DNA from: Klebsormidium nitens
Taxonomy: Eukaryota > Plantae > Klebsormidiophyceae
Length of the DNA stretch: 64,000 nt
Assembly (NCBI GenBank): GCA_000708835.1
Contig: DF237039.1
Coordinates: forward strand, 150,035 to 214,034
Reading direction: 5' to 3'
This document shows positions 1-64,000 of this stretch, piece after piece. A program made the translations under genes and the position numbers. The notes under the pieces are model-generated. The model was not told the DNA's origin and ran no database searches. It worked only from the letters and a program-made list of their open reading frames with translations. The stretch's first letter is position 1, and each line of letters begins with the position of its first letter.

Positions 1-870
1 AGCCAATTGCGCACCGGCATTGAGCTGAACAGGGCGAACAAACGACGGTGCACCACAGCTTGGCTCTACGTAGTCCAAGACACCAAGAAGCGTAGTCAGC
101 CCGAAACCGATGTCGGAACTGGCGCCCGAGTGGGATGCACCTTCCCCCCCTCTTTCGGCCTTCGCTTTCTTCCCCGACCCAGAATCAGCTCGTCGCAGAA
201 ATGAAACGAGCACACAATGAACACACACAAGCTCGAGCAACTGCTCACAACTCAGCACAGGCCCCCTGGACTTTCCCAGGGTGTCTAGCACGTCCCCTGT
301 CCGAATCTGCCCACCGTCCAAAACAAGTCTGCTGACCATCCGAACTCCCCCCCCCTCCAAATTGCCCAATTCCGAAGGCCCCGTCGGTGGCTCCCGCCAG
401 TCTGGCGAAACCGCCTCTACCAGAAGCCTCTCCACAAGTCGCAGCGCAAGAGCAGCGCCCCCCTGACAGCTGGCAGTCCGCATCCGCAAGCTGTCAACAT
501 TTTCTTCGTCCCTGGCTTCATTAGCCCCCTTTGGAGACTGGCCACTTCCGTTGCTCCGTTCGCTTGAGCCGGCACCCAAGTCTTCCTCCCTCTCCCCTGA
601 CTTTACCATAGAGGCACTGTCGAAGAGTTCCGCTCCCGGGTGCCCCTCCCTGCTTGCTTCTTCCGGAGAACCAGCTGAGCAGCCATTCTGCAACAGACCA
701 CTTCCTTTCCCAACGCCTTCTCCCGTGGCCGTCTGTTCGCCTCCGGGCTCCTCGGAACAACCCACTAGCTCGCAGAGGTTCTTTGCGTCCAGAAGAAGGG
801 TGACGGACGCTAGAGTGGCAGAGCGGAGCACCGAGGAGTGAGCGGTGGGGGCTTCAGAAGGGGCGTCCAT
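1..870 (-). CDS. Hypothetical protein, 3'-truncated by the window edge (>=290 aa, starts MDAPSEAPTAHSSVLRS)
   Basis: The minus-strand frame is stop-free from 939 to base 1 (translated by hand), with an ATG at 870. It is absent from the ORF track because it has no stop in the window. A strong acceptor (ttttgtactgcag) near 960 and a donor (gag|gtgagc) near 1322 suggest a spliced 5' UTR. No family recognised. Confidence 0.6.
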   Translation of the reverse strand, partial: MDAPSEAPTAHSSVLRSATLASVTLLLDAKNLCELVGCSEEPGGEQTATGEGVGKGSGLLQNGCSAGSPEEASREGHPGAELFDSASMVKSGEREEDLGAGSSERSNGSGQSPKGANEARDEENVDSLRMRTASCQGGAALALRLVERLLVEAVSPDWREPPTGPSELGNLEGGGVRMVSRLVLDGGQIRTGDVLDTLGKSRGPVLSCEQLLELVCVHCVLVSFLRRADSGSGKKAKAERGGEGASHSGASSDIGFGLTTLLGVLDYVEPSCGAPSFVRPVQLNAGAQLA

Positions 871-1913
871 ACTGAGTTCAGAAGGGCTACTAGGAAAATT
901 TTGAACGTGGCTGACCAAAAGGCTGGGGCGCCGTTTTGCTTACAAAATCAGGGGCCGTGCCTGCAGTACAAAAACAAATGTACTCGTTTGTTCTGCCAGC
1001 CTCCTAAGGATGTTGAACCATTGACCTCTACAGACAATCGACTTAAAAGGACTGGGGCGAATTGACTAAGAGCATTGCTTCTTTCGACCATAGAAGTATC
1101 CTCTTTCCAAACAATGCAGGCAAGTGGGCGCAATGATAGGCAACTTCCTCCAAAGGGGTATCAACATTTCTATCCAATACCAAACGAAAGAGCCTTTGTC
1201 TGGGCTGTCAAGTGAGTATCTAAACAGCATACTACCAGCACTGAGACACTGGTTTGGATACTAAGAGCAGACGCTTTCACGCTCAACACCTCCTTCGAGC
1301 TGAGCAATTGACATACGCTCACCTCAAGAAGGACTCCGAAGCAAAACAATGTACGAATGCCTGCTTTCCACGGATGTCTTCCAGTACATATGTCCTTCGG
1401 CAGCTCCCCTCAGCCCCCATAAATAACCAATTCGAGTCCCCTTGAAGGACACACAAGAAATCACGCAATCAGACGCTCATGTGGCTGCAGTCCACCCTTC
1501 TTTTGCGCTCAATCCCTGGTTCTTCAATGGCTTTTCTCTCCTCTCAAACTGTCATGGAAAATGCAGCAGTATTTCCTGTAAAATGGTCAAAATGCCGAAG
1601 GTCCGGTCGGGCGACTATCGCGGGTACTTCCAGATTATTGCGAATATGAGGGTAGGACTGTGCATCCAACAAGATTGAGTTTGCCGCTCGATTTGGGACG
1701 CGACTCGTGAGTCGTGAATTCTTCATTTTGAGTTCTTGTGGTCGCGTATGGTAGAGACACATCACCGGGTACGGTAATAATCTCTTCAAATATACTGCGC
1801 AATGTCATAATGGCGTGCCAGCTTGAGCAGGACGAAGGGGCATTCAATTCCAATGGCAAGATCTTCCACATGTTCACTTCAAGTTCTACTTCAAGGAAGG
1901 TGACGGTCAGGTG

Positions 1914-4178
1914 ATGGCAGCCCCCTTCTCTTCAGCCGGGCAACACAGCACGGGCAGCATTGCTGCGAGGCTTTCTGCACCTTCTGTGCTCACTCTTGGT
2001 CAGGCAGGACTCGAACTCGTGCTGGAGAAACTTGAAGCGGACGCTGACAAAAACTCTTCTGCCCTCGTCTGCAAAGACTTCCGAGATGCGGAGCGCCAGA
2101 CCCGGAAGCACTTGCGGTTGCGGTGCATCAGGAGGCAGATTGAGCTGGCTCCGCCCTGCTTCGAAGCTGTGACTGATCTTGACCTTTCCAGCATCTTCCC
2201 CCCGCGCTTTTCCAGGTTTGACCTCTCTGACCGCCAGCTGGCGCACTTGGCACGGTGCTTCCCTAATGTGCGGAGCCTGACGCTGCTCGCTGATGGGTGC
2301 CAAGAGTGGCTGAGCAATGGGAGATTGCCGTTTCAAGGCACTTGGCCGAGCCTTGATATGGTGACTGTGATGCAACCGGGGGCGCACCGATCGAAAAGGT
2401 TCAAAGCCTTGGTTAACAACACGATTAGCGGGCGCCCTTTGGTGCTTGCAAATTTGAGGGAAACCAGGCAGGCTGCTGTGGGTCTGCCGTTGAACAAAGT
2501 GCGCCTCTTCTTTCCAAAGGACAAAGATCTGGAGGAGTTGGCGAAGACGAATGTAGCGCACCTAGCCAGTCTGGAGTTTGAGCTGTTAGGGTCTGATCCT
2601 TTCTCCCTAGACCTCTCAGTATTGAATTCCGTCAACTTCCCTGAGTTGACAAGTTTGAGCGCTCTTGGAGCCTGGCTTGACACTGGCGATGACAGGATCT
2701 TCAAATTCACCGAGGAGAAAGTGCGGGGCCTGCTGGAAGAGTTCCCTTACCTCACCAGCTTCACGCTCCGTGCAATGACTGGGTCTCGGTTCACCACACT
2801 CCCTCTCAGTCAGGCGCAAAAATGCAGGTTACCACTTTGCGTCTGGATTTGCGAGAGGAGTTTCGCTCTCCGGAAATCAGTTTCGACCTGTCGCCACTTC
2901 GAGACTGTATCTCGCTGGAGCAATTGGAGTTGGTGGGGGAGAAGATCCTTACATTCAGCAAGCATGGAGGGATCACAGTTGAGCTTGTTAAGAAGTGTCG
3001 GAATCTAAAGAGCTTAAAGCTAGGACTCTGGGAGCGGTACGAATGCCCATCGTCGCACGAGCTTGTTGCCTTCTTTCAGCAGATAGCAGCAGCAAGTCCC
3101 AGGTTTCTCACGCAGATTGGCATCTTGTCCCAAATCGAGGGCAAGAGTTTCAGTAGGGATTTGTTAGCCCCATTCACGCCATTTTGCAAGAGCTTAGTGA
3201 CCCTCACCTGCAGGATATGCCCTCTATGCCCTCCAAGAGTTGCGAGCTTCGTCATTGGTGGACTGCCGCTTTTGCGCGACTTGGACCTTGGGCTTGACGC
3301 ACCCTACCCTGGTGCAGAGCTCCTGATAGAGTGTCCGAGTCTTGAGAGTGTCAAATTGAAAGCCTCCCGTCTCGTAAGGTTGACCTTCACGGGTGCCCAC
3401 TCTGCCCTAGAATCACTTGACCTCTGCTTCGAGAATGAGTGGGTGGTGGAGGAGAGAGGCGAAAAGAGCAGGCAACTTTCCTGGTTCATAAGGTCCCTGC
3501 AATGCTTGGAAAAGCTGACCAGCCTTGCTCTCGACTACCGCAACTCGTCTGGCATGCCGTGGTCGGATCCAGAAGTACTACAGGCAATCGCTGAATTGCC
3601 TGTCCTCAGAAGGCTGGTTCTAGCTACACCCTATCCAATCTCAGATGCATCTGCAAAGCTTATCGCATAAGAGTTCCATTGGCTCTTGGGGTCCACTTCT
3701 CTCAAAGAGGTCCGGGTGTCGAACTGGCGCGACATGAAGGGCCCACTCGCTGGCTTTTACTCCACACTGTACGGGCATGAGGGCACCGCACATCAGGTAG
3801 GCTTAATTTCGTCCTTGAAAACACGGTCCTACCAGATCGAGAAGGGCATCAGAGAAGCTGGGAATCTTCTGCAGGTATAACATCTGGTTCGTCATCAGTT
3901 GGTTATCAGTTGGCTAGTAGGCTTCTAGGCACCGTGTGTTTGTTGTATGCACAGAACTTGGGCCTTTCAGATGCTTGTTAGTCCTTACAGTGCTTGACTG
4001 CATCCATCAGGGAATGCCTTCCTTGTCGTCTGCTTTGCCAGACATTTCCTTGACTCTACACTACGGTGGTGTGCAGCATGATGGTGAGCGTTCGGAGCCT
4101 TCAATAGAATCATCGGTCTATGAAGCTTCGTCTGATGAAGAATTTGGTGGCGAAGAGATTTCTAGCGCTGAAGACTAG
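1914..4178 (+). pseudogene. MAX2/D3-like F-box + LRR gene with a frameshift (about 2790-2825) and an in-frame TAA (3668-3670)
   Basis: F-box DKNSSALVCKDFRDAERQTRKHLRLR is followed by PPCFEAVTDLDLS, RCFPNVRSL, CRNLKSLKLG, PGAELLIECPSL and GHEGTAHQ, in the same order as segments I recall from MAX2. ORFs 1911-3008 and 2822-3670 overlap in different frames. After the TAA the same frame continues (EFHWLLGSTSLKEVRVSNW). A phase-0 intron (donor 3797 or 3875, acceptor 4010) leads to an acidic last exon, 4011-4178. Confidence 0.7.
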
Positions 4179-5225
4179 GCTCTGGGCTTGGTAAAGTCCA
4201 CCTTTCGCTAGCCGTTGCAAGGGCCTGGGGTGCAGATAATGTAACAGAAAAGTGCAGTTGGTTGGCCTGGATATTCGCACACTGCATGGATTGCTAAGAA
4301 AGCATGAAGCATCAGTGTACTTTTTGGGAAGAAAGCCATAACTAATCTGTTCAGCGGGCTGCACTGCACTTCAGTTGCATGCGGCCCGTTTGCATAGTAT
4401 TGCGCGGAGTCAACGTCTGTCTATAATCGGAGCCAGCCAGTCATGATCAGCGGCCGAATGTACTAGTACATATGCATACCGTCCGCAAAGCTGCCGATTG
4501 ACGCACCTTGCTGGTGCGATGCGCTCTAAGGTAGCCTAGCTCAGGTCCGGATCCTAGCTTGTCGAATGCAGGTGATCTCGAATCATGAGTAAGCTTGCCG
4601 CCATGGGCCGCAAACATGCTGATGGTTCAGCAAACGATGCCGCAGAGCTATGAGCTTGTATCGCCGTTAGTGACCATCCATGTGCATAGGACCATGCCGC
4701 AGGCAAAATCTCCTGACAAGAGCGGGCCCGACTGCACCTGTTACCCCGGTTTAAAGGGAGCCAATTGCTACTAATGCGGAGATGCATTAGTCGAATGTAC
4801 TCACTCTCAAGGTGCAGTATACTTCCTCTACATGCAGTGGCAATGATCAGGCAACCCTCTAACCTGTCTGGGAAAGATAGACAGATCCTCGTGTAAACAA
4901 CTAGTCGATCACAGCCGTGACTTCAGAGCGCCTCATTTAATTGGGATCTGGACAGCTCGCGTTGTGCCAACAATGCCATCATCTCCACAACGATCACAAG
5001 GGTGGCAAGACTGCTGCTCGAATGCTGAAGTAGAGCATCCGAGTCAATGAGCTGAACAAGCCGAGCTTCAACCTCAAAAGGCTTGAAGCAAACGCAAACT
5101 GTTTCTACTCTATTTGTCAATCTCAACAAAGAATGTGTACTATCCAGGCAACAAAGCCTGGTTCTGGGCCTCGTGCTTAAAGCGAATAACCGTGCAGCTA
5201 ACCTGCTCGCCTCACAAACGCCAAA

Positions 5226-8200
5226 TCAAGCGGGCGTCAGCTTTCGCCGCTTATAGCGCACACGGCACTCCCCTTTGGGTCCCACGACCATCGATTCGAG
5301 GTCCGGTTCCGGGAAAGGGCTCACGTTCTCCAACTCGAAGTTCCTCAGGAGGATGCTCCAGATTGTCTTGATTTGCATGTAGGCAAACGTCTCCCCCATG
5401 CACCCGTGCCTGCCTCCGCCAAAGCCGATGTAGGAGAAGGCGCCATATGCCTGCGAATGAGTGTTAGATGGGCTCCGTCAAAGCTTTGATCCTGTCAGTC
5501 AGTCCTTACAAATCTCTTGCGAATTTTGATCAAGGTAACTGATGCGACGCGATGCACGTTAAAGCAAGGCTCCGACTCCTGGCGTGTCGTTGAAATGGTA
5601 CAGACTTGCAGACGCTCCCTATAAAAGGTGGCACTGACTGTGTCGAACTCTACTTCCGATGCTTGCCCGTTCGTCGCCGCTTGCCCGACCGGGACGAACA
5701 ACCTCGTCTCTCTTAAAAACAGACATATCTCGAGAGCAGCAACACCCTGGCTGGCTGCCGAAGTTGCCTTGAGTTAACTCGTTAAGAACGGGGTTTAGAC
5801 ACCTCAATGAGTTCCTTACACAAGTCGCCACATTTGTAACAACGTTTTCGAAGAGTAACCATTTGCCGAGCAGGCTAACTTTCCGTGTTCTGAAGCGGTG
5901 TCATTCCTGATCAGCGAAGAAGGGACGCTGATCTTTCTTGGCGGACGACCCTCTACACAGCTCACTATTTGGGTCCCAGTCCATCAACAGAGAACCGTCG
6001 TGATAAAACTCCGCAAAGGCTAAAACAGTCCTCGACTGACGGCTCTGCAGACACTTTGCAATGTGTACTCAGCAGTACTCTGGAACCTTGTGCACAGGCC
6101 CGCACCAAAGCCACTGACAAATCCGGTGAGCCCAATTGTCCGTCGCCGAATGCCACGTGGCATGCACCCACCTTGTCCTCCTCGCGGCCTGGCCCGAAGC
6201 GGTCCGGGTCAAACTCGTCGACGCGCTTGTAGACGTGCGGCAGGCGGTGCGCGAAGCTGGGGGAGGTAGCGACGATATGGCCCTTGGGCACCACGTGGCT
6301 CTCGCCCTTGCGGTTGGTGACGGAGAAGTCCTTGTGCACGTAGCGTAGCAGCATGATCAGGGGGGGCTGCAGGCGTAGCACCTGGGGGGGGGGTGGAGGA
6401 GGACGCGTTACAGCATGATCGAGAGGGGTGTAAAACAAGGCGAAAGTAGGAGGGACACCAAAACAGCTACAACGAGATGGTAAGAAATGTCCGGAAGACT
6501 TTGTTGTGCGGGGCGAAGGGGTAGCGAGAGGCAACGAAGCCTGATTTGGAGGAGAGTGTAACCGCAGCCCCGGCGGCGCCAGATCAAAATGCGAATCTAC
6601 TTCGCTGCCCTGGTCTGCGCTAGACCAAGAGAGGGAACTCTTGAGCTGAGCACTCCAACTTGAGCTGAGCACTCCAAGGAAACGAAGTAGTGATGACCGT
6701 CATGAAGACAGCAGGCAAAGTGAGTTGAGACGCTGCTCTCAAAGCTTGGAGAGGGAGATGATCCAGTTGCCAATAGCCCACAGCTGTACGTCGTAATGGG
6801 GGAGGAATCAATCGGGTTGGCCCATACCGTCATTCCTCTTCTGGAAAGCCGACGGCCGGATCTAAATGGCTAAGTTTTTCCCACGGCACTTTCTACGCTG
6901 CACTGATTCCTACATGGAATGAGGGAGAACGGGCAGCAGCCGTTTAAAAGACTGGCGCCGTTCCACCGCTCCTTAACAACCCGCTCGTTTAGGTCACCCG
7001 GTGACAAACACGCGAGCGACAGAGAGGCTGCCGGGGACCCCCTGTCGAACCAGTAAAGGAGTGGTATACTTTACAGAATCGATGGACGGAGCGAGCACTT
7101 GGTGAGACGTTACCTCCTTGATGGCGCGGTGCAGGTAGTCCATCTCCTGCAGGATGTCGTAGTCGAGCTTCTCCCCGTGCTTGGCCAGCACGCGCTGCTG
7201 CTCGCGCACCACGTTCGGCAAAAACTTCTTCTCGCCCCTGCACTCCACACCCGTCAACGGAGAACATTATGAGACCCCAAAGTGTGCAAAGTATCCGGCT
7301 ACGGTGATCCTGAGTTAACGGACTTGTAGCAGATTTGAAGAGACGCAGATTACGACGAAGCTCAGACTGGTCCTTTTGCCAGCCACTCACAAAATGAGGA
7401 CAAGAAGCTGCCGCTGCCTCTGACATAGGCAGTGGGGCAAAGGGTGGAATATCGGTAGAGTCAGGATTTGAAAAGCTGTTTGAGCCACATTCCGCCTATA
7501 TTCTTGACCCACACGGTTCTTCGCACTGCAGTAGGATTGAATACCATTCTGGTCATTAGGATCGCCTGGGTCCTGTCAGACCGAGGCGGCTGAGTGAGAG
7601 CTGGGCCTAATCAACTTTTGGATCAAGCTAACCTGGGCTTAAAGCAGCGCTTCTCCGAAAGCACGACTTGCCTCCAAATCGTTCCGACACACTTCGGACA
7701 GAGCTTGGTTCGTCTGACGTCCCTTCCAAGATTCAAAGTGCGGTAGATGCTTTCTGATCTGCCTTGCTTCAACACGAACGGGTTTCCAGTAAGACACACG
7801 TGCGATGCAAAGATCGATCGATGTAGAGGAATCTCGGAAAAATTGTAGGGCCATCCAAGGAGATTGCTTACGCATGGAGATAAAAGCCGGTCCATGTGGA
7901 GGTGATCGAGCTCGTGTGCTGGCCAGCAAACAGGGCGGCAATCAATAGGCCCGTGATCTCGTCGTCGGTCGTGGGACGATCCGGGTTCTTGTAGCGAGCG
8001 TCTATGAAGGCCTGTAGGAAGGCAACGGGCTTTTGAATACGGTAAACGCCGGACGTGGCAGAATTGATGTAAACCTTTCCGGCTAGGAACGAGTCACAGT
8101 TCCAACTCCGAGGTGCGCAATCAAAGATGGCACTAGCGAGACAGAAACACAGGACGTTCCTGAAAAGCTGCATAAACGAACTGACTAACACATTATATCA

Positions 8201-10233
8201 AGGGTCGGGAGTCCGTTTTCGGATGGGCACAGAAGGAACGAACTGAGATGAACATGCGGCAGACTCCAGAGGCTCGTAGAGGCAGTCCTGTGCGAGAAAA
8301 CCTCCCTTCGGGACAGAACAGCTCGATCTCTTAGCCTTGTACATCTGGAAACAAAGCGCCCACATCTATACATCTGAGAGAAGACACAGGAGGCCGCACC
8401 TGCAGGGCGTCATTCTCGCGCACGCCGGTGGCGCGCCGGTTATTGATGATGGAGCGGAACACGTCGCGCAGCTGCTTGCGGGCCTGGTCGCGGCGCAGGT
8501 GGGCGGGGATCGGGAGGCGGGGCATGATGACGCTGATGGGGAGCATGCCCAAATCCAACACATGGAACAGGTCCGACACCTGCGGTCAAAGAACGGAATC
8601 AGGTCAGAAGAAGGATAATCGTCATGACTAGAAACAGTACACTGGCCCCTGCTGTTCGTGCAGAGTGGGCCAATGGAGCCACAGGTCCATATGAAAGAGC
8701 GGGAAAATGACGAAACAGAGCCAAACCAACAAGCCTTTCGCTCCTGCCAGGTCAAGGTCTGCCTATTCTTGGTCTCCAGTTCCTGTAATGTCCACCGCTG
8801 CAGACAAGAGACTCGAGAATAGAAACTATTGGGCATCTTTCACCCCCAATTCATCAGCTCAGCCAAGCTTTACTACCACCTGATCAACTATTGCTTGACC
8901 AACTTTTGATGGGTACCTCACCTGCTCAAACATTTGCTCGCGCACCTCCCTCCCGAGCAGCGTCCTACTGGCCGTCATGATGATCAGCTTGGACAGCTCC
9001 TCCTTGAGATCCACCTCGCCCTCATCTCCCCACTTGCCAAAGAACGTCTGTGCACAGCACAGGATAAGCCTTCAAACACTACTGCACTTGGATGCAAGCC
9101 ACAAAAGTGTAGCTCTGGTTGGGCTTCCTTTCCTTCACTCGTGCTGCTCCTCGCACAGAGTCTGGTCAGAAAAGTCTTCTCTTACACATACGCAGAAAAG
9201 AATGTTTCTGACAGCTCGCTCCATGACACAGTGTCAGAAGATCCTTTTGTTCTCAAACAGTCTGGCGGAAAGCCACTGTGTACATATGACCACTCCACTG
9301 GTTTGCATAAAAGTGGAGAAAGAGAGAGTGGCGCCCAAGACACGCATTTGACCTCTCCTCACCTCTGCCTCCATCACCATCATTTTGACATAGTCCCGCA
9401 GCCTGCTGCTGCGGAGGCTCTCCGCAAACATGCGGAACTGCTCCTGCCTGACGCTGTAGTCAACATCAAAGACGACGCCTTTCCCGAAAGTAGGCACCGA
9501 GTACTGGTACACCTCCTGCTGACTCAACTCCGCCTCAGCGGCCTGCGATTACAAACGTGCATTGAATGACCGTCTGTTCGGCAGCGCCTGCAGCGTAAGC
9601 TGCTGGTGTACAGACGAATGTGCTCAGTGCTATATCCAACCAACCGAGAAGATGACAGAATGCAAAAATGAAAGATGGAGCGAACCAGTGTAGATATCTG
9701 GTCTGCAATTCGCCCTGCCAGGCATCCCTTCTTTAAGAAATGCAAGGTGCTCAAGATTTAAGGTGAGTTTCCTCAACTGCTTCCACAGCAGCAGCAAGCT
9801 GTGACTTTGACCTCCGCTTTCATCAGACGGCAACTAGCTCTTGAGCTCGACGACATACGAGTCCACAAGCAAACCAGGGAGATGAGGCACAGCGGCAATA
9901 ACCACAATCATTGGATCTTACCTTGAAAAAGTGATTGGACACCTCTGGTCCAATAAGGAATGTGATCCTCTTGTGGAACACATTGACGGTGAATACATCC
10001 CCATGCTTCTCATACCCTTCCTTTATGAGTTTGAGCGGGCCATCCATGAACTTCAACACACCACCAATTATTGGAATTGTACTAAGGGTGGGGGGAGCTT
10101 TTCCATTCCTCTTCGTAGCCAATGACACCACCACCAGCACAGACAGGAGGACGACAATGACTGATGCGAGCACAAAAGCGCTACCAGGAATCTGCCCTAG
10201 CAGGCCCTCCAGACTTGCCCTGACATCCGCCAT
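5226..10233 (-). CDS. CYP51: Sterol 14-alpha-demethylase (cytochrome P450 CYP51G type), 8 exons, 498 aa
   Basis: Exons 9922-10233, 9363-9542, 8922-9047, 8400-8579, 7872-8011, 7114-7237, 6172-6381, 5226-5450; all introns GT-AG; total 1497 nt. Motifs: N-terminal TM anchor, [22 protein letters not shown]-helix [12 protein letters not shown], ExxR (KEVLRLQPP), FDPDRF, heme motif [10 protein letters not shown]. Confidence 0.97.
6640..6677. repeat. Perfect 19-bp tandem duplication in CYP51 intron 6
   Basis: cttgagctgagcactccaa x2 (6640-6658, 6659-6677). Confidence 0.9.
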
Positions 10234-11062
10234 CTTCCTGATATCCAAGCGCCCAGATCTACTTTCTCAGATGTCCTAGACCATGATCTTCAGCAACAAG
10301 CTGAATTTCCAATCGTCCAGCTTTGTCACAAAGTTTGTGCCGCTGCGCCTAATGCAAATTCTGCAGATCTAGATTGACCACCTTCCTGCAGAACACCGCT
10401 TGCATTGACAATGAAACGTTGGTTGAACTGCAGTGAAGGAACCGCAGTGCAGAAAACATTGCAATTTGCAGTGGAACGCACTGCGTCCTTTGTTCCTGAG
10501 CCGCTGTCCCTAAATGTGGCAGGGCCGCTTATACCGCAGAATTAGAACCAAAAGGGTTAAAATACAAATCTGTCAGGATTTCGCAAACGGTTTTGTCTCC
10601 AACCCGCAGAACCATGGTTTTCAATCGCTTGTAACCGGATCAAAGTTAAGCAACCACCCAGCTTCTGACCAGACCCCTCTGTTCACGTTTTTGAGGACGC
10701 TAAATCACGCTCTCAAACCAATCGCAGCCATCCAACAGTACAACTGTAAGATCCGACGGTGGGATAAATGAGGTCCTTGCACTGCGCCCTCGCCATCATG
10801 ACAACAGTGGCGCGAAAGCTCGACAGTTTTCAATAGCTTTTCAAGCAACATCTGCAATTTGAAGAAGCGCTCGAGGGGACAGCTGCTGCAATGTCGTGAT
10901 GCTGAAGGGGCTTTGGCAGTTCGTTCTTACACTTTACAATCAGATGAGTACCAGCACAAGGTCGTCGGCAAGTTTCCGCTTCATTTGTATTGCAGATTAA
11001 TATCTGAACAAGGTGATTTGGGTAAAGCTAAGGATAAGCCACCCGCCAACTTGTTTTAAGCA

Positions 11063-13896
11063 ATGATCCTCACGGAGCGGCCTTTTGAACACGTTGCACT
11101 ATCTGTTATGAATGGTTATGAGTCCTACGAGCAGCGTCCAGATACTTCTGGCGCTGCTGCAAGCCAAGAGCTTTCGCAGTTTGATGCCGCCTCGCGTCTC
11201 GAGGCAGAGGACACTGGTAGAGGCGTTGGGAGATCGAGGTTCAGGTTTGCAATGGTTTGTGCTTCAAACCAGAACCGCAGCATGGCGGCACATGCACTCC
11301 TCCAGAAAAGCGGCCTTCTGGTCAACTCCTATGGCACAGGCTCTCAGGTGAAGCTATTAAAGTGATTTGTTCAGCTGAAATTCTAGTGCTTACCCTGCAG
11401 TTATTTTCTGCCTGCATCTTCTCTTTATGGTTGCCACTTGTTTGCCTTCGGTATAGGGGTTCCACATTGTCGGACTGGTCCAGATTGTTTGCCTAATGCA
11501 TTTAATCATACTGGCACTTAATCTTATGTACCTTCGCCATATTCGTGGAAGGCACTTTGTGCGCTGATTGGGTGTTACATTGCTGTGGTGGTTGTGTTCT
11601 CAGGTGAAGCTTCCAGGGCCCAGCCAGAAGGAGCCAAATATCTACAGCTTTGGCACTACATACCAGAAGATGCATGACGAGCTAGCCGCACAGAACCCAA
11701 GCCTGTATCCTCCTCAAAAGAGCGGCCATCAAGTAGCGCTTATCCATATGTTGTTTTGCCTGAACTTATGTTGTGAATAACCTACTGCACCAGTCTGGTT
11801 GTGATGAAACATTTGCTGCTCTTTGCTTTCCACGAAGAAGCTGCGGTACGTCGACCTGTCCAGCTGTTGATGTTTTCTGCCGATGATTTGTCCGGGGATA
11901 TCTGATAATTGCAAGCACTTCATAGGTCCCGAAAATACAGCTCATTAGTACTGTCAGCAGAGTCGTATTGCAAGAAATGTTTTGACAGCACCCCCCTCTT
12001 TCAGATTGTTTCTTGAGTATCTATCTTTTCTATTTGATTGTACGTGTCAATTTCCTTTATCGTCTGTCCCTTGACAACAAGCAGATACCGCAAAAATGGG
12101 ATTCTGGAGATGCTACAACGAAACATGGCGGTAAAAGGAGCTCCTCAGCGGTGGCAGGACAACCATGAAGATGGATTTTTTGACATTGTCCTAACCTTTG
12201 AGGAGCGGGTATTTGATGCTGTCCTAGAAGGTGAGCTCACCTTAGGATCACTTTTGTGATTCAAATGTTGATTCCTGCTGCTCATGCCCAGAAATTCAAT
12301 TCTGCCAGTCAGGGCAACACTTCATCCTCTTGTGCAAGTCCAGAGTAGCAGTTCTGAGCCCCTGATGTTATCATCACCTCCTAGTGATTACAGAGATGTA
12401 CGGGGAAGGATCGCCAGCAGTCTGCCTATCATACCGTGGACCAATCTGGATAATCACCTATGCTTTTCGTTAGAAAGTCTGCACCTATGTTTTAGGACTA
12501 TGCTCAATATGCAGTCGTTGTTAGGTATTCGAATGTTTCAACAATTGAGGGCCAGTCCCAACTTTTGTGTTTCCTCACTTGATTGCGTATTGTGATTGTT
12601 CTTGTTTCTTGCTTCCTTCTGAAGAGCGTTATGCATTACTGTCAGGGCCTGTACAAATGTGCAGGAGGGGATACTCGCAGGGAACTGCCGGTGTTTCATA
12701 TTGTGCAGCTTTTGGTTGCATTTTGGAATCTGGCCAGGGTTCCGTTGTCCGTGACAAATGGCCCTGCTGAGGATCTACTCGCTGTGTGTGCAGATATGCA
12801 GAGTAGGCAAAGCAAGGGACAGAGTGCTCTTGTGGTCCATCTGGAAATCAGAGATAGCCATGAGGAGGCAGCCTCAGGAGCCAAACTGGCTCTTGAGCTT
12901 TGTCAAATGGTGAGGAATGGGACTTTGAACAACGCTTGTACGGTGGTTTTGTCTGTTTTTGCCAATCTGAAGCTTTGCCTTGATCGGAGTGAGCAGTCTC
13001 CTTGCAGAGATGGATGTACAGAATCTTTGTCTTTCTCATGTCCAACGCGTGTACACCAACGTGTGACTACACACACCGCCACAATATACGAGGCCAACTC
13101 AGTTTATACTAGCCTTGCACGGTCAACTCAAGCAGTTCTCCATAGTCTCCGAGTCTTGGAGTATTCCTTTCGGACGGGAGAAAGTATCAACACTGGACGA
13201 TTAGCAGACATGACGCCGCGCATGCCGATGAAGGCTGTAAGCAATCTACCGTAGCAGGGTGCGATGATCCTCATAATTGGATATGGGAGGATCGATGTTG
13301 CTATAGGAGGGTTGTGCAATTCAGTCCTTCTTCTCCGCTGTGCGCTCCTAAGCGGATATAGGCCCATCAAAAGTTGGTCAATGCAAGTCGGAGCTTTGCA
13401 GCCGCTGGACACTAAATTGACAATCCATTTGCCCAAGTGGGGCTCTGAATCCGCAGTGCACATGTTGGCTCACTCTGGGTAGCACAACCAGTAACTTTGT
13501 ATATATTCGGATGCCTGCAAGCATAGTGATATCAAGCTTGTCAGGTACAGGTTTGCTTCTTTTGTGTTCGGCAAAGGCTGGCCAGGTGTCCACCTTTTGA
13601 CACTTGGCCGGCACCAAAGCACTTCACATTCATGCCCAACCCTGTAAGATGGGTAAGACTTGCCTCGGATTCATGAATATCGAATATCGACTGAAGTCAG
13701 GGCGCTATCCGGTTGTCTAATCGATGCAATCTGTTAGCTAGCCTTCGTCATGGAAGTTTCAACTGACTCCCAAATTTCCTGCTTGTGCTTGCAGTTTGAG
13801 GAAGTAGAAGCTTGGGAAGACGGAGTAGATCTAGTTTTAGAGAGATTTGAAAAGCGCTACAAACGAAGACCAATATACGAAGTATGTTTCTTCTAG
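11063..13896 (+). CDS. SSU72: RNA polymerase II CTD phosphatase Ssu72, 5 exons, about 249 aa
   Basis: Exons 11063-11347, 11604-11704, 12085-12230, 12794-12909, 13795-13896 (750 nt). Catalytic CX5R motif VCASNQNRS, plus GTGSQVKLPGP, TFEERVFD, EIRDSHEEA and terminal EVCFF*. Alternative start ATG at 11108. Confidence 0.96.
11342..11611 (+). repeat. 14-nt direct repeat spanning both junctions of SSU72 intron 1
   Basis: tctcaggtgaagct at 11342-11355 (donor) and 11598-11611 (acceptor); the intron is 11348-11603. Confidence 0.9.
11705..12084 (+). other. U12-type (minor spliceosome) GT-AG intron, SSU72 intron 2
   Basis: The 5' site GTATCCTC is close to the U12 consensus RTATCCTT. A branch motif TCCCTTGAC (12067-12075) has its A 10 nt from the 3' end, and there is no polypyrimidine tract. 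The junction is required to keep the SSU72 frame (SL|Y). Confidence 0.8.
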
Positions 13897-14143
13897 CTTC
13901 AACAATCTACAACGAATGGTCCACTGCATGTGCATGAATCTCGTCGACCATGTGGCACTAAGTGATATATAACACAGGTTGAAATCATTCTTAGTGACCA
14001 CGCTTCGATGCACTGGAAACAAAAGCAGGCTGGCAACCAACAGACCGCGTCACGGGCGGCTAAAGCTTTCAATGTCAGAAGCGTAGAACCATACAACTCG
14101 ACAAAGGTTCAGTCTTAGTACCGGTAATACACGATAATGAGAT

Positions 14144-17066
14144 TCACGTCCGTGTTGGTCGATAGTATCTTGAAATATCCTCGGATTTGAAGCCTCGCTG
14201 CGAAAGTTGACTTCTTGATGGGCTTCCGGATGCTCGTCTGGAATGTGTTTCGTTGCACTCCAGGCAGAAAACTCGATCATACCGTTCGTCATAGCTGCAA
14301 GATTACAAAGAACAGTGTTTATTGCGCCCTTTATTCTTGGTGCATAAATGAGTGTCCTGAAGCTGCGCATGCCATCAGATTGCCTTTGTCGAAGGCCGGC
14401 GGCCAAAAAGGCGGCGGCTCAAACACTGATTGCGTAATCAGCCAGGAGCATCAAGTCGGTGGCCGAGTTCGGCCACGTGACGAACGTCCCTGAGGCAAAT
14501 TCAGCCGCTTCCCGTGTTACTACCCCTCACTAAACTTCGTATGAAGCCTGCAGTGCTAATAATAAAGATGTACTCTGGACTCGCCATTCAGTCCACCCAA
14601 GATTCATATGTCCTTCTCTATTCCCTGGTTCGTCCCGATGAGCGGACCCGGAGCAAGGCTAACTATTTGCAGGCTTCGCAAGATGCCTTTAAAGGCTTCG
14701 GCTTTTTTGTAAAACGACATAAAACGACGCTCAGACATGCTGAGACGAGCGAAGTCGATTGGAAGAGCTGCCAAGGTCGTGATGCGAGGTGGGGTGCTCC
14801 TTAACAAAAGACAAGAACCTTTTAGCTCCTTTTTTGGCTTTTCGCTTTATTCATTGTACTTTAGGTCCTGATGCAAAGCGCTTTGAAGCTTGCTAGATCA
14901 ACCGGCCGTTGTGTTTCTTACATCGGTTTGATTCCCTTGGAATTGTACCTTTGAAGAATGTACTGTTGGGCACAATCGACCCCGCTTTAGTTGGGAACCG
15001 ATGTTCTCCGACGATCCTCAGCGAAACTTTGCTCTAGCGGTCTCTCAAAAAAGACAGGTGCCAGCGTTCTTGCAGCGAACCTGGGTCGCACTTCGAGAGG
15101 TTTGTACTGCCACAGGAGGCCACATAAGCGGACGATCCCGCAAGGGGTAAGGAACGGGCTCACTTACTTTGTAACGGAGCACTGTTCACAGAAGGGCTCT
15201 TGACAACTCTCGCAAGTGCGTTCGCGCCCACAGCAAAGCCGTTGCCTGCAACGCAACCAGATAGCGGGAAGCTAAGTATCGTCGCCTAACGTTTGGTGGT
15301 ACCTCTACGAATCCGTCTCTCAAATTTTGGTGCAGAAGTTTCGAATCTGAGGCTTTCTTTGAGGCCTCCGTGAAGCAGACTTTCCCCTTTTTGCTGCTTG
15401 AAGAATAGACTCTTCCTATTCCTTGAGACAGCCGGGTACAAGTCGTTTCCCGCCCTCAAGGAAACACACATTGAAATACGAGGACTTCCAAGCAGATCGA
15501 CCTTCCGCCACTCCCACAAGTGTGAAAAATGGGACTACTCACTCGCAGTGCGTGCAAAACGTCTCGCCTGGGTCCCCGCACTCTCCACATCTCCAATCCG
15601 ATACGTCGATGTCCATAGCCCCTGTTTCGCTGACTGCAGTCCCGGCGCCGTTTGGGCCGTGAGACAGGGCGGGGGTGCCCATACTACCAACACCTTGAAA
15701 GAAATGCATAAGAAATCACTTTCTGATATCGGTCCAGGTGTGGTTGGGGAGTCTAGCCGAAAAAGGTATGACAGCTGTTCCGGGCCAACTTACGCCCCCT
15801 TTGTTGTGGTCGGGTACTGCAGTACCCTGGATCCGTGTATTCAAACAGAAAGTTTCCGTGGGAGAAGGTATTGGGTTTTTGGCCTTGAATGGCTCCTGGA
15901 AGAAACTGTAATTGTGCGGAAAAGCTGTGCTCGCTTTCAAGATTGCAGGAAGTCCGATTGGCCTCTGACATTGAGACAAGGAATCAATGGACTGGGATGT
16001 CTTCCAATTTGACCCCTGGAAAGGAAACTCAAAGCGACAAGATGGTTGAGTATGGGTTAAAGAAAACCACAGATTAAGAATCAAAGGTGCATCACTCTAA
16101 CGGGTAGGTAAGGAACGCTGAAACTATAGTAGATGTCCGTTCGCACTTTGGCACAACCTGACCTCACACCAACACAAAGTCAAGAGACTCCAGGGGAAAG
16201 TAAGGGCCGCATTGGTAATCTGTTACGCGTTGCCCCTTCCTAGATAACAGAAGTAGGTACTTTGGCTTCCTTACTGATATTGTCACCAAAGGAGGGTTCC
16301 TGGCAATAGGATGAATCAAAAGCCACATTCGCCGAAAATGAACCATCTGAAGTTGCCAGACTTACTAGGGTCTCGAGATCCTGACGCTATATTCTGGTGG
16401 TGAGTGCCCGTGCTTCCATTGGGAGCCCCGTTAGAATGGTCTGAGGCGGCGCTTGCCCTGGCGCCGGCTCTAAGTAACCTCAGAGTGTGTTCTGTAGGAA
16501 AGAAGCGCCATGACTGTTACATAGATTTGAGGGAAAAGGGCAGCAGCAGTCAACGAAAGGCCACAGGCTTGTCCAATGGACGTTCGACTTTCTGGTGGCA
16601 TGATCTGACCATTCTGATTTGTGCATCTGGAATGCTCATGATCACCACTAAAAGACCTTCTTGGCGGAGAGGAATGTTTGAGACATCATAAACCGCACTT
16701 AAGCATCAGGGAATGTCAAGAGTACTTGAGAGGTGTGTCCACAACAAGTACGTACAGCACTTGCCCAACATCCAAGAGGGAATGAAGCATTAAAAAGCTG
16801 GTATCTTAAGTTCTTGGGGGGTCACATTGGCCAATCTACGTCGCCAACCGCCAGTTATAAGAGATGTGTCCAATGTGAGACTCAGTTCCGCAGTCACCCC
16901 AGCCGCGATTGCCCAGAGGATGAAAGGAGCACAATGGAGAAGTCTGTTGAACATCCGCAGGGTAATGTGAAGTGCGTGGACCTTGTATGCTGGCAGTATC
17001 TTCTTTCAAACGCGTGCCCTGGCCCCTCTCCTGTCGGCCCCCGGTTGGCTCCCTTCGCTTCACCAT
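14144..17066 (-). CDS. SIVA1: Siva-family (SIVA1-like) Cys-rich zinc-finger protein, 6 exons, about 230 aa
   Basis: Exons 16982-17066, 16366-16491, 15794-15895, 15543-15693, 15168-15245, 14144-14294; all GT-AG and phase-compatible; total 693 nt. N-terminal MVKR...EHTLRLLRAGARA. C-terminal CGECGDPGETFCTHCEQRLCCGRERTCESCQEPFCEQCSVTNYDERYDRVFCLEC has the Siva cysteine spacing. Exon 1 is the least certain. Confidence 0.7.
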
Positions 17067-17961
17067 ACCAGCAAATAATCCAGCAGCTTCTTCGAGAAAC
17101 TTCGTCCCACCTGACTACTGGCGAGGTACTTTTTCTGGCCGTACAGATGCCGCAAGAGGAGCCTAGCTCAGCTTCAAGTAAGTGCCTCTATCGTTTTGTA
17201 CACTTCATGCAAGCACCGAGACCAACCCACTCTTCGGGCTTTTCTGATTCGTATCAAAGATGCCAGGATTGAATAGCTGGCCAATGCACGCAGGGCGACG
17301 GATCTAGAGATAAGTGCAAAACCTAAGGCTAGGACCTTCTAATGAGTTTCTGAAGTGGACGATGATGATGGAGGTCAGCATTGGGCGCCTTTAACCACCT
17401 TCATAGCTTGGCAGCTTGCACTCTGAACAAATTGAATCAGTCCCACGGTGCAATTGCAGCGGCAGCCTTGGCGGCTGGTCCAGCCTCAGGCCCAGGGACG
17501 AGTTCGAAGACTCGAGCAGAGACGTAGAACAGCGTCCAGTATCCGAAAACGTGGTGGTTCGACGCCGAAGATACAATCGGTATTGTAGCCCTCTGCGAAA
17601 TGCACAGGGTCGAATCACTCAAAGTTGGCTAGGACGCCTTCGTCGTACCGTGACCAGCGCGGGGCCTTTCCCAGCCTTCGGTTTTATTGGCGAAACAGTG
17701 CCGCTGCCACTGGCGCCATGCAAGCTTCAGAATCACAAGCTTGCGACTTTTCTCTGTTTCTCCTGTGGATCAAACGCTTGATGACAGCGTCAAGACACAA
17801 GCGTACGATCCCGCACCTTTATTGAAGTTTCACTTGTTGCTAGCTCCCTATCCTCACTTCAATGTTCCTCCAGCTCAATGTGCTCTGAACCCTAATCTCC
17901 GGCCCGCTGAATGGCTTAGCTCTAAACACTCCGGATACTGATGTCTTGAGAAGCATCTGGA

Positions 17962-20900
17962 ATGGCGACCTCTTTGCGGCGGAGCATATCCAGTATGCCG
18001 AGCCAAAGGGGCTCCTTTGCAAACCCATTGCCAGCTGACAGCAGCTTTGCAAGCATGTCTGGATTTCTTGAGCTTGAAGCGACTCAGCAGCTAGCGCCAC
18101 CAGCGGACCGTTTTAGCGTTGTTGGCACCTCTAGCTTTGTTGGGGGCACAGGTGAAGAGTGCGCAGACCTTCGAGGGCGGGGATTGGTGGCCCTGCCTGC
18201 GCTTGGGAGACAGTCAGGGTTGACCGCAGTGGACCTTTCAAACAATAGCATAGCAGGCCTGGAGTCAGCTCCGGAAGAGTTGCCGGACGATCTGCAGGTG
18301 AGCTGACAAAATTCTATCTTCGTTTGGCATTGAAGGCATTGCGGATGGTAGCTGGAGGTGCTTGACTTTGGCAGATTGGGTTTAATGGTTTTACCGGCTG
18401 TTGTTGATAGACAATGTTGACCAGCCAGCATGATGCAGACGGTGATTCGCAAGCTGTTTTGAGTACTCAGATCTGCTGTCCTTTTTCGAGGACAATATGG
18501 CCTGCAATCAAAGTCAAGCGAGTCAGTCAGGTCAGATCAGTCAGGAGATCTTAAGAGCATCATCTTCTCTTCAGGCCTCCCCTCGCATCTTCCTTCTTAT
18601 TGGCCACAACTTGAAGCTATTCAACTCAAAGCACCCCCAGTCGATCTGCAAATTTGGCTGAAACTCTTTCCTGCCATGAGCAATGCTTCTGGAATGGTAC
18701 GTCAGTCTTCAGTTGCTCCAGTCGCCGCCGGCATTGTGCAAGTCACCGCAGCATTCCACCTAGCAGGCTGCTTAAGAACAGCTCACTTGCGTAAAGCCAG
18801 CTTACACGGTCAGCAACCAGATCTCCCCTCATGATCAGCAATCAGCTCTCAACCCCTCCTCTTTCTCACCTCAGACCAGTCTCGTTTCAAACTCTCAGTG
18901 TCTCCCTCTACTACTTCCAGATGCTCTCCCTGGCTGGTAACAAGCTCTCGGACCTCTGCCACCTAAAGTACCTGACTGCGTGCACCTCCCTCATCGACCT
19001 CGACATCTCAGGCAACCCTGTAACCGATGGTGCCGCCAGGATTGGCTTCGACCTTCGACCGTTCCTGCTCTTCCTTCTGCCACGGTTGCAGAGGTGAGGG
19101 TGATTATCCTGGCTTTTACCCTTTCTGGACTTGACCCGTTGCTTATGGAAGGCCGGGACTTTGTGAACCACTGCCCTATGAATTCAGTGGCATAGGCAGA
19201 TTGAACAATCCTCAGCTCTTGTCTGTCACAGTAAGGGACTATCCTATAATTCGCGGTCTGGCAGAGACTTGCACGTTGGATAAAGCCCACATACTACGTG
19301 GGGAAGCGAATTTCTGACCTGAGCGACAACCTATTGGAAGCATTGACTGCAGTGAACAGCTGAGACTTATTTCCTCGTATCCACTTGATTGGCGGGAAGA
19401 GCAAGGGCGCTCGAAGACGACTCGCTTGGTTCATAGCGAACTTTCTGGGGCACTTTACATTCTTATCCACTTCGCTCTTTTTGTTCTCCGTTTTTCCGTC
19501 TCTTCGACCCCGTGATATCGAAGCGACGGTCCTTCGTTCATAACGTATCTTCCCATTCCGTCTGAAGGGATCTCCCGCAAACACCGGCTTGCAAACAACC
19601 TGCTGCTTTCACGTGGATCCGGAAACCTCACTTTTTCGACGGCGCTGAGTGCCGAAACTCGGAAGTGAATGACGACTGGGCTCGGACCTACGTATAGCTA
19701 GCTGCATCAAGGCCTTGAAACTGACTCTTCACCACAAGCGCAAGAACACGATGCATTGCTTTCAAAAAATGCTTCCACACAATGTTGCTTGAGTACCAAC
19801 AATTGTCTTATGAGGGCGACGGGCTGTTTCGACCCAACTTTCGGAGAAGCTAGAGTGTCGAAGGTTGTTTTCTCAATCAAATCTGTACTCAGACTTGATT
19901 CCTATTTCCTTGATTCCAGCCCAATCCCGGACATGGAGAAGGTGGAAAGAAGCTGTATCCAGATCCTTTCCAGCCGTTCGAAGAATTGTTGAGGAATCGT
20001 CGTACAAATACGGAATACTTTAAGAATCGAACCAAGGGATATACAGAAACAGCTGCTATGGAAACCCTCAAATCCCGAAACCGTGAATATGTTCTGACGC
20101 TTCTCCCAGGCTGAACGGGCAGGACGTCCGGCAGGCGCGGCTGCTGGAGGCGTCGCGCACGCTATTCACGGACGCCCGAGGGCGGCTGTCGGACCGGCTA
20201 CTGGAGATGCTGGACGACGGACGGCAGGTCGAGCTGACGCACTACCTGTCGCAGCAGGTCAGCCTGACGTCAGCTGAAAGACAGCGGTCCTATCCTCCAT
20301 GAAACGGGCGTCTAGCTTCGCTTAGAGGGACAATTGACTGTCGCGAAACCGCACATGTAAGACTTTTAAAGCCAACGGTAGAGACCCCGAAATGTGGAAC
20401 GTTTCTCTGACGAAACGTTTGCAATTCCCCTACACGTGTTTGGCCTGTTGGGACGTTGTGAAGATCGACAGTCCCTTCGACTGTCCCTTGCGCCTCTGCG
20501 GCAGTCCTTTCACCTGTGTACGTTGTGGACATCGGTACCAGAATGCAGCAAAACTTGCCAAATCTGCAAAACACTACAATCACAGGACCTAAAGCCTTTC
20601 AGGGAATGTTGTTGGGTTGTATCAAAGCCCTGAGAATTTGTCCACGGAATGCTTGCTGGGAGTGGCAACAACCGCCAGTTCTGGTCTGTGCTTCTCCAAC
20701 AAGCTAGTAGCTGCAATCCCCTCCGCTCTCTTCCTCCTCTACCAAGCCTCTTGGCCTCTCTTTTTTTCCTCTCCTCTCTTCAGACGTTTACTTCCACAAT
20801 CTGCTTCGTTTTCCCTTGGTATCATCTTAGACTACTTGTTCTGAGCTTCTCATCTTTGAGCTTTCTCCCGTCAACTTTTGCGCTGCCCACACTTTCTACA

Positions 20901-22890
20901 ACTTTGATTCTCGCCGCCGTGCAGTGCCCTCTTGTCAAGCGGCCTCGCCACGTCGACTCCGTTCCCAGCAGCCCCCGCGCTGCGCACAGACCCGAAACCT
21001 CCCAACCCCTAAAGAACCCCGAAACCTTCCCAAGCTCGCCGATCGATGAAGTGCCCGTCGGCTCGGGGGCGCGGCGCGGCCTTTCCTATAATGGCGTCGC
21101 TTCCAGACATGTAAGGGGACGGAGGACTCCGGAGAGGGCCCTGGGCGACACGAGAGCGCCGGAGAGCGCTCCTGTGTCGCCCAGAATGCGAGTGTCGGAA
21201 AACGCAATCATGGGGTTCGAGGGCTCCGGCGGACGGAGCCCCACGGAAAAAAAGCCTACCAGCCCGCGGTCGCCTTTCAACCGGGCGCCGAACCGTAAGG
21301 CCAGGGCGACCAAGAGCAGGCCCCAAGAGACCGGGGCCAATCACCGGGAGGGGACGAGTAGAGTCAGAGCTGATGTTGGTGAAACCAAGACCCCGGAGAA
21401 TCATTTCTCCTTGACTCGAGAAGCCGAGACTACAGCCCGAGCGGAGAGTGTTAATACTCCCAGGAGTCCCCAGAAAGCACTAGCGAAGAGGTCCTTCAAA
21501 GATATGGATCCGTCTCGAAAAGCTCTCGAAGCGATTGGGGAGTCACCTGAGCGGCCAGTGGATGACGGACACGTGGCACTCCCGCAGAGCCCCGACGCAG
21601 AGGTAGAAACGGAGATGGTCAAGCGGCTGGTCACGGCGGAGTTGGTCGCGAGCCCTTCGCATTCGCAGCTCGAGACCCTGGCCGGCGATGTGAAGGGGCA
21701 GAGCCGCGACCTTTCGGACGTCCGCCGGGAGCTGTCCGGCGTCAGGAAGGAGCTCCGGCACTCGCGCACGCAGGGCAACCAAGAGCTGGCGGACGTTTGG
21801 GCGGAACTGACGGAAGTCCGGACGGACCTTCGGAATTCCGGCGCGGAACTGGGCCTGGCTCGTGCGGACGTCAACAGGGCTCGGACGGAGCTCGCGGACG
21901 TCCGGGCCGAGCTGGGCACGTGCCGCAAGGAGTCTCGGACGGCGTGCGCGGAGCTGGGGGCTTCGAGGGCGGAACTGGGCACCGTTCGGAGGGAATTGGA
22001 CGCTGTTCGGACGGAGCTTTCCGGCGCTAGGGCGGAACTGCAGGGGCTCCACTCGCGGGTTCGGGCGGAATCGGACGCGCGCGCGCTCCTCGAGGAGGCG
22101 CTGAGGCGCATGTGGGCGGAGTGCGTTCAGCTGCGCGCGTGGCAGGAGGCGCAGATGGCGCAAGAGCGGGCTCGGGCGGCCGCTAAGGTGCAGAGGGTTT
22201 GGAGAGTTTGGCGAGCGCGACGGGAGCGGGAGGCGAGAGTAAAAGAGCGGCAGTGGCTAGAAGAGGTCTGTACTCTGCCTATCCTGGTTGAATTTCTTTT
22301 TAAGATTTGGAAGGGTACCCTGAAGGTAATACCAGGGTCTGCTGACGTGCTCGATTGGGCCTTATCTGCCTTGAGTGGCCTTATTCTGAGAAGGGGACCA
22401 AGGGGCAGCGTCTGCCCTTCTGGTCGAGTGTGAAATCTGTCGGGTCATGGCGCGCGAGGTCTGTTGCGCCCTCTTAGGACCACTTGTCGAATTTGAAGTT
22501 CAGTTTCAATCTCCGAAGTGCGCAAATTTCAACCTAAGTTCCTAGGAAATCGCTTCTTATCTGCAGGCCCTACGGCCGCACGTCGTCAAAGTACAAGCCC
22601 TGATCCGAGGGTTTCTTCAAAGGCGTCGGACGTATGAGCTGAGAGTGAGAACGGCAGCGGCCGTCCGCATTCAAGCGATGGTCCGGGGATACATTCAACG
22701 GAAGAGGATCAAAGGAGCAATGTGTCAGCTGCAGAAAGACCAGTGGGCCAGGCACGAAGTCGAGGCTCTGCGAGGGCAGTTGTACCATATGCAGCTTTGG
22801 ATGCATCAAATGGCAACGTCTATAGCCAGTGCACCGGGTACACGCATACCCTGTCTAGGTCAGTCAGGTCCCGACAAGCGAGGAACTTGA
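17962..22890 (+). CDS. CEP97: CEP97-like centriolar LRR + coiled-coil + IQ protein, 5 exons, about 773 aa
   Basis: Exons 17962-18297, 18921-19093, 20110-20257, 20925-22265, 22567-22890 (2322 nt). LRRs (LTAVDLSNNSI, LSLAGNKL, LDISGNPV). The LRR-cap FDLRPFLL...LQRLNG...GRQVELTHYLSQQCPL matches the CEP97 motif as I recall it. IQ motifs VQRVWRVWRAR, VQALIRGFLQR, IQAMVRGYIQR. Confidence 0.85.
21717..22050 (+). repeat. Degenerate 21-bp (heptad) coding repeat in CEP97-like exon 4
   Basis: DVRRELSGVRKEL...ADVWAELTEVRTDL...ARTELADVRAEL...SRAELGTVRRELDAVRTELSGARAEL. The nucleotide unit resembles gacgtccgggcggagctg, recurring with 7-codon periodicity. Confidence 0.8.
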
Positions 22891-24552
22891 ATCTGATTCA
22901 TTACAGAGTGAAAGTGACGCTTTGCCTGCCTGTGCTTGAAAGTTTTGAGAACTGCGCGCTAATCAAAGTTGGTAAGTGAACCTTGATCGACGTCTCTGCG
23001 TAACACTCACTTGCACATGCTGCCTGTCAAGATAATTATGCCTGCAGTTTTGAACTTGATGCGGCATCTTTGCGATGTCACCCCGAAACCCACCTCGCTT
23101 TGGGTGTGTCGTTGTTTGTCGGATGGCTCTCCGCGATTTGTTGAGGCGATGTTCGGAGCAAAGATGGTTAATACAACGTACCTTTTTGCTGAGCTGTCAC
23201 ATTTTGGTGTAGGCGCTAACTAGTAGACCATGCAGGCACAAAGCTAGCCGAACTAGATCCGTTGGAGAGGCGCGCAATGCATGGATACATGTGCAAGGAC
23301 ACTTTTATATGCGGGATGATCTGTTCTTACACGATAAAAGCACGTACCGGACAAGTAGATGATCGCGCTATCTCATCGGATGATCATATACCAGCATCAT
23401 GAGCTGCCTCGATCACGGCTAGGCTGAGGACAGGCATATCTTGCAGGCGCCGGGCGGCCCGGTTACCTACATCATACATATCCAGAGCACCTTCATTGAT
23501 TTAAGTTCGCGGATCTAGAAGTGGTGGTCGACTTGCCAACTCCACCCTTTCCATACACTGCAATCTTCATGCGCCTCTTTCCTTTCATTAGTGGGGCCTA
23601 TACCCCACAGTTTCGCCAAGTACACAAACGACTGGTTGTGTGCCATGCAGCTGCTCAATTGAACGATGCAATTGTACTTTAGCTTCACGCTTTCTCTTTG
23701 CACTATAGCTTGCAAGCACGACGTAGCTCTTGAGATTTCCGCACTGCCGCATGCTAGTAAATGTGTAAGACAGTGGCATCGCACTGAGATTATAGCATGC
23801 TACGATGTACACTGAATGCTTGACACCAAGTCATCATGCGCTTCTTTTTTTGCTGGTGCTCATGGCCACGGGACCAAATCCGACTCGGACACATGATTTG
23901 TACATGGTCACCCTGCATATGTGGAGAGTTCGCTTGAATGTGAGCCACCATATCACGCTCTAGCTTTGTGCACCTGTATGCTCACAGACATATGCGATCG
24001 CACGCCACTATCATTAGGGCCCATAATGGCAGGATCCTGGCAACTATATGTCAAGTCAGTGTTGTCTTCATAGGATTAGCCTAGCCTGCATATTCATTTG
24101 AAACCTTGCGGGGAGTGCTTCAATCTGATCCAAGTGAACAGCAATTGAAGATATTACAAACTCGAGTCTCGAGGAGCAGGTAAGGACGAGCAGTTGCATG
24201 GTCAGCTTCATTTCAGCAGACGGCAACGGGTAGAACTTTATGTGTGCATCTGCTTCCAAAGTTTGAGCGTATTTGCCAAAGAGTTTAGCCAAACCGGTCA
24301 AAAGACAATCACTGCAGTTGCAAGAGAGCCTAAGAGGTTCAGAGCGTACGACCTTATCATGAAAGTGCATGTGCAGACTGTGAGTGCTACGGTACCGTTG
24401 TTGCTTTCCAGTTCTGTTGGACAGAAGGCAGCCAAGCAATGTACCTAGCGCCCTCTTCAATAGATTACATACAAGCTCCAATAAACATTCACCCCTAGAA
24501 TAAACATTTCTAATGAGGAAAACGCCGTCTGCATACGGAAAGTCCTCGAAGA

Positions 24553-26557
24553 CTAGTTCGTGAGGTACAGAAAGATATTCCCTGTGGTGTCAAGAAGCGC
24601 GGATGCGCTTGTTTCCGTGAGAGAACCATCATCCCCACTCACTGAATACATTTTCTTGAACTTTCGTTGGAGATCTTCGTAGAACTTCTTGGAGTCAACT
24701 CCATTGCCTTTGTCCCGTCGGCTGTTAATCTGTGCAGGATTGTAAGGCAGAGTCAGCAACGCGCTCAAAGGCAACACTTGGGTGGATACTGCAGGCATGG
24801 TGAAATCTGCTCTGTTGAATTGATTCAAGGCAGTATGCAGCAACGACCTTCGCTTCCATTGAAGCAAGACGAGTTTCAAGAATAAAATGTTTTTTTTGGT
24901 CATTTAAAGAATGCTGTTTGACTTACACACACGTGTCAATGACTGGTCTAAGAACTGGTCCCTTCAAGAATTTCATCTGAAAGCATTTGCTTTCTTGGAA
25001 TTGCGGCACTAGCAGATTTGCCGCACCTAGACGCTCCTACATAGTGCGGACGTCATGCAAGTGAACCGTGCTGCAACCTGCTCGAAGGATGTGACGAGCT
25101 CAGGTGGCGAAAAGGCCCACTGGTCACATCATCCACCTTCTGTAGAGCGGCAACCAGACAACCTTGTATTCTCCCACGCATCTCAAAGCTTTCTGGACGA
25201 GAAGTGGCAAGTTTACAAGCGCCGCACCTCGATGAAAAGCTCCAAGCCGGGGTTGTCCGCCACGGTCATCTGCATTCCCTGCCACACCTGCCACTCGTGC
25301 CCCTCTACGTCCACTTTCACGACATCCACCTTGTGCCACGCCTCATCATGAAGCAATGTATCCAACTTCATATAATCCACCGGCACCCTGCCCTCTGCCG
25401 CCTCTTTCTCGACCTTGTTCCCGGGGCTCCAGGACATGTCATTCCCGATAAACACCTGCTTGTCGTCCGCATTCCCCAGTGCTTTATTCACCACTTCCAC
25501 CTGTTGATACTCCACGAGCGTGCGGGTCAGCAACTCTCCCAGCCGAGGGTTTGCCTCCACCGCCAAAACCCGCCCCGTGTGCCCTACGGCGCGTGCAAAA
25601 ACGTTGGTGTACCAGCCGACAGAGGCGCCGACATCCACCACATTCCGCCCGGGTTTGACCAGCTTTGCCACCGCTTCCGTCAGCTTTGTTTCCCACACGG
25701 TGCCCTGGCAGAGATGCGGCGTGACGCCGCGGTCGCGGGAGTCGAGGAAGAAGTACTTGTGGAAGTACTCGATCCAGCACATTACGATGCTGCCCCCCAT
25801 GTACAGGTTGACAGGCCGCTCGGACTTGAGCGCCTTGATCTCCTTGGCCACTCCATCGATGACTTGCTCGAGGTTGCTGTGCTGGCCCAGCTGCGCAGTC
25901 ACAACCTGCACCGTCATAGAGGGTCAAAGGCTTGACAGATACTCGACAGCAGATCTAAACAACGACTGATGACCTTCTGCTCGCCAACGTCCACTAAAAG
26001 CCGCAAAACTCAGAAGGACCAGGACTGCAAGATAGAGATTGACAAATTTAATGGTACTCCGGAAATAGACGACCCTCAGCATCTAAGACAAACTATGCAT
26101 TCAAGGAACTTCAGTGCAATTAGCGCCAGATCATGCCTCTAATGCACAGAAAACCACTCCTCTAGCACTTCAGATGTTGTCTGTGAAACTAGTTTGCAAG
26201 ATCTGCATTGTAGTAGTGCCCGCAACTCACCTTTGTTTCGCTCTGCAACGTTAACAGCATACCCTTTAGCTTCTCGACCTGCTCCGTCACTTTAAGCAGA
26301 GCAGTCGACAGCTCCTCCAAGCGGACCTTTGCACCAGTCTCCTCGCGGCCGCCCATAAGTAGCCGGCCATCATCATGTCTAGCAAAGACAGTTTGATGCG
26401 AGGAGATTACAAATATCTGGAGCGTGAGGAAGATGAAAAGAGCGGTTACGATAGAGCCAGCAAGGACCACAAAAACTAGCCTCGGGCAGTCTGGCCCTCT
26501 CCCAGAGCGTTTCATGGCTGGCTTCCTCAGTAGGGGAACTCTTTGACGAGATGGCAT
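24553..26557 (-). CDS. Type II membrane-anchored FkbM-family SAM methyltransferase, 3 exons, about 393 aa
   Basis: Exons 26231-26557, 25228-25905, 24553-24729 (1182 nt). A basic N-tail, a TM helix (LVFVVLAGSIVTALFIFLTLQIFVI) and a coiled-coil stem precede FLDSRDRGVTPHL...WE, VVDVGASVGWYT, VLAVEANP and VVKVDVEGHEWQV. Confidence 0.9.
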
Positions 26558-27120
26558 ACACACATTGTCATGGCGCTATCGTATCTCAAGTACCATGACC
26601 TTACTCTCCCAACAATTATAACTGAGCCTGTACTTTGACATCCGGCGCTCCTTCACATTCTACAGGCCACAAGGACAACCCTCCCAAAGCGTAAGTTACC
26701 GAGCGTCTCTTGCTTCTTGTGAGCACTTCTTTGATGAAAAGGGCCAACTCTAGACGCTAATATGCTGGCACTGCCTTGTAAGATTGAGGGATCCTCGCTT
26801 TACGCTTTCACCGCTTCTCAACAGCGCTACAATGTGGAAAGACAAAAGGCTTCCAGGAAGCAGATTGCCTGTACAATAATGCAGCGACTGGCGTCTCGGT
26901 GCTCTGACAACTCCTAAGATGGACCGCCTTTTCTGGAATTCAAGTACTTGCCTCACAAGGCTCAATATTATGCTTGAATGCCATGTCTGGGACGAACAAG
27001 GTCGCAGTTGAGTGGCCAGGTAATACCGCACTTCGTTGCAATTACGTAGGGAAAGTTGGAACAACCCTCGTGGCCCCTCGGGGCTGCGGGCAGGTTTCCT
27101 CCAAACCCAGGTGGCAGGTA

Positions 27121-27196
27121 CCTACCGGTATACCGTGAACGCCGCTGTACGGGGTACCGTATACGGTATACCTACCGTATACCACGGGCTACCGTA
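27121..27196. repeat. Cluster of TACCG/CGGTA palindromic repeats between the FkbM and RPN8 genes
   Basis: Perfect palindromes cggtataccg (27126-27135) and taccgtatacggta (27155-27168), near-duplicate cctaccg(g)tatacc (27121, 27171), and seven TACCG/CGGTA words in about 75 bp. Confidence 0.8.
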
Positions 27197-27694
27197 GCAA
27201 TTGCCAAGCCTAACTTTCTTGAGTTTCATATTCCGTGCTAGCCGTCCCGTCAAGAACCTACGTTTATCGGACGGCGCACAGCGTCTCTGAAGCGTCCGCA
27301 AGCAGGCTGCCAAGCAGGGGGCTACCGTAAATGTAGTCTGCCCAGTGGCGCAGTTCATGAATGAACCCAGTGCATGAATTATGACATTGAAAGCTTTTCT
27401 TCCTTCGTCCACCCACGTCCACCACCCTGGTTCCTGTCCTAGCAATTGCACAGCACGAGCAGGTGTTGCAGGTTAGCGCGATCAGTATGCAAATAGTGCT
27501 CGGTATATGATCTACAAGTGGCTAGTGGCACATCTTCATCTGAGGAGTTAGGCAGATTCATCTGTGAAGAGCTGTCACGTGTGTGTTTCGATTGTGGTCT
27601 TCTTGGGGTGTTGGTCTTGTTGACAAGATTTCGCCTCTCCCGAAGTTGGTGGTAGATCGTTCTCAAGTTTACAAATCACAACGTGCCTGGACAA

Positions 27695-30600
27695 ATGGGC
27701 ATCCCTGAGACGGTGGTTGTGCACCCATTGGTCCTGCTCAGCATCGTGGACAATTACAACAGGGTAGCAAAGGATACCAGGAAACGGGTTCTTGGAGTGC
27801 TACTAGGGGAAACCTTCAAGGGACGTGTAGACATCACAAATAGCTATGCAGGTGAACTGCTTCAACCACTTACCTGGTGGCAATAAGCTTGGCTTTCTGT
27901 GAATCTATCAGCTCATCTTGCAGTTTCGACCGTCCAGGGGATTTTTCTTGTGATTGTTATAAATCCGCAGAGAAGGCTCTTGTAGTTGCTGACACCAGCT
28001 GCCCTCAGTCAAATTGCAGTCCGGTTGAGGAGACTGATAACCTGTAAAACCTCTAAGAAAGCTGTTGTAGTTGCTGACACCAGCTGCCTCGGTCATTTTT
28101 GCAGTCCCCTTTGAGGAGGATGACAAGGATACAGCGATCTGGTTTTTAGACCACAACTATCATGAGCAGATGTTCTCCATGTTTAAGAAGATCAACGGTA
28201 AGGTTTCTCAATTTTCAAGTATTTTCTGCTTGCATGACGAGCTTCTGGTACTTGGAATTCATGCTTGATTGTGCAATGGAATCAACTGCAAGGGTTTGTC
28301 GATTGAGCTACTCCTGGTTGCCAATTAGCTGCTAGAAACCCTAATAAGCAGACACTGGCAAGCAGCAAGTTGGACTGGCTTGCATAGACCACAAATCAAG
28401 GTTTCTTTGTTGAAGCCAGTCTAGAAGCTGTTCACAGTCAGTCTGTTCAGGAGGCACCAGTGGTCAGCATCTTCAATTGTGCAGCAAGCGCCCTTCAAAA
28501 GAAGTGATGTTGGTGGACATCAAGCCCATGGTGCCTCGCGGTTCTGAGTTAAACAGCTTCAGTATCTTGCAAAGGTGGCATCTTGCTGAATTCCAGCTGA
28601 CGAGCACGTGGTGGGGCTATGTGTCTGGTGGTTGTGAGTATCATATGCCTCGTCATCCGATGAGGTGGCCTCTTGTCTTGTTTTCAGCTAAGGAACATGT
28701 GGTGGGGTGGTATAGCACTGGGCCAAAGATCAAGGAGAACGACCTTGAGATCAACGAGCTGTTCCGGAAGTATGCCGCAAACCCGCTGCTGGTGATCATC
28801 GACGTGCAACCAAAAGAACTGGGGATTCCAACGCAAGCTTACTGCGCAATTGAGGATGTCAAGGAGGTGCGGTTTTGACCTTTCGAAGCTATAAGGATGT
28901 TGTTGTGCTTTGCCTTCAACATTCGTGGAACATGTGGCTGAAAGCCAATGCCCTTTCCGAAAACAAGCTTCCTTTTGCTGCAAGCAACTATTTTTTGGAG
29001 CCGTAGTTTGTTGATGAAGCAGGTGGTTGCTTTTGTGTACCGGGTCTAGTTTCTCCGTGCTATGCAGGGTATGCCTGATAAGAAGGTGGTAGATGTGGAG
29101 TTGGGTCTGGAAAAAGGTCGACCTGATGTGGTGACCATCTTGTCCTCGACAAAGGGCTTGTGCGGAACGTGTCCAACAGCAGTGCACATCAGGCTCAAAG
29201 CAGCTCAGCCAACAAGTTAATGATCTGTTTGGTCTTACAGGGGGATGCAAGAGCTGACTACCCCTCTGCTTCAGCAATAACCTCACCGTCACGAAATTCG
29301 TTCACTGCTTGACGATTCTGAGGCCCACGGTTGTTGAGCAGTATCTAGGCCTGTGTTCACTAATGGTGACTGAGTCTCAACGTTTGGACCTTTGCTCTCA
29401 GGATGGGACGCAGAAGAATCAGAAGACGTTTGTCCACGTACAATCGGAAATTGGGGCATACGAAGCGGAGGAGATTGGTGTTGAGCACCTTCTGCGGGAT
29501 GTCAAAGATTCAACAGTCAGCACTCTCGCCACCGAGGTAGGTGCTTTGGTTTTTTGCCTATTTTAAGGTTAGCGCCTCTTGGAAAGTCAGAAAGCCATAT
29601 CTGCTGCTCTTGGACAACAATAACTTGCTCAGATAGCTTGCACAAGAATTTAAACGTTTCTTGGGTAGTATGACAGTGTGGATGTCAGTAGATTAGCTTT
29701 CTGGTACGAATGACAGTCTGGACACGTCAGGACCAACGTCCTTTCTGAATTCTTCAACCCTTTTCGAAGTTTGTCAAGGGCTTGGTCTCCTCGAGGTGAC
29801 CACCTTACATCGGGTGAGTCCTGTCTTCGAAAAGAATTATTTTTCATTATGCAAAATCGTTGTATTCCTCTACCCTTGTTATTTTGCCACATGATAGATC
29901 TATGACTGAGCTTCCTCACTTCTGTCCTGCTGTGCTCCTTCTCTTGGCTGGCTGGCCCTATACATTACTCATTGAAGGCGAGGTCAAAAATTTCCATGTG
30001 CTACCCTCGTTGTGGCTTTGATAGATACAAACATGATCTTTCTGGTGCGTGTGGTATCATCAAACACCTTACCTTTGTCTGGTCGAAGTACGCCATCTCA
30101 AAAGAGGCAGAAGCTGTTGAGCTTCAGCCGGACTTCCTTACTGTCCGCATCAGTGGATAATATGTTGCTTGCAGAATCTGTTCCAGAAGACATATAACAA
30201 CAAAGTCTCAAGTCAACAGAGCCGCTCAGCCGAACTCGAGAACTGCATCGCAAATCGATGTTCGATGCTGCTTGCTTCTTTGCTTCTTCCCGAGCAACAG
30301 GAAAGCGTTGCCCGACAGGTTCTAGGTTCGAAGCTCAGTAGGCAGGATTTACTCTCGTCAGTAGTTGCTTTTCGGAGTCCCTCAGAAGTTCCAATGTGGA
30401 ATGGAGGAAAGTGCTCACATCTGGAAGCGCGAAGTGATTTTCCTCTCCTTAGCTCAGGTAACTCGGCACGTTGTCACCCGTCGTCCTCCCCTTCCTGCGC
30501 AGGTGGGCAGCAAGCTGAGCGCGCTGCGGAGCCTCGAGTCGCGGCTGAAGGAGATCCAGGCGTACATGACGCTCGTGTCGGAGGGGAAGCTGCCCATCAA

Positions 30601-31913
30601 CCACGAGATTATGTACCAACTGCAAGACGTGTTCAACCTCCTCCCCAACCTCAACATCCACGAGCTAGTCAAGGCGTTCTCTGGTGAGCGCATCCTCGCA
30701 CATTTTACCGCAGGAGCTTTGTCTACACTGGATGCTGAAGCACGAGCAGCGCTGGTTGTGGCTTACTGACTGAGGAACACGGCAAGGGAATGAGGAACAC
30801 AGCAAGGGAAAGTCGCGTTGGTCAGCGGTTTTCAGATGCTCTGCAAACGGGCCTCAGGATCCTTTAATCATTGACAGATCTGCTCGGGTGTGTAGAGCCG
30901 TAGACAAGGCACCATAGAGGCACCTTGCCTACGGCTACTGCATTCAGTGTCTCTCTCTTCTTCTTTGAACTACGTTATGTCTCGTCTATCGCGCGCCTGA
31001 TGCTTTGTTCTATTCCGTCTCGTTGATCCCGGTTTGTCGGCCACTGCCCTTTCCCCTAAGATGGGTCGCTTTCATGGCCATGCTGGCAGCTCGTTAGCAT
31101 GAGGCGCCATCGAATCTTCGCCAGCCGTCGTTTTGAAGTGTTAAATGATCTTTTTGGCAGCGTTTGTACGAGTGTGTGTTAGCTCGTAGGAGGCCACTCT
31201 TCCATACTGTCAAGCACCAATGCAATACCTTGGCAGACAGGTCGCACTTACTCGGCGGGTTTGATCATGCCACCGTCTGGTCAAAACTTGCTCGAGATGT
31301 TTTTGGGAACGTACGGCTATGGTTTTGAATGATTTCCGCTTGCTTCACCCAGTAGCTCTGCCCGGAAGGGACTCCTTGTTCATCGCGCTTGAGGTCTGCC
31401 GATAGCAGGTGCCATTTCTTCTCACTAGTTATTCGTTTGCGTTCTGGAAAACTGCTTTGAGTCTTTACTTCCGCTCAGCAACACCGCCCTTGATAATTGC
31501 AACTGAACGGTTGGCTCTTCGGATACAGTCAAAACGAACGACATGATGCTCGTTATCTACCTGTCATCCCTCATCCGGAGTATACTGGCTTTGCACAACC
31601 TGATCAACAACAAGGTAGGCGTTCGCAAAAGTCTGCTGTAGCTAAGAAGTCAGTACTTCTGTACTTCAAAGTACTTCTGTACGGCGCCTGTCTCTGCTTA
31701 TTGGAAGGATTGTGTTTCTTGGATTGCAACCTGATCCTTATACCCGTCCTGCATATGGTTTGGGTACAAATGTCCTCCTGAGCCAGTGTACTTCGGGTCA
31801 CTGATTCATATCATATATGGTATCTACAGGTTTTGAATAAAGAAAGAGAACGGATGGCAGACTCCCACAGTAAGGGCGACAAGCTAAAACGGGAGGCAAC
31901 AGTAGCAAGCTAG
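27695..31913 (+). CDS. RPN8: 26S proteasome regulatory subunit RPN8/PSMD7 (MPN domain), 7 exons, 304 aa
   Basis: Exons 27695-27851, 28105-28197, 28688-28866, 29402-29536, 30503-30683, 31529-31614, 31830-31913 (915 nt). Motifs [67 protein letters not shown]. Confidence 0.97.
27980..28088 (+). repeat. 24-bp direct repeat in RPN8 intron 1
   Basis: ttgtagttgctgacaccagctgcc at 27980-28003 and 28065-28088; the second copy ends 16 nt before the acceptor. Confidence 0.9.
30771..30810. repeat. 20-bp tandem duplication in RPN8 intron 5
   Basis: tgaggaacac(g/a)gcaagggaa x2, one mismatch. Confidence 0.85.
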
Positions 31914-34602
31914 CCGTCAAGCTTGATATCCAAATTGCTGGCCCTTGTGCATTGCCCCAAGCTGAGGTCATTCGCAAAGCATTCAAGAGGTGTGGACACA
32001 ATCAAGCAATGTTTCCCAGCCTAGACATAAGACTTTTTTGAAAGGCAAGCCTCATATCGGCAAGCCATATTCTGATGTCTGATGCCGGAATGGTGCATAC
32101 GCGGGGGCCTGACAGTTCAAGGAAGTTGAGCTTCAGACAGTCCTTATCAAAGTCAGCCCTGATTGCGCGGGCGGTTGAAGTTGCATTTTCCTTGAAGCCC
32201 CACAATCACAAGCTCACAGTGCCAGTCTCAATCTCCCCTTTTACGATTGACATTTCTCCTGTTTTCATCGAGTTCAGCTTATGCTGCTTGATAGTACAGG
32301 TAGTCATACGTAGGATGGTTCCTTGTTTCATGAGAGCTACGGCAGTCAGGGTTTGCGATTTTATATCAAGATCGAATTTGGGATATTGCCCTACTGCTTA
32401 CACTGCTCATGGTCATGGCAGCTTCCGGATTTGTCACTTTCATTCGCATGGGCCCAGTACTGACGTTTGGTTGTGTAACGTTGTTGCTGCGCGGTTTGTA
32501 AACCGCCCAAATTGTACTCCGGGCATCACGAGTCACGTGCAATTGCAATGCAACCATGGACCGTACACCCAGTCAATATAATCATGTTTAGGGGCATTGG
32601 TGAATCGTAAATTTCTTAAATCAAGGGGACTACGTGGTTGAGCCCGTGCACGCTATGGTGTTTGATTAAATGCATGGGTTTTGGGACTACCCTCAGTAAC
32701 GTATACCCGCGCACTGAGTAAGTCTAACCTGATCGGTTCGGTTGGAACAGATCTTACCGCGGAGAGGCGGGCCAGGTGAGTTCATGGCCACGGGCCCGGG
32801 ATAGAATTTGTCCTTTGCACATAGCTCATAATATAGGCGCAATGATGCATTATAATAACCCCATTATAATCTTCGGTGTATCCGCAATGAGCGCATGCAA
32901 CCGACACGGTCCGGCTTCAACTTGTTAGGCACGACATACATAAACATTTTTCGAAGTTTGGGGAACACTTTGTTCATGAAGTTCTCAGAGCCCGACCGAA
33001 AAGCTTCAATGTTTGTTCGGTATTCTTGCAGTATTATAGTATTATGGGGGACGGCAGTGGTGCGCACCTTAGGGATGCGGCGGACACACAATGTTTGATT
33101 CCACTAGGACAGCCAAATGGGCCCGCTCCCGGGCCCGCTTGGCGCGCTCAGTCTTCTAGTAACGTGCCTCAGTCTAACGGGCCTCTAAAAGTCTGCTAGC
33201 AGGTCCACCACAGGTTTGCCAGCCTTTCATGATAATAGCGCGCCAGTTCGGGGATTCAATTTGTTCGCCGTGAATGATGGCATCTTGAAGGACTCGGCTA
33301 CATATGACCGCTAAATTAGATTCTTATAGAGCTTGTGCACGCCTGCCCCTGAGGAACACGTGCTACCTTGAGTTCCTAACCTTATGACTTTATGATTATC
33401 TGACTGCCGTGAGTTCCCCGTACTTGGAAGATTAGTGAGCCGCGCTCGCGGCGCCGCGTGGCCGATCTGCGCGGCCGGTTCGCGACCTCCCCAGCACGAG
33501 GTTTGAAAGATTTCAGATCCGATCTGGAGACGTAAGCTGATCATCGTCAGTTCCAACTTCCTCCAACTAAAGTGTGACAGGTCACAGGGCCCGCGGCTCT
33601 GACAACATAATAACGACTGCAACAAATTCTACCTGACCAAATATCTGGGCACGGCCATGTGATCGTGACCTGGCTGAAGGAAGCTCATTAATTGGATCGC
33701 GAAACCTGGAGCACGTGAACCTATCTTGCCGGATCCACCTGACTGCTTCATCATGACGAAAGCAATCATGAGGAATGCCCCAAGCTCCAAGTCCTTTGGA
33801 CATATGGCAGGATTCAGAGCCGTTGATGTGCAGTATATCTGGAACCAGATAAGGGCGCCAGCTCACTTTCACCTGAAATGCAATGAGAGGTCGACACCTG
33901 GCGCGAACCGGAAGGTTTTGGACAAAAGCGGAGAGCTTTTTGCTCGCCTGTCAACATCTTTCGACTGCCACCCTGTCATGCACAGTGGAAAGGAAGGCGG
34001 CGCCTGCCTGGCTAGTAGGTATTGAATTTGCAGTGCGGCTCAACCGAGCTCACTACTGTGTTCTCGGCCAGCTCCGGCATTGAGCCTGTGTTTAATGTTG
34101 CAACTAACTAATGGCTGGCCGTTGAGTGCTCGGTAGGTAGAACATCCGCATGCGCAAGCGTCAAGCTGGGCGGAGGGACCGATAGCTAAAGATTTGCGGG
34201 GCGGTTAGTTTAGATTTGCTTGTCAGTCAGCCCATCTGAACCGGTCAATCCAATGATGGCGGAAGCTTCCACCGGGGTATTGTGACCCAAACCTTGGGAA
34301 GTGAAGAGCAGAGTGCAGGGCAAAGTTGTTGGGAGCAGCGCTTTTAATCTTGGTCCAGTTTACGGCAATTCGTCTTTCAAAAGCGACGAGGCAAGGGCGC
34401 AGAACTTCAAACCTCGTTTTGCAGCATTGTAGGTCGAAAGACCTTAGCCACTTTCCGCCCTTGAACGTTACCGCCTTCTCGGATGAGAGCCTTACGCTGA
34501 GGGCTTCCCAAGCTGACTATAGGAGCCTCACGCTGTGGACTCCCAAGCTCACCATCAACCTAATTGATATCGTTGAGAAGGCCTGTCGAAGCGACTTCCA
34601 CA

Positions 34603-37600
34603 ATGGCGGGCGGGATGATCGTTGCTGGCTCGGAAGTGCACGACTTCCCTGCCAAGATCACCTTTTATGTCGTTATGGTGGCTCTGCTGGCAGCGTGCGG
34701 AGGTGACTATCTGACTCCGAATTCTGTTATAGAGTCTTGAGACATGCACCATGCACTGCTTGATGGAAGATGCACTACTTCATACTGGATGTACTGCAGG
34801 TTGAATGTGATATTGATGCTTTGCAAATCTCACCATGATGTCTGACTCCAAATTTCGTTCTACAGGTCTGCTGTTTGGTTATGACAATGGAGTCACTGGT
34901 AAGTTCAGAGGGCAAGATGATGTAGCTGAAGTTTTGATCATTTCTACCACCCCCGCATGCAAAGTTCCAGTAGCTCTTGCCAGTGGTTTAATCAGTGCTT
35001 GTTGCAATATCATGCTTGTACAAACCAGTACTTTATTACTGTATTGCTGCTTGTTTTTCTGCTTTAGCTCAGCCAGCTTGTGAGAAGCATCGTTTGCATC
35101 TTTGAAGAGCAGAGGCTCAGGACCTTTCTATGTCTGAAATTGGCAGGCTTCATTTCTCCCCATCTTGTGTGATTGTGACTGTCTCTTGTCTCTGCTTTTT
35201 CATTCACACTTGGTGTATGTGCAGGTGGTGTTACATCATTTCTACCATTCCTGGAAAAGTTTTTCCCAGCTGTTGCGAGGGCCACAGAGGTTGGTTACTA
35301 CTCAAACCATTATACTTTATCTGGCTTTTATGTATACTTCTCAGATATGCCTTGTGGGACCTGCTCTTGGATCCCTCTTTGTGTCTTTATGATACCCTTG
35401 CAGGTGAAATGCGGGTTACCTTGCACTTTCCTTCAGTTGAACATGCGGGGGTCCGATTCCTCAAGGTCCTTATTTCCTCAGATGTTTCAGGACAACATTC
35501 AGTTCTTGACATTGCAATATTGCAGGTGAATTGACTTTATTTATTGAAGCAAGTTCTCAAAATCTGATTGGTAAAGAAGTTATCTGTGGACAGAAGAGTC
35601 AATCTGGTTCTGTTTGGACACTTTTTGTCTCTTTTCATTGGTGCAACGGAGTCACCCTCAGTAGAAGGTGAGTCTGAAGACACCTATGCGGGTTGCAGGC
35701 GGCTATGTTGGAATTATTTTGTTCTAGGGCATGCAGAAAGGGTGGTACATCAACACTAGGACACTAGGATTTTTATTCTGGGCCCCTTGAACAAATCTGT
35801 GTCGTTAAGCATTGGAACTCGAATGTCTTGGTCTTCGGGCTCCACGCTTACCACCCACCATTGCATTTTTTTCGCAATTGCCAGGGAGAAGAATTTAGGA
35901 TACAACTGAACAATTTTAGCACGGTTCTGAACTGAATGATTAGGTCCTGTTCACCCACTTCTTGTTTCTCCCAAGAACCTCGAAATAACTCTTGTCTGTT
36001 GTTACCTCTTTTGCAGGCGGGTGTTGACGCAAACAGCGCCTACTGCAAGTACGACAATCAGGGGCTGCAGCTCTTCACGTCGTCGCTGTTTCTAGCTGGC
36101 GCGTTTGCCTCCTTGATTGCATCCTACACCACCAGGGCATGGGGCCGCAAGCGCACCATGCTCATTGGCGGCCTCTTCTTCTGCGTGGGGGCCACCCTCG
36201 TTGCTGCTGCTCAAGACTTGGCGATGCTCATCATTGGTCGCATCTGCCTTGGTATTGGAGTTGGTTTTGCCAATCAGGTACATGCCCAAGGGCTTGCCAG
36301 AAAATCTCGTCCGTGAATTCAATTGCGAAAATTGAAGCTCAAATTAGTCGTGTCATTTGTAAATAGCACAAGTCTCGTTGTTCTTCTGGCTTCGGCAAAA
36401 GATAGTAGTTCTAATCAAAACTAGATTGGTTCAATCTAGTTGACATTCGCACTGTAGCTGGGAAGATATTGGATCAATCAGGCATTTCTGTGTGTTTTGT
36501 GGATCACTCCTCTCTGCCGCTTCAGGTGCGGCAGGTCATGTTCTTGCTGAAAGACGTTGTGATTGACTCCTGCCTCCTCTGCTGTTACAGGCTGTTCCCC
36601 TGTACCTGTCTGAGATGGCTCCTCCCAAAGTCAGAGGTGCTCTCAACATCATGTTCCAGTTGGCAGTGACCATTGGCATCTTGGCCGCTCAGTTGATCAA
36701 CTATGGTACCCAGTACATTGACCCTTGGGGCTGGAGGCTTTCTCTTGGTAAGCCACCAGGTTAACTCCCTGATCAGTTTCCCTTGACATAGTCAGGGGTT
36801 TTGTTGGCTTAATTGAAAGCGTTAGTGTGCAATCAGAAGCCAGCCCAGGTTTCAATCCTCACTTGTTCGAAGTCGGTTCGATTACTCATTATTCGCCTCC
36901 AGTCTTTCAAGGGCTCTCTGCGTTTTGAATGCTACTGAACACTCTGGTCTCTGCTGCAAGTCATGTGTGCTCTCCAATCGTGGATCTTCGCTGGTGGCCG
37001 ATTCCTTGTGATCGGATTTTGAGTTTTTCTTTGTTGGATGTAACAAAGCGTTCCTACACGATTCAATGCAAACACTTCCCTCAGTGTCTCGCATAATCTC
37101 TGTGCAGGCCTCGCCGGTGTTCCTGCCGCGCTGGTAACCCTGGGCGGTCTCATTCTGCCCGAGACTCCCAACAGTCTGATTGAGCGTGGCCAAATAGAGA
37201 AGGCGCGCCACGTCCTGCGCAAAGTGCGGGGTGTGGACAACGTTGAGGAGGAGTTTCTGGACATCAAGAGTGCCTGCGAGGTCGCGGCGCGCGTGAAGCA
37301 CCCGTGGAGGAATATCATCAAGCCGCGCTACCGCCCGCAACTCGTCTTCTGCATTGTCCTCGAGTTCTTCCAGCAGGTGAGGGGTGATGTCATGCTGTCG
37401 TCATGCATGCGGCCGAGGTTGCATGTGAGGGTGGATAGCATGCATTGTAGGCAAGTTCGTGCGCAATGGTCGAATCCTTTTGACAGGTCAATAGTGTGTT
37501 AAAATTAAGAACATGTCCTAGTTCTCTTAGGTTCGCTAGTTACGCTGTCGCACAGGAATCCGCTGGACCCTTCAAGGACGCTTAGGCTGGCCCCTTCTCT

Positions 37601-39490
37601 GACATATCTCTCCTCAAAGCTTCGACCTGAAAATAGTCGAGGACTTGGGAGTAGTGTTTTATTATCATCGCTTCGATACACGATCAAGTTGTGTGTCAAA
37701 CGCGGCGCTCATTTACACTTGTCGTCCCCACTGCAGTTCACGGGTATCAACGCCATCATCTTCTATGCCCCCGTCCTTTTCAATTCGCTCGGCAGCGGCA
37801 AGACGGCGTCGCTTTTGTCGACCGTTATCATTGGCGTGGTGAACGTGCTGTCAACGCTAGTGGCCGTCTTCACGGTCGACAAATTCGGCAGGCGCGCGCT
37901 CCTGCTCGAGGCCGGCGTTCAGATGACACTCGCACAGGTGAGGCGGCGGTACCTTGCCCCTAAGCATTGGTTTGACTCTGGGCAGTCTCTCGCTGATTCG
38001 ATTCGTATCCAAGGCAGTGCGTCGCCATTCAGTGTACCTTTGTTTGTAGAGAACATCAAATAGCCACTTGCCTCCAGTAGAGAACATCGAAGAGCTTGAA
38101 ATCTCGTAACCTGAAGTTTGCCACACCCGTTCAGAACATTTCGAGGTTGTTCTTCCAGCCCTTCGACTCACCTTTTGATATCCCCAACTTTATATCCAAC
38201 CTAATATCCAACTTAATATCCAACTTCCAAATCCCAAAGTTCGATGTACGAAGTATGCAATTTGCCGCTCCCTGACCCCGCCACTCCCCTCGTGCCAGGT
38301 GGCAACCGCGATCGTGCTGGGCGTGGAGTTTAGCCGGCACCCCAACGGCAATTTGCCGGAGGGCATCTCCATCGTGGTGATCGTCATCATCTGCATCTTC
38401 ATTTCCAGCTTCGCCTGGTCATGGGGCCCCCTCGGCTGGCTCATCCCGTCTGAGATCCAGCCCCTCGAGACGCGCTCCGCGGGGCAGTCCATCACCGTGT
38501 TCACCAACCTCCTCTTCACCTTCGTTATCGGCCAGGTATGGTTTGATCTGCACTTTGGTTGGTCTAACCAAGGCGTCCTCCGCTCTTGATTTGTTGGTTG
38601 TCAAGAATTTTCTGATACCTCTTTAGTAAGAGGACTGTTTTCCTGACTCTCTCTGTGTGCTAGTCTGTGCGGAGCCTCTATGTTGCATTGTTCGTTTTTC
38701 GCGATTGCAGTAAAGCAGCAGGTGTGATGCACCAGAGGCTTCGCTTGACAAGCAAACGGTCAATGGCTGCAAAGAGCTGACTGTATCATCTTACCTTTTC
38801 GTGCAGTCCTTCCTGTCGATGCTCTGCGCCATGCAGTTTGGCATCTTCCTCTTCTTTGGCGGCTGGGTTGTCATCATGACGCTCTTCGTGCTCTTCTTCC
38901 TGCCCGAGACCAAGGGAGTTCCCCTGGAGGACATGCCAGCCGTTTTCAGGTAAACTACTCTTACTGCGCAGCTTTTAGAATTTTGGCAGCTTGAAGTGCG
39001 AATGGTTTGTCGGTCGGACATTGACAACTGCTACCTGGTATGTGCGGGTGCGAGTTACTTTGGTCAATATGCTTAACATGAACTGTGGGTCCATGGCATG
39101 TCGGTCTGGATCTTTTCTTAGTATGGCGATTTGGATTTCCTCCTTCAATTCAAATAGGAAAGCCTTCCGAGTGTGATCCTTCGATTCTTTCTCGAAACTT
39201 GTTCACTGTGCCCAATGGGTTACGCAGGACTACGTCAAAACAGGGGATGCACACGAACACGCCAAAAAGGATTTGTCCGATTTTGGACAGAGTTTAACCT
39301 CTGGAATTGGCACCACTGCAGGCGGCACTGGTTCTGGGGCCGCTTCTCTCCTCCGGTGGAGACAACCGAGACGGTGAAGGACACCGCTCACGGGCTTCCC
39401 GAGGTAAACGGCAAGGGGTACAACGCTCCGGCGCACGCTGCCAACGTACAGATGAACCGGTTCGACGAAGACAAGGGGGCTCGCTTCTAG
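34603..39490 (+). CDS. STP: MFS sugar/H+ symporter (STP/HUP family), 10 exons, 544 aa
   Basis: Exons 34603-34702, 34866-34898, 35225-35289, 36017-36277, 36591-36747, 37108-37376, 37737-37937, 38299-38535, 38807-38949, 39322-39490 (1635 nt). Motifs [92 protein letters not shown]. Confidence 0.96.
38178..38226. repeat. 12-bp minisatellite in STP intron 7
   Basis: About 4 copies of aatatccaactt (atatccccaactt, tatatccaacct, aatatccaactt, aatatccaactt). Confidence 0.8.
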
Positions 39491-41891
39491 GTGTCGTCAA
39501 GTTTGGGTTGAGTCGGTCACGTGTGTTGAGATACTTGCACATAGTCAGAAGCGTAACAAAACGCGTTTTTGGGTATCTGATCGCGTTGGCCAGTTGGTGC
39601 GTGTTCACTTAATCAGCGCTTTGTGAGTGGATTGTCAAGGACAGATAAAAAACGACCGCAAGGGGTCATTTAAGAGTAAGAGTGTGGGTTAGAAAACATG
39701 AAGGTTTTAGAAGAATCACCAGTAGCGGTTCGCATGAGTTTGGAGTTTGACCAGATTGAGAGGGGCACAAATTTTGGAACATTTGCACCCAGTCGACGCA
39801 CCAGCTTGGTGCGCTGGTTGCACACGAGCGGTAGCTTGATTGGACGTCAAGTAGATTAGCTTACATAAACCTCAATGCAAGCTCCTAATCTTAGGTTGAT
39901 CAGATCAGAGTGAACGGTCAACTAGAGTAGGGACAGTATCGAAACAAGTCGGCACTTCAGTCAGTCTATTGTAACTTGGGAAATCGTCAAACCAAGTAAC
40001 TTTCATCATATCCTAACTTCGTTCTTTAATGTTCTGCCAATATTTTGCGAGACTGTCTCCTTGGGTCCATGGCATGGCAATATGGCCGTATGTGAACATG
40101 CCAGGTCCTTGCCATTACAACATGCTTATACGACTATACATTTGTCCGCTTAAGGTTGAGGGTGTCATGTGTAAGTATGTGTATCTCGATAGTATTTGGT
40201 ACTGCGTATCATTTTTAGTTTCGGTATATATTCTACGGGGATATCGTAGTAGTACGCGCCCATGACATGTATGCCAATCCTGCAACGTTCCTTGCAGCGG
40301 AGTGGTGAACTCAGATAACATGCATGCCTACTCAGCCGACTCACTTGGGAACAAACTCTGATCGTGTGAGTGCATCGAGCTTCGGGAAATGGGACAGAAA
40401 GGATATAAGATATCTATAGCCCACACTAGGTAGGCATGCAAGTTTGTAAAGTATGCCCATTCCGCAAATTGTATGCTCACCGGATACAAGACGGAACAAG
40501 TGTCTGACTTGGGGACCGCAAGTGGTGAGAATGCTTCCGGCTCTGCCATTTGTGTAATAATCGGACCGGAGCAGAGCGAGATCTTGACCCTCAAGCAGCA
40601 ACGTCCGAAACTAATGGAATCAAGCAAGCCGCTCCTCGCCGGTTGGCTAATTCGGGGGGGCCAGTACATCGACACCTTTTGCATTCGCTTTGCTATGTAA
40701 ATTGTCGTACATGCACGCGTTCTCTCCGACGTTCGGGCCAGCCGTGACAGTGACGCAACGTGCGGCTTTGTGATGAATGACGCCGGTTAGTTTCCGTCTC
40801 CTCCCTTTGCATGGGAGGAGGTTGTGAGAAACAAGCGAGTGCACATTTTTAAAAATGAAGCTCGATTACCGTCCGTAGCCGATTGTCGAGACACGTACGG
40901 CACGTTTCATGGCGCCTGGCCTGCAGAACGACCTCAAGCAGATTTACGTGCTCGAAGACGTATGCGCATGGCAGACATGCAACTAATTTGAACTGCATGG
41001 ACCGAATACAATGGTCTTACAAAGAAGTATTTGCATGCATGTATCGGCTACCCCTGAAGGTCACTGAAAAAGCACTTTTGAGCTTGACAGAAATATTCAA
41101 TCATCTGTAACATGGAATATATGGAAAAAAGTACGAGCATAACAGGTTGATGCATCCGATCCATGTTTGCCAGTTCCAACGGTATAAGTCCAAGTCAAAT
41201 AGTGAAGCCTAGCTACTTTGGCTACTTTGACTCGCGACTTCCGGGCTACAGCTAGGTTACTATGTTTCGCCGCAGATTGAGTCGTCAGTAGGGGCACGTG
41301 GCGCTGCGCGAGCATATAAGCAAGGACTTTCGACGACTCTATACGTCTGAACTAAATCTGATCAAACGGCGGAACCCAAAACTTTCAAGTCCTTTCAAAA
41401 TGTACGGTGTATGCTTTACAAGTCAAAGTTGCTATGGACAACCTCTTGATCTCAAAGCCCACTTCCTCTTATTCGAACCATTGCGGGTTTCAAAGGCTGT
41501 TGACTCTCTATCGCTGGTTCAAATGAGGCCGAGCTGGTTCTAATTGAATGGTAATAAGCAAGAAGAATGCTCAAGTCTATACTTCCAAGCTTGCCGACCA
41601 CCTCAGTCCTTTCTCGTATCCACCAAGTGGTCTCCGATTGAAAATCTCTACAGACTATAAAGAAGGTATTGGTTCATGTCAACCAGAATGCAGTCGACCT
41701 TTGCAGACTACTAACTCTACTATTTGTTGCTATACGCCCGAGTCCCAATGTATCAACCAATCTGTCCGGACTCCGAAGAGGGCGCCCTCCGAATAGCGCT
41801 AGCACCCGCCAGCGCTGCATTTGTCTCGGCCCGGGTCTCGAAGTATCTCCGCCTGCCCCTCCCTTGACAAGACTACTCGCCCGCGCAACTA

Positions 41892-42851
41892 TCAGACCAC
41901 CTCCGGACCCCCTTCTTGTGGCGGCTTCCGAGACGGGCTGAGCTCCTCCCCATACAAGTTCGCCAGCTCAGCGTCCCCCCCGCTGACGTCATCGAGCACC
42001 GCAAAACCGGCGTGGCGCTTTTGGACGAACTCGTACCCAGCGCCCCCCCGCCCGTGGCCGAAAAAGTGTACTGCGGCCCCGTACGCGACCACGGTTAGGA
42101 CAACCACGGCGGCTAACCACCAGGCAAACTGCAGGTTAGCGATGCCGGTCGCGCGGTGCAGCGCCTCCTCGGTGTCGCATTTCACCCCCCCGTGGGGAAC
42201 GTCGTGGATCCCGACGCAGCCGGACGGGATGAGCGGGGCGAGGTAGAGCGTCGCGCCGGTTTGGACGAACCACACCCCCTGGAAGATCATCGCGGTGGAG
42301 CGAATCATCGCAGGCACGACGTTCGTCGGTTTCCAGGCCTCGATCAGCAGCCCCACAGCCGTTACGCCAATTGTTTGCAGGAGCAGTGCGTGGAAGTGGC
42401 CCTCGAGCCCCATGTGGGTCGTCGAGTGGAACGTGAACAGCAGGTACTCGAGCGCGAAGCAGATGGAAACTAGGACGTGGAGAAACCCGTCCGGCAGCGG
42501 GAGCGCGTCGGTGCTCTCGGCAACGAGCGCGACGAGGCCGTAGATGAGGAACAGGAAGAGCATCGCCGCGTGCTCGAAGTTGTTGAGGTGGGTCGCCGGG
42601 ATCTTGCCGTCAGCGAGCGGCTTGAAGTGCGGCGAGACGACGAGCTCCACCGCGATGTCGAACAGCGCCGCGAAGATGATGGCGTACAGCTCCGCGTAGC
42701 GCCGCTGGCCGGCGCGCGCGGCGGGCCACCACGGCTGCGAACGGAAGTGGCGGGGGGAGCGCGCGTACGTGCGCAGGATGTTGAACAGGTGCCACGCGCC
42801 GATGAGAACGAAGGCGAGGCCGGGCACGAGGTGGCCCAAAAACGCACCCAT
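41892..42851 (-). CDS. TMEM45: TMEM45/DUF716-family multi-pass membrane protein, single coding exon, 319 aa
   Basis: MGAFLGHLVPGLAFVLIGAWHLFN, HLNNFEHAAM, FHSTTHMGLEGHFH, FQGVWFVQTG; several TM helices; very GC-rich codons. An acceptor (ttttaccccccag) just before the ATG implies a 5' UTR intron. Confidence 0.92.
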   Translation of the reverse strand: MGAFLGHLVPGLAFVLIGAWHLFNILRTYARSPRHFRSQPWWPAARAGQRRYAELYAIIFAALFDIAVELVVSPHFKPLADGKIPATHLNNFEHAAMLFLFLIYGLVALVAESTDALPLPDGFLHVLVSICFALEYLLFTFHSTTHMGLEGHFHALLLQTIGVTAVGLLIEAWKPTNVVPAMIRSTAMIFQGVWFVQTGATLYLAPLIPSGCVGIHDVPHGGVKCDTEEALHRATGIANLQFAWWLAAVVVLTVVAYGAAVHFFGHGRGGAGYEFVQKRHAGFAVLDDVSGGDAELANLYGEELSPSRKPPQEGGPEVV

Positions 42852-45195
42852 GGTTGCTGGGGGGTAAAAGGCTCAGGTTAAGGGGGCTGAGAATGGGGGT
42901 TCAGGGGGCTCGAAATTCTGGGGGTGAAAGGGTTTGGGGGCTCGACTCTGGGGGTTTCCGATGTTCAGGCTTCCGAAGTTCAGGCTTGGATATAGATTTC
43001 TTGGGTTATGGTCCTCTAGGGGCTTGGGTACTGGGCTTTTAAAGCTGGGGGTTTGGAAGTTTTAACTAGGCTCTAGGTTCGTAAAGGCGAGAAAGACACA
43101 GACTGGGGGCCTGAGGGGTGATCTCCGGACAAGTAGGCTGGTTACGGCTCTCGATCTTGGAGCTCGAGAAGCCAAGGTGGTTCAATAAAGGGGTTCGGTT
43201 TGATGTTGGAGGGGCGTTGTTGAACCAGGTAGGAGTTGGCGCTGAGTGGGTGCCAGAACAGCGAGGCCTCCGACGCCAGGAAACAGCAATTTTGAGTTGA
43301 CAGCTGGCAGGCGCCCGACGCAGCTCCCAAGAAGGTAGAGCAGGCTCGAATGCCGGTAAGTTGACAGCAGCCAAGACCTGCGGCGGCAAAGAGGAAGAGA
43401 TGTCAGAACGGAACGCTTGATAACCCAATTGATTTGGGGTACAAAAAGATTTGTTCCTTCAACAAGAACCCCCAAAATTGCTTTGCTGAAGTCCCAACAC
43501 CGCTTTGAACATATAAGATATGAAACCAATATAACTTATAAACTAGAAAAGCAAACCCAATCTCCAAAAGTACAGGAGGTATCTCATAAAGCGCAAGCAC
43601 ACCCTAGAGTAGAAGGCATGCAGATGCCAAGTAACAACCCCAATAAGCTCCCCAATGGAACGCTTCCCCACTTGTGTTGGTCTAGGTTACCGCATCCATG
43701 CAGAATAATTAGTAGTATTCCTTTCCTTGCACTCCTCGATGAACTTCTTCGATCACAGCACAAAGGAGCTGGTCAGAAGGGCCCCAGCCTTCTATTGCCA
43801 GAATCACAAGATCAAATTCTGCATACCACCCAATTGGATTCATCTGGTTTGTGACTGGAGCTAAGTGAACTGGCAAGAGGGAGGTCTCCTGTGAGAAGAA
43901 GGCTCATTCTGCCAAACCACTAATCTGATTGCGTACCCAACACCCCAATCTCTTCTAAATGCCACCAACGAGAGAACCAGCCCTCAACGCGTTATCCCCA
44001 AGTCTCTATTCAAGCAGCATTGCCCAACTTTAGCCGACTTTGACATTACCATCCACATTTAGTGGTCAACTGAATGAGGAAAGTAAGAGAGAGTGGATCG
44101 ATGCGCACGGGAGTCAAAGAGAGCCCATATCCTCTCCAAGATTGAGAAACGACTGTGCTTGAGGTGAAAGGTAGGCAGTCCCTGCTGGCCGTAAAGCTAA
44201 CTCCAAGCTGCTGTTATGAGCTCAGGCTTGAAGCAAAAGCTCTGCTTAATGCGCAAAAGTCCGGGCAGAAATGCCAGTTGAAGGCAGCATTGCCATCGCA
44301 GGAAGGGTCACAAAAGAAGGGGCACTTTTGACGACTTTTAACGGAACCCAGAACCATGAACCAGAGCTACGCTGGAAAGGACATTCCAAAAAAAACGAAG
44401 AGCTGCCAAAGGTCTTTAGAATCAATGGAAATGTCATTGTCAAAACGGGTCATAATCATCTTAAAGTTCCACCACCACCAATTGAAAACCTTTCTAGAAT
44501 ACATATACTGGGGTTTGAGCCCACTGTACATGCCTCACTACTGAAAGGGCAGAAGTAACAGGGCGCAACAACGTACCGGCTACAACCAGCTGCCACCCTT
44601 GAGCTAGTGCTGTTGTCCTTCACAGCTGAGAGCGCCACAACCGGAAGGCTCTGCTCTCCGCTCGTTGTCCTCGAAAGGATCAACAAACTTCCTCAATGCA
44701 CCGCAGAGCTTCTTGTTTCTTCCTGTTCTCCAACCTTCGTAACTAACGTCCTCTGCACACCTCCCTGCCTTCGTCTCTTGCGCCAATGGTCGTGGTGAAA
44801 GAGAGGTCGACGCACAACGATTGCAGAACTTCTTTTACGCAGAGCCGTTTTGCTTGTCATGTAGAAAATGTTGCTGCAGGCTTGCTGCTGATTGCTCTTT
44901 GCTACATGATTGCAGTGCATATGCAACGCAGCTCTTTCCAGCCGCATGCTGAAAAGTGCCAGCACTTTCGGCCGGCGCTGGTTTCGACATTGCACGGCGC
45001 GTGAGACACTCAATGCTGACGGCACTGCAGATGAGGCGCTTGGGCCGGGAAGCGTCTGGACATTCGACGATTGAGCACCTCGCTCAGCTGATAGAAGCTG
45101 TAGGCTTCATGGCGGCCGCCTGTTTGTGGTGCTAAGCTCGAGAAGCGCCAGCCTGGAGCTCCCCAGAGCAGTGCCGTTCGTCACCTAGCAATGAC

Positions 45196-45379
45196 TGACG
45201 TCATGATGAGGGCTTCAACCTAGCTTTTGGCACACGCTTTGCCACTTGTCGATCTGACGCTCCTCAACGAGGATTGGCTGGAAAGCATCGGCTTTTGCGA
45301 CCGGGGATCCTACGTGGCAGAAAGTCTGCCACAGGTCGGTCTGCGAAGCGAAGGGGTAGTAAGTGAGAGGCCACGTGTG
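45196..45379. promoter_or_regulatory. Candidate bZIP/ABRE element cluster upstream of the TMEM45-like gene
   Basis: TGACGTCA (45196-45203), TACGTGGC (45311-45318), and CACACGTGGC on the minus strand (45370-45379). Function is inferred only. Confidence 0.3.
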
Positions 45380-46118
45380 CCATCTGCTGTGAATGTTTTA
45401 GAATCGTCGATCTTGTCAGCAATGAGCTTCTCAACCGTCCGATATGTATCTGCTAAAACTGCCCCAGTTATGAGTATGCTCATAACAGGCCGTGACTCGT
45501 GAGCGCACTACACTAATATGTAACAACTCGCGACAGTAACGAGGCTCGCAATGAGGCTAATTCGAAGGTGTCATAGGTGTTCGAAGGTTTACAGTTTCAT
45601 TGAAACGCACCAACACTGTCCACAATGTACATGTAACGGGATTCCAGATAATCATCACATGAGAGCTTCCGATATTCTGAATTGCAATTTTGAGCTTGTG
45701 TATTAGGATATTACGAAGCGCTTCACTAGGAGTCTATAGCTACATTTCTTGCTGCACGGGACTTTTTCGCTTGCAGGTTGCAAGTTTAACAATCATGGAT
45801 GCATGAGTAGGCCAGACAAACCTGAAAATCAACTCATCCTCTCAACAACGCCGAAAGTTGGGCATGATTGATCGATTGATCGTTGTATATGCCTTAGTAT
45901 ACACAAAGGAAAACACAGAACTGACCGCGTCGAAAGTTACTGATCTTTTCAAGTCAAACCCGAAATGGATACGTAAGACAATCCAATGATGGTTAATTTC
46001 AAAATGATGAAACCATGTTTGACACGATCCACATACACGCTAACGACATGTTGCCCAACATTCATCTTCGCTTATTATAGCCTTCTTAATGAAGAGCTTG
46101 ATTCCGCACAGAATTCCG

Positions 46119-49065
46119 TCATAGCGCATAGTGTGCTATCTGAACTTCCTCCCCGAAATCTGCATAATCTCCTTTAGCTCTTTTTGACCTGAAGTCCCCC
46201 CAATTGATGGGCCTATAAGCGGGCTGTTGTCCTGCGGATAAGAGCTGCGGGACCGGGGCCACGTCGGTGGAGTACGCAGGGTTGTAGAAGAAGGGGACGG
46301 AGAAGCGAGCCCGGCTCTCGTTTACCACAACACGGTGCAGCGGGCTCTTGTACTTCCCATTCGACCACACCTGAAAAACGCCAATCTTTCACGAGCTAAG
46401 CAGCCACGGAAAAGGATGCCCAGAAAAGTCCGCAAAGTCCAGCAAAAGTTGTGGTCCGGACTACTAGCTACCATCAAAATGGTCCGCAAGATGAACAGTG
46501 GAAGACAAAGCAGAGCATAGCAACATGGGGAAGAGAAACAGCAGATGCTCGGACTGACTTTTTCAAGTGATGCGATGAGCCAGACATTCAAGAGAAGAAT
46601 GTCAGTTGCGTTTAGGACCTTTCTGCTTAGTGACGAGCACAATCACGGCCAATGAACTCAGCAAGCCCAAGACGTGAGAAGCTTCTCGGCAAGAGCGCAC
46701 GCGAAGGGCAATCGGGCATAAGCATCCTCGCTGAATCGATAATCAGAATCACGGCAAACATTTTTAGAAAACATTGCGCACTTCTTGTACGTTTGACCTG
46801 CATCCGGAATGTCCACAAAGTTGAAGTGACGGTATCATCAATAATGCCTCCCGCCGCGGAGCGGTACAAAAACGGGATCCGCCGGCGCTTTTCGTCTCTC
46901 ACCTGCATCATGTCTCCGATGTTGATGACGAACGCGTCCCGCCGCGGCTCGATCCCCACCCACTCCCCGCCCTTCTGCACCTGCAGCCCCCCCACCTCGC
47001 CGTCCTGTCCCACAATCGTCAGCGCCCCCGCGTCGTAGTGCCTATTCACACCAAGCGTGAGGGCCGGGTTCGGACACGGACGGTAGTAGTTGAGGCGTAC
47101 GAAGCTCGAGTGGTTTGCGTAGTGGGGGTCGAATTCGGTGGGGGGCAGGCCCAGGCTGGCGGAGATGCCGTGCAGAACGTCCCGGCCAAGGCGCTCCATG
47201 GCCGAGAACCAGTTCTCCATTGTGGCCCTGTAGGGAGAAGGAAAGAGAGAGATGTAGAAACAGGCTGCCAGTGGATCACTTCAGTTCGAAGGTCATACAA
47301 TGGCCATCTTTCGGTTCGATCCGGTTCTGTTCAGAGGAATGAGGTGTCAGACTGATTCTGTGTGCCTATGTTGAGGTATGAAGAAGGACTACGAATGAAG
47401 GAGTGTGGTCGCATACTGGTTCATTAGCACGTCTGCAAGGAATGAAGCCTTACATTCTGAAAAGGAACCATGATGGAAAGTTAGATGTTATGAAACGAAT
47501 GCAGCATCGACTGCTTAAAGACATATCAAGATTGTCAATATCGAACACTTTAGTATCTAGTGCTGAGTGCAATGATAAGTTGGTCATTTCGAAAAGAACA
47601 ACTAACGCCATCCGCTCATAGGAACATGCACAAGAATAAGAAGAGAGGTGAATCTACCGGCTCTTGAACCAACAAAGGTCCATCTAGATAAGATGGACGT
47701 CAACAGTAAAGGCTTCTTCAAAATGATGGGGTAAAGACGCTGATTGCAATCTGCCTGAAACCTTTTGTGACAGTTTGCCATAGCGACTACAGGAAGACCC
47801 GCTAAGCCTACTTTATTTTGTGAGCACATCAGTCCATCACGGAGTCTGGAACCGAAGCAGAAGCCAGAAGCGCTTTCATGCTTTACATCAATAGAATGAA
47901 GGGAGCCGACTCAACGCTAATCTCAATCAAAGTCAGGGCTATATGACCTCCAAGAGGGGCCACAACCTCGGACTTTAACGCTCAGGAACAGAGATGCCAT
48001 GCAGGCCAACGAGCCATAGAGTTCCCACCAGCAACAGATTTTGTGTAAGGTGCCCCACCTGAACCCTGGCGGTGCCTCAGGCCACTGGTTATGCCCATCC
48101 AGCGTGACATTCTCGGGGGCGTCATCCCGCAGGTCGGGCCTTGGCTTAGGTCCGTAGTCAAACAGCTCCTTCCAGTCGCGCACATTCTTAGTCAGCTCGC
48201 TCTCGTAATAACCATACACATTCTCAAAAGTCCGCCGCACGCGGCGCTTCTCCTCGAGCGGCAACTCAAAGAAGCGTCGCGCCTGCGCCTTCACCTCGTC
48301 GATCAGCGCGGGAGGAACGCCATGGTTTGTTACCTGCGCGGCAGGGCTGGAGTGTCAGATTGGCCGATCGCGGGATATGTTTCAGAAATAAACAATCTGT
48401 AGTCAATTCTTTCAATGCATCAGTTGTTTCGAGGCCTCTTCGTTTCACGCAGGTTTTCAGAATCACTCTCAGGGGTGCAAGCATTTGGGATTAAAAAGTA
48501 TTTCCCAAAGCTTTATGCGTTTGAAAAATCTGCCCCTAGTCTGAGGACTCACGTTGGGTATCGAGTATCTGAGGTCCTGGCTTTATGCAAGACAGTCTCC
48601 TGTTACAATCGAAGAAGATAGCTAAAGCTGCACCACACCAATGTCTCCGAGGTCCACACTGAGAAAGTCGCAGCTACCAGTAAGCGCAGACGCAAAGCTT
48701 GGATATGAGGCCCCCAACATAACAAGCTATTCACCAGAGTATAGCAGCCCTGGCATTGCTTCCAGGTGCCTCAACCGGACTTGAACCCTCCTCACAGTTT
48801 ACATGCATTGAAAGCTGCCATGCCCCTTGGCCCCACTCACTTGGAAGAAACCCCAGTGTTCACAGGCGTCACCAATCGCTGCGATGGCCCTCCTCCTCCT
48901 GCCATCATCCTCTGAGCGGAGATGTTCCAAGTCGATAACAGGCACCTCCTCACCCCTTGACGAGATGTACTCATTGTGAGCGGTCTTTGGTCGGTGTTCC
49001 TCAGGAATGATAAAGCAAGAGTCTATCGCCGCAGGCTCTGCTGAGGGAGGCAGCTGTACACCCAT
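46119..49065 (-). CDS. 2-oxoglutarate/Fe(II)-dependent dioxygenase (plant DOXC type), 4 exons, 358 aa
   Basis: Exons 48841-49065, 48059-48333, 46903-47227, 46119-46370 (1077 nt). Motifs VPVIDL, ACEHWGFFQVTNHGV, ELTKNVRDWKE, RLNYY, HYD (Fe ligands), HRV and RFS (2OG-binding RxS). Confidence 0.95.
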
Positions 49066-49846
49066 TCGTGATTGATGCTGCTGCTTTGAAGGGCTCTTGA
49101 GCTGATATCAAGAGCTCTTCCGAAACAAACTTCCTTTGCCAGAGCCAGATGACGAAGCAGCTGAGCAGGACCACTGATGAACTTCCTAGGTTTCCACTTG
49201 AACTTGAAGTTGAAGAAACAAGCCTGAAGAAACAAGAAAGCAATTCTGCCCCTGCGCAATGCTGTGAACAGCTCTAGCGAAAACTTGAACTTCGGTAGCA
49301 ACACGTGTACCGGACCCCGGTAGGTACTCATGAAGTTTGATTGCTCGCAGCATGCGTGAAAGCACGAATACCGTCCGATAAGTATTGGTAGAAGAGATCG
49401 ACGACTCGATGTGCCCCACATGTGTTGCACGTGGTCAGGGGGTTCGAAGTTCACAGCCGTGCGAGGTGGGCAAGCTCTGTTTGGCAAAATCTCTGGCGAC
49501 ATGAGTTTGCCAGATGTGACGATGATCAGAACGGTTCAGGCAGCTTGACAAATTCTGTACTGTCTGGAGAGTAGAAATCATTCCGGGGGGTGTGGACGGC
49601 ATGACCGCTTTTAGCCGGCACGCCATCTGTCGCCGCAAAATAGATATTTGCTAGAGTTGCGATCCTGGGAAGGCAACGATCCTCCGATCTTGCAATTCCA
49701 ATCTGTTTCATGAAGCAATTGAAGGTGAACCGTGCAGGAACACAGGCAGAATCAGCCAATCTGGGGAATTGCGTGTGAACACACGGTCATCTCTTTTGAG
49801 CTTTTTCCAGTTGAGCTCTGTTCCTTTGTTTCTCTGCGGTGCCGCT

Positions 49847-51627
49847 ATGGCGCTGTTTCAGCAACTGGGGGCCGCTCTGAGGCAAACGGCGGCAAGATCT
49901 GTGCTAGTCTCGCAGCTGCGGTCGCAAGCGCCAGCATTCACTGTTATGCAGCAACGGGCGCAGACAACAAAGATCTTTGTTGGAGGTGAGCAGCATTCGC
50001 TAGTCACGCTCCTAAGAAATTGGATGATCGTTGCGATGTACTATTTGTCTGCTCAAGGAGGCCATCTACGCCAAAGACTTGGCTCAGTTCTATGAGGTTC
50101 CGATATTCTTATACCTCACATCAATGCTCTGAGCAACCTTGTCACATTTTGTGGGGCCAATTTTGATTGCACTATTTTCGTAATGATGGTTTAAGAGGTG
50201 TCAACAATGTTGTGCACCATTACCTTGAGGAACCGTCAAACCCTCCTGCTTACTGCGACCAGCCTTCAGGGTTGTCTGCATGCCGCTGTTATGTTGTTCT
50301 AGTGGATCCGTAGGTGCATACAGAGCTTGATTGACGCACTGCGGTAATGGTGTTCCTGAGCCATTGATTTGCCTTTTCACATCGAGAAGTTTGGGCAGCT
50401 ATTCTTACTTTGATTGTAAGCTGGTGCTCTTTGATGTTATGCTTCACAGCAAATCAGAGGAAAGACACACTTTTGCGGAGTCAGTCTGTTTATTCAAATG
50501 CTTTTGATGCCAATCTGTTATGGTGTCTCGCAAGAGTCCCCTGCTTCCCACACTGTTTGCCTGCTGAAGAAACTGAAAGCAGGGAAACTGAGGTGCCAGC
50601 TTTTGATAGGTTCTTTTTTTGCACTGTTTTTGGATTGAGAAAAGCCCAGCTCATGCGCCTGATGCAAGTCTAGATCAGCTCTTTATTCATTGATTTCTTT
50701 GATTCGATGAGGCAGAAATCCGTCGATTGCTCACTCACCACCACTGTTCTTGCAGGCCTGCCCTATGAGATGTCGGAGGAGGATCTGAGGGCTCAGTTTG
50801 AGCGGTTTGGCGAGATTGAAGATGGTAGGTTTCGCACAGGCGTAAGCATACGTCCCGTCTGCTGTTGCACCCCGCATTGCTGTGATCAGAGCAGTTCTGG
50901 TTGCTCTGCACTGTCGAAAACAAATAGTCAATTCGACAAAGCAGTGTAGCCCAGTTGGTAATCAAAATCTCATGCACCCTCATCCTCAAGACTAAACTTC
51001 TTCGTGCATCTGTAACAAATTGGAATTGCTGCGTGCAGTTGTGATCCCCCTCGACAGAGCGACCGGCCGGGGCAAGGGATTCGGATTTGTCAAGTTCGCA
51101 GAAGCTGAGCACGCCCAAGCTGCGCAAGAGCTCGATGGCAGTGTAAGTCCTATTCTCAGCACGTTGAGCGATGTCGCTCTTGCTTAGATCCATAAAACAT
51201 TCATAAGAATTTGATTGCATGTTCTGTTGGTTAGTTCTCTCTCATTGTTTTGATCATGTACTACCACAGATTGGGCAGTGAGAGTTGTTTCCGACTTCAG
51301 GGGATTGTATTGGAAAGTGTCTGCTTTTATCGTGCTTTTCAGCTCTAATTGTGCTTTTTACTTTCCCCAGCTCTAATTGATTGCATTTCTGGTCAACAGG
51401 AACTTGGGGGCCGGCCTATAAAGGTGGACATGGCCCAGGAGCGCCAGCCCAGACAGGAAGGGGGGGGCGGCTATGGTGGTGGGGGCGGTTATGGTGGTCG
51501 GGGGGGACGGGGCTATGGGGGCGGTCGGGGAGGCCGCGGTGGCCGCGACCGGGGGGGCTATGGCGACAGGAATGGATACGGGGATAGGGAGGGCGGCAGG
51601 CGCGGCAGGGAGGATGACGAATGGTGA
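49847..51627 (+). CDS. Organelle-targeted glycine-rich RNA-binding protein (single RRM + GR/RGG tail), 4 exons, 179 aa
   Basis: Exons 49847-49985, 50756-50824, 51039-51142, 51400-51627 (540 nt). RNP2 IFVGGL, RNP1 RGKGFGFV, tail GGGGYGGRGGRGYGGGRGG; the N-terminus is presequence-like (Arg/Ala/Ser-rich, no acidic residues). Confidence 0.93.
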
Positions 51628-53258
51628 TTGTCAATCAAAGGCGACGGGGTATCGGTCGAAGTTGGTTGAGTTCTTGTTTCCTGGACGATGAGGATGGGGA
51701 GGTCTCTTTAGAGTTCTGGGCTCCGTTTATATGAGAGGTAGAGCGGGTGGGGGTGGCTGGACTCGTGGCTTGAGTGATAGGTCCAAGGTACACAGGTATA
51801 GGACGAATAAGGGGTCAGGCACTCGAGCAAACTTTCTATTGACGGCCTACATAGTGCAGACAATACAGCTAGGTGATCAAAGGCGGTTGCGAAGAAAGGT
51901 CTTTTGAGGGTTTCTCGTTGTTGGGATGTTTACAGGGAACATTCTTTGTATCTTCATGTCGGGCTTTTACGTTGGGCCTGAACCACAAACGCGATCTTAT
52001 TGCAAAGCACTACTCTTGAGGCATCTTTACTCGGGCGGCTGATCAAGTAACCTTGGAACGAGCTTTTGTACGCTCTGGCTTGGGGATTGAAATCGGCACT
52101 ACACGTTTAATTCAAAGTGCCCCGCTCAGGATTTTTTACGATGAATTTGTGTACACGTCCATGGTGGGAAGTGTAACAATCGGACATACCACCTATTCGG
52201 CTGGCACTGAGGCGGGTCACAGTTGTTAGGTGTGCACGATATAGTTCAAGACCTTCATATGACCGTCCTTTGCTGACATATGTTACCAGCTCAATTAGTG
52301 GCGTGACGCGTCAAGTGGCTTTGTTTGCAACACGATCGAACTGGCATGCATGCTTGTGCCTGTGTGCGGATAACATGGTCATGCATCCATGATCCGCCGC
52401 GTCCGACCAGCCTTGCGTCATCGAGTCCCACATGCACGTAAGCGCTGTCTGATCCCATGCACGTAACTGTAGTTGAACATATCTTGCGATTTGACTTAGC
52501 TGGCTATACATGTGTCGCGTTCGATCGACTCAATCTAAGTTGCAAGTTCAACGATGTAATCATGCATTCATACGATTCATATGTGCGCAATCATCCAGGC
52601 AATGCCCAATTATCCTCCGGCGATGCAGCTACTTTACGATCGCCACACGGTCGGACGTACTAAGCTGTACTCTTTTGGAGGTATCCTTTCAAGCATATCT
52701 CATCCATAAGACGGCGCTGCATGTCTCATGCAGATTGACATGTTACAGGATGACCGGGTCTCGAGTCGGCGGCCACATATCTGACCGAGAAAAGGCTCAC
52801 GAATCGTGATTATTATCTTAGTAAATGCGCATGAGTACCTGACATCTTAAACGATCGAGGGCCAGAAACTGTTGAGGTACAAGGCCACGAGTGCCAGCTT
52901 GACATCGAGTGTAGCGTGCACTAGATGATCACATTCTGCCCTGTTCTAAGCCAGTAATTGACCACCAAGCCTGCCAGACCGGCCTACACTTATCAACACT
53001 CCTAGGTTTCAATCTACACAACGCGACCAATAGATTATGACTGATGACTGTATCTTATTACCCATTCGTTCCATTTGAGGGATTCCCAAATTAACGCCTA
53101 ATCCTGCCACTTAAACTGTTGAAGAATCTTCGAGTATTGCAAACAACCCACGGAGGTACCCCATGGCGTCTCCTTTTCGTTTCTTCCGACAGAACCGGGT
53201 CTAGATCCCCTTAGCATAATTAACTCTAAGGTGTACACAAAAGTCCTGCTGGTATGTG

Positions 53259-56200
53259 TCAGCTGAAGGATCGTCGGAGAAGAGAGACGGCTTCCGTCTG
53301 CACCAAGACGAGGAAAGCACATTAGCTTCTCAAGGGGCAGCCTATGAAAAACAACCACGATTCTAAAAGTGATCCCACAGCAATCGGTGTGAGATCCGAT
53401 CAATATTCGACGCACCCTACTAGGAGAGCCAGCGAAATCCCCGTTCATTAAAAAGGACGCGCCAGCTTCACATGAGAAAAGGAACACAATTCAAACGAAG
53501 CAAAGAAGGAGCTTCTTGCTTCCTGCCCTGCTACTACTTCCCCGCTCTTCATGGTCACAGCGTTATGACCAGTTTTCAACCGGTCAACACTTCAAAGACG
53601 GCCTCGGGCAAAAAGTTGGCCAGTCAGTCCAAGCGGCTTGTTAGTCACGGCCAACCATACGTTCCGCCCCTATCCAGTAAATGGTTCCGCCGGATCTGTG
53701 TGCCAAGTAACTTCGAATGACCCACTAAGGAAATCCCCGACCACCAGGTTTGAAAGAAACAAAACACGTTATCGGATGCGACTCATTCCTGAATTGAAAG
53801 CTCTTCAAACCCTTTCGACCGAGCGTCGGTTACGAACTCTGCCCCTTGCCGAAATAAACTTACCACGAGAACTAGAACGAGGGCTGCGGCAAGGCCGGGG
53901 AAGACGACGTAGCGCCAGCCTAAGGACTGGTGCGTGGCAGAGTCGACGAACAGAAGCGCCAACCCGGCGGCTGGATCACAAAGGGGAGCACTTTTCGAAG
54001 TTTGCGTCAAGGCAGTCATTGTTTCTAGGATTCCTGTGAGAATGGCTTCCAAAACTTATCTGATGCCACGAGCTCAAAGCTAATCTCCGGAGGAAACGGC
54101 ATGCCCTCTCGGGACTTGAAGCCATGATTAACGGTCAAGAAGAGTTCGAATATAACTTATGCAGTGTTGCAAACTGTGAGAGCAGGTGCCGTCACCATCC
54201 CAATACGGGAAACAACGGTAGTTCGTTTTCAATTGCTTCAATTCATCCGCGCTAGTCAGATTGCCCAGATCTTGAATAAGGAGGAAGGCAAGACATTTTT
54301 CACGATGTTCGCACTGCCAGAGGTTTGTGCATCGTCATTATCGAGAACCTCTGCTTTTGGGGCTGTTCAGACGGTCCTTGATGATTACTAACCAGATACA
54401 GTCAATCCCTCTCCGAGCTTCTCACCGGTAGCTGTCGGAGGAGGCTAGAGGAATGCGGAATTGAAGTGGCGTAGAGCCGAGCTATGCCAGCTTTGACACG
54501 CTTATAAGGAGAGTGGGAGTAAATTGAACACGGGTCTTGAACTGGGTAAAATCGACTTGAGAGCAGCTTTAGACCGGTTTTACCAGTGTCGTAGCAGTTC
54601 AAAGCGTGGGAGCGAGTCCGAACAGCTGGGAGTCGGATATGCGATTTGATAAACAGAATCCAGATCCAAGGGCGAGGCAGCTATGGGTGCAAGCGTGAAG
54701 GGGTCCAGAAATAGAAAGTGGTTAAGAAGAGGTGGTTACTGGGGACCGGACGGCCCACTCCTTACCGGGAGGATGAAGGGACCCCGTGAACTGCATGAAA
54801 GCCACCGAAGCCGCAACCCCCACTGCGCGCGCCAGCCAGCCAGGCCCAAACAAAGCAAGGGCGGCAATACTGGCAATGGCCGCCCCCATATGTGCGACAA
54901 AGATGTTCCATTTCTGCAGCAAAGAAAAGCAGACGAGGTGTCCTCGACAATCTGCTTATCGCCCCGTCGTTGCTTTTTCTACTCTGTCATTCCTTTTCTA
55001 TGTCATCTAAGCAGGAGGGAGTGGAATATCCGAAGTTTGCCGTTCATTCAAGGCATGGGGAGCTTGGGGCACTGGATTTTCTCCGGCTTAATTATAAAAT
55101 ATCAGCCAGACTAATTCAATCTGTGCACTCCTGGGTCGGAGAAGGCTCCTAAAACGAAGCACGCACAACGCTGCTGTTAGACTGCCAGACTCGGTCGCTG
55201 TAGCAATAACCATCCAAGGGGCCCAGAAGAGATCCAGGCTGTTGGCCGTATGTTTTCAAAGCGTCGACTAATCAGACAGTCAGGCAGGTTTGCATCAAGG
55301 AAGTCCTTGAGGAGTTGTTGAGGGTCGTAGGTTCACACTCACAGCTGCGACAGGTGCCTTTGGCGACGCTGTGAGGATGACAGCGATGGCTGCTGTTGGA
55401 CCAATAGTGAGGCGGGTGAGGCCGCGGCGCACCAGATGCTGGTCAAGGTAAGAAAGAGAGGCCATGCCAGCAAACGCCCCTGTTGAAGATTACCACAAGA
55501 GATCTTTTCAGTGGGCGAGCAACACACTATAACTCAACATCAGCCACTTGAAAGTCTTCCGAGAAGCCTTGTTTGGCCCTGACAAGTGGCCACGTATCTG
55601 GGATGATAATCTTGCCACTGCCAAAATGCAAGAAGGTGATACCCGAACTGAGTTTGAGGCCAGATCCTTGAGGTTGCTGTTTCATTGCTTTCTCCGAATG
55701 CTTGAATTAAGGCAGTGCTTTGTTGAGCAGTGCAGGTTTCGAGCCACGGTGAAATGACAAAAACCACAGCAGATGTAGAAATTACAGGGTTAATGGGTGA
55801 TCACTGATCAGGATTGAGGGGTAAACGATTTCACATTTTGTTTCAACATCTAGAATGAGTTGCCTCTTCCAAGCCTGATACCTCTTGGGCAGCCTAACCA
55901 AACAGTCAGCCTGTAAAGTACCAGACACTTGGATGCTACAGATCCTCTTGGATCCAGTCAATCAGTCAGCTTCGATCAACAAGGAGCTTGCCTAGGAACT
56001 ACAGGACGTTGCATTAGGCACAACCAGCGGCAAAACTCCTTGACCAGTACAAAACTGCAGAAGGCATGAGAAACTTGCCTAGAGCTGCCCAGAAGATGTC
56101 GCTGGCAGGGGGAGAGTGCGCCCCCGTCAGTTTCTCCAGCCAGGCCCCCCCTGGTTCCTTTCCCTTGTCCATGGGGGAAGAGGCGCCAGCTGCTGCTGCA

Positions 56201-56451
56201 CAGATCTTGCCATTTTCCCGCACAACTGAAATGCGGCCAAGCTCTAAGCTTTCGATCAATCTCAGACAGGGGGACCTAAGCTGCGTCGGGATGTTGACAA
56301 GAGGCTGTCTGGCTATAGTTTTGGACGGACGGCAAAATGCTGCACCACTTAGGTGAGCAGTACAATGTTGGGAGCGCTTCCTAGAGCTGGCGGTCTTGTA
56401 TATGCCATTGCTAAAGGTACCAGAGGAGACAGTTCTCAGGGTTGTAGCCAT
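53259..56451 (-). CDS. HPP-family membrane protein with plastid transit peptide (NITR2-like nitrite transporter family), 5 exons, about 267 aa
   Basis: Exons 56079-56451, 55343-55479, 54766-54913, 53864-53970, 53259-53297 (804 nt; last exon tentative). Motifs DIFWAALGAFAGMA, KWNIFVAHMG, FMQFTGSLHPPAAGLALLF, GWRYVVFPG. Confidence 0.88.
55480..56078 (-). other. GC-AG intron (HPP gene intron 1)
   Basis: Donor CTAG|GCAAGT is consensus except for GC. The phase-1 join gives L-G-A-F-A-G in frame with the next exon. Confidence 0.85.
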
Positions 56452-58531
56452 GCCGCATTCCTCGGGCAGGAATGCACTTATGACCTGGACAGCTTCCAAT
56501 GCTGTACAGAAGCAACCCCACTGTCTCTCTGCCAACTGACTGAAAGGCCTTCGTGAGTGTCACTTGCGACAATCGAGTAGCTGATAGGCCAAGTTTCCAG
56601 CCTCTTCCTGGTTCTCTTGATGGGGAGACGAGATGGCGAAGTGTTTGTCCTTAAACCTAGATTCTAACTGCAATCGGATCTTGCAGGATGGGCGCCAATC
56701 CGCAAATAAGTGCAAGGCAGCAGAAGCAATGCAGGTTGCAATGCCAAGTCGAAGTCCAATCACCAAAAATCCTCTGAGCTCAACCTAGCTCAAAATGGCT
56801 TCCCTGTGCTCTGTAGTGTAGTGGCTCGAAGCAACTGTGCTGGAAGACCCACCCACACATGCAGCTAGCGCCTAGTTGAGTGCTGCATCACAAAACATCT
56901 TCCATATGACAGAGTTCTGATCATCTGATGATAGCGAAAGCTTCCGGCTGCGTATTTCTGCAGCTTTGCAGATACCTCAGCCTCAGGTAAACCAATGCCG
57001 CCCCCTTCAACTCCTTAGGCTTTGGTTTGGTTCCGCTGAAGGTATTGCCCAATCAGTATCTTATGCCCCCTTTCATAAGACAGCATTTCACCTAATTGAA
57101 CTTGAAGGAAGAGCACTCAGCAGACCGTATACCAGCCACTGCATGATATCTCCCGAGGATCCCAAAGGTCAGCTTGGAGCGAATCAGACGCCACCAAGTC
57201 AGCAAGTTGAATAATGTGTCCACGTGGCACGCGACACTGGCCCGGCCAGCAAACACCTTCATGCATACCTAATACTGGATCACTGAGACCGGATCGACGA
57301 TTGAGCTAGTGCCAGATCGAGTTGGTCTGATCTGTCACAGTGGGCATGCCTCATGTTTTGAAAGTAATATTGCTGAAAGTTCCGGTCAGCACTGGATACA
57401 CGGGGGATACACCTCAGTAACGAGCGTACAACAAGATATGCCGGCTATATGCTGTTAGTAAGATAGCTTGAGCCTGCCAGTGTTACCCTGTTTTCGCAAC
57501 TAGCGCGCATATGGCGGTTCCGACTGCCTCCCTTCTGCCTTATACAACCCTCGGGTTATATCAGTAAGGATATCTTTATGAACAGCCGTAGCAAGCTGTA
57601 GAGAAACACAAGATAGAAACACTTTGCCGGAGGGGCCGTGCTCCATGCATGGCTCTAATGCGTTATAATAAATGAGAACTGCTACCATGTCGATAGGCGT
57701 TGGCCCTTTGTTAATTTGTTCTTTTTTTCAAACGCCGTAGCCACATGGGCCATAGGCTTCCATAACATACAAGGAAATCAATGTTCGACTTTTGAACACC
57801 TAGCTATACACTATCGAATCTTGGTGTGCTACTTCAGTCCAAATTAGTTTGTCGGCTTCTCCTATAGGGGATCAGCGCTAAGTATGGCAAAAGGCAGCGC
57901 CGGCAGCGAGCTTGGGATTGGGCATGTTGTGAACTGGACGGAAAGAAGCAAATGTGCAAAAGCAGACCCTTGCACGCTTAAATATGCCTGCTTACCTGAC
58001 ATGTCCGGCCGGATTGGCTGTCGAAACGAAGGCAATCATGGGCATATTGCCAGTGAAAAGATGGGCTCCGAAACATCAACCACTCTCTATATCTTGGACA
58101 TCTGGGGCTCGACAATTGCAATGTATCACAATTTCGACGAACTTCAAGTAGGCAAGGGGTGCCACGGAAGCTTAAAAGGCTCCACTCCAATCCGGAACTG
58201 TTGGCTTAAAACTAGCCTGAAGCATTGGACTAAGTCCTCCTGCAGTTGCTCAGCCTGATAATCTTGATTAGACACCAAGTTTGACTCTCTTGGAAAGCTA
58301 CGGGTTACCCCACTGGGAACTACATTAGCACAAGTGGTAATCCCTGTTGTCGCAAAATCTGTTCTTCGACCTCACTCCATTCTTTCAGGAAGTGGGAAAC
58401 TCATCTGCCGATGTGCTGCAGGGAACTTGTTCCAAAAACTCCCTCATCGAGTTATCCTCAAAACCATTGCAGATGTAGAGCTGACCCCTTCATCTGCTCA
58501 GTAAACATTTTAAATTCTGCAATTCTTCTCA

Positions 58532-61500
58532 TCAGTCTGCAGCTGAACCACCAAATACATTCGGACCACGCCTCCGGGGAGGGGGCGACTCATACCGCCT
58601 GCTTGGTCGCTCCTTCCCTGGCCGCTCTTCACCACCCCAGTCTCGGTTGTAGCTCCCTTCTCGCTCCCTCCCTCTCCCGAAGTCCTCTCTGCGCAGCGGC
58701 CCCTCTCTCTCCCGACTCGCACCCTTTTCTTCCCTCCGACTCTTTGGGGGAGAATGATGCTCGATCGGCGACTCCGACAGTGCTCTCTTCCTCACAGGCG
58801 GGGACTGGCTATCACCCCGGCTGTCCGAACCGCCCCTCTTCCTTGCTGGGCTGACGCTCCGCTTCACGGGGCTGACCACTCGCTGCCCGTTCCTTCCCCC
58901 GCTCTCTTGTGAGGAGGCCCCGTTCCTCCGACTTGGCAGGGAGCTGTCCCGGCCCTTCGGCGGGCTGAAACTTACCCCCCGCTTCAGAAGCGGGCTGCGC
59001 GCGCGGGGTGGTGGCGGGCTAGGATCCCTCATCCCGTCGGACCTGCCCCGAGAGCCGTTTCGCTCTGCACCTCGAAATCCGACGAGATAGTCTCGGTTGC
59101 GCGGGGGCGGCGGTGAGCGGGACCGGGAGCGTGACCGCCCGCCACGGACGGGGCTGGCGCCATGGTAGCTTCCGCGAGGAGGGGGTGCTCTTGCGGGCAG
59201 GGGTGGAGAAGGGCTGCGGCCACGCCTCCAGCCTGCTAAGAACAGAACAAGGGTGTTAGCAACAGAATGCAGATTTGATCCGCAAGCTTGAAGCTTTTCA
59301 GGAGCAAACACACTCAGCAGACCCTTAATATTGAGATCAATCCGTCTGCATAAAAAGTATGTTCGTTGTAATTCGATAAAGTGCCGTTTCCGTTTCCGTT
59401 TCCATTTCCGTCTTTTATTGGACGAGATATTGTCACTCGCATACAGAACATGCCGACGCAACTCCTGGGCTCAATCAACAAGCACACAAAAGGAAATATT
59501 GGAAACATATATCCTGATCCAAGCAAACACAGCAATGCAGCAGAGCAACACGTGAGCTACCAGCAGAATGCACCTCTTACTGCTCCAAAATCTACCAGGA
59601 AACCGTAAGCGAGCATACAAAGCACCGAGGGAACAAGCACTTCCTTCAGTAGACCAGATCAACGTTCAGAAAGGCAGCCCACCTGGCGGGTATCTGGGAG
59701 GCGGTCCCCCCATCATTGGCCGCGGCCCTGGATACGGCACTTCCACCAGTCCCCTGCCTGGCACCAGCATCACGGGCCTCGTCACAGGGCCCACCAGGCC
59801 CCCCATTCCCGGCGGTCCTCCCATTCCAGGGTACGCAAGCACAGCTCTTGGCACCCCCCCAGGGCCCCCAATTCTCCTCAACCCCCCCGCTGCGTACATT
59901 CCCCCCCCACGCGCCCCCATCATCGGCTCCGGCACCTTGCTGATTGTCCCATCCGGGTTCACCACAAAGCCCGTACTCTGCAAGCGCGCAGCGGCAGCAG
60001 CAGCCGCGTTCAGAGAAGAGGCGGGGCCAAAGCTCGGCCCGCGGCGAACCCCAGGGCCCCACCCCTTGGGACCGTAAGGGGGTGCTGAGCCCCACCCTTG
60101 GTAGTCAGGGCGGACCCCCCGGCTAGGGAACTCACGCCGATACGGACCTGGGCGCTCGTCCCGCCTGTCCTGCTCTTGCCACCTGTCAACCTCCTCCCGA
60201 CGCTCCCTGGAGCCTTCCCTGCTGCCGCCAAACCGCCTCCCGTCGGCGCCTCTCCTGGCAGGGGGGGGTGGCCCAGCATCTGGAATCCTTGCAGCGTCCC
60301 CGTTTCGGACCACCCCCGGCCCCCTCCCTGCATCTGAGCCTCTGGAATCCAGCCCTCTTCCACTGTCAGCAATTCTTCCCCCCCTGGCATCCACGCTCCT
60401 CTCCCCACTGGGTGCCTCGTCCTCGCCCCACCCCCCCTCCTTCGAATCCACCCCCGTCTGCGCAGCGGCTGCCGCCACAGCACTCGAAACAGCTGCAGCA
60501 AGCGAGGTCTGCGGCGCATCTGACTCTGCGAGGGTTGCAGGTCCCTCGTCTTCCCCGGACGACGGACCATAGTCCAGGTCGACCTGCTCCAAGTCAAGAT
60601 CGTTCTCGCCAAAGCTGTCCCTCCTCTTTGCCAAACCAGGCTCCCTCCGAGCCTCCTCCCCAGGCTCGTCCGTGGTCCTGGTGTCCACCTCTGCTCGCTC
60701 TGGCATGTCCTCCTGGCGACTGCCGGCAGACCAGCCCCGCATCCCCTGCTCTCCGACTTCTCTCTGCCCCATGCTCTCAGCCTTTGCTGCTGGCCCGTCC
60801 CGGTCCACCCCACTGTCTTCCAACTTCTGCTCCACTTCTTTGCTCCCTCCCACTGCATGCTCTCCCGCTACCGCTCCATCTTCAGCATCACGTGCGTCCC
60901 ACTCCACACCCCCGTCGTCACTAACCGGACTCAAATTACCGTCTGCCATTTCCTCCCCATCTGCCTCCCATCTGGGTGCCTCGGCTGTCATGCTGGCGAC
61001 ACGAGACCCAGGCTCTTCTGCAAGCTCTGCTGACCCCACGCCTGCATCGCCATTCTCAACCCCAGCACTTCCTCTCTGAATATCAGGGGTCTCAGCACCC
61101 TCACCCCCCGCCCTCACAATGCTCGACACCCTCTCTCCGTTCTCTCCACGGATCCCAACAGGCGCGCTCTGCTCTGCACTGGGAGGCCCTGACTCCCTTA
61201 CGCTGCCATCTATTTCGAGGTCCCGGCTCACCCCCTTCGCTTTCACTTCCGCTTCACCTGACCCTCTCTCCAAAGCACTTTCTCCATCTGGCACCCCCTC
61301 CTCTATGCCACTCAGCTTTGCTGGTAGCACTCCAGATGACTGCCTGCACTCTTGCACCCCAGCTTGCGACTCCTCTTCTTTCTTGAGACTCTGCCCCTCA
61401 TCTCGCCCCTCCCTCCCGTCTTCACTCCTGCCAACCTCGCCTCCGCCACTCTCATCCTCTCCCCCGTTTTCCTCCTCGCCTGCCAACTCCTTGGCAACCT

Positions 61501-62419
61501 CCTCGCGCAACTTTCTGCCAGGCTCCTCGACTGCTTTTGCTCTCTCTGCTTCCTTCTCCCCAGCGAGCGCGTCCCCACTCTTCTCATCCGCCGAGTTCTC
61601 CCTGCTGCTGTTCCCCTTCTCCCCGCCAAACCGAGCGCGCCGACCCCCGTTCCTCCTCCCCTTCACTGGCGCCTTCAGGATCGGGCTCCCTGTCTCCATC
61701 ATCTCTGCTTCAGCGCTTGCCGCCACACCAGCAAGCACATCCAGCGCAACGCTCCCAGAGCCTCCTAACCCGTCGGCAGGGCCAGGGGTTGCACCCTGCA
61801 AACCCTCCCCTTTTACCGCTAGGGACTGCCGATCCTCAATCCTCTTGCCCTTGATCTCCTGCAAAGCAACACCTGATGCAGCCTTGTCTTCGCCCTCCGA
61901 ATCTGGCTCCATCTTGTGTGCATGCCCATTCTCCGCAGGCATGCTCCGCACAGCACCCCGCGGACTCTCCTCTGGTACCGCCGAGGGCGGTGCCCCTGTC
62001 GTGTCCTCTTCCATCATGGCCATCATGAGCTGCAGTTTCCTCTTCTTCAGTGGCATCGACGCAATTGTCGCGTTGCTAAAGCTGCGCCCCAGCTTCGCCT
62101 CCTTCTGCTCGGCGCCTCCCAGTGGCTCTGCTGGATGAAACCCCCCATTCTGACCTGCCTGACCGTTTGCCTGCTTCTTCGACCCCACCTCAGCCCCCAC
62201 AGAACCATTCCCGTTCACAAGCGCGCTCCGCAGCCTCTTTGTGCCCCGCCTATCCCCTCCCCGCCCTTTCTTCTCCAGGGCGGACGCCCCCATCTCGCCC
62301 AAGGGGCTCCTCACAGCATCTTCTGATGTGGCACTTCCTGTGGTGTCCTCTGCAACCACCGCAAAACTCTCTAGGCTGCTGTCACTGCTCTTGTCAGCAC
62401 TCTGGTCAGGTTCAGGCAT
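58532..62419 (-). CDS. Large low-complexity nuclear protein (acidic middle, PGM-rich segment, RS/RSP-rich C-terminus), 2 coding exons, about 1145 aa
   Basis: Exons 59683-62419 (ATG in MPEPDQ) and 58532-59232, joined by a phase-1 intron (CCAG|GTGGGC ... ttcttagcag|GC); total 3438 nt. NLS-like MPLKKRKL, motif GFVVNPDGTISK, RSRSRSRSPPPP. No RRM seen. Confidence 0.8.
59384..59411. repeat. (CCGTTT)n hexamer repeat inside the intron of the RS-rich gene
   Basis: ccgttt x3 followed by ccattt ccgt, adjacent to an AATAAA on the minus strand (59414-59419). Confidence 0.75.
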
Positions 62420-64000
62420 GGAAAACCTGCAGGTGCAGTTTGAACGGCGAAGGCTGCGCTTAGACCAGCTTCTCGTGCCGAGAAACGCAGGGGACTGGCC
62501 CCATACTGAGGAAGGTTGGCTGGCTCCACAAGCGCAGGACGTGACCTGCATCATCCAAGAATAAAAAATGTTGGAACCTCAATTGTTTGCATATACAGCG
62601 TCACTCCCCAACCCCCGTAATCCGTGGATCATCTGCACAGTGCTCTGCCCGCGCTTTGTAACAAAGGCAAAAAATTGCAAGCAGTTGGAACAACAGGAGG
62701 GGCCAGGTTCAAAGCCTGGCAAGTTGACAGACACAATGACTGCTACCCCCTGGAAAAGAAAAATGGAAACAGGCTACTTCTTGATGAGCAGACACCACAC
62801 CTAGGCGGCAAAGGTAGTACAAAGGACCAGGCCTCTTGCAGAGTTGCACTACAAACTATTAAGAGCAGGTCAATAAAGGCACCAGCCAAGTTCACTATCA
62901 TCCGGGGTAGTTTCTGTGCCCCTCTTGAAGGAACACCTCACCATAATCCCGCCTCTCCGCACTCCCTGAACTCCCCCGTGCACGTCTTCAGACCTTGACT
63001 TGACCCCCTGACCTGCACAAGGAGGTTGCAAGGGCCTCAGAGCAATACAAACACAGCAGAACATGGCCAAGCAGGCAAAGCCTTGTCTAGCCTTCTGGCA
63101 CAGGATCCATGTGACCCTTGAGCAGATAAATTCGCTCGATGTCATCAAAGGCCAGTGATCCATGACCAAGTCTCAGTCCGCTGCCCCTTGGGAGTGTAAC
63201 AACTGAATCTGGTCACCTTGACGATGGCCCATGCAGGAGCCCTCAGCACAGAAGGATGCATAACTTGAGAGCTTCCACCCTAACCCTTCAAGGCAATCCG
63301 CAAAACAATCCCAGCGATCTCCAGCCTGCAACACCTCCCCAGTTTTGAAGCATGAGAAAAAGCATGTAGACGATAGGCTCTTGCCCTGAGAGGTCCCAAA
63401 AGCTACCAGCCACAAAAATTGCTCAGCCTGATGATGAAACTGAATGATCCACAGCTTTGTCCATAAACGGCCCCGTGCGCACACTTGCCAACTGAACCCC
63501 TCAACTTTCAAAGGCTGGAATCAGCAGAAGCTGATGACCAAAGCAGTCGACTAACCTGCAGAACATGCACAAGGCGTTGTTCACGAGCCTCTTGCTCTAC
63601 CGACTTCGCAGGCGTGCTCTTTGAACGCTGATTCTAAGTCTGCCCAGTCCCTTCAGACGCCCCTAGCTCATCTGCCAACTTCCAACCACCCTGCGCTCCG
63701 CCAGCGCTCTCTCTGCTGATCATTCAGGAACTTCTCCTCAAACCCACCATGTCACGTCGCCTGCCAAGTTGTGCCAACGCTGCGAAGACAGTTGACTGGA
63801 CCACGTGCCGCAGATATTTTGGCCGGGTGCACTTTTTCGACGACGCCGAAACACTCGTCGAACAATATACACACAGAGGAAAGCCCAAGTTCCAGACTTA
63901 CATATCATGCGATATATTCGACAGCGAAGAGTTGTCGAAGGCGGCAAATTTGTCCACTCCAAATTGGCCTGGCCGGCTTTCTTGAAGTTGGTCCCAATTT

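Follow-up and report, generated by a model that had tools for sequence, protein, structure and literature searches.

Work on the Siva family has been carried out almost entirely in vertebrates and ties these proteins to CD27, to p53/MDM2/ARF and to BCL-XL. In animal Siva-1, residues 1-33 suffice for nuclear import and are followed by an amphipathic helix and a death-domain homology region, and the C-terminus consists of a B-box and a zinc-finger-like part with 13 cysteines in the mouse protein (PMC3935273). Human SIVA1 binds RAD18 through residues 40-58 and PCNA through a divergent PIP box at residues 83-96 (Q85, I88) (PMC4068132). Beyond animals, a review lists Schizosaccharomyces pombe SPBC26H8.13c as a "Siva family protein", the sole phenotype given there being extended chronological lifespan upon overexpression (PMC9290682); because fission yeast has this member, the family is older than animals. 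In our literature search no paper dealt with Siva in plants or algae, nor did any mention PF05458, IPR022773 or KFL_000900250.

Here we analyzed a window of 64,000 nucleotides from the streptophyte alga Klebsormidium nitens (contig DF237039.1, positions 150,035 to 214,034 of the forward strand), and all coordinates below are those of this window unless stated otherwise. The reading that best explains the data as a whole, and which we hold with good confidence, is that the minus-strand gene at 17066..14144 (ATG at 17066, TGA at 14146-14144) is KFL_000900250, an expressed five-exon gene whose 196-aa product belongs to the Siva family and has the layout of animal Siva-1.

The gene is real and is expressed in K. 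nitens. The stretch is covered in 20 public RNA runs from 7 studies, and the contigs of 4 such runs, each from a different study, were mapped on 13700-17400; as assembled contigs, these show the presence of an isoform but not its absence, and carry no strand and no transcript ends. Spliced contigs from each of the 4 runs contain the same four GT-AG joints on the minus strand, and all four joints follow one another on a single contig (X15 record 14, 1307 nt). The resulting coding sequence of 591 nt comprises 196 codons and a stop, and analysis of phase and translation places an in-frame stop 14 codons 5' of the ATG. The features of the gene are as follows.

17067..17421, minus strand: 5' leader of about 340-355 nt; RNA contigs continue from exon 1 to about 17403-17421, and the start is approximate.
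16982..17066, minus strand: exon 1, coding part (ATG at 17066; 28 codons and 1 base), encoding the basic N-terminus that starts MVKRREPTGGRQERGQGTRLKED; joint 16491/16982 in 4 runs.
16492..16981, minus strand: intron 1, 490 nt, GT..AG, phase 1; RNA contigs.
16366..16491, minus strand: exon 2, 126 nt, with the conserved motif (E)HTLRLLRAGARA followed by a low-complexity linker; RNA contigs and translation.
15694..16365, minus strand: intron 2, 672 nt, GT..AG, phase 1; joint 15691(+2)/16364 in 4/4 runs at high depth.
15543..15693, minus strand: exon 3, 151 nt, with the remaining linker and the first cysteine cluster RCGECGDPGETFCTHC; RNA contigs, and a 100% match to GAQ81769.1 residues 72-120.
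15246..15542, minus strand: intron 3, 297 nt, GT..AG, phase 2; RNA contigs.
15168..15245, minus strand: exon 4, 78 nt, with the middle cysteine clusters QRLCCGRERTCESCQEPFCEQCSVT; RNA contigs, and a weak zf-B_box match.
14295..15167, minus strand: intron 4, 873 nt, GT..AG, phase 2; RNA contigs.
14144..14294, minus strand: exon 5, coding portion with the stop codon, in which YDERYDRVFCLECN holds the last CxxC and the tail, of low conservation, contains SEDISRYY; RNA contigs.
13966..14143, minus strand: 3' untranslated region, end approximate; contigs end at 13966 and 14020.

An earlier reading of the same DNA, made from the sequence alone (hereafter the sequence-only reading), had predicted six exons and a protein of 230 aa. 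Of its GT-AG introns, 16981..16492, 15542..15246 and 15167..14295 stand exactly, as do the donor at 16365 and the acceptor at 15694, and the two junctions that it had named as critical (15167/14295 and 16981/16492) are exact in the RNA contigs of all four runs; its additional exon and the 230-aa length do not, the transcripts giving five exons and 196 aa. The additional exon, for which 15895..15794 (102 nt, phase 1) is the one good candidate of the required size, lies inside intron 2 and has no contig joint at either edge. Every spliced contig links 16366 straight to 15693, and coverage at 15794/15895 comes solely from low-depth, unspliced contigs, such as X1 record 5 at 15763-16388; in X1 the depth of the unspliced contig over this interval is ~4.7, against ~104 for the spliced contig. 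Because no spliced contig includes 15895..15794, we take the product to be 196 aa rather than 230 aa.

Upstream ATGs are present in the 5' leader at 17404, 17381 and 17208, each opening a short reading frame that closes before the main ATG; these three upstream frames may exert translational control.

The product is already in public databases. When the translation of exon 3 alone (15545-15691, minus strand) was used as the query against 1.84 billion protein representatives, the search returned a 196-aa protein that is 100% identical over residues 72-120 and that, over its whole length, is exactly the five-exon product supported by the transcripts. This record is GAQ81769.1, "hypothetical protein KFL_000900250" of Klebsormidium nitens (UniProt A0A0U9HUE6), for which PF05458 has been precomputed. 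The gene had been called hidden, a description that does not hold: since the public genome annotates KFL_000900250, it was missed only by a prokaryote-style list of open reading frames. What is new is a Siva member in an unexpected lineage, which automatic annotation already detects and which is undescribed in the literature.

The same search of representatives also gave P0004, a 78-aa fragment on the 98.9-kb JGI metagenome contig L001. This contig carries a whole orthologue of ~204 aa in five exons, with intron phases 1, 1, 2, 2 as in K. nitens, and a convergent Ssu72 gene lies downstream of it, the same arrangement as in our window. At positions 6001-6237 of L001 the metagenome gene caller had fragmented the spliced orthologue, and P0004 corresponds to exon 3 plus intron read-through. 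Because gene callers split spliced genes in this way, searches for full-length proteins miss the eukaryotic orthologues that lie on metagenome contigs.

Conservation between the two algal sequences was assessed by pairwise alignment of individual exons; MAFFT alignment of the exon pieces mis-stacked the repeated FCxxC motifs and was not used. Overall identity is ~44% and is very uneven along the protein. The N-terminal basic block encoded by exon 1 is identical at 19 of 28 positions, the motif TLRLLRAGA at 9/9, and exon 4 at 17/25; all 12 cysteines are kept with identical spacing, and the first 14 residues of exon 5 are nearly identical. The linker and the C-terminal tail are divergent, with indels, and the tail is not conserved. 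Judged from these alignments, the pattern fits a functional protein that would combine two conserved modules with a disordered linker.

Within the 196-aa protein, TLRLLRAGA (residues 31-39) is part of EHTLRLLRAGARA at residues 29-41, a segment that the sequence-only reading had placed near the N-terminus, as we also find. This N-terminal motif may resemble human FEKTKRLLFLGAQA; the amphipathic-helix region (SAH) of the family spans human residues ~36-58. The conserved motif (residues ~24-41) is probably helical; in a single-sequence AlphaFold2 model with a pLDDT of 46.7 a helix spans residues 24-39, and it appears in this low-confidence model alone. Residues ~42-100 form a poorly conserved, low-complexity linker rich in Ser, Gly, Ala and Asn. 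The cysteine module that follows (Cys 106, 109, 117, 120, 125, 126, 132, 135, 140, 143, 157 and 160) has the pattern C-x2-C-x7-C-x2-C-x4-CC-x5-C-x2-C-x4-C-x2-C-x13-C-x2-C, so that the pattern previously described is reproduced by the 196-aa translation. The substitution of one cysteine by arginine beside an extra cysteine, likewise reported before, is present in K. nitens and retained as the CC-G-R variant in the L001 orthologue; because it is shared, we regard CC..R as a feature of the lineage and not an error. Where the algal proteins have CC-x5-C, the animal spacing is C-x2-C-x3-C, with one ligand position shifted.

To place the protein in a family, we compared the full-length sequence with the Pfam Siva profile (PF05458), the check that accompanied the original proposal of Siva homology, and obtained 30.4 bits (E 4e-07; gathering cut-off 26.2). 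The match is a single collinear stretch in which protein residues 12-161 fall on profile positions 23-169 of 173 (147/173 positions). In a search with the C-terminal half alone, residues 113-161, a cysteine region of 49 residues, fall on profile positions 121-169, and insertions and deletions balance to zero. Among ESM Atlas clusters, the ten nearest named ones (10/10) are all Siva, of arthropod or chordate origin; the best of them scores 0.95, a value that according to the tool is reached by shuffled proteins about once in 100 and that ranks neighbors rather than aligning them. The proposed homology is thus borne out by a profile score above the gathering threshold and by Atlas neighbors that are all Siva, and we consider it likely from these sequence comparisons that the KFL_000900250 protein belongs to the Siva family. 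An exon-by-exon Pfam scan gave no Siva match and a weak zf-B_box match on the 25-residue exon 4; because the exon pieces are too short, such a scan is an unfair test of Siva.

A different account would make this an unrelated B-box-type or other cysteine-rich zinc-finger protein whose spacing reached the Siva threshold by chance, through convergence or composition. The margin above the cut-off is indeed only 4 bits. When the C-terminal half is searched alone, Siva is the best family at 21.5-22.9 bits with zf-B_box (PF00643) barely behind at 21.3-21.7 bits, neither of them reaching its cut-off; searched by itself, the N-terminal half has no Pfam match; and a PDB sequence search gave no relative, only chance-level matches to RING/B-box proteins, COP1 and Midline-1 among them. 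Yet the N-terminal part adds ~8 bits to the C-terminal Siva score, in full-length context only, to a match that is collinear over most of the profile, whereas the zf-B_box match on the full-length protein is confined to the first cluster (residues 103-125) and, at 17.8 bits, does not reach its gathering score of 24.1. No other zinc-finger family, a possibility that had been raised, scores above Siva; with the Siva clusters excluded, the Atlas offers no usable neighbor; and animal Siva is itself described with a B-box-like region (PMC3935273). Chance resemblance therefore seems improbable to us, and Siva membership is the reading that we carry forward. Within that reading, the sequence-only account had gone further, suggesting that the protein may act in DNA-damage tolerance or cell death and likening the C-terminal SEDISRYY to a non-canonical PIP box; read in this way, the protein would bridge RAD18 and PCNA and would contact PCNA through SEDISRYY. 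SEDISRYY (residues 184-191) does fit x-x-x-I-x-x-Y-Y near the C-terminus, and TLRLLRAGA, the best-conserved N-terminal motif, falls roughly where human SIVA1 binds RAD18 (residues 40-58; PMC4068132), a position estimated from the coordinates of a profile of about human length and not from an alignment. However, the leading Q is missing from SEDISRYY, and the tail of the L001 orthologue, the only orthologue found, contains neither an aromatic pair nor any motif like a PIP box; by our estimate, a PIP pattern without the leading Q occurs by chance in ~1/6 of proteins of 196-aa length. The human PIP box is central, and the linker that matches its region in the alga is low-complexity sequence, unconserved even between the two algal proteins. 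No Q-x-x-[ILM] in the part of the linker corresponding to human 83-96, a peptide that may mark the family in vertebrates only and a correspondence that is not a direct alignment with the animal protein, is conserved between K. nitens and L001, and there is no E2F-like promoter site within ~900 nt upstream of the ATG. PCNA contact via SEDISRYY is unlikely on this sequence evidence, and we give the bridging role as a whole little credence.

How the gene came to be in this alga can also be read in more than one way. When 5.8 billion protein clusters were searched by word index, with either the full sequence or residues 98-165 as the query (E up to 10), the protein itself was the only match, and scanning metagenomes with the protein or an exon-5 alignment gave no further relative; these results indicate that the 5.8 billion clusters contain no annotated orthologue that is close and full-length. 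Together with the exon 3 search of 1.84 billion representatives, which found nothing besides the alga's own protein and the L001 fragment, and with nearest Atlas clusters that are all animal, this could suggest that an ancestor of the Klebsormidium lineage acquired the gene from an opisthokont by horizontal transfer, in place of ancient vertical inheritance. Against this, the word-index and metagenome searches reach fairly close relatives only and the search of representatives used one weakly conserved exon, and because of that reach they do not establish an absence of Siva from the green lineage; moreover, four host-type introns interrupt the gene, its neighbors are ordinary algal genes, and the presence of the family in fission yeast makes it older than animals (PMC9290682). 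Any transfer would have to be old, because the gene is syntenic in a relative only 44% identical. We judge transfer to be unlikely. Vertical inheritance could be extended to a bolder proposal, that Siva is an ancient eukaryotic zinc-binding adaptor predating the split of the green lineage and the opisthokonts, that its original nuclear job was to dock a RAD6/RAD18-type ubiquitin ligase through the N-terminal helix, that the roles in CD27 signaling, p53 and apoptosis were added later, and that Klebsormidium is a rare keeper of the gene in the green lineage. As a whole this is speculative and its odds are low; if true, Klebsormidium would offer a simple system in which to look for what Siva did ancestrally.

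For the function of a Siva-family protein in this alga, we propose the following. The cysteine module would bind about three zinc ions and form a small protein-interaction domain, and nuclear import and docking to a partner would depend on the basic N-terminal stretch with its helix. The protein itself would act as a non-enzymatic adaptor for a partner of the ubiquitin-ligase type, and that partner would most plausibly belong to the DNA-damage response. We know of no algal counterparts of the animal Siva partners CD27, p53/MDM2/ARF and the BCL-2 family, including BCL-XL, and it is because CD27, p53/MDM2 and the BCL-2 family have no known algal counterparts that we favor a DNA-damage partner. 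On our best reading the algal protein would be a zinc-binding adaptor, probably nuclear, with a conserved docking helix; if we had to guess at its pathway, a connection with ubiquitin ligases or the DNA-damage response would seem the most plausible.

That a streptophyte alga expresses a conserved Siva gene, and that fission yeast has a member too, shows the family to be much older than animal apoptosis and speaks for an ancestral role that was more basic. Study should centre on the N-terminal helix motif and the zinc module, because only they are conserved. The value of the finding is limited in that the protein is public with a Pfam assignment, the homology score is marginal and the functional role is one that we infer.

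Other genes lie nearby in the window. An Ssu72-like phosphatase gene occupies 11063-14300 on the plus strand, with Pfam PF04722 on two exon ORFs and an intron at 12909..13793, where a loose RNA-contig end at 13794 matches 12880-12908. Its last exon extends into the 3' end of the Siva-like gene on the minus strand, so that the convergent transcripts overlap and one RNA contig merges both. Farther along, at 9823-10248 on the minus strand, an ORF looks like a cytochrome P450 exon from the N-terminal end, comprising a membrane anchor and the first part of the P450 domain (Pfam p450, a weak match of 15.7 bits, below the cut-off); we would guess that it is CYP51-like. On the other side, 20649-22433 on the plus strand holds a GC-rich (0.59) open frame of 594 aa that encodes a long repetitive coiled coil (ELxxVRxEL-type repeats) and has weak matches to coiled-coil families only; the antisense ORFs that overlap it are probably artefacts of composition.

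Set beside described proteins, the algal product resembles B-box zinc fingers (PF00643; Midline-1, PDB 2ffw) in its first cysteine clusters, residues 103-125 (17.8-21.7 bits), but it scores below 24.1, lacks the typical histidine ligands of the B-box, and is spanned by the B-box model over only about one third of its cysteine module. S. pombe SPBC26H8.13c, likened to it by family annotation alone, is also a non-animal member of the annotated Siva family (PMC9290682), although it is fungal, and thus opisthokont, and not of the green lineage. The algal protein departs from animal Siva-1 in having 12 cysteines against the 13 reported for mouse (PMC3935273), in the ligand shift CC-x5-C found in both algal sequences, and in carrying low-complexity sequence rich in Ser, Gly, Ala and Asn in place of the PCNA-binding residues 83-96 of human SIVA1 (PMC4068132). 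It agrees with the animal proteins in its small size (196 aa against ~175 aa), in the order of its parts, namely a basic N-terminus, a short conserved helix motif, a variable middle and a C-terminal cysteine module, and in the terminal spacing C-x2-C-x4-C-x2-C-x13-C-x2-C.
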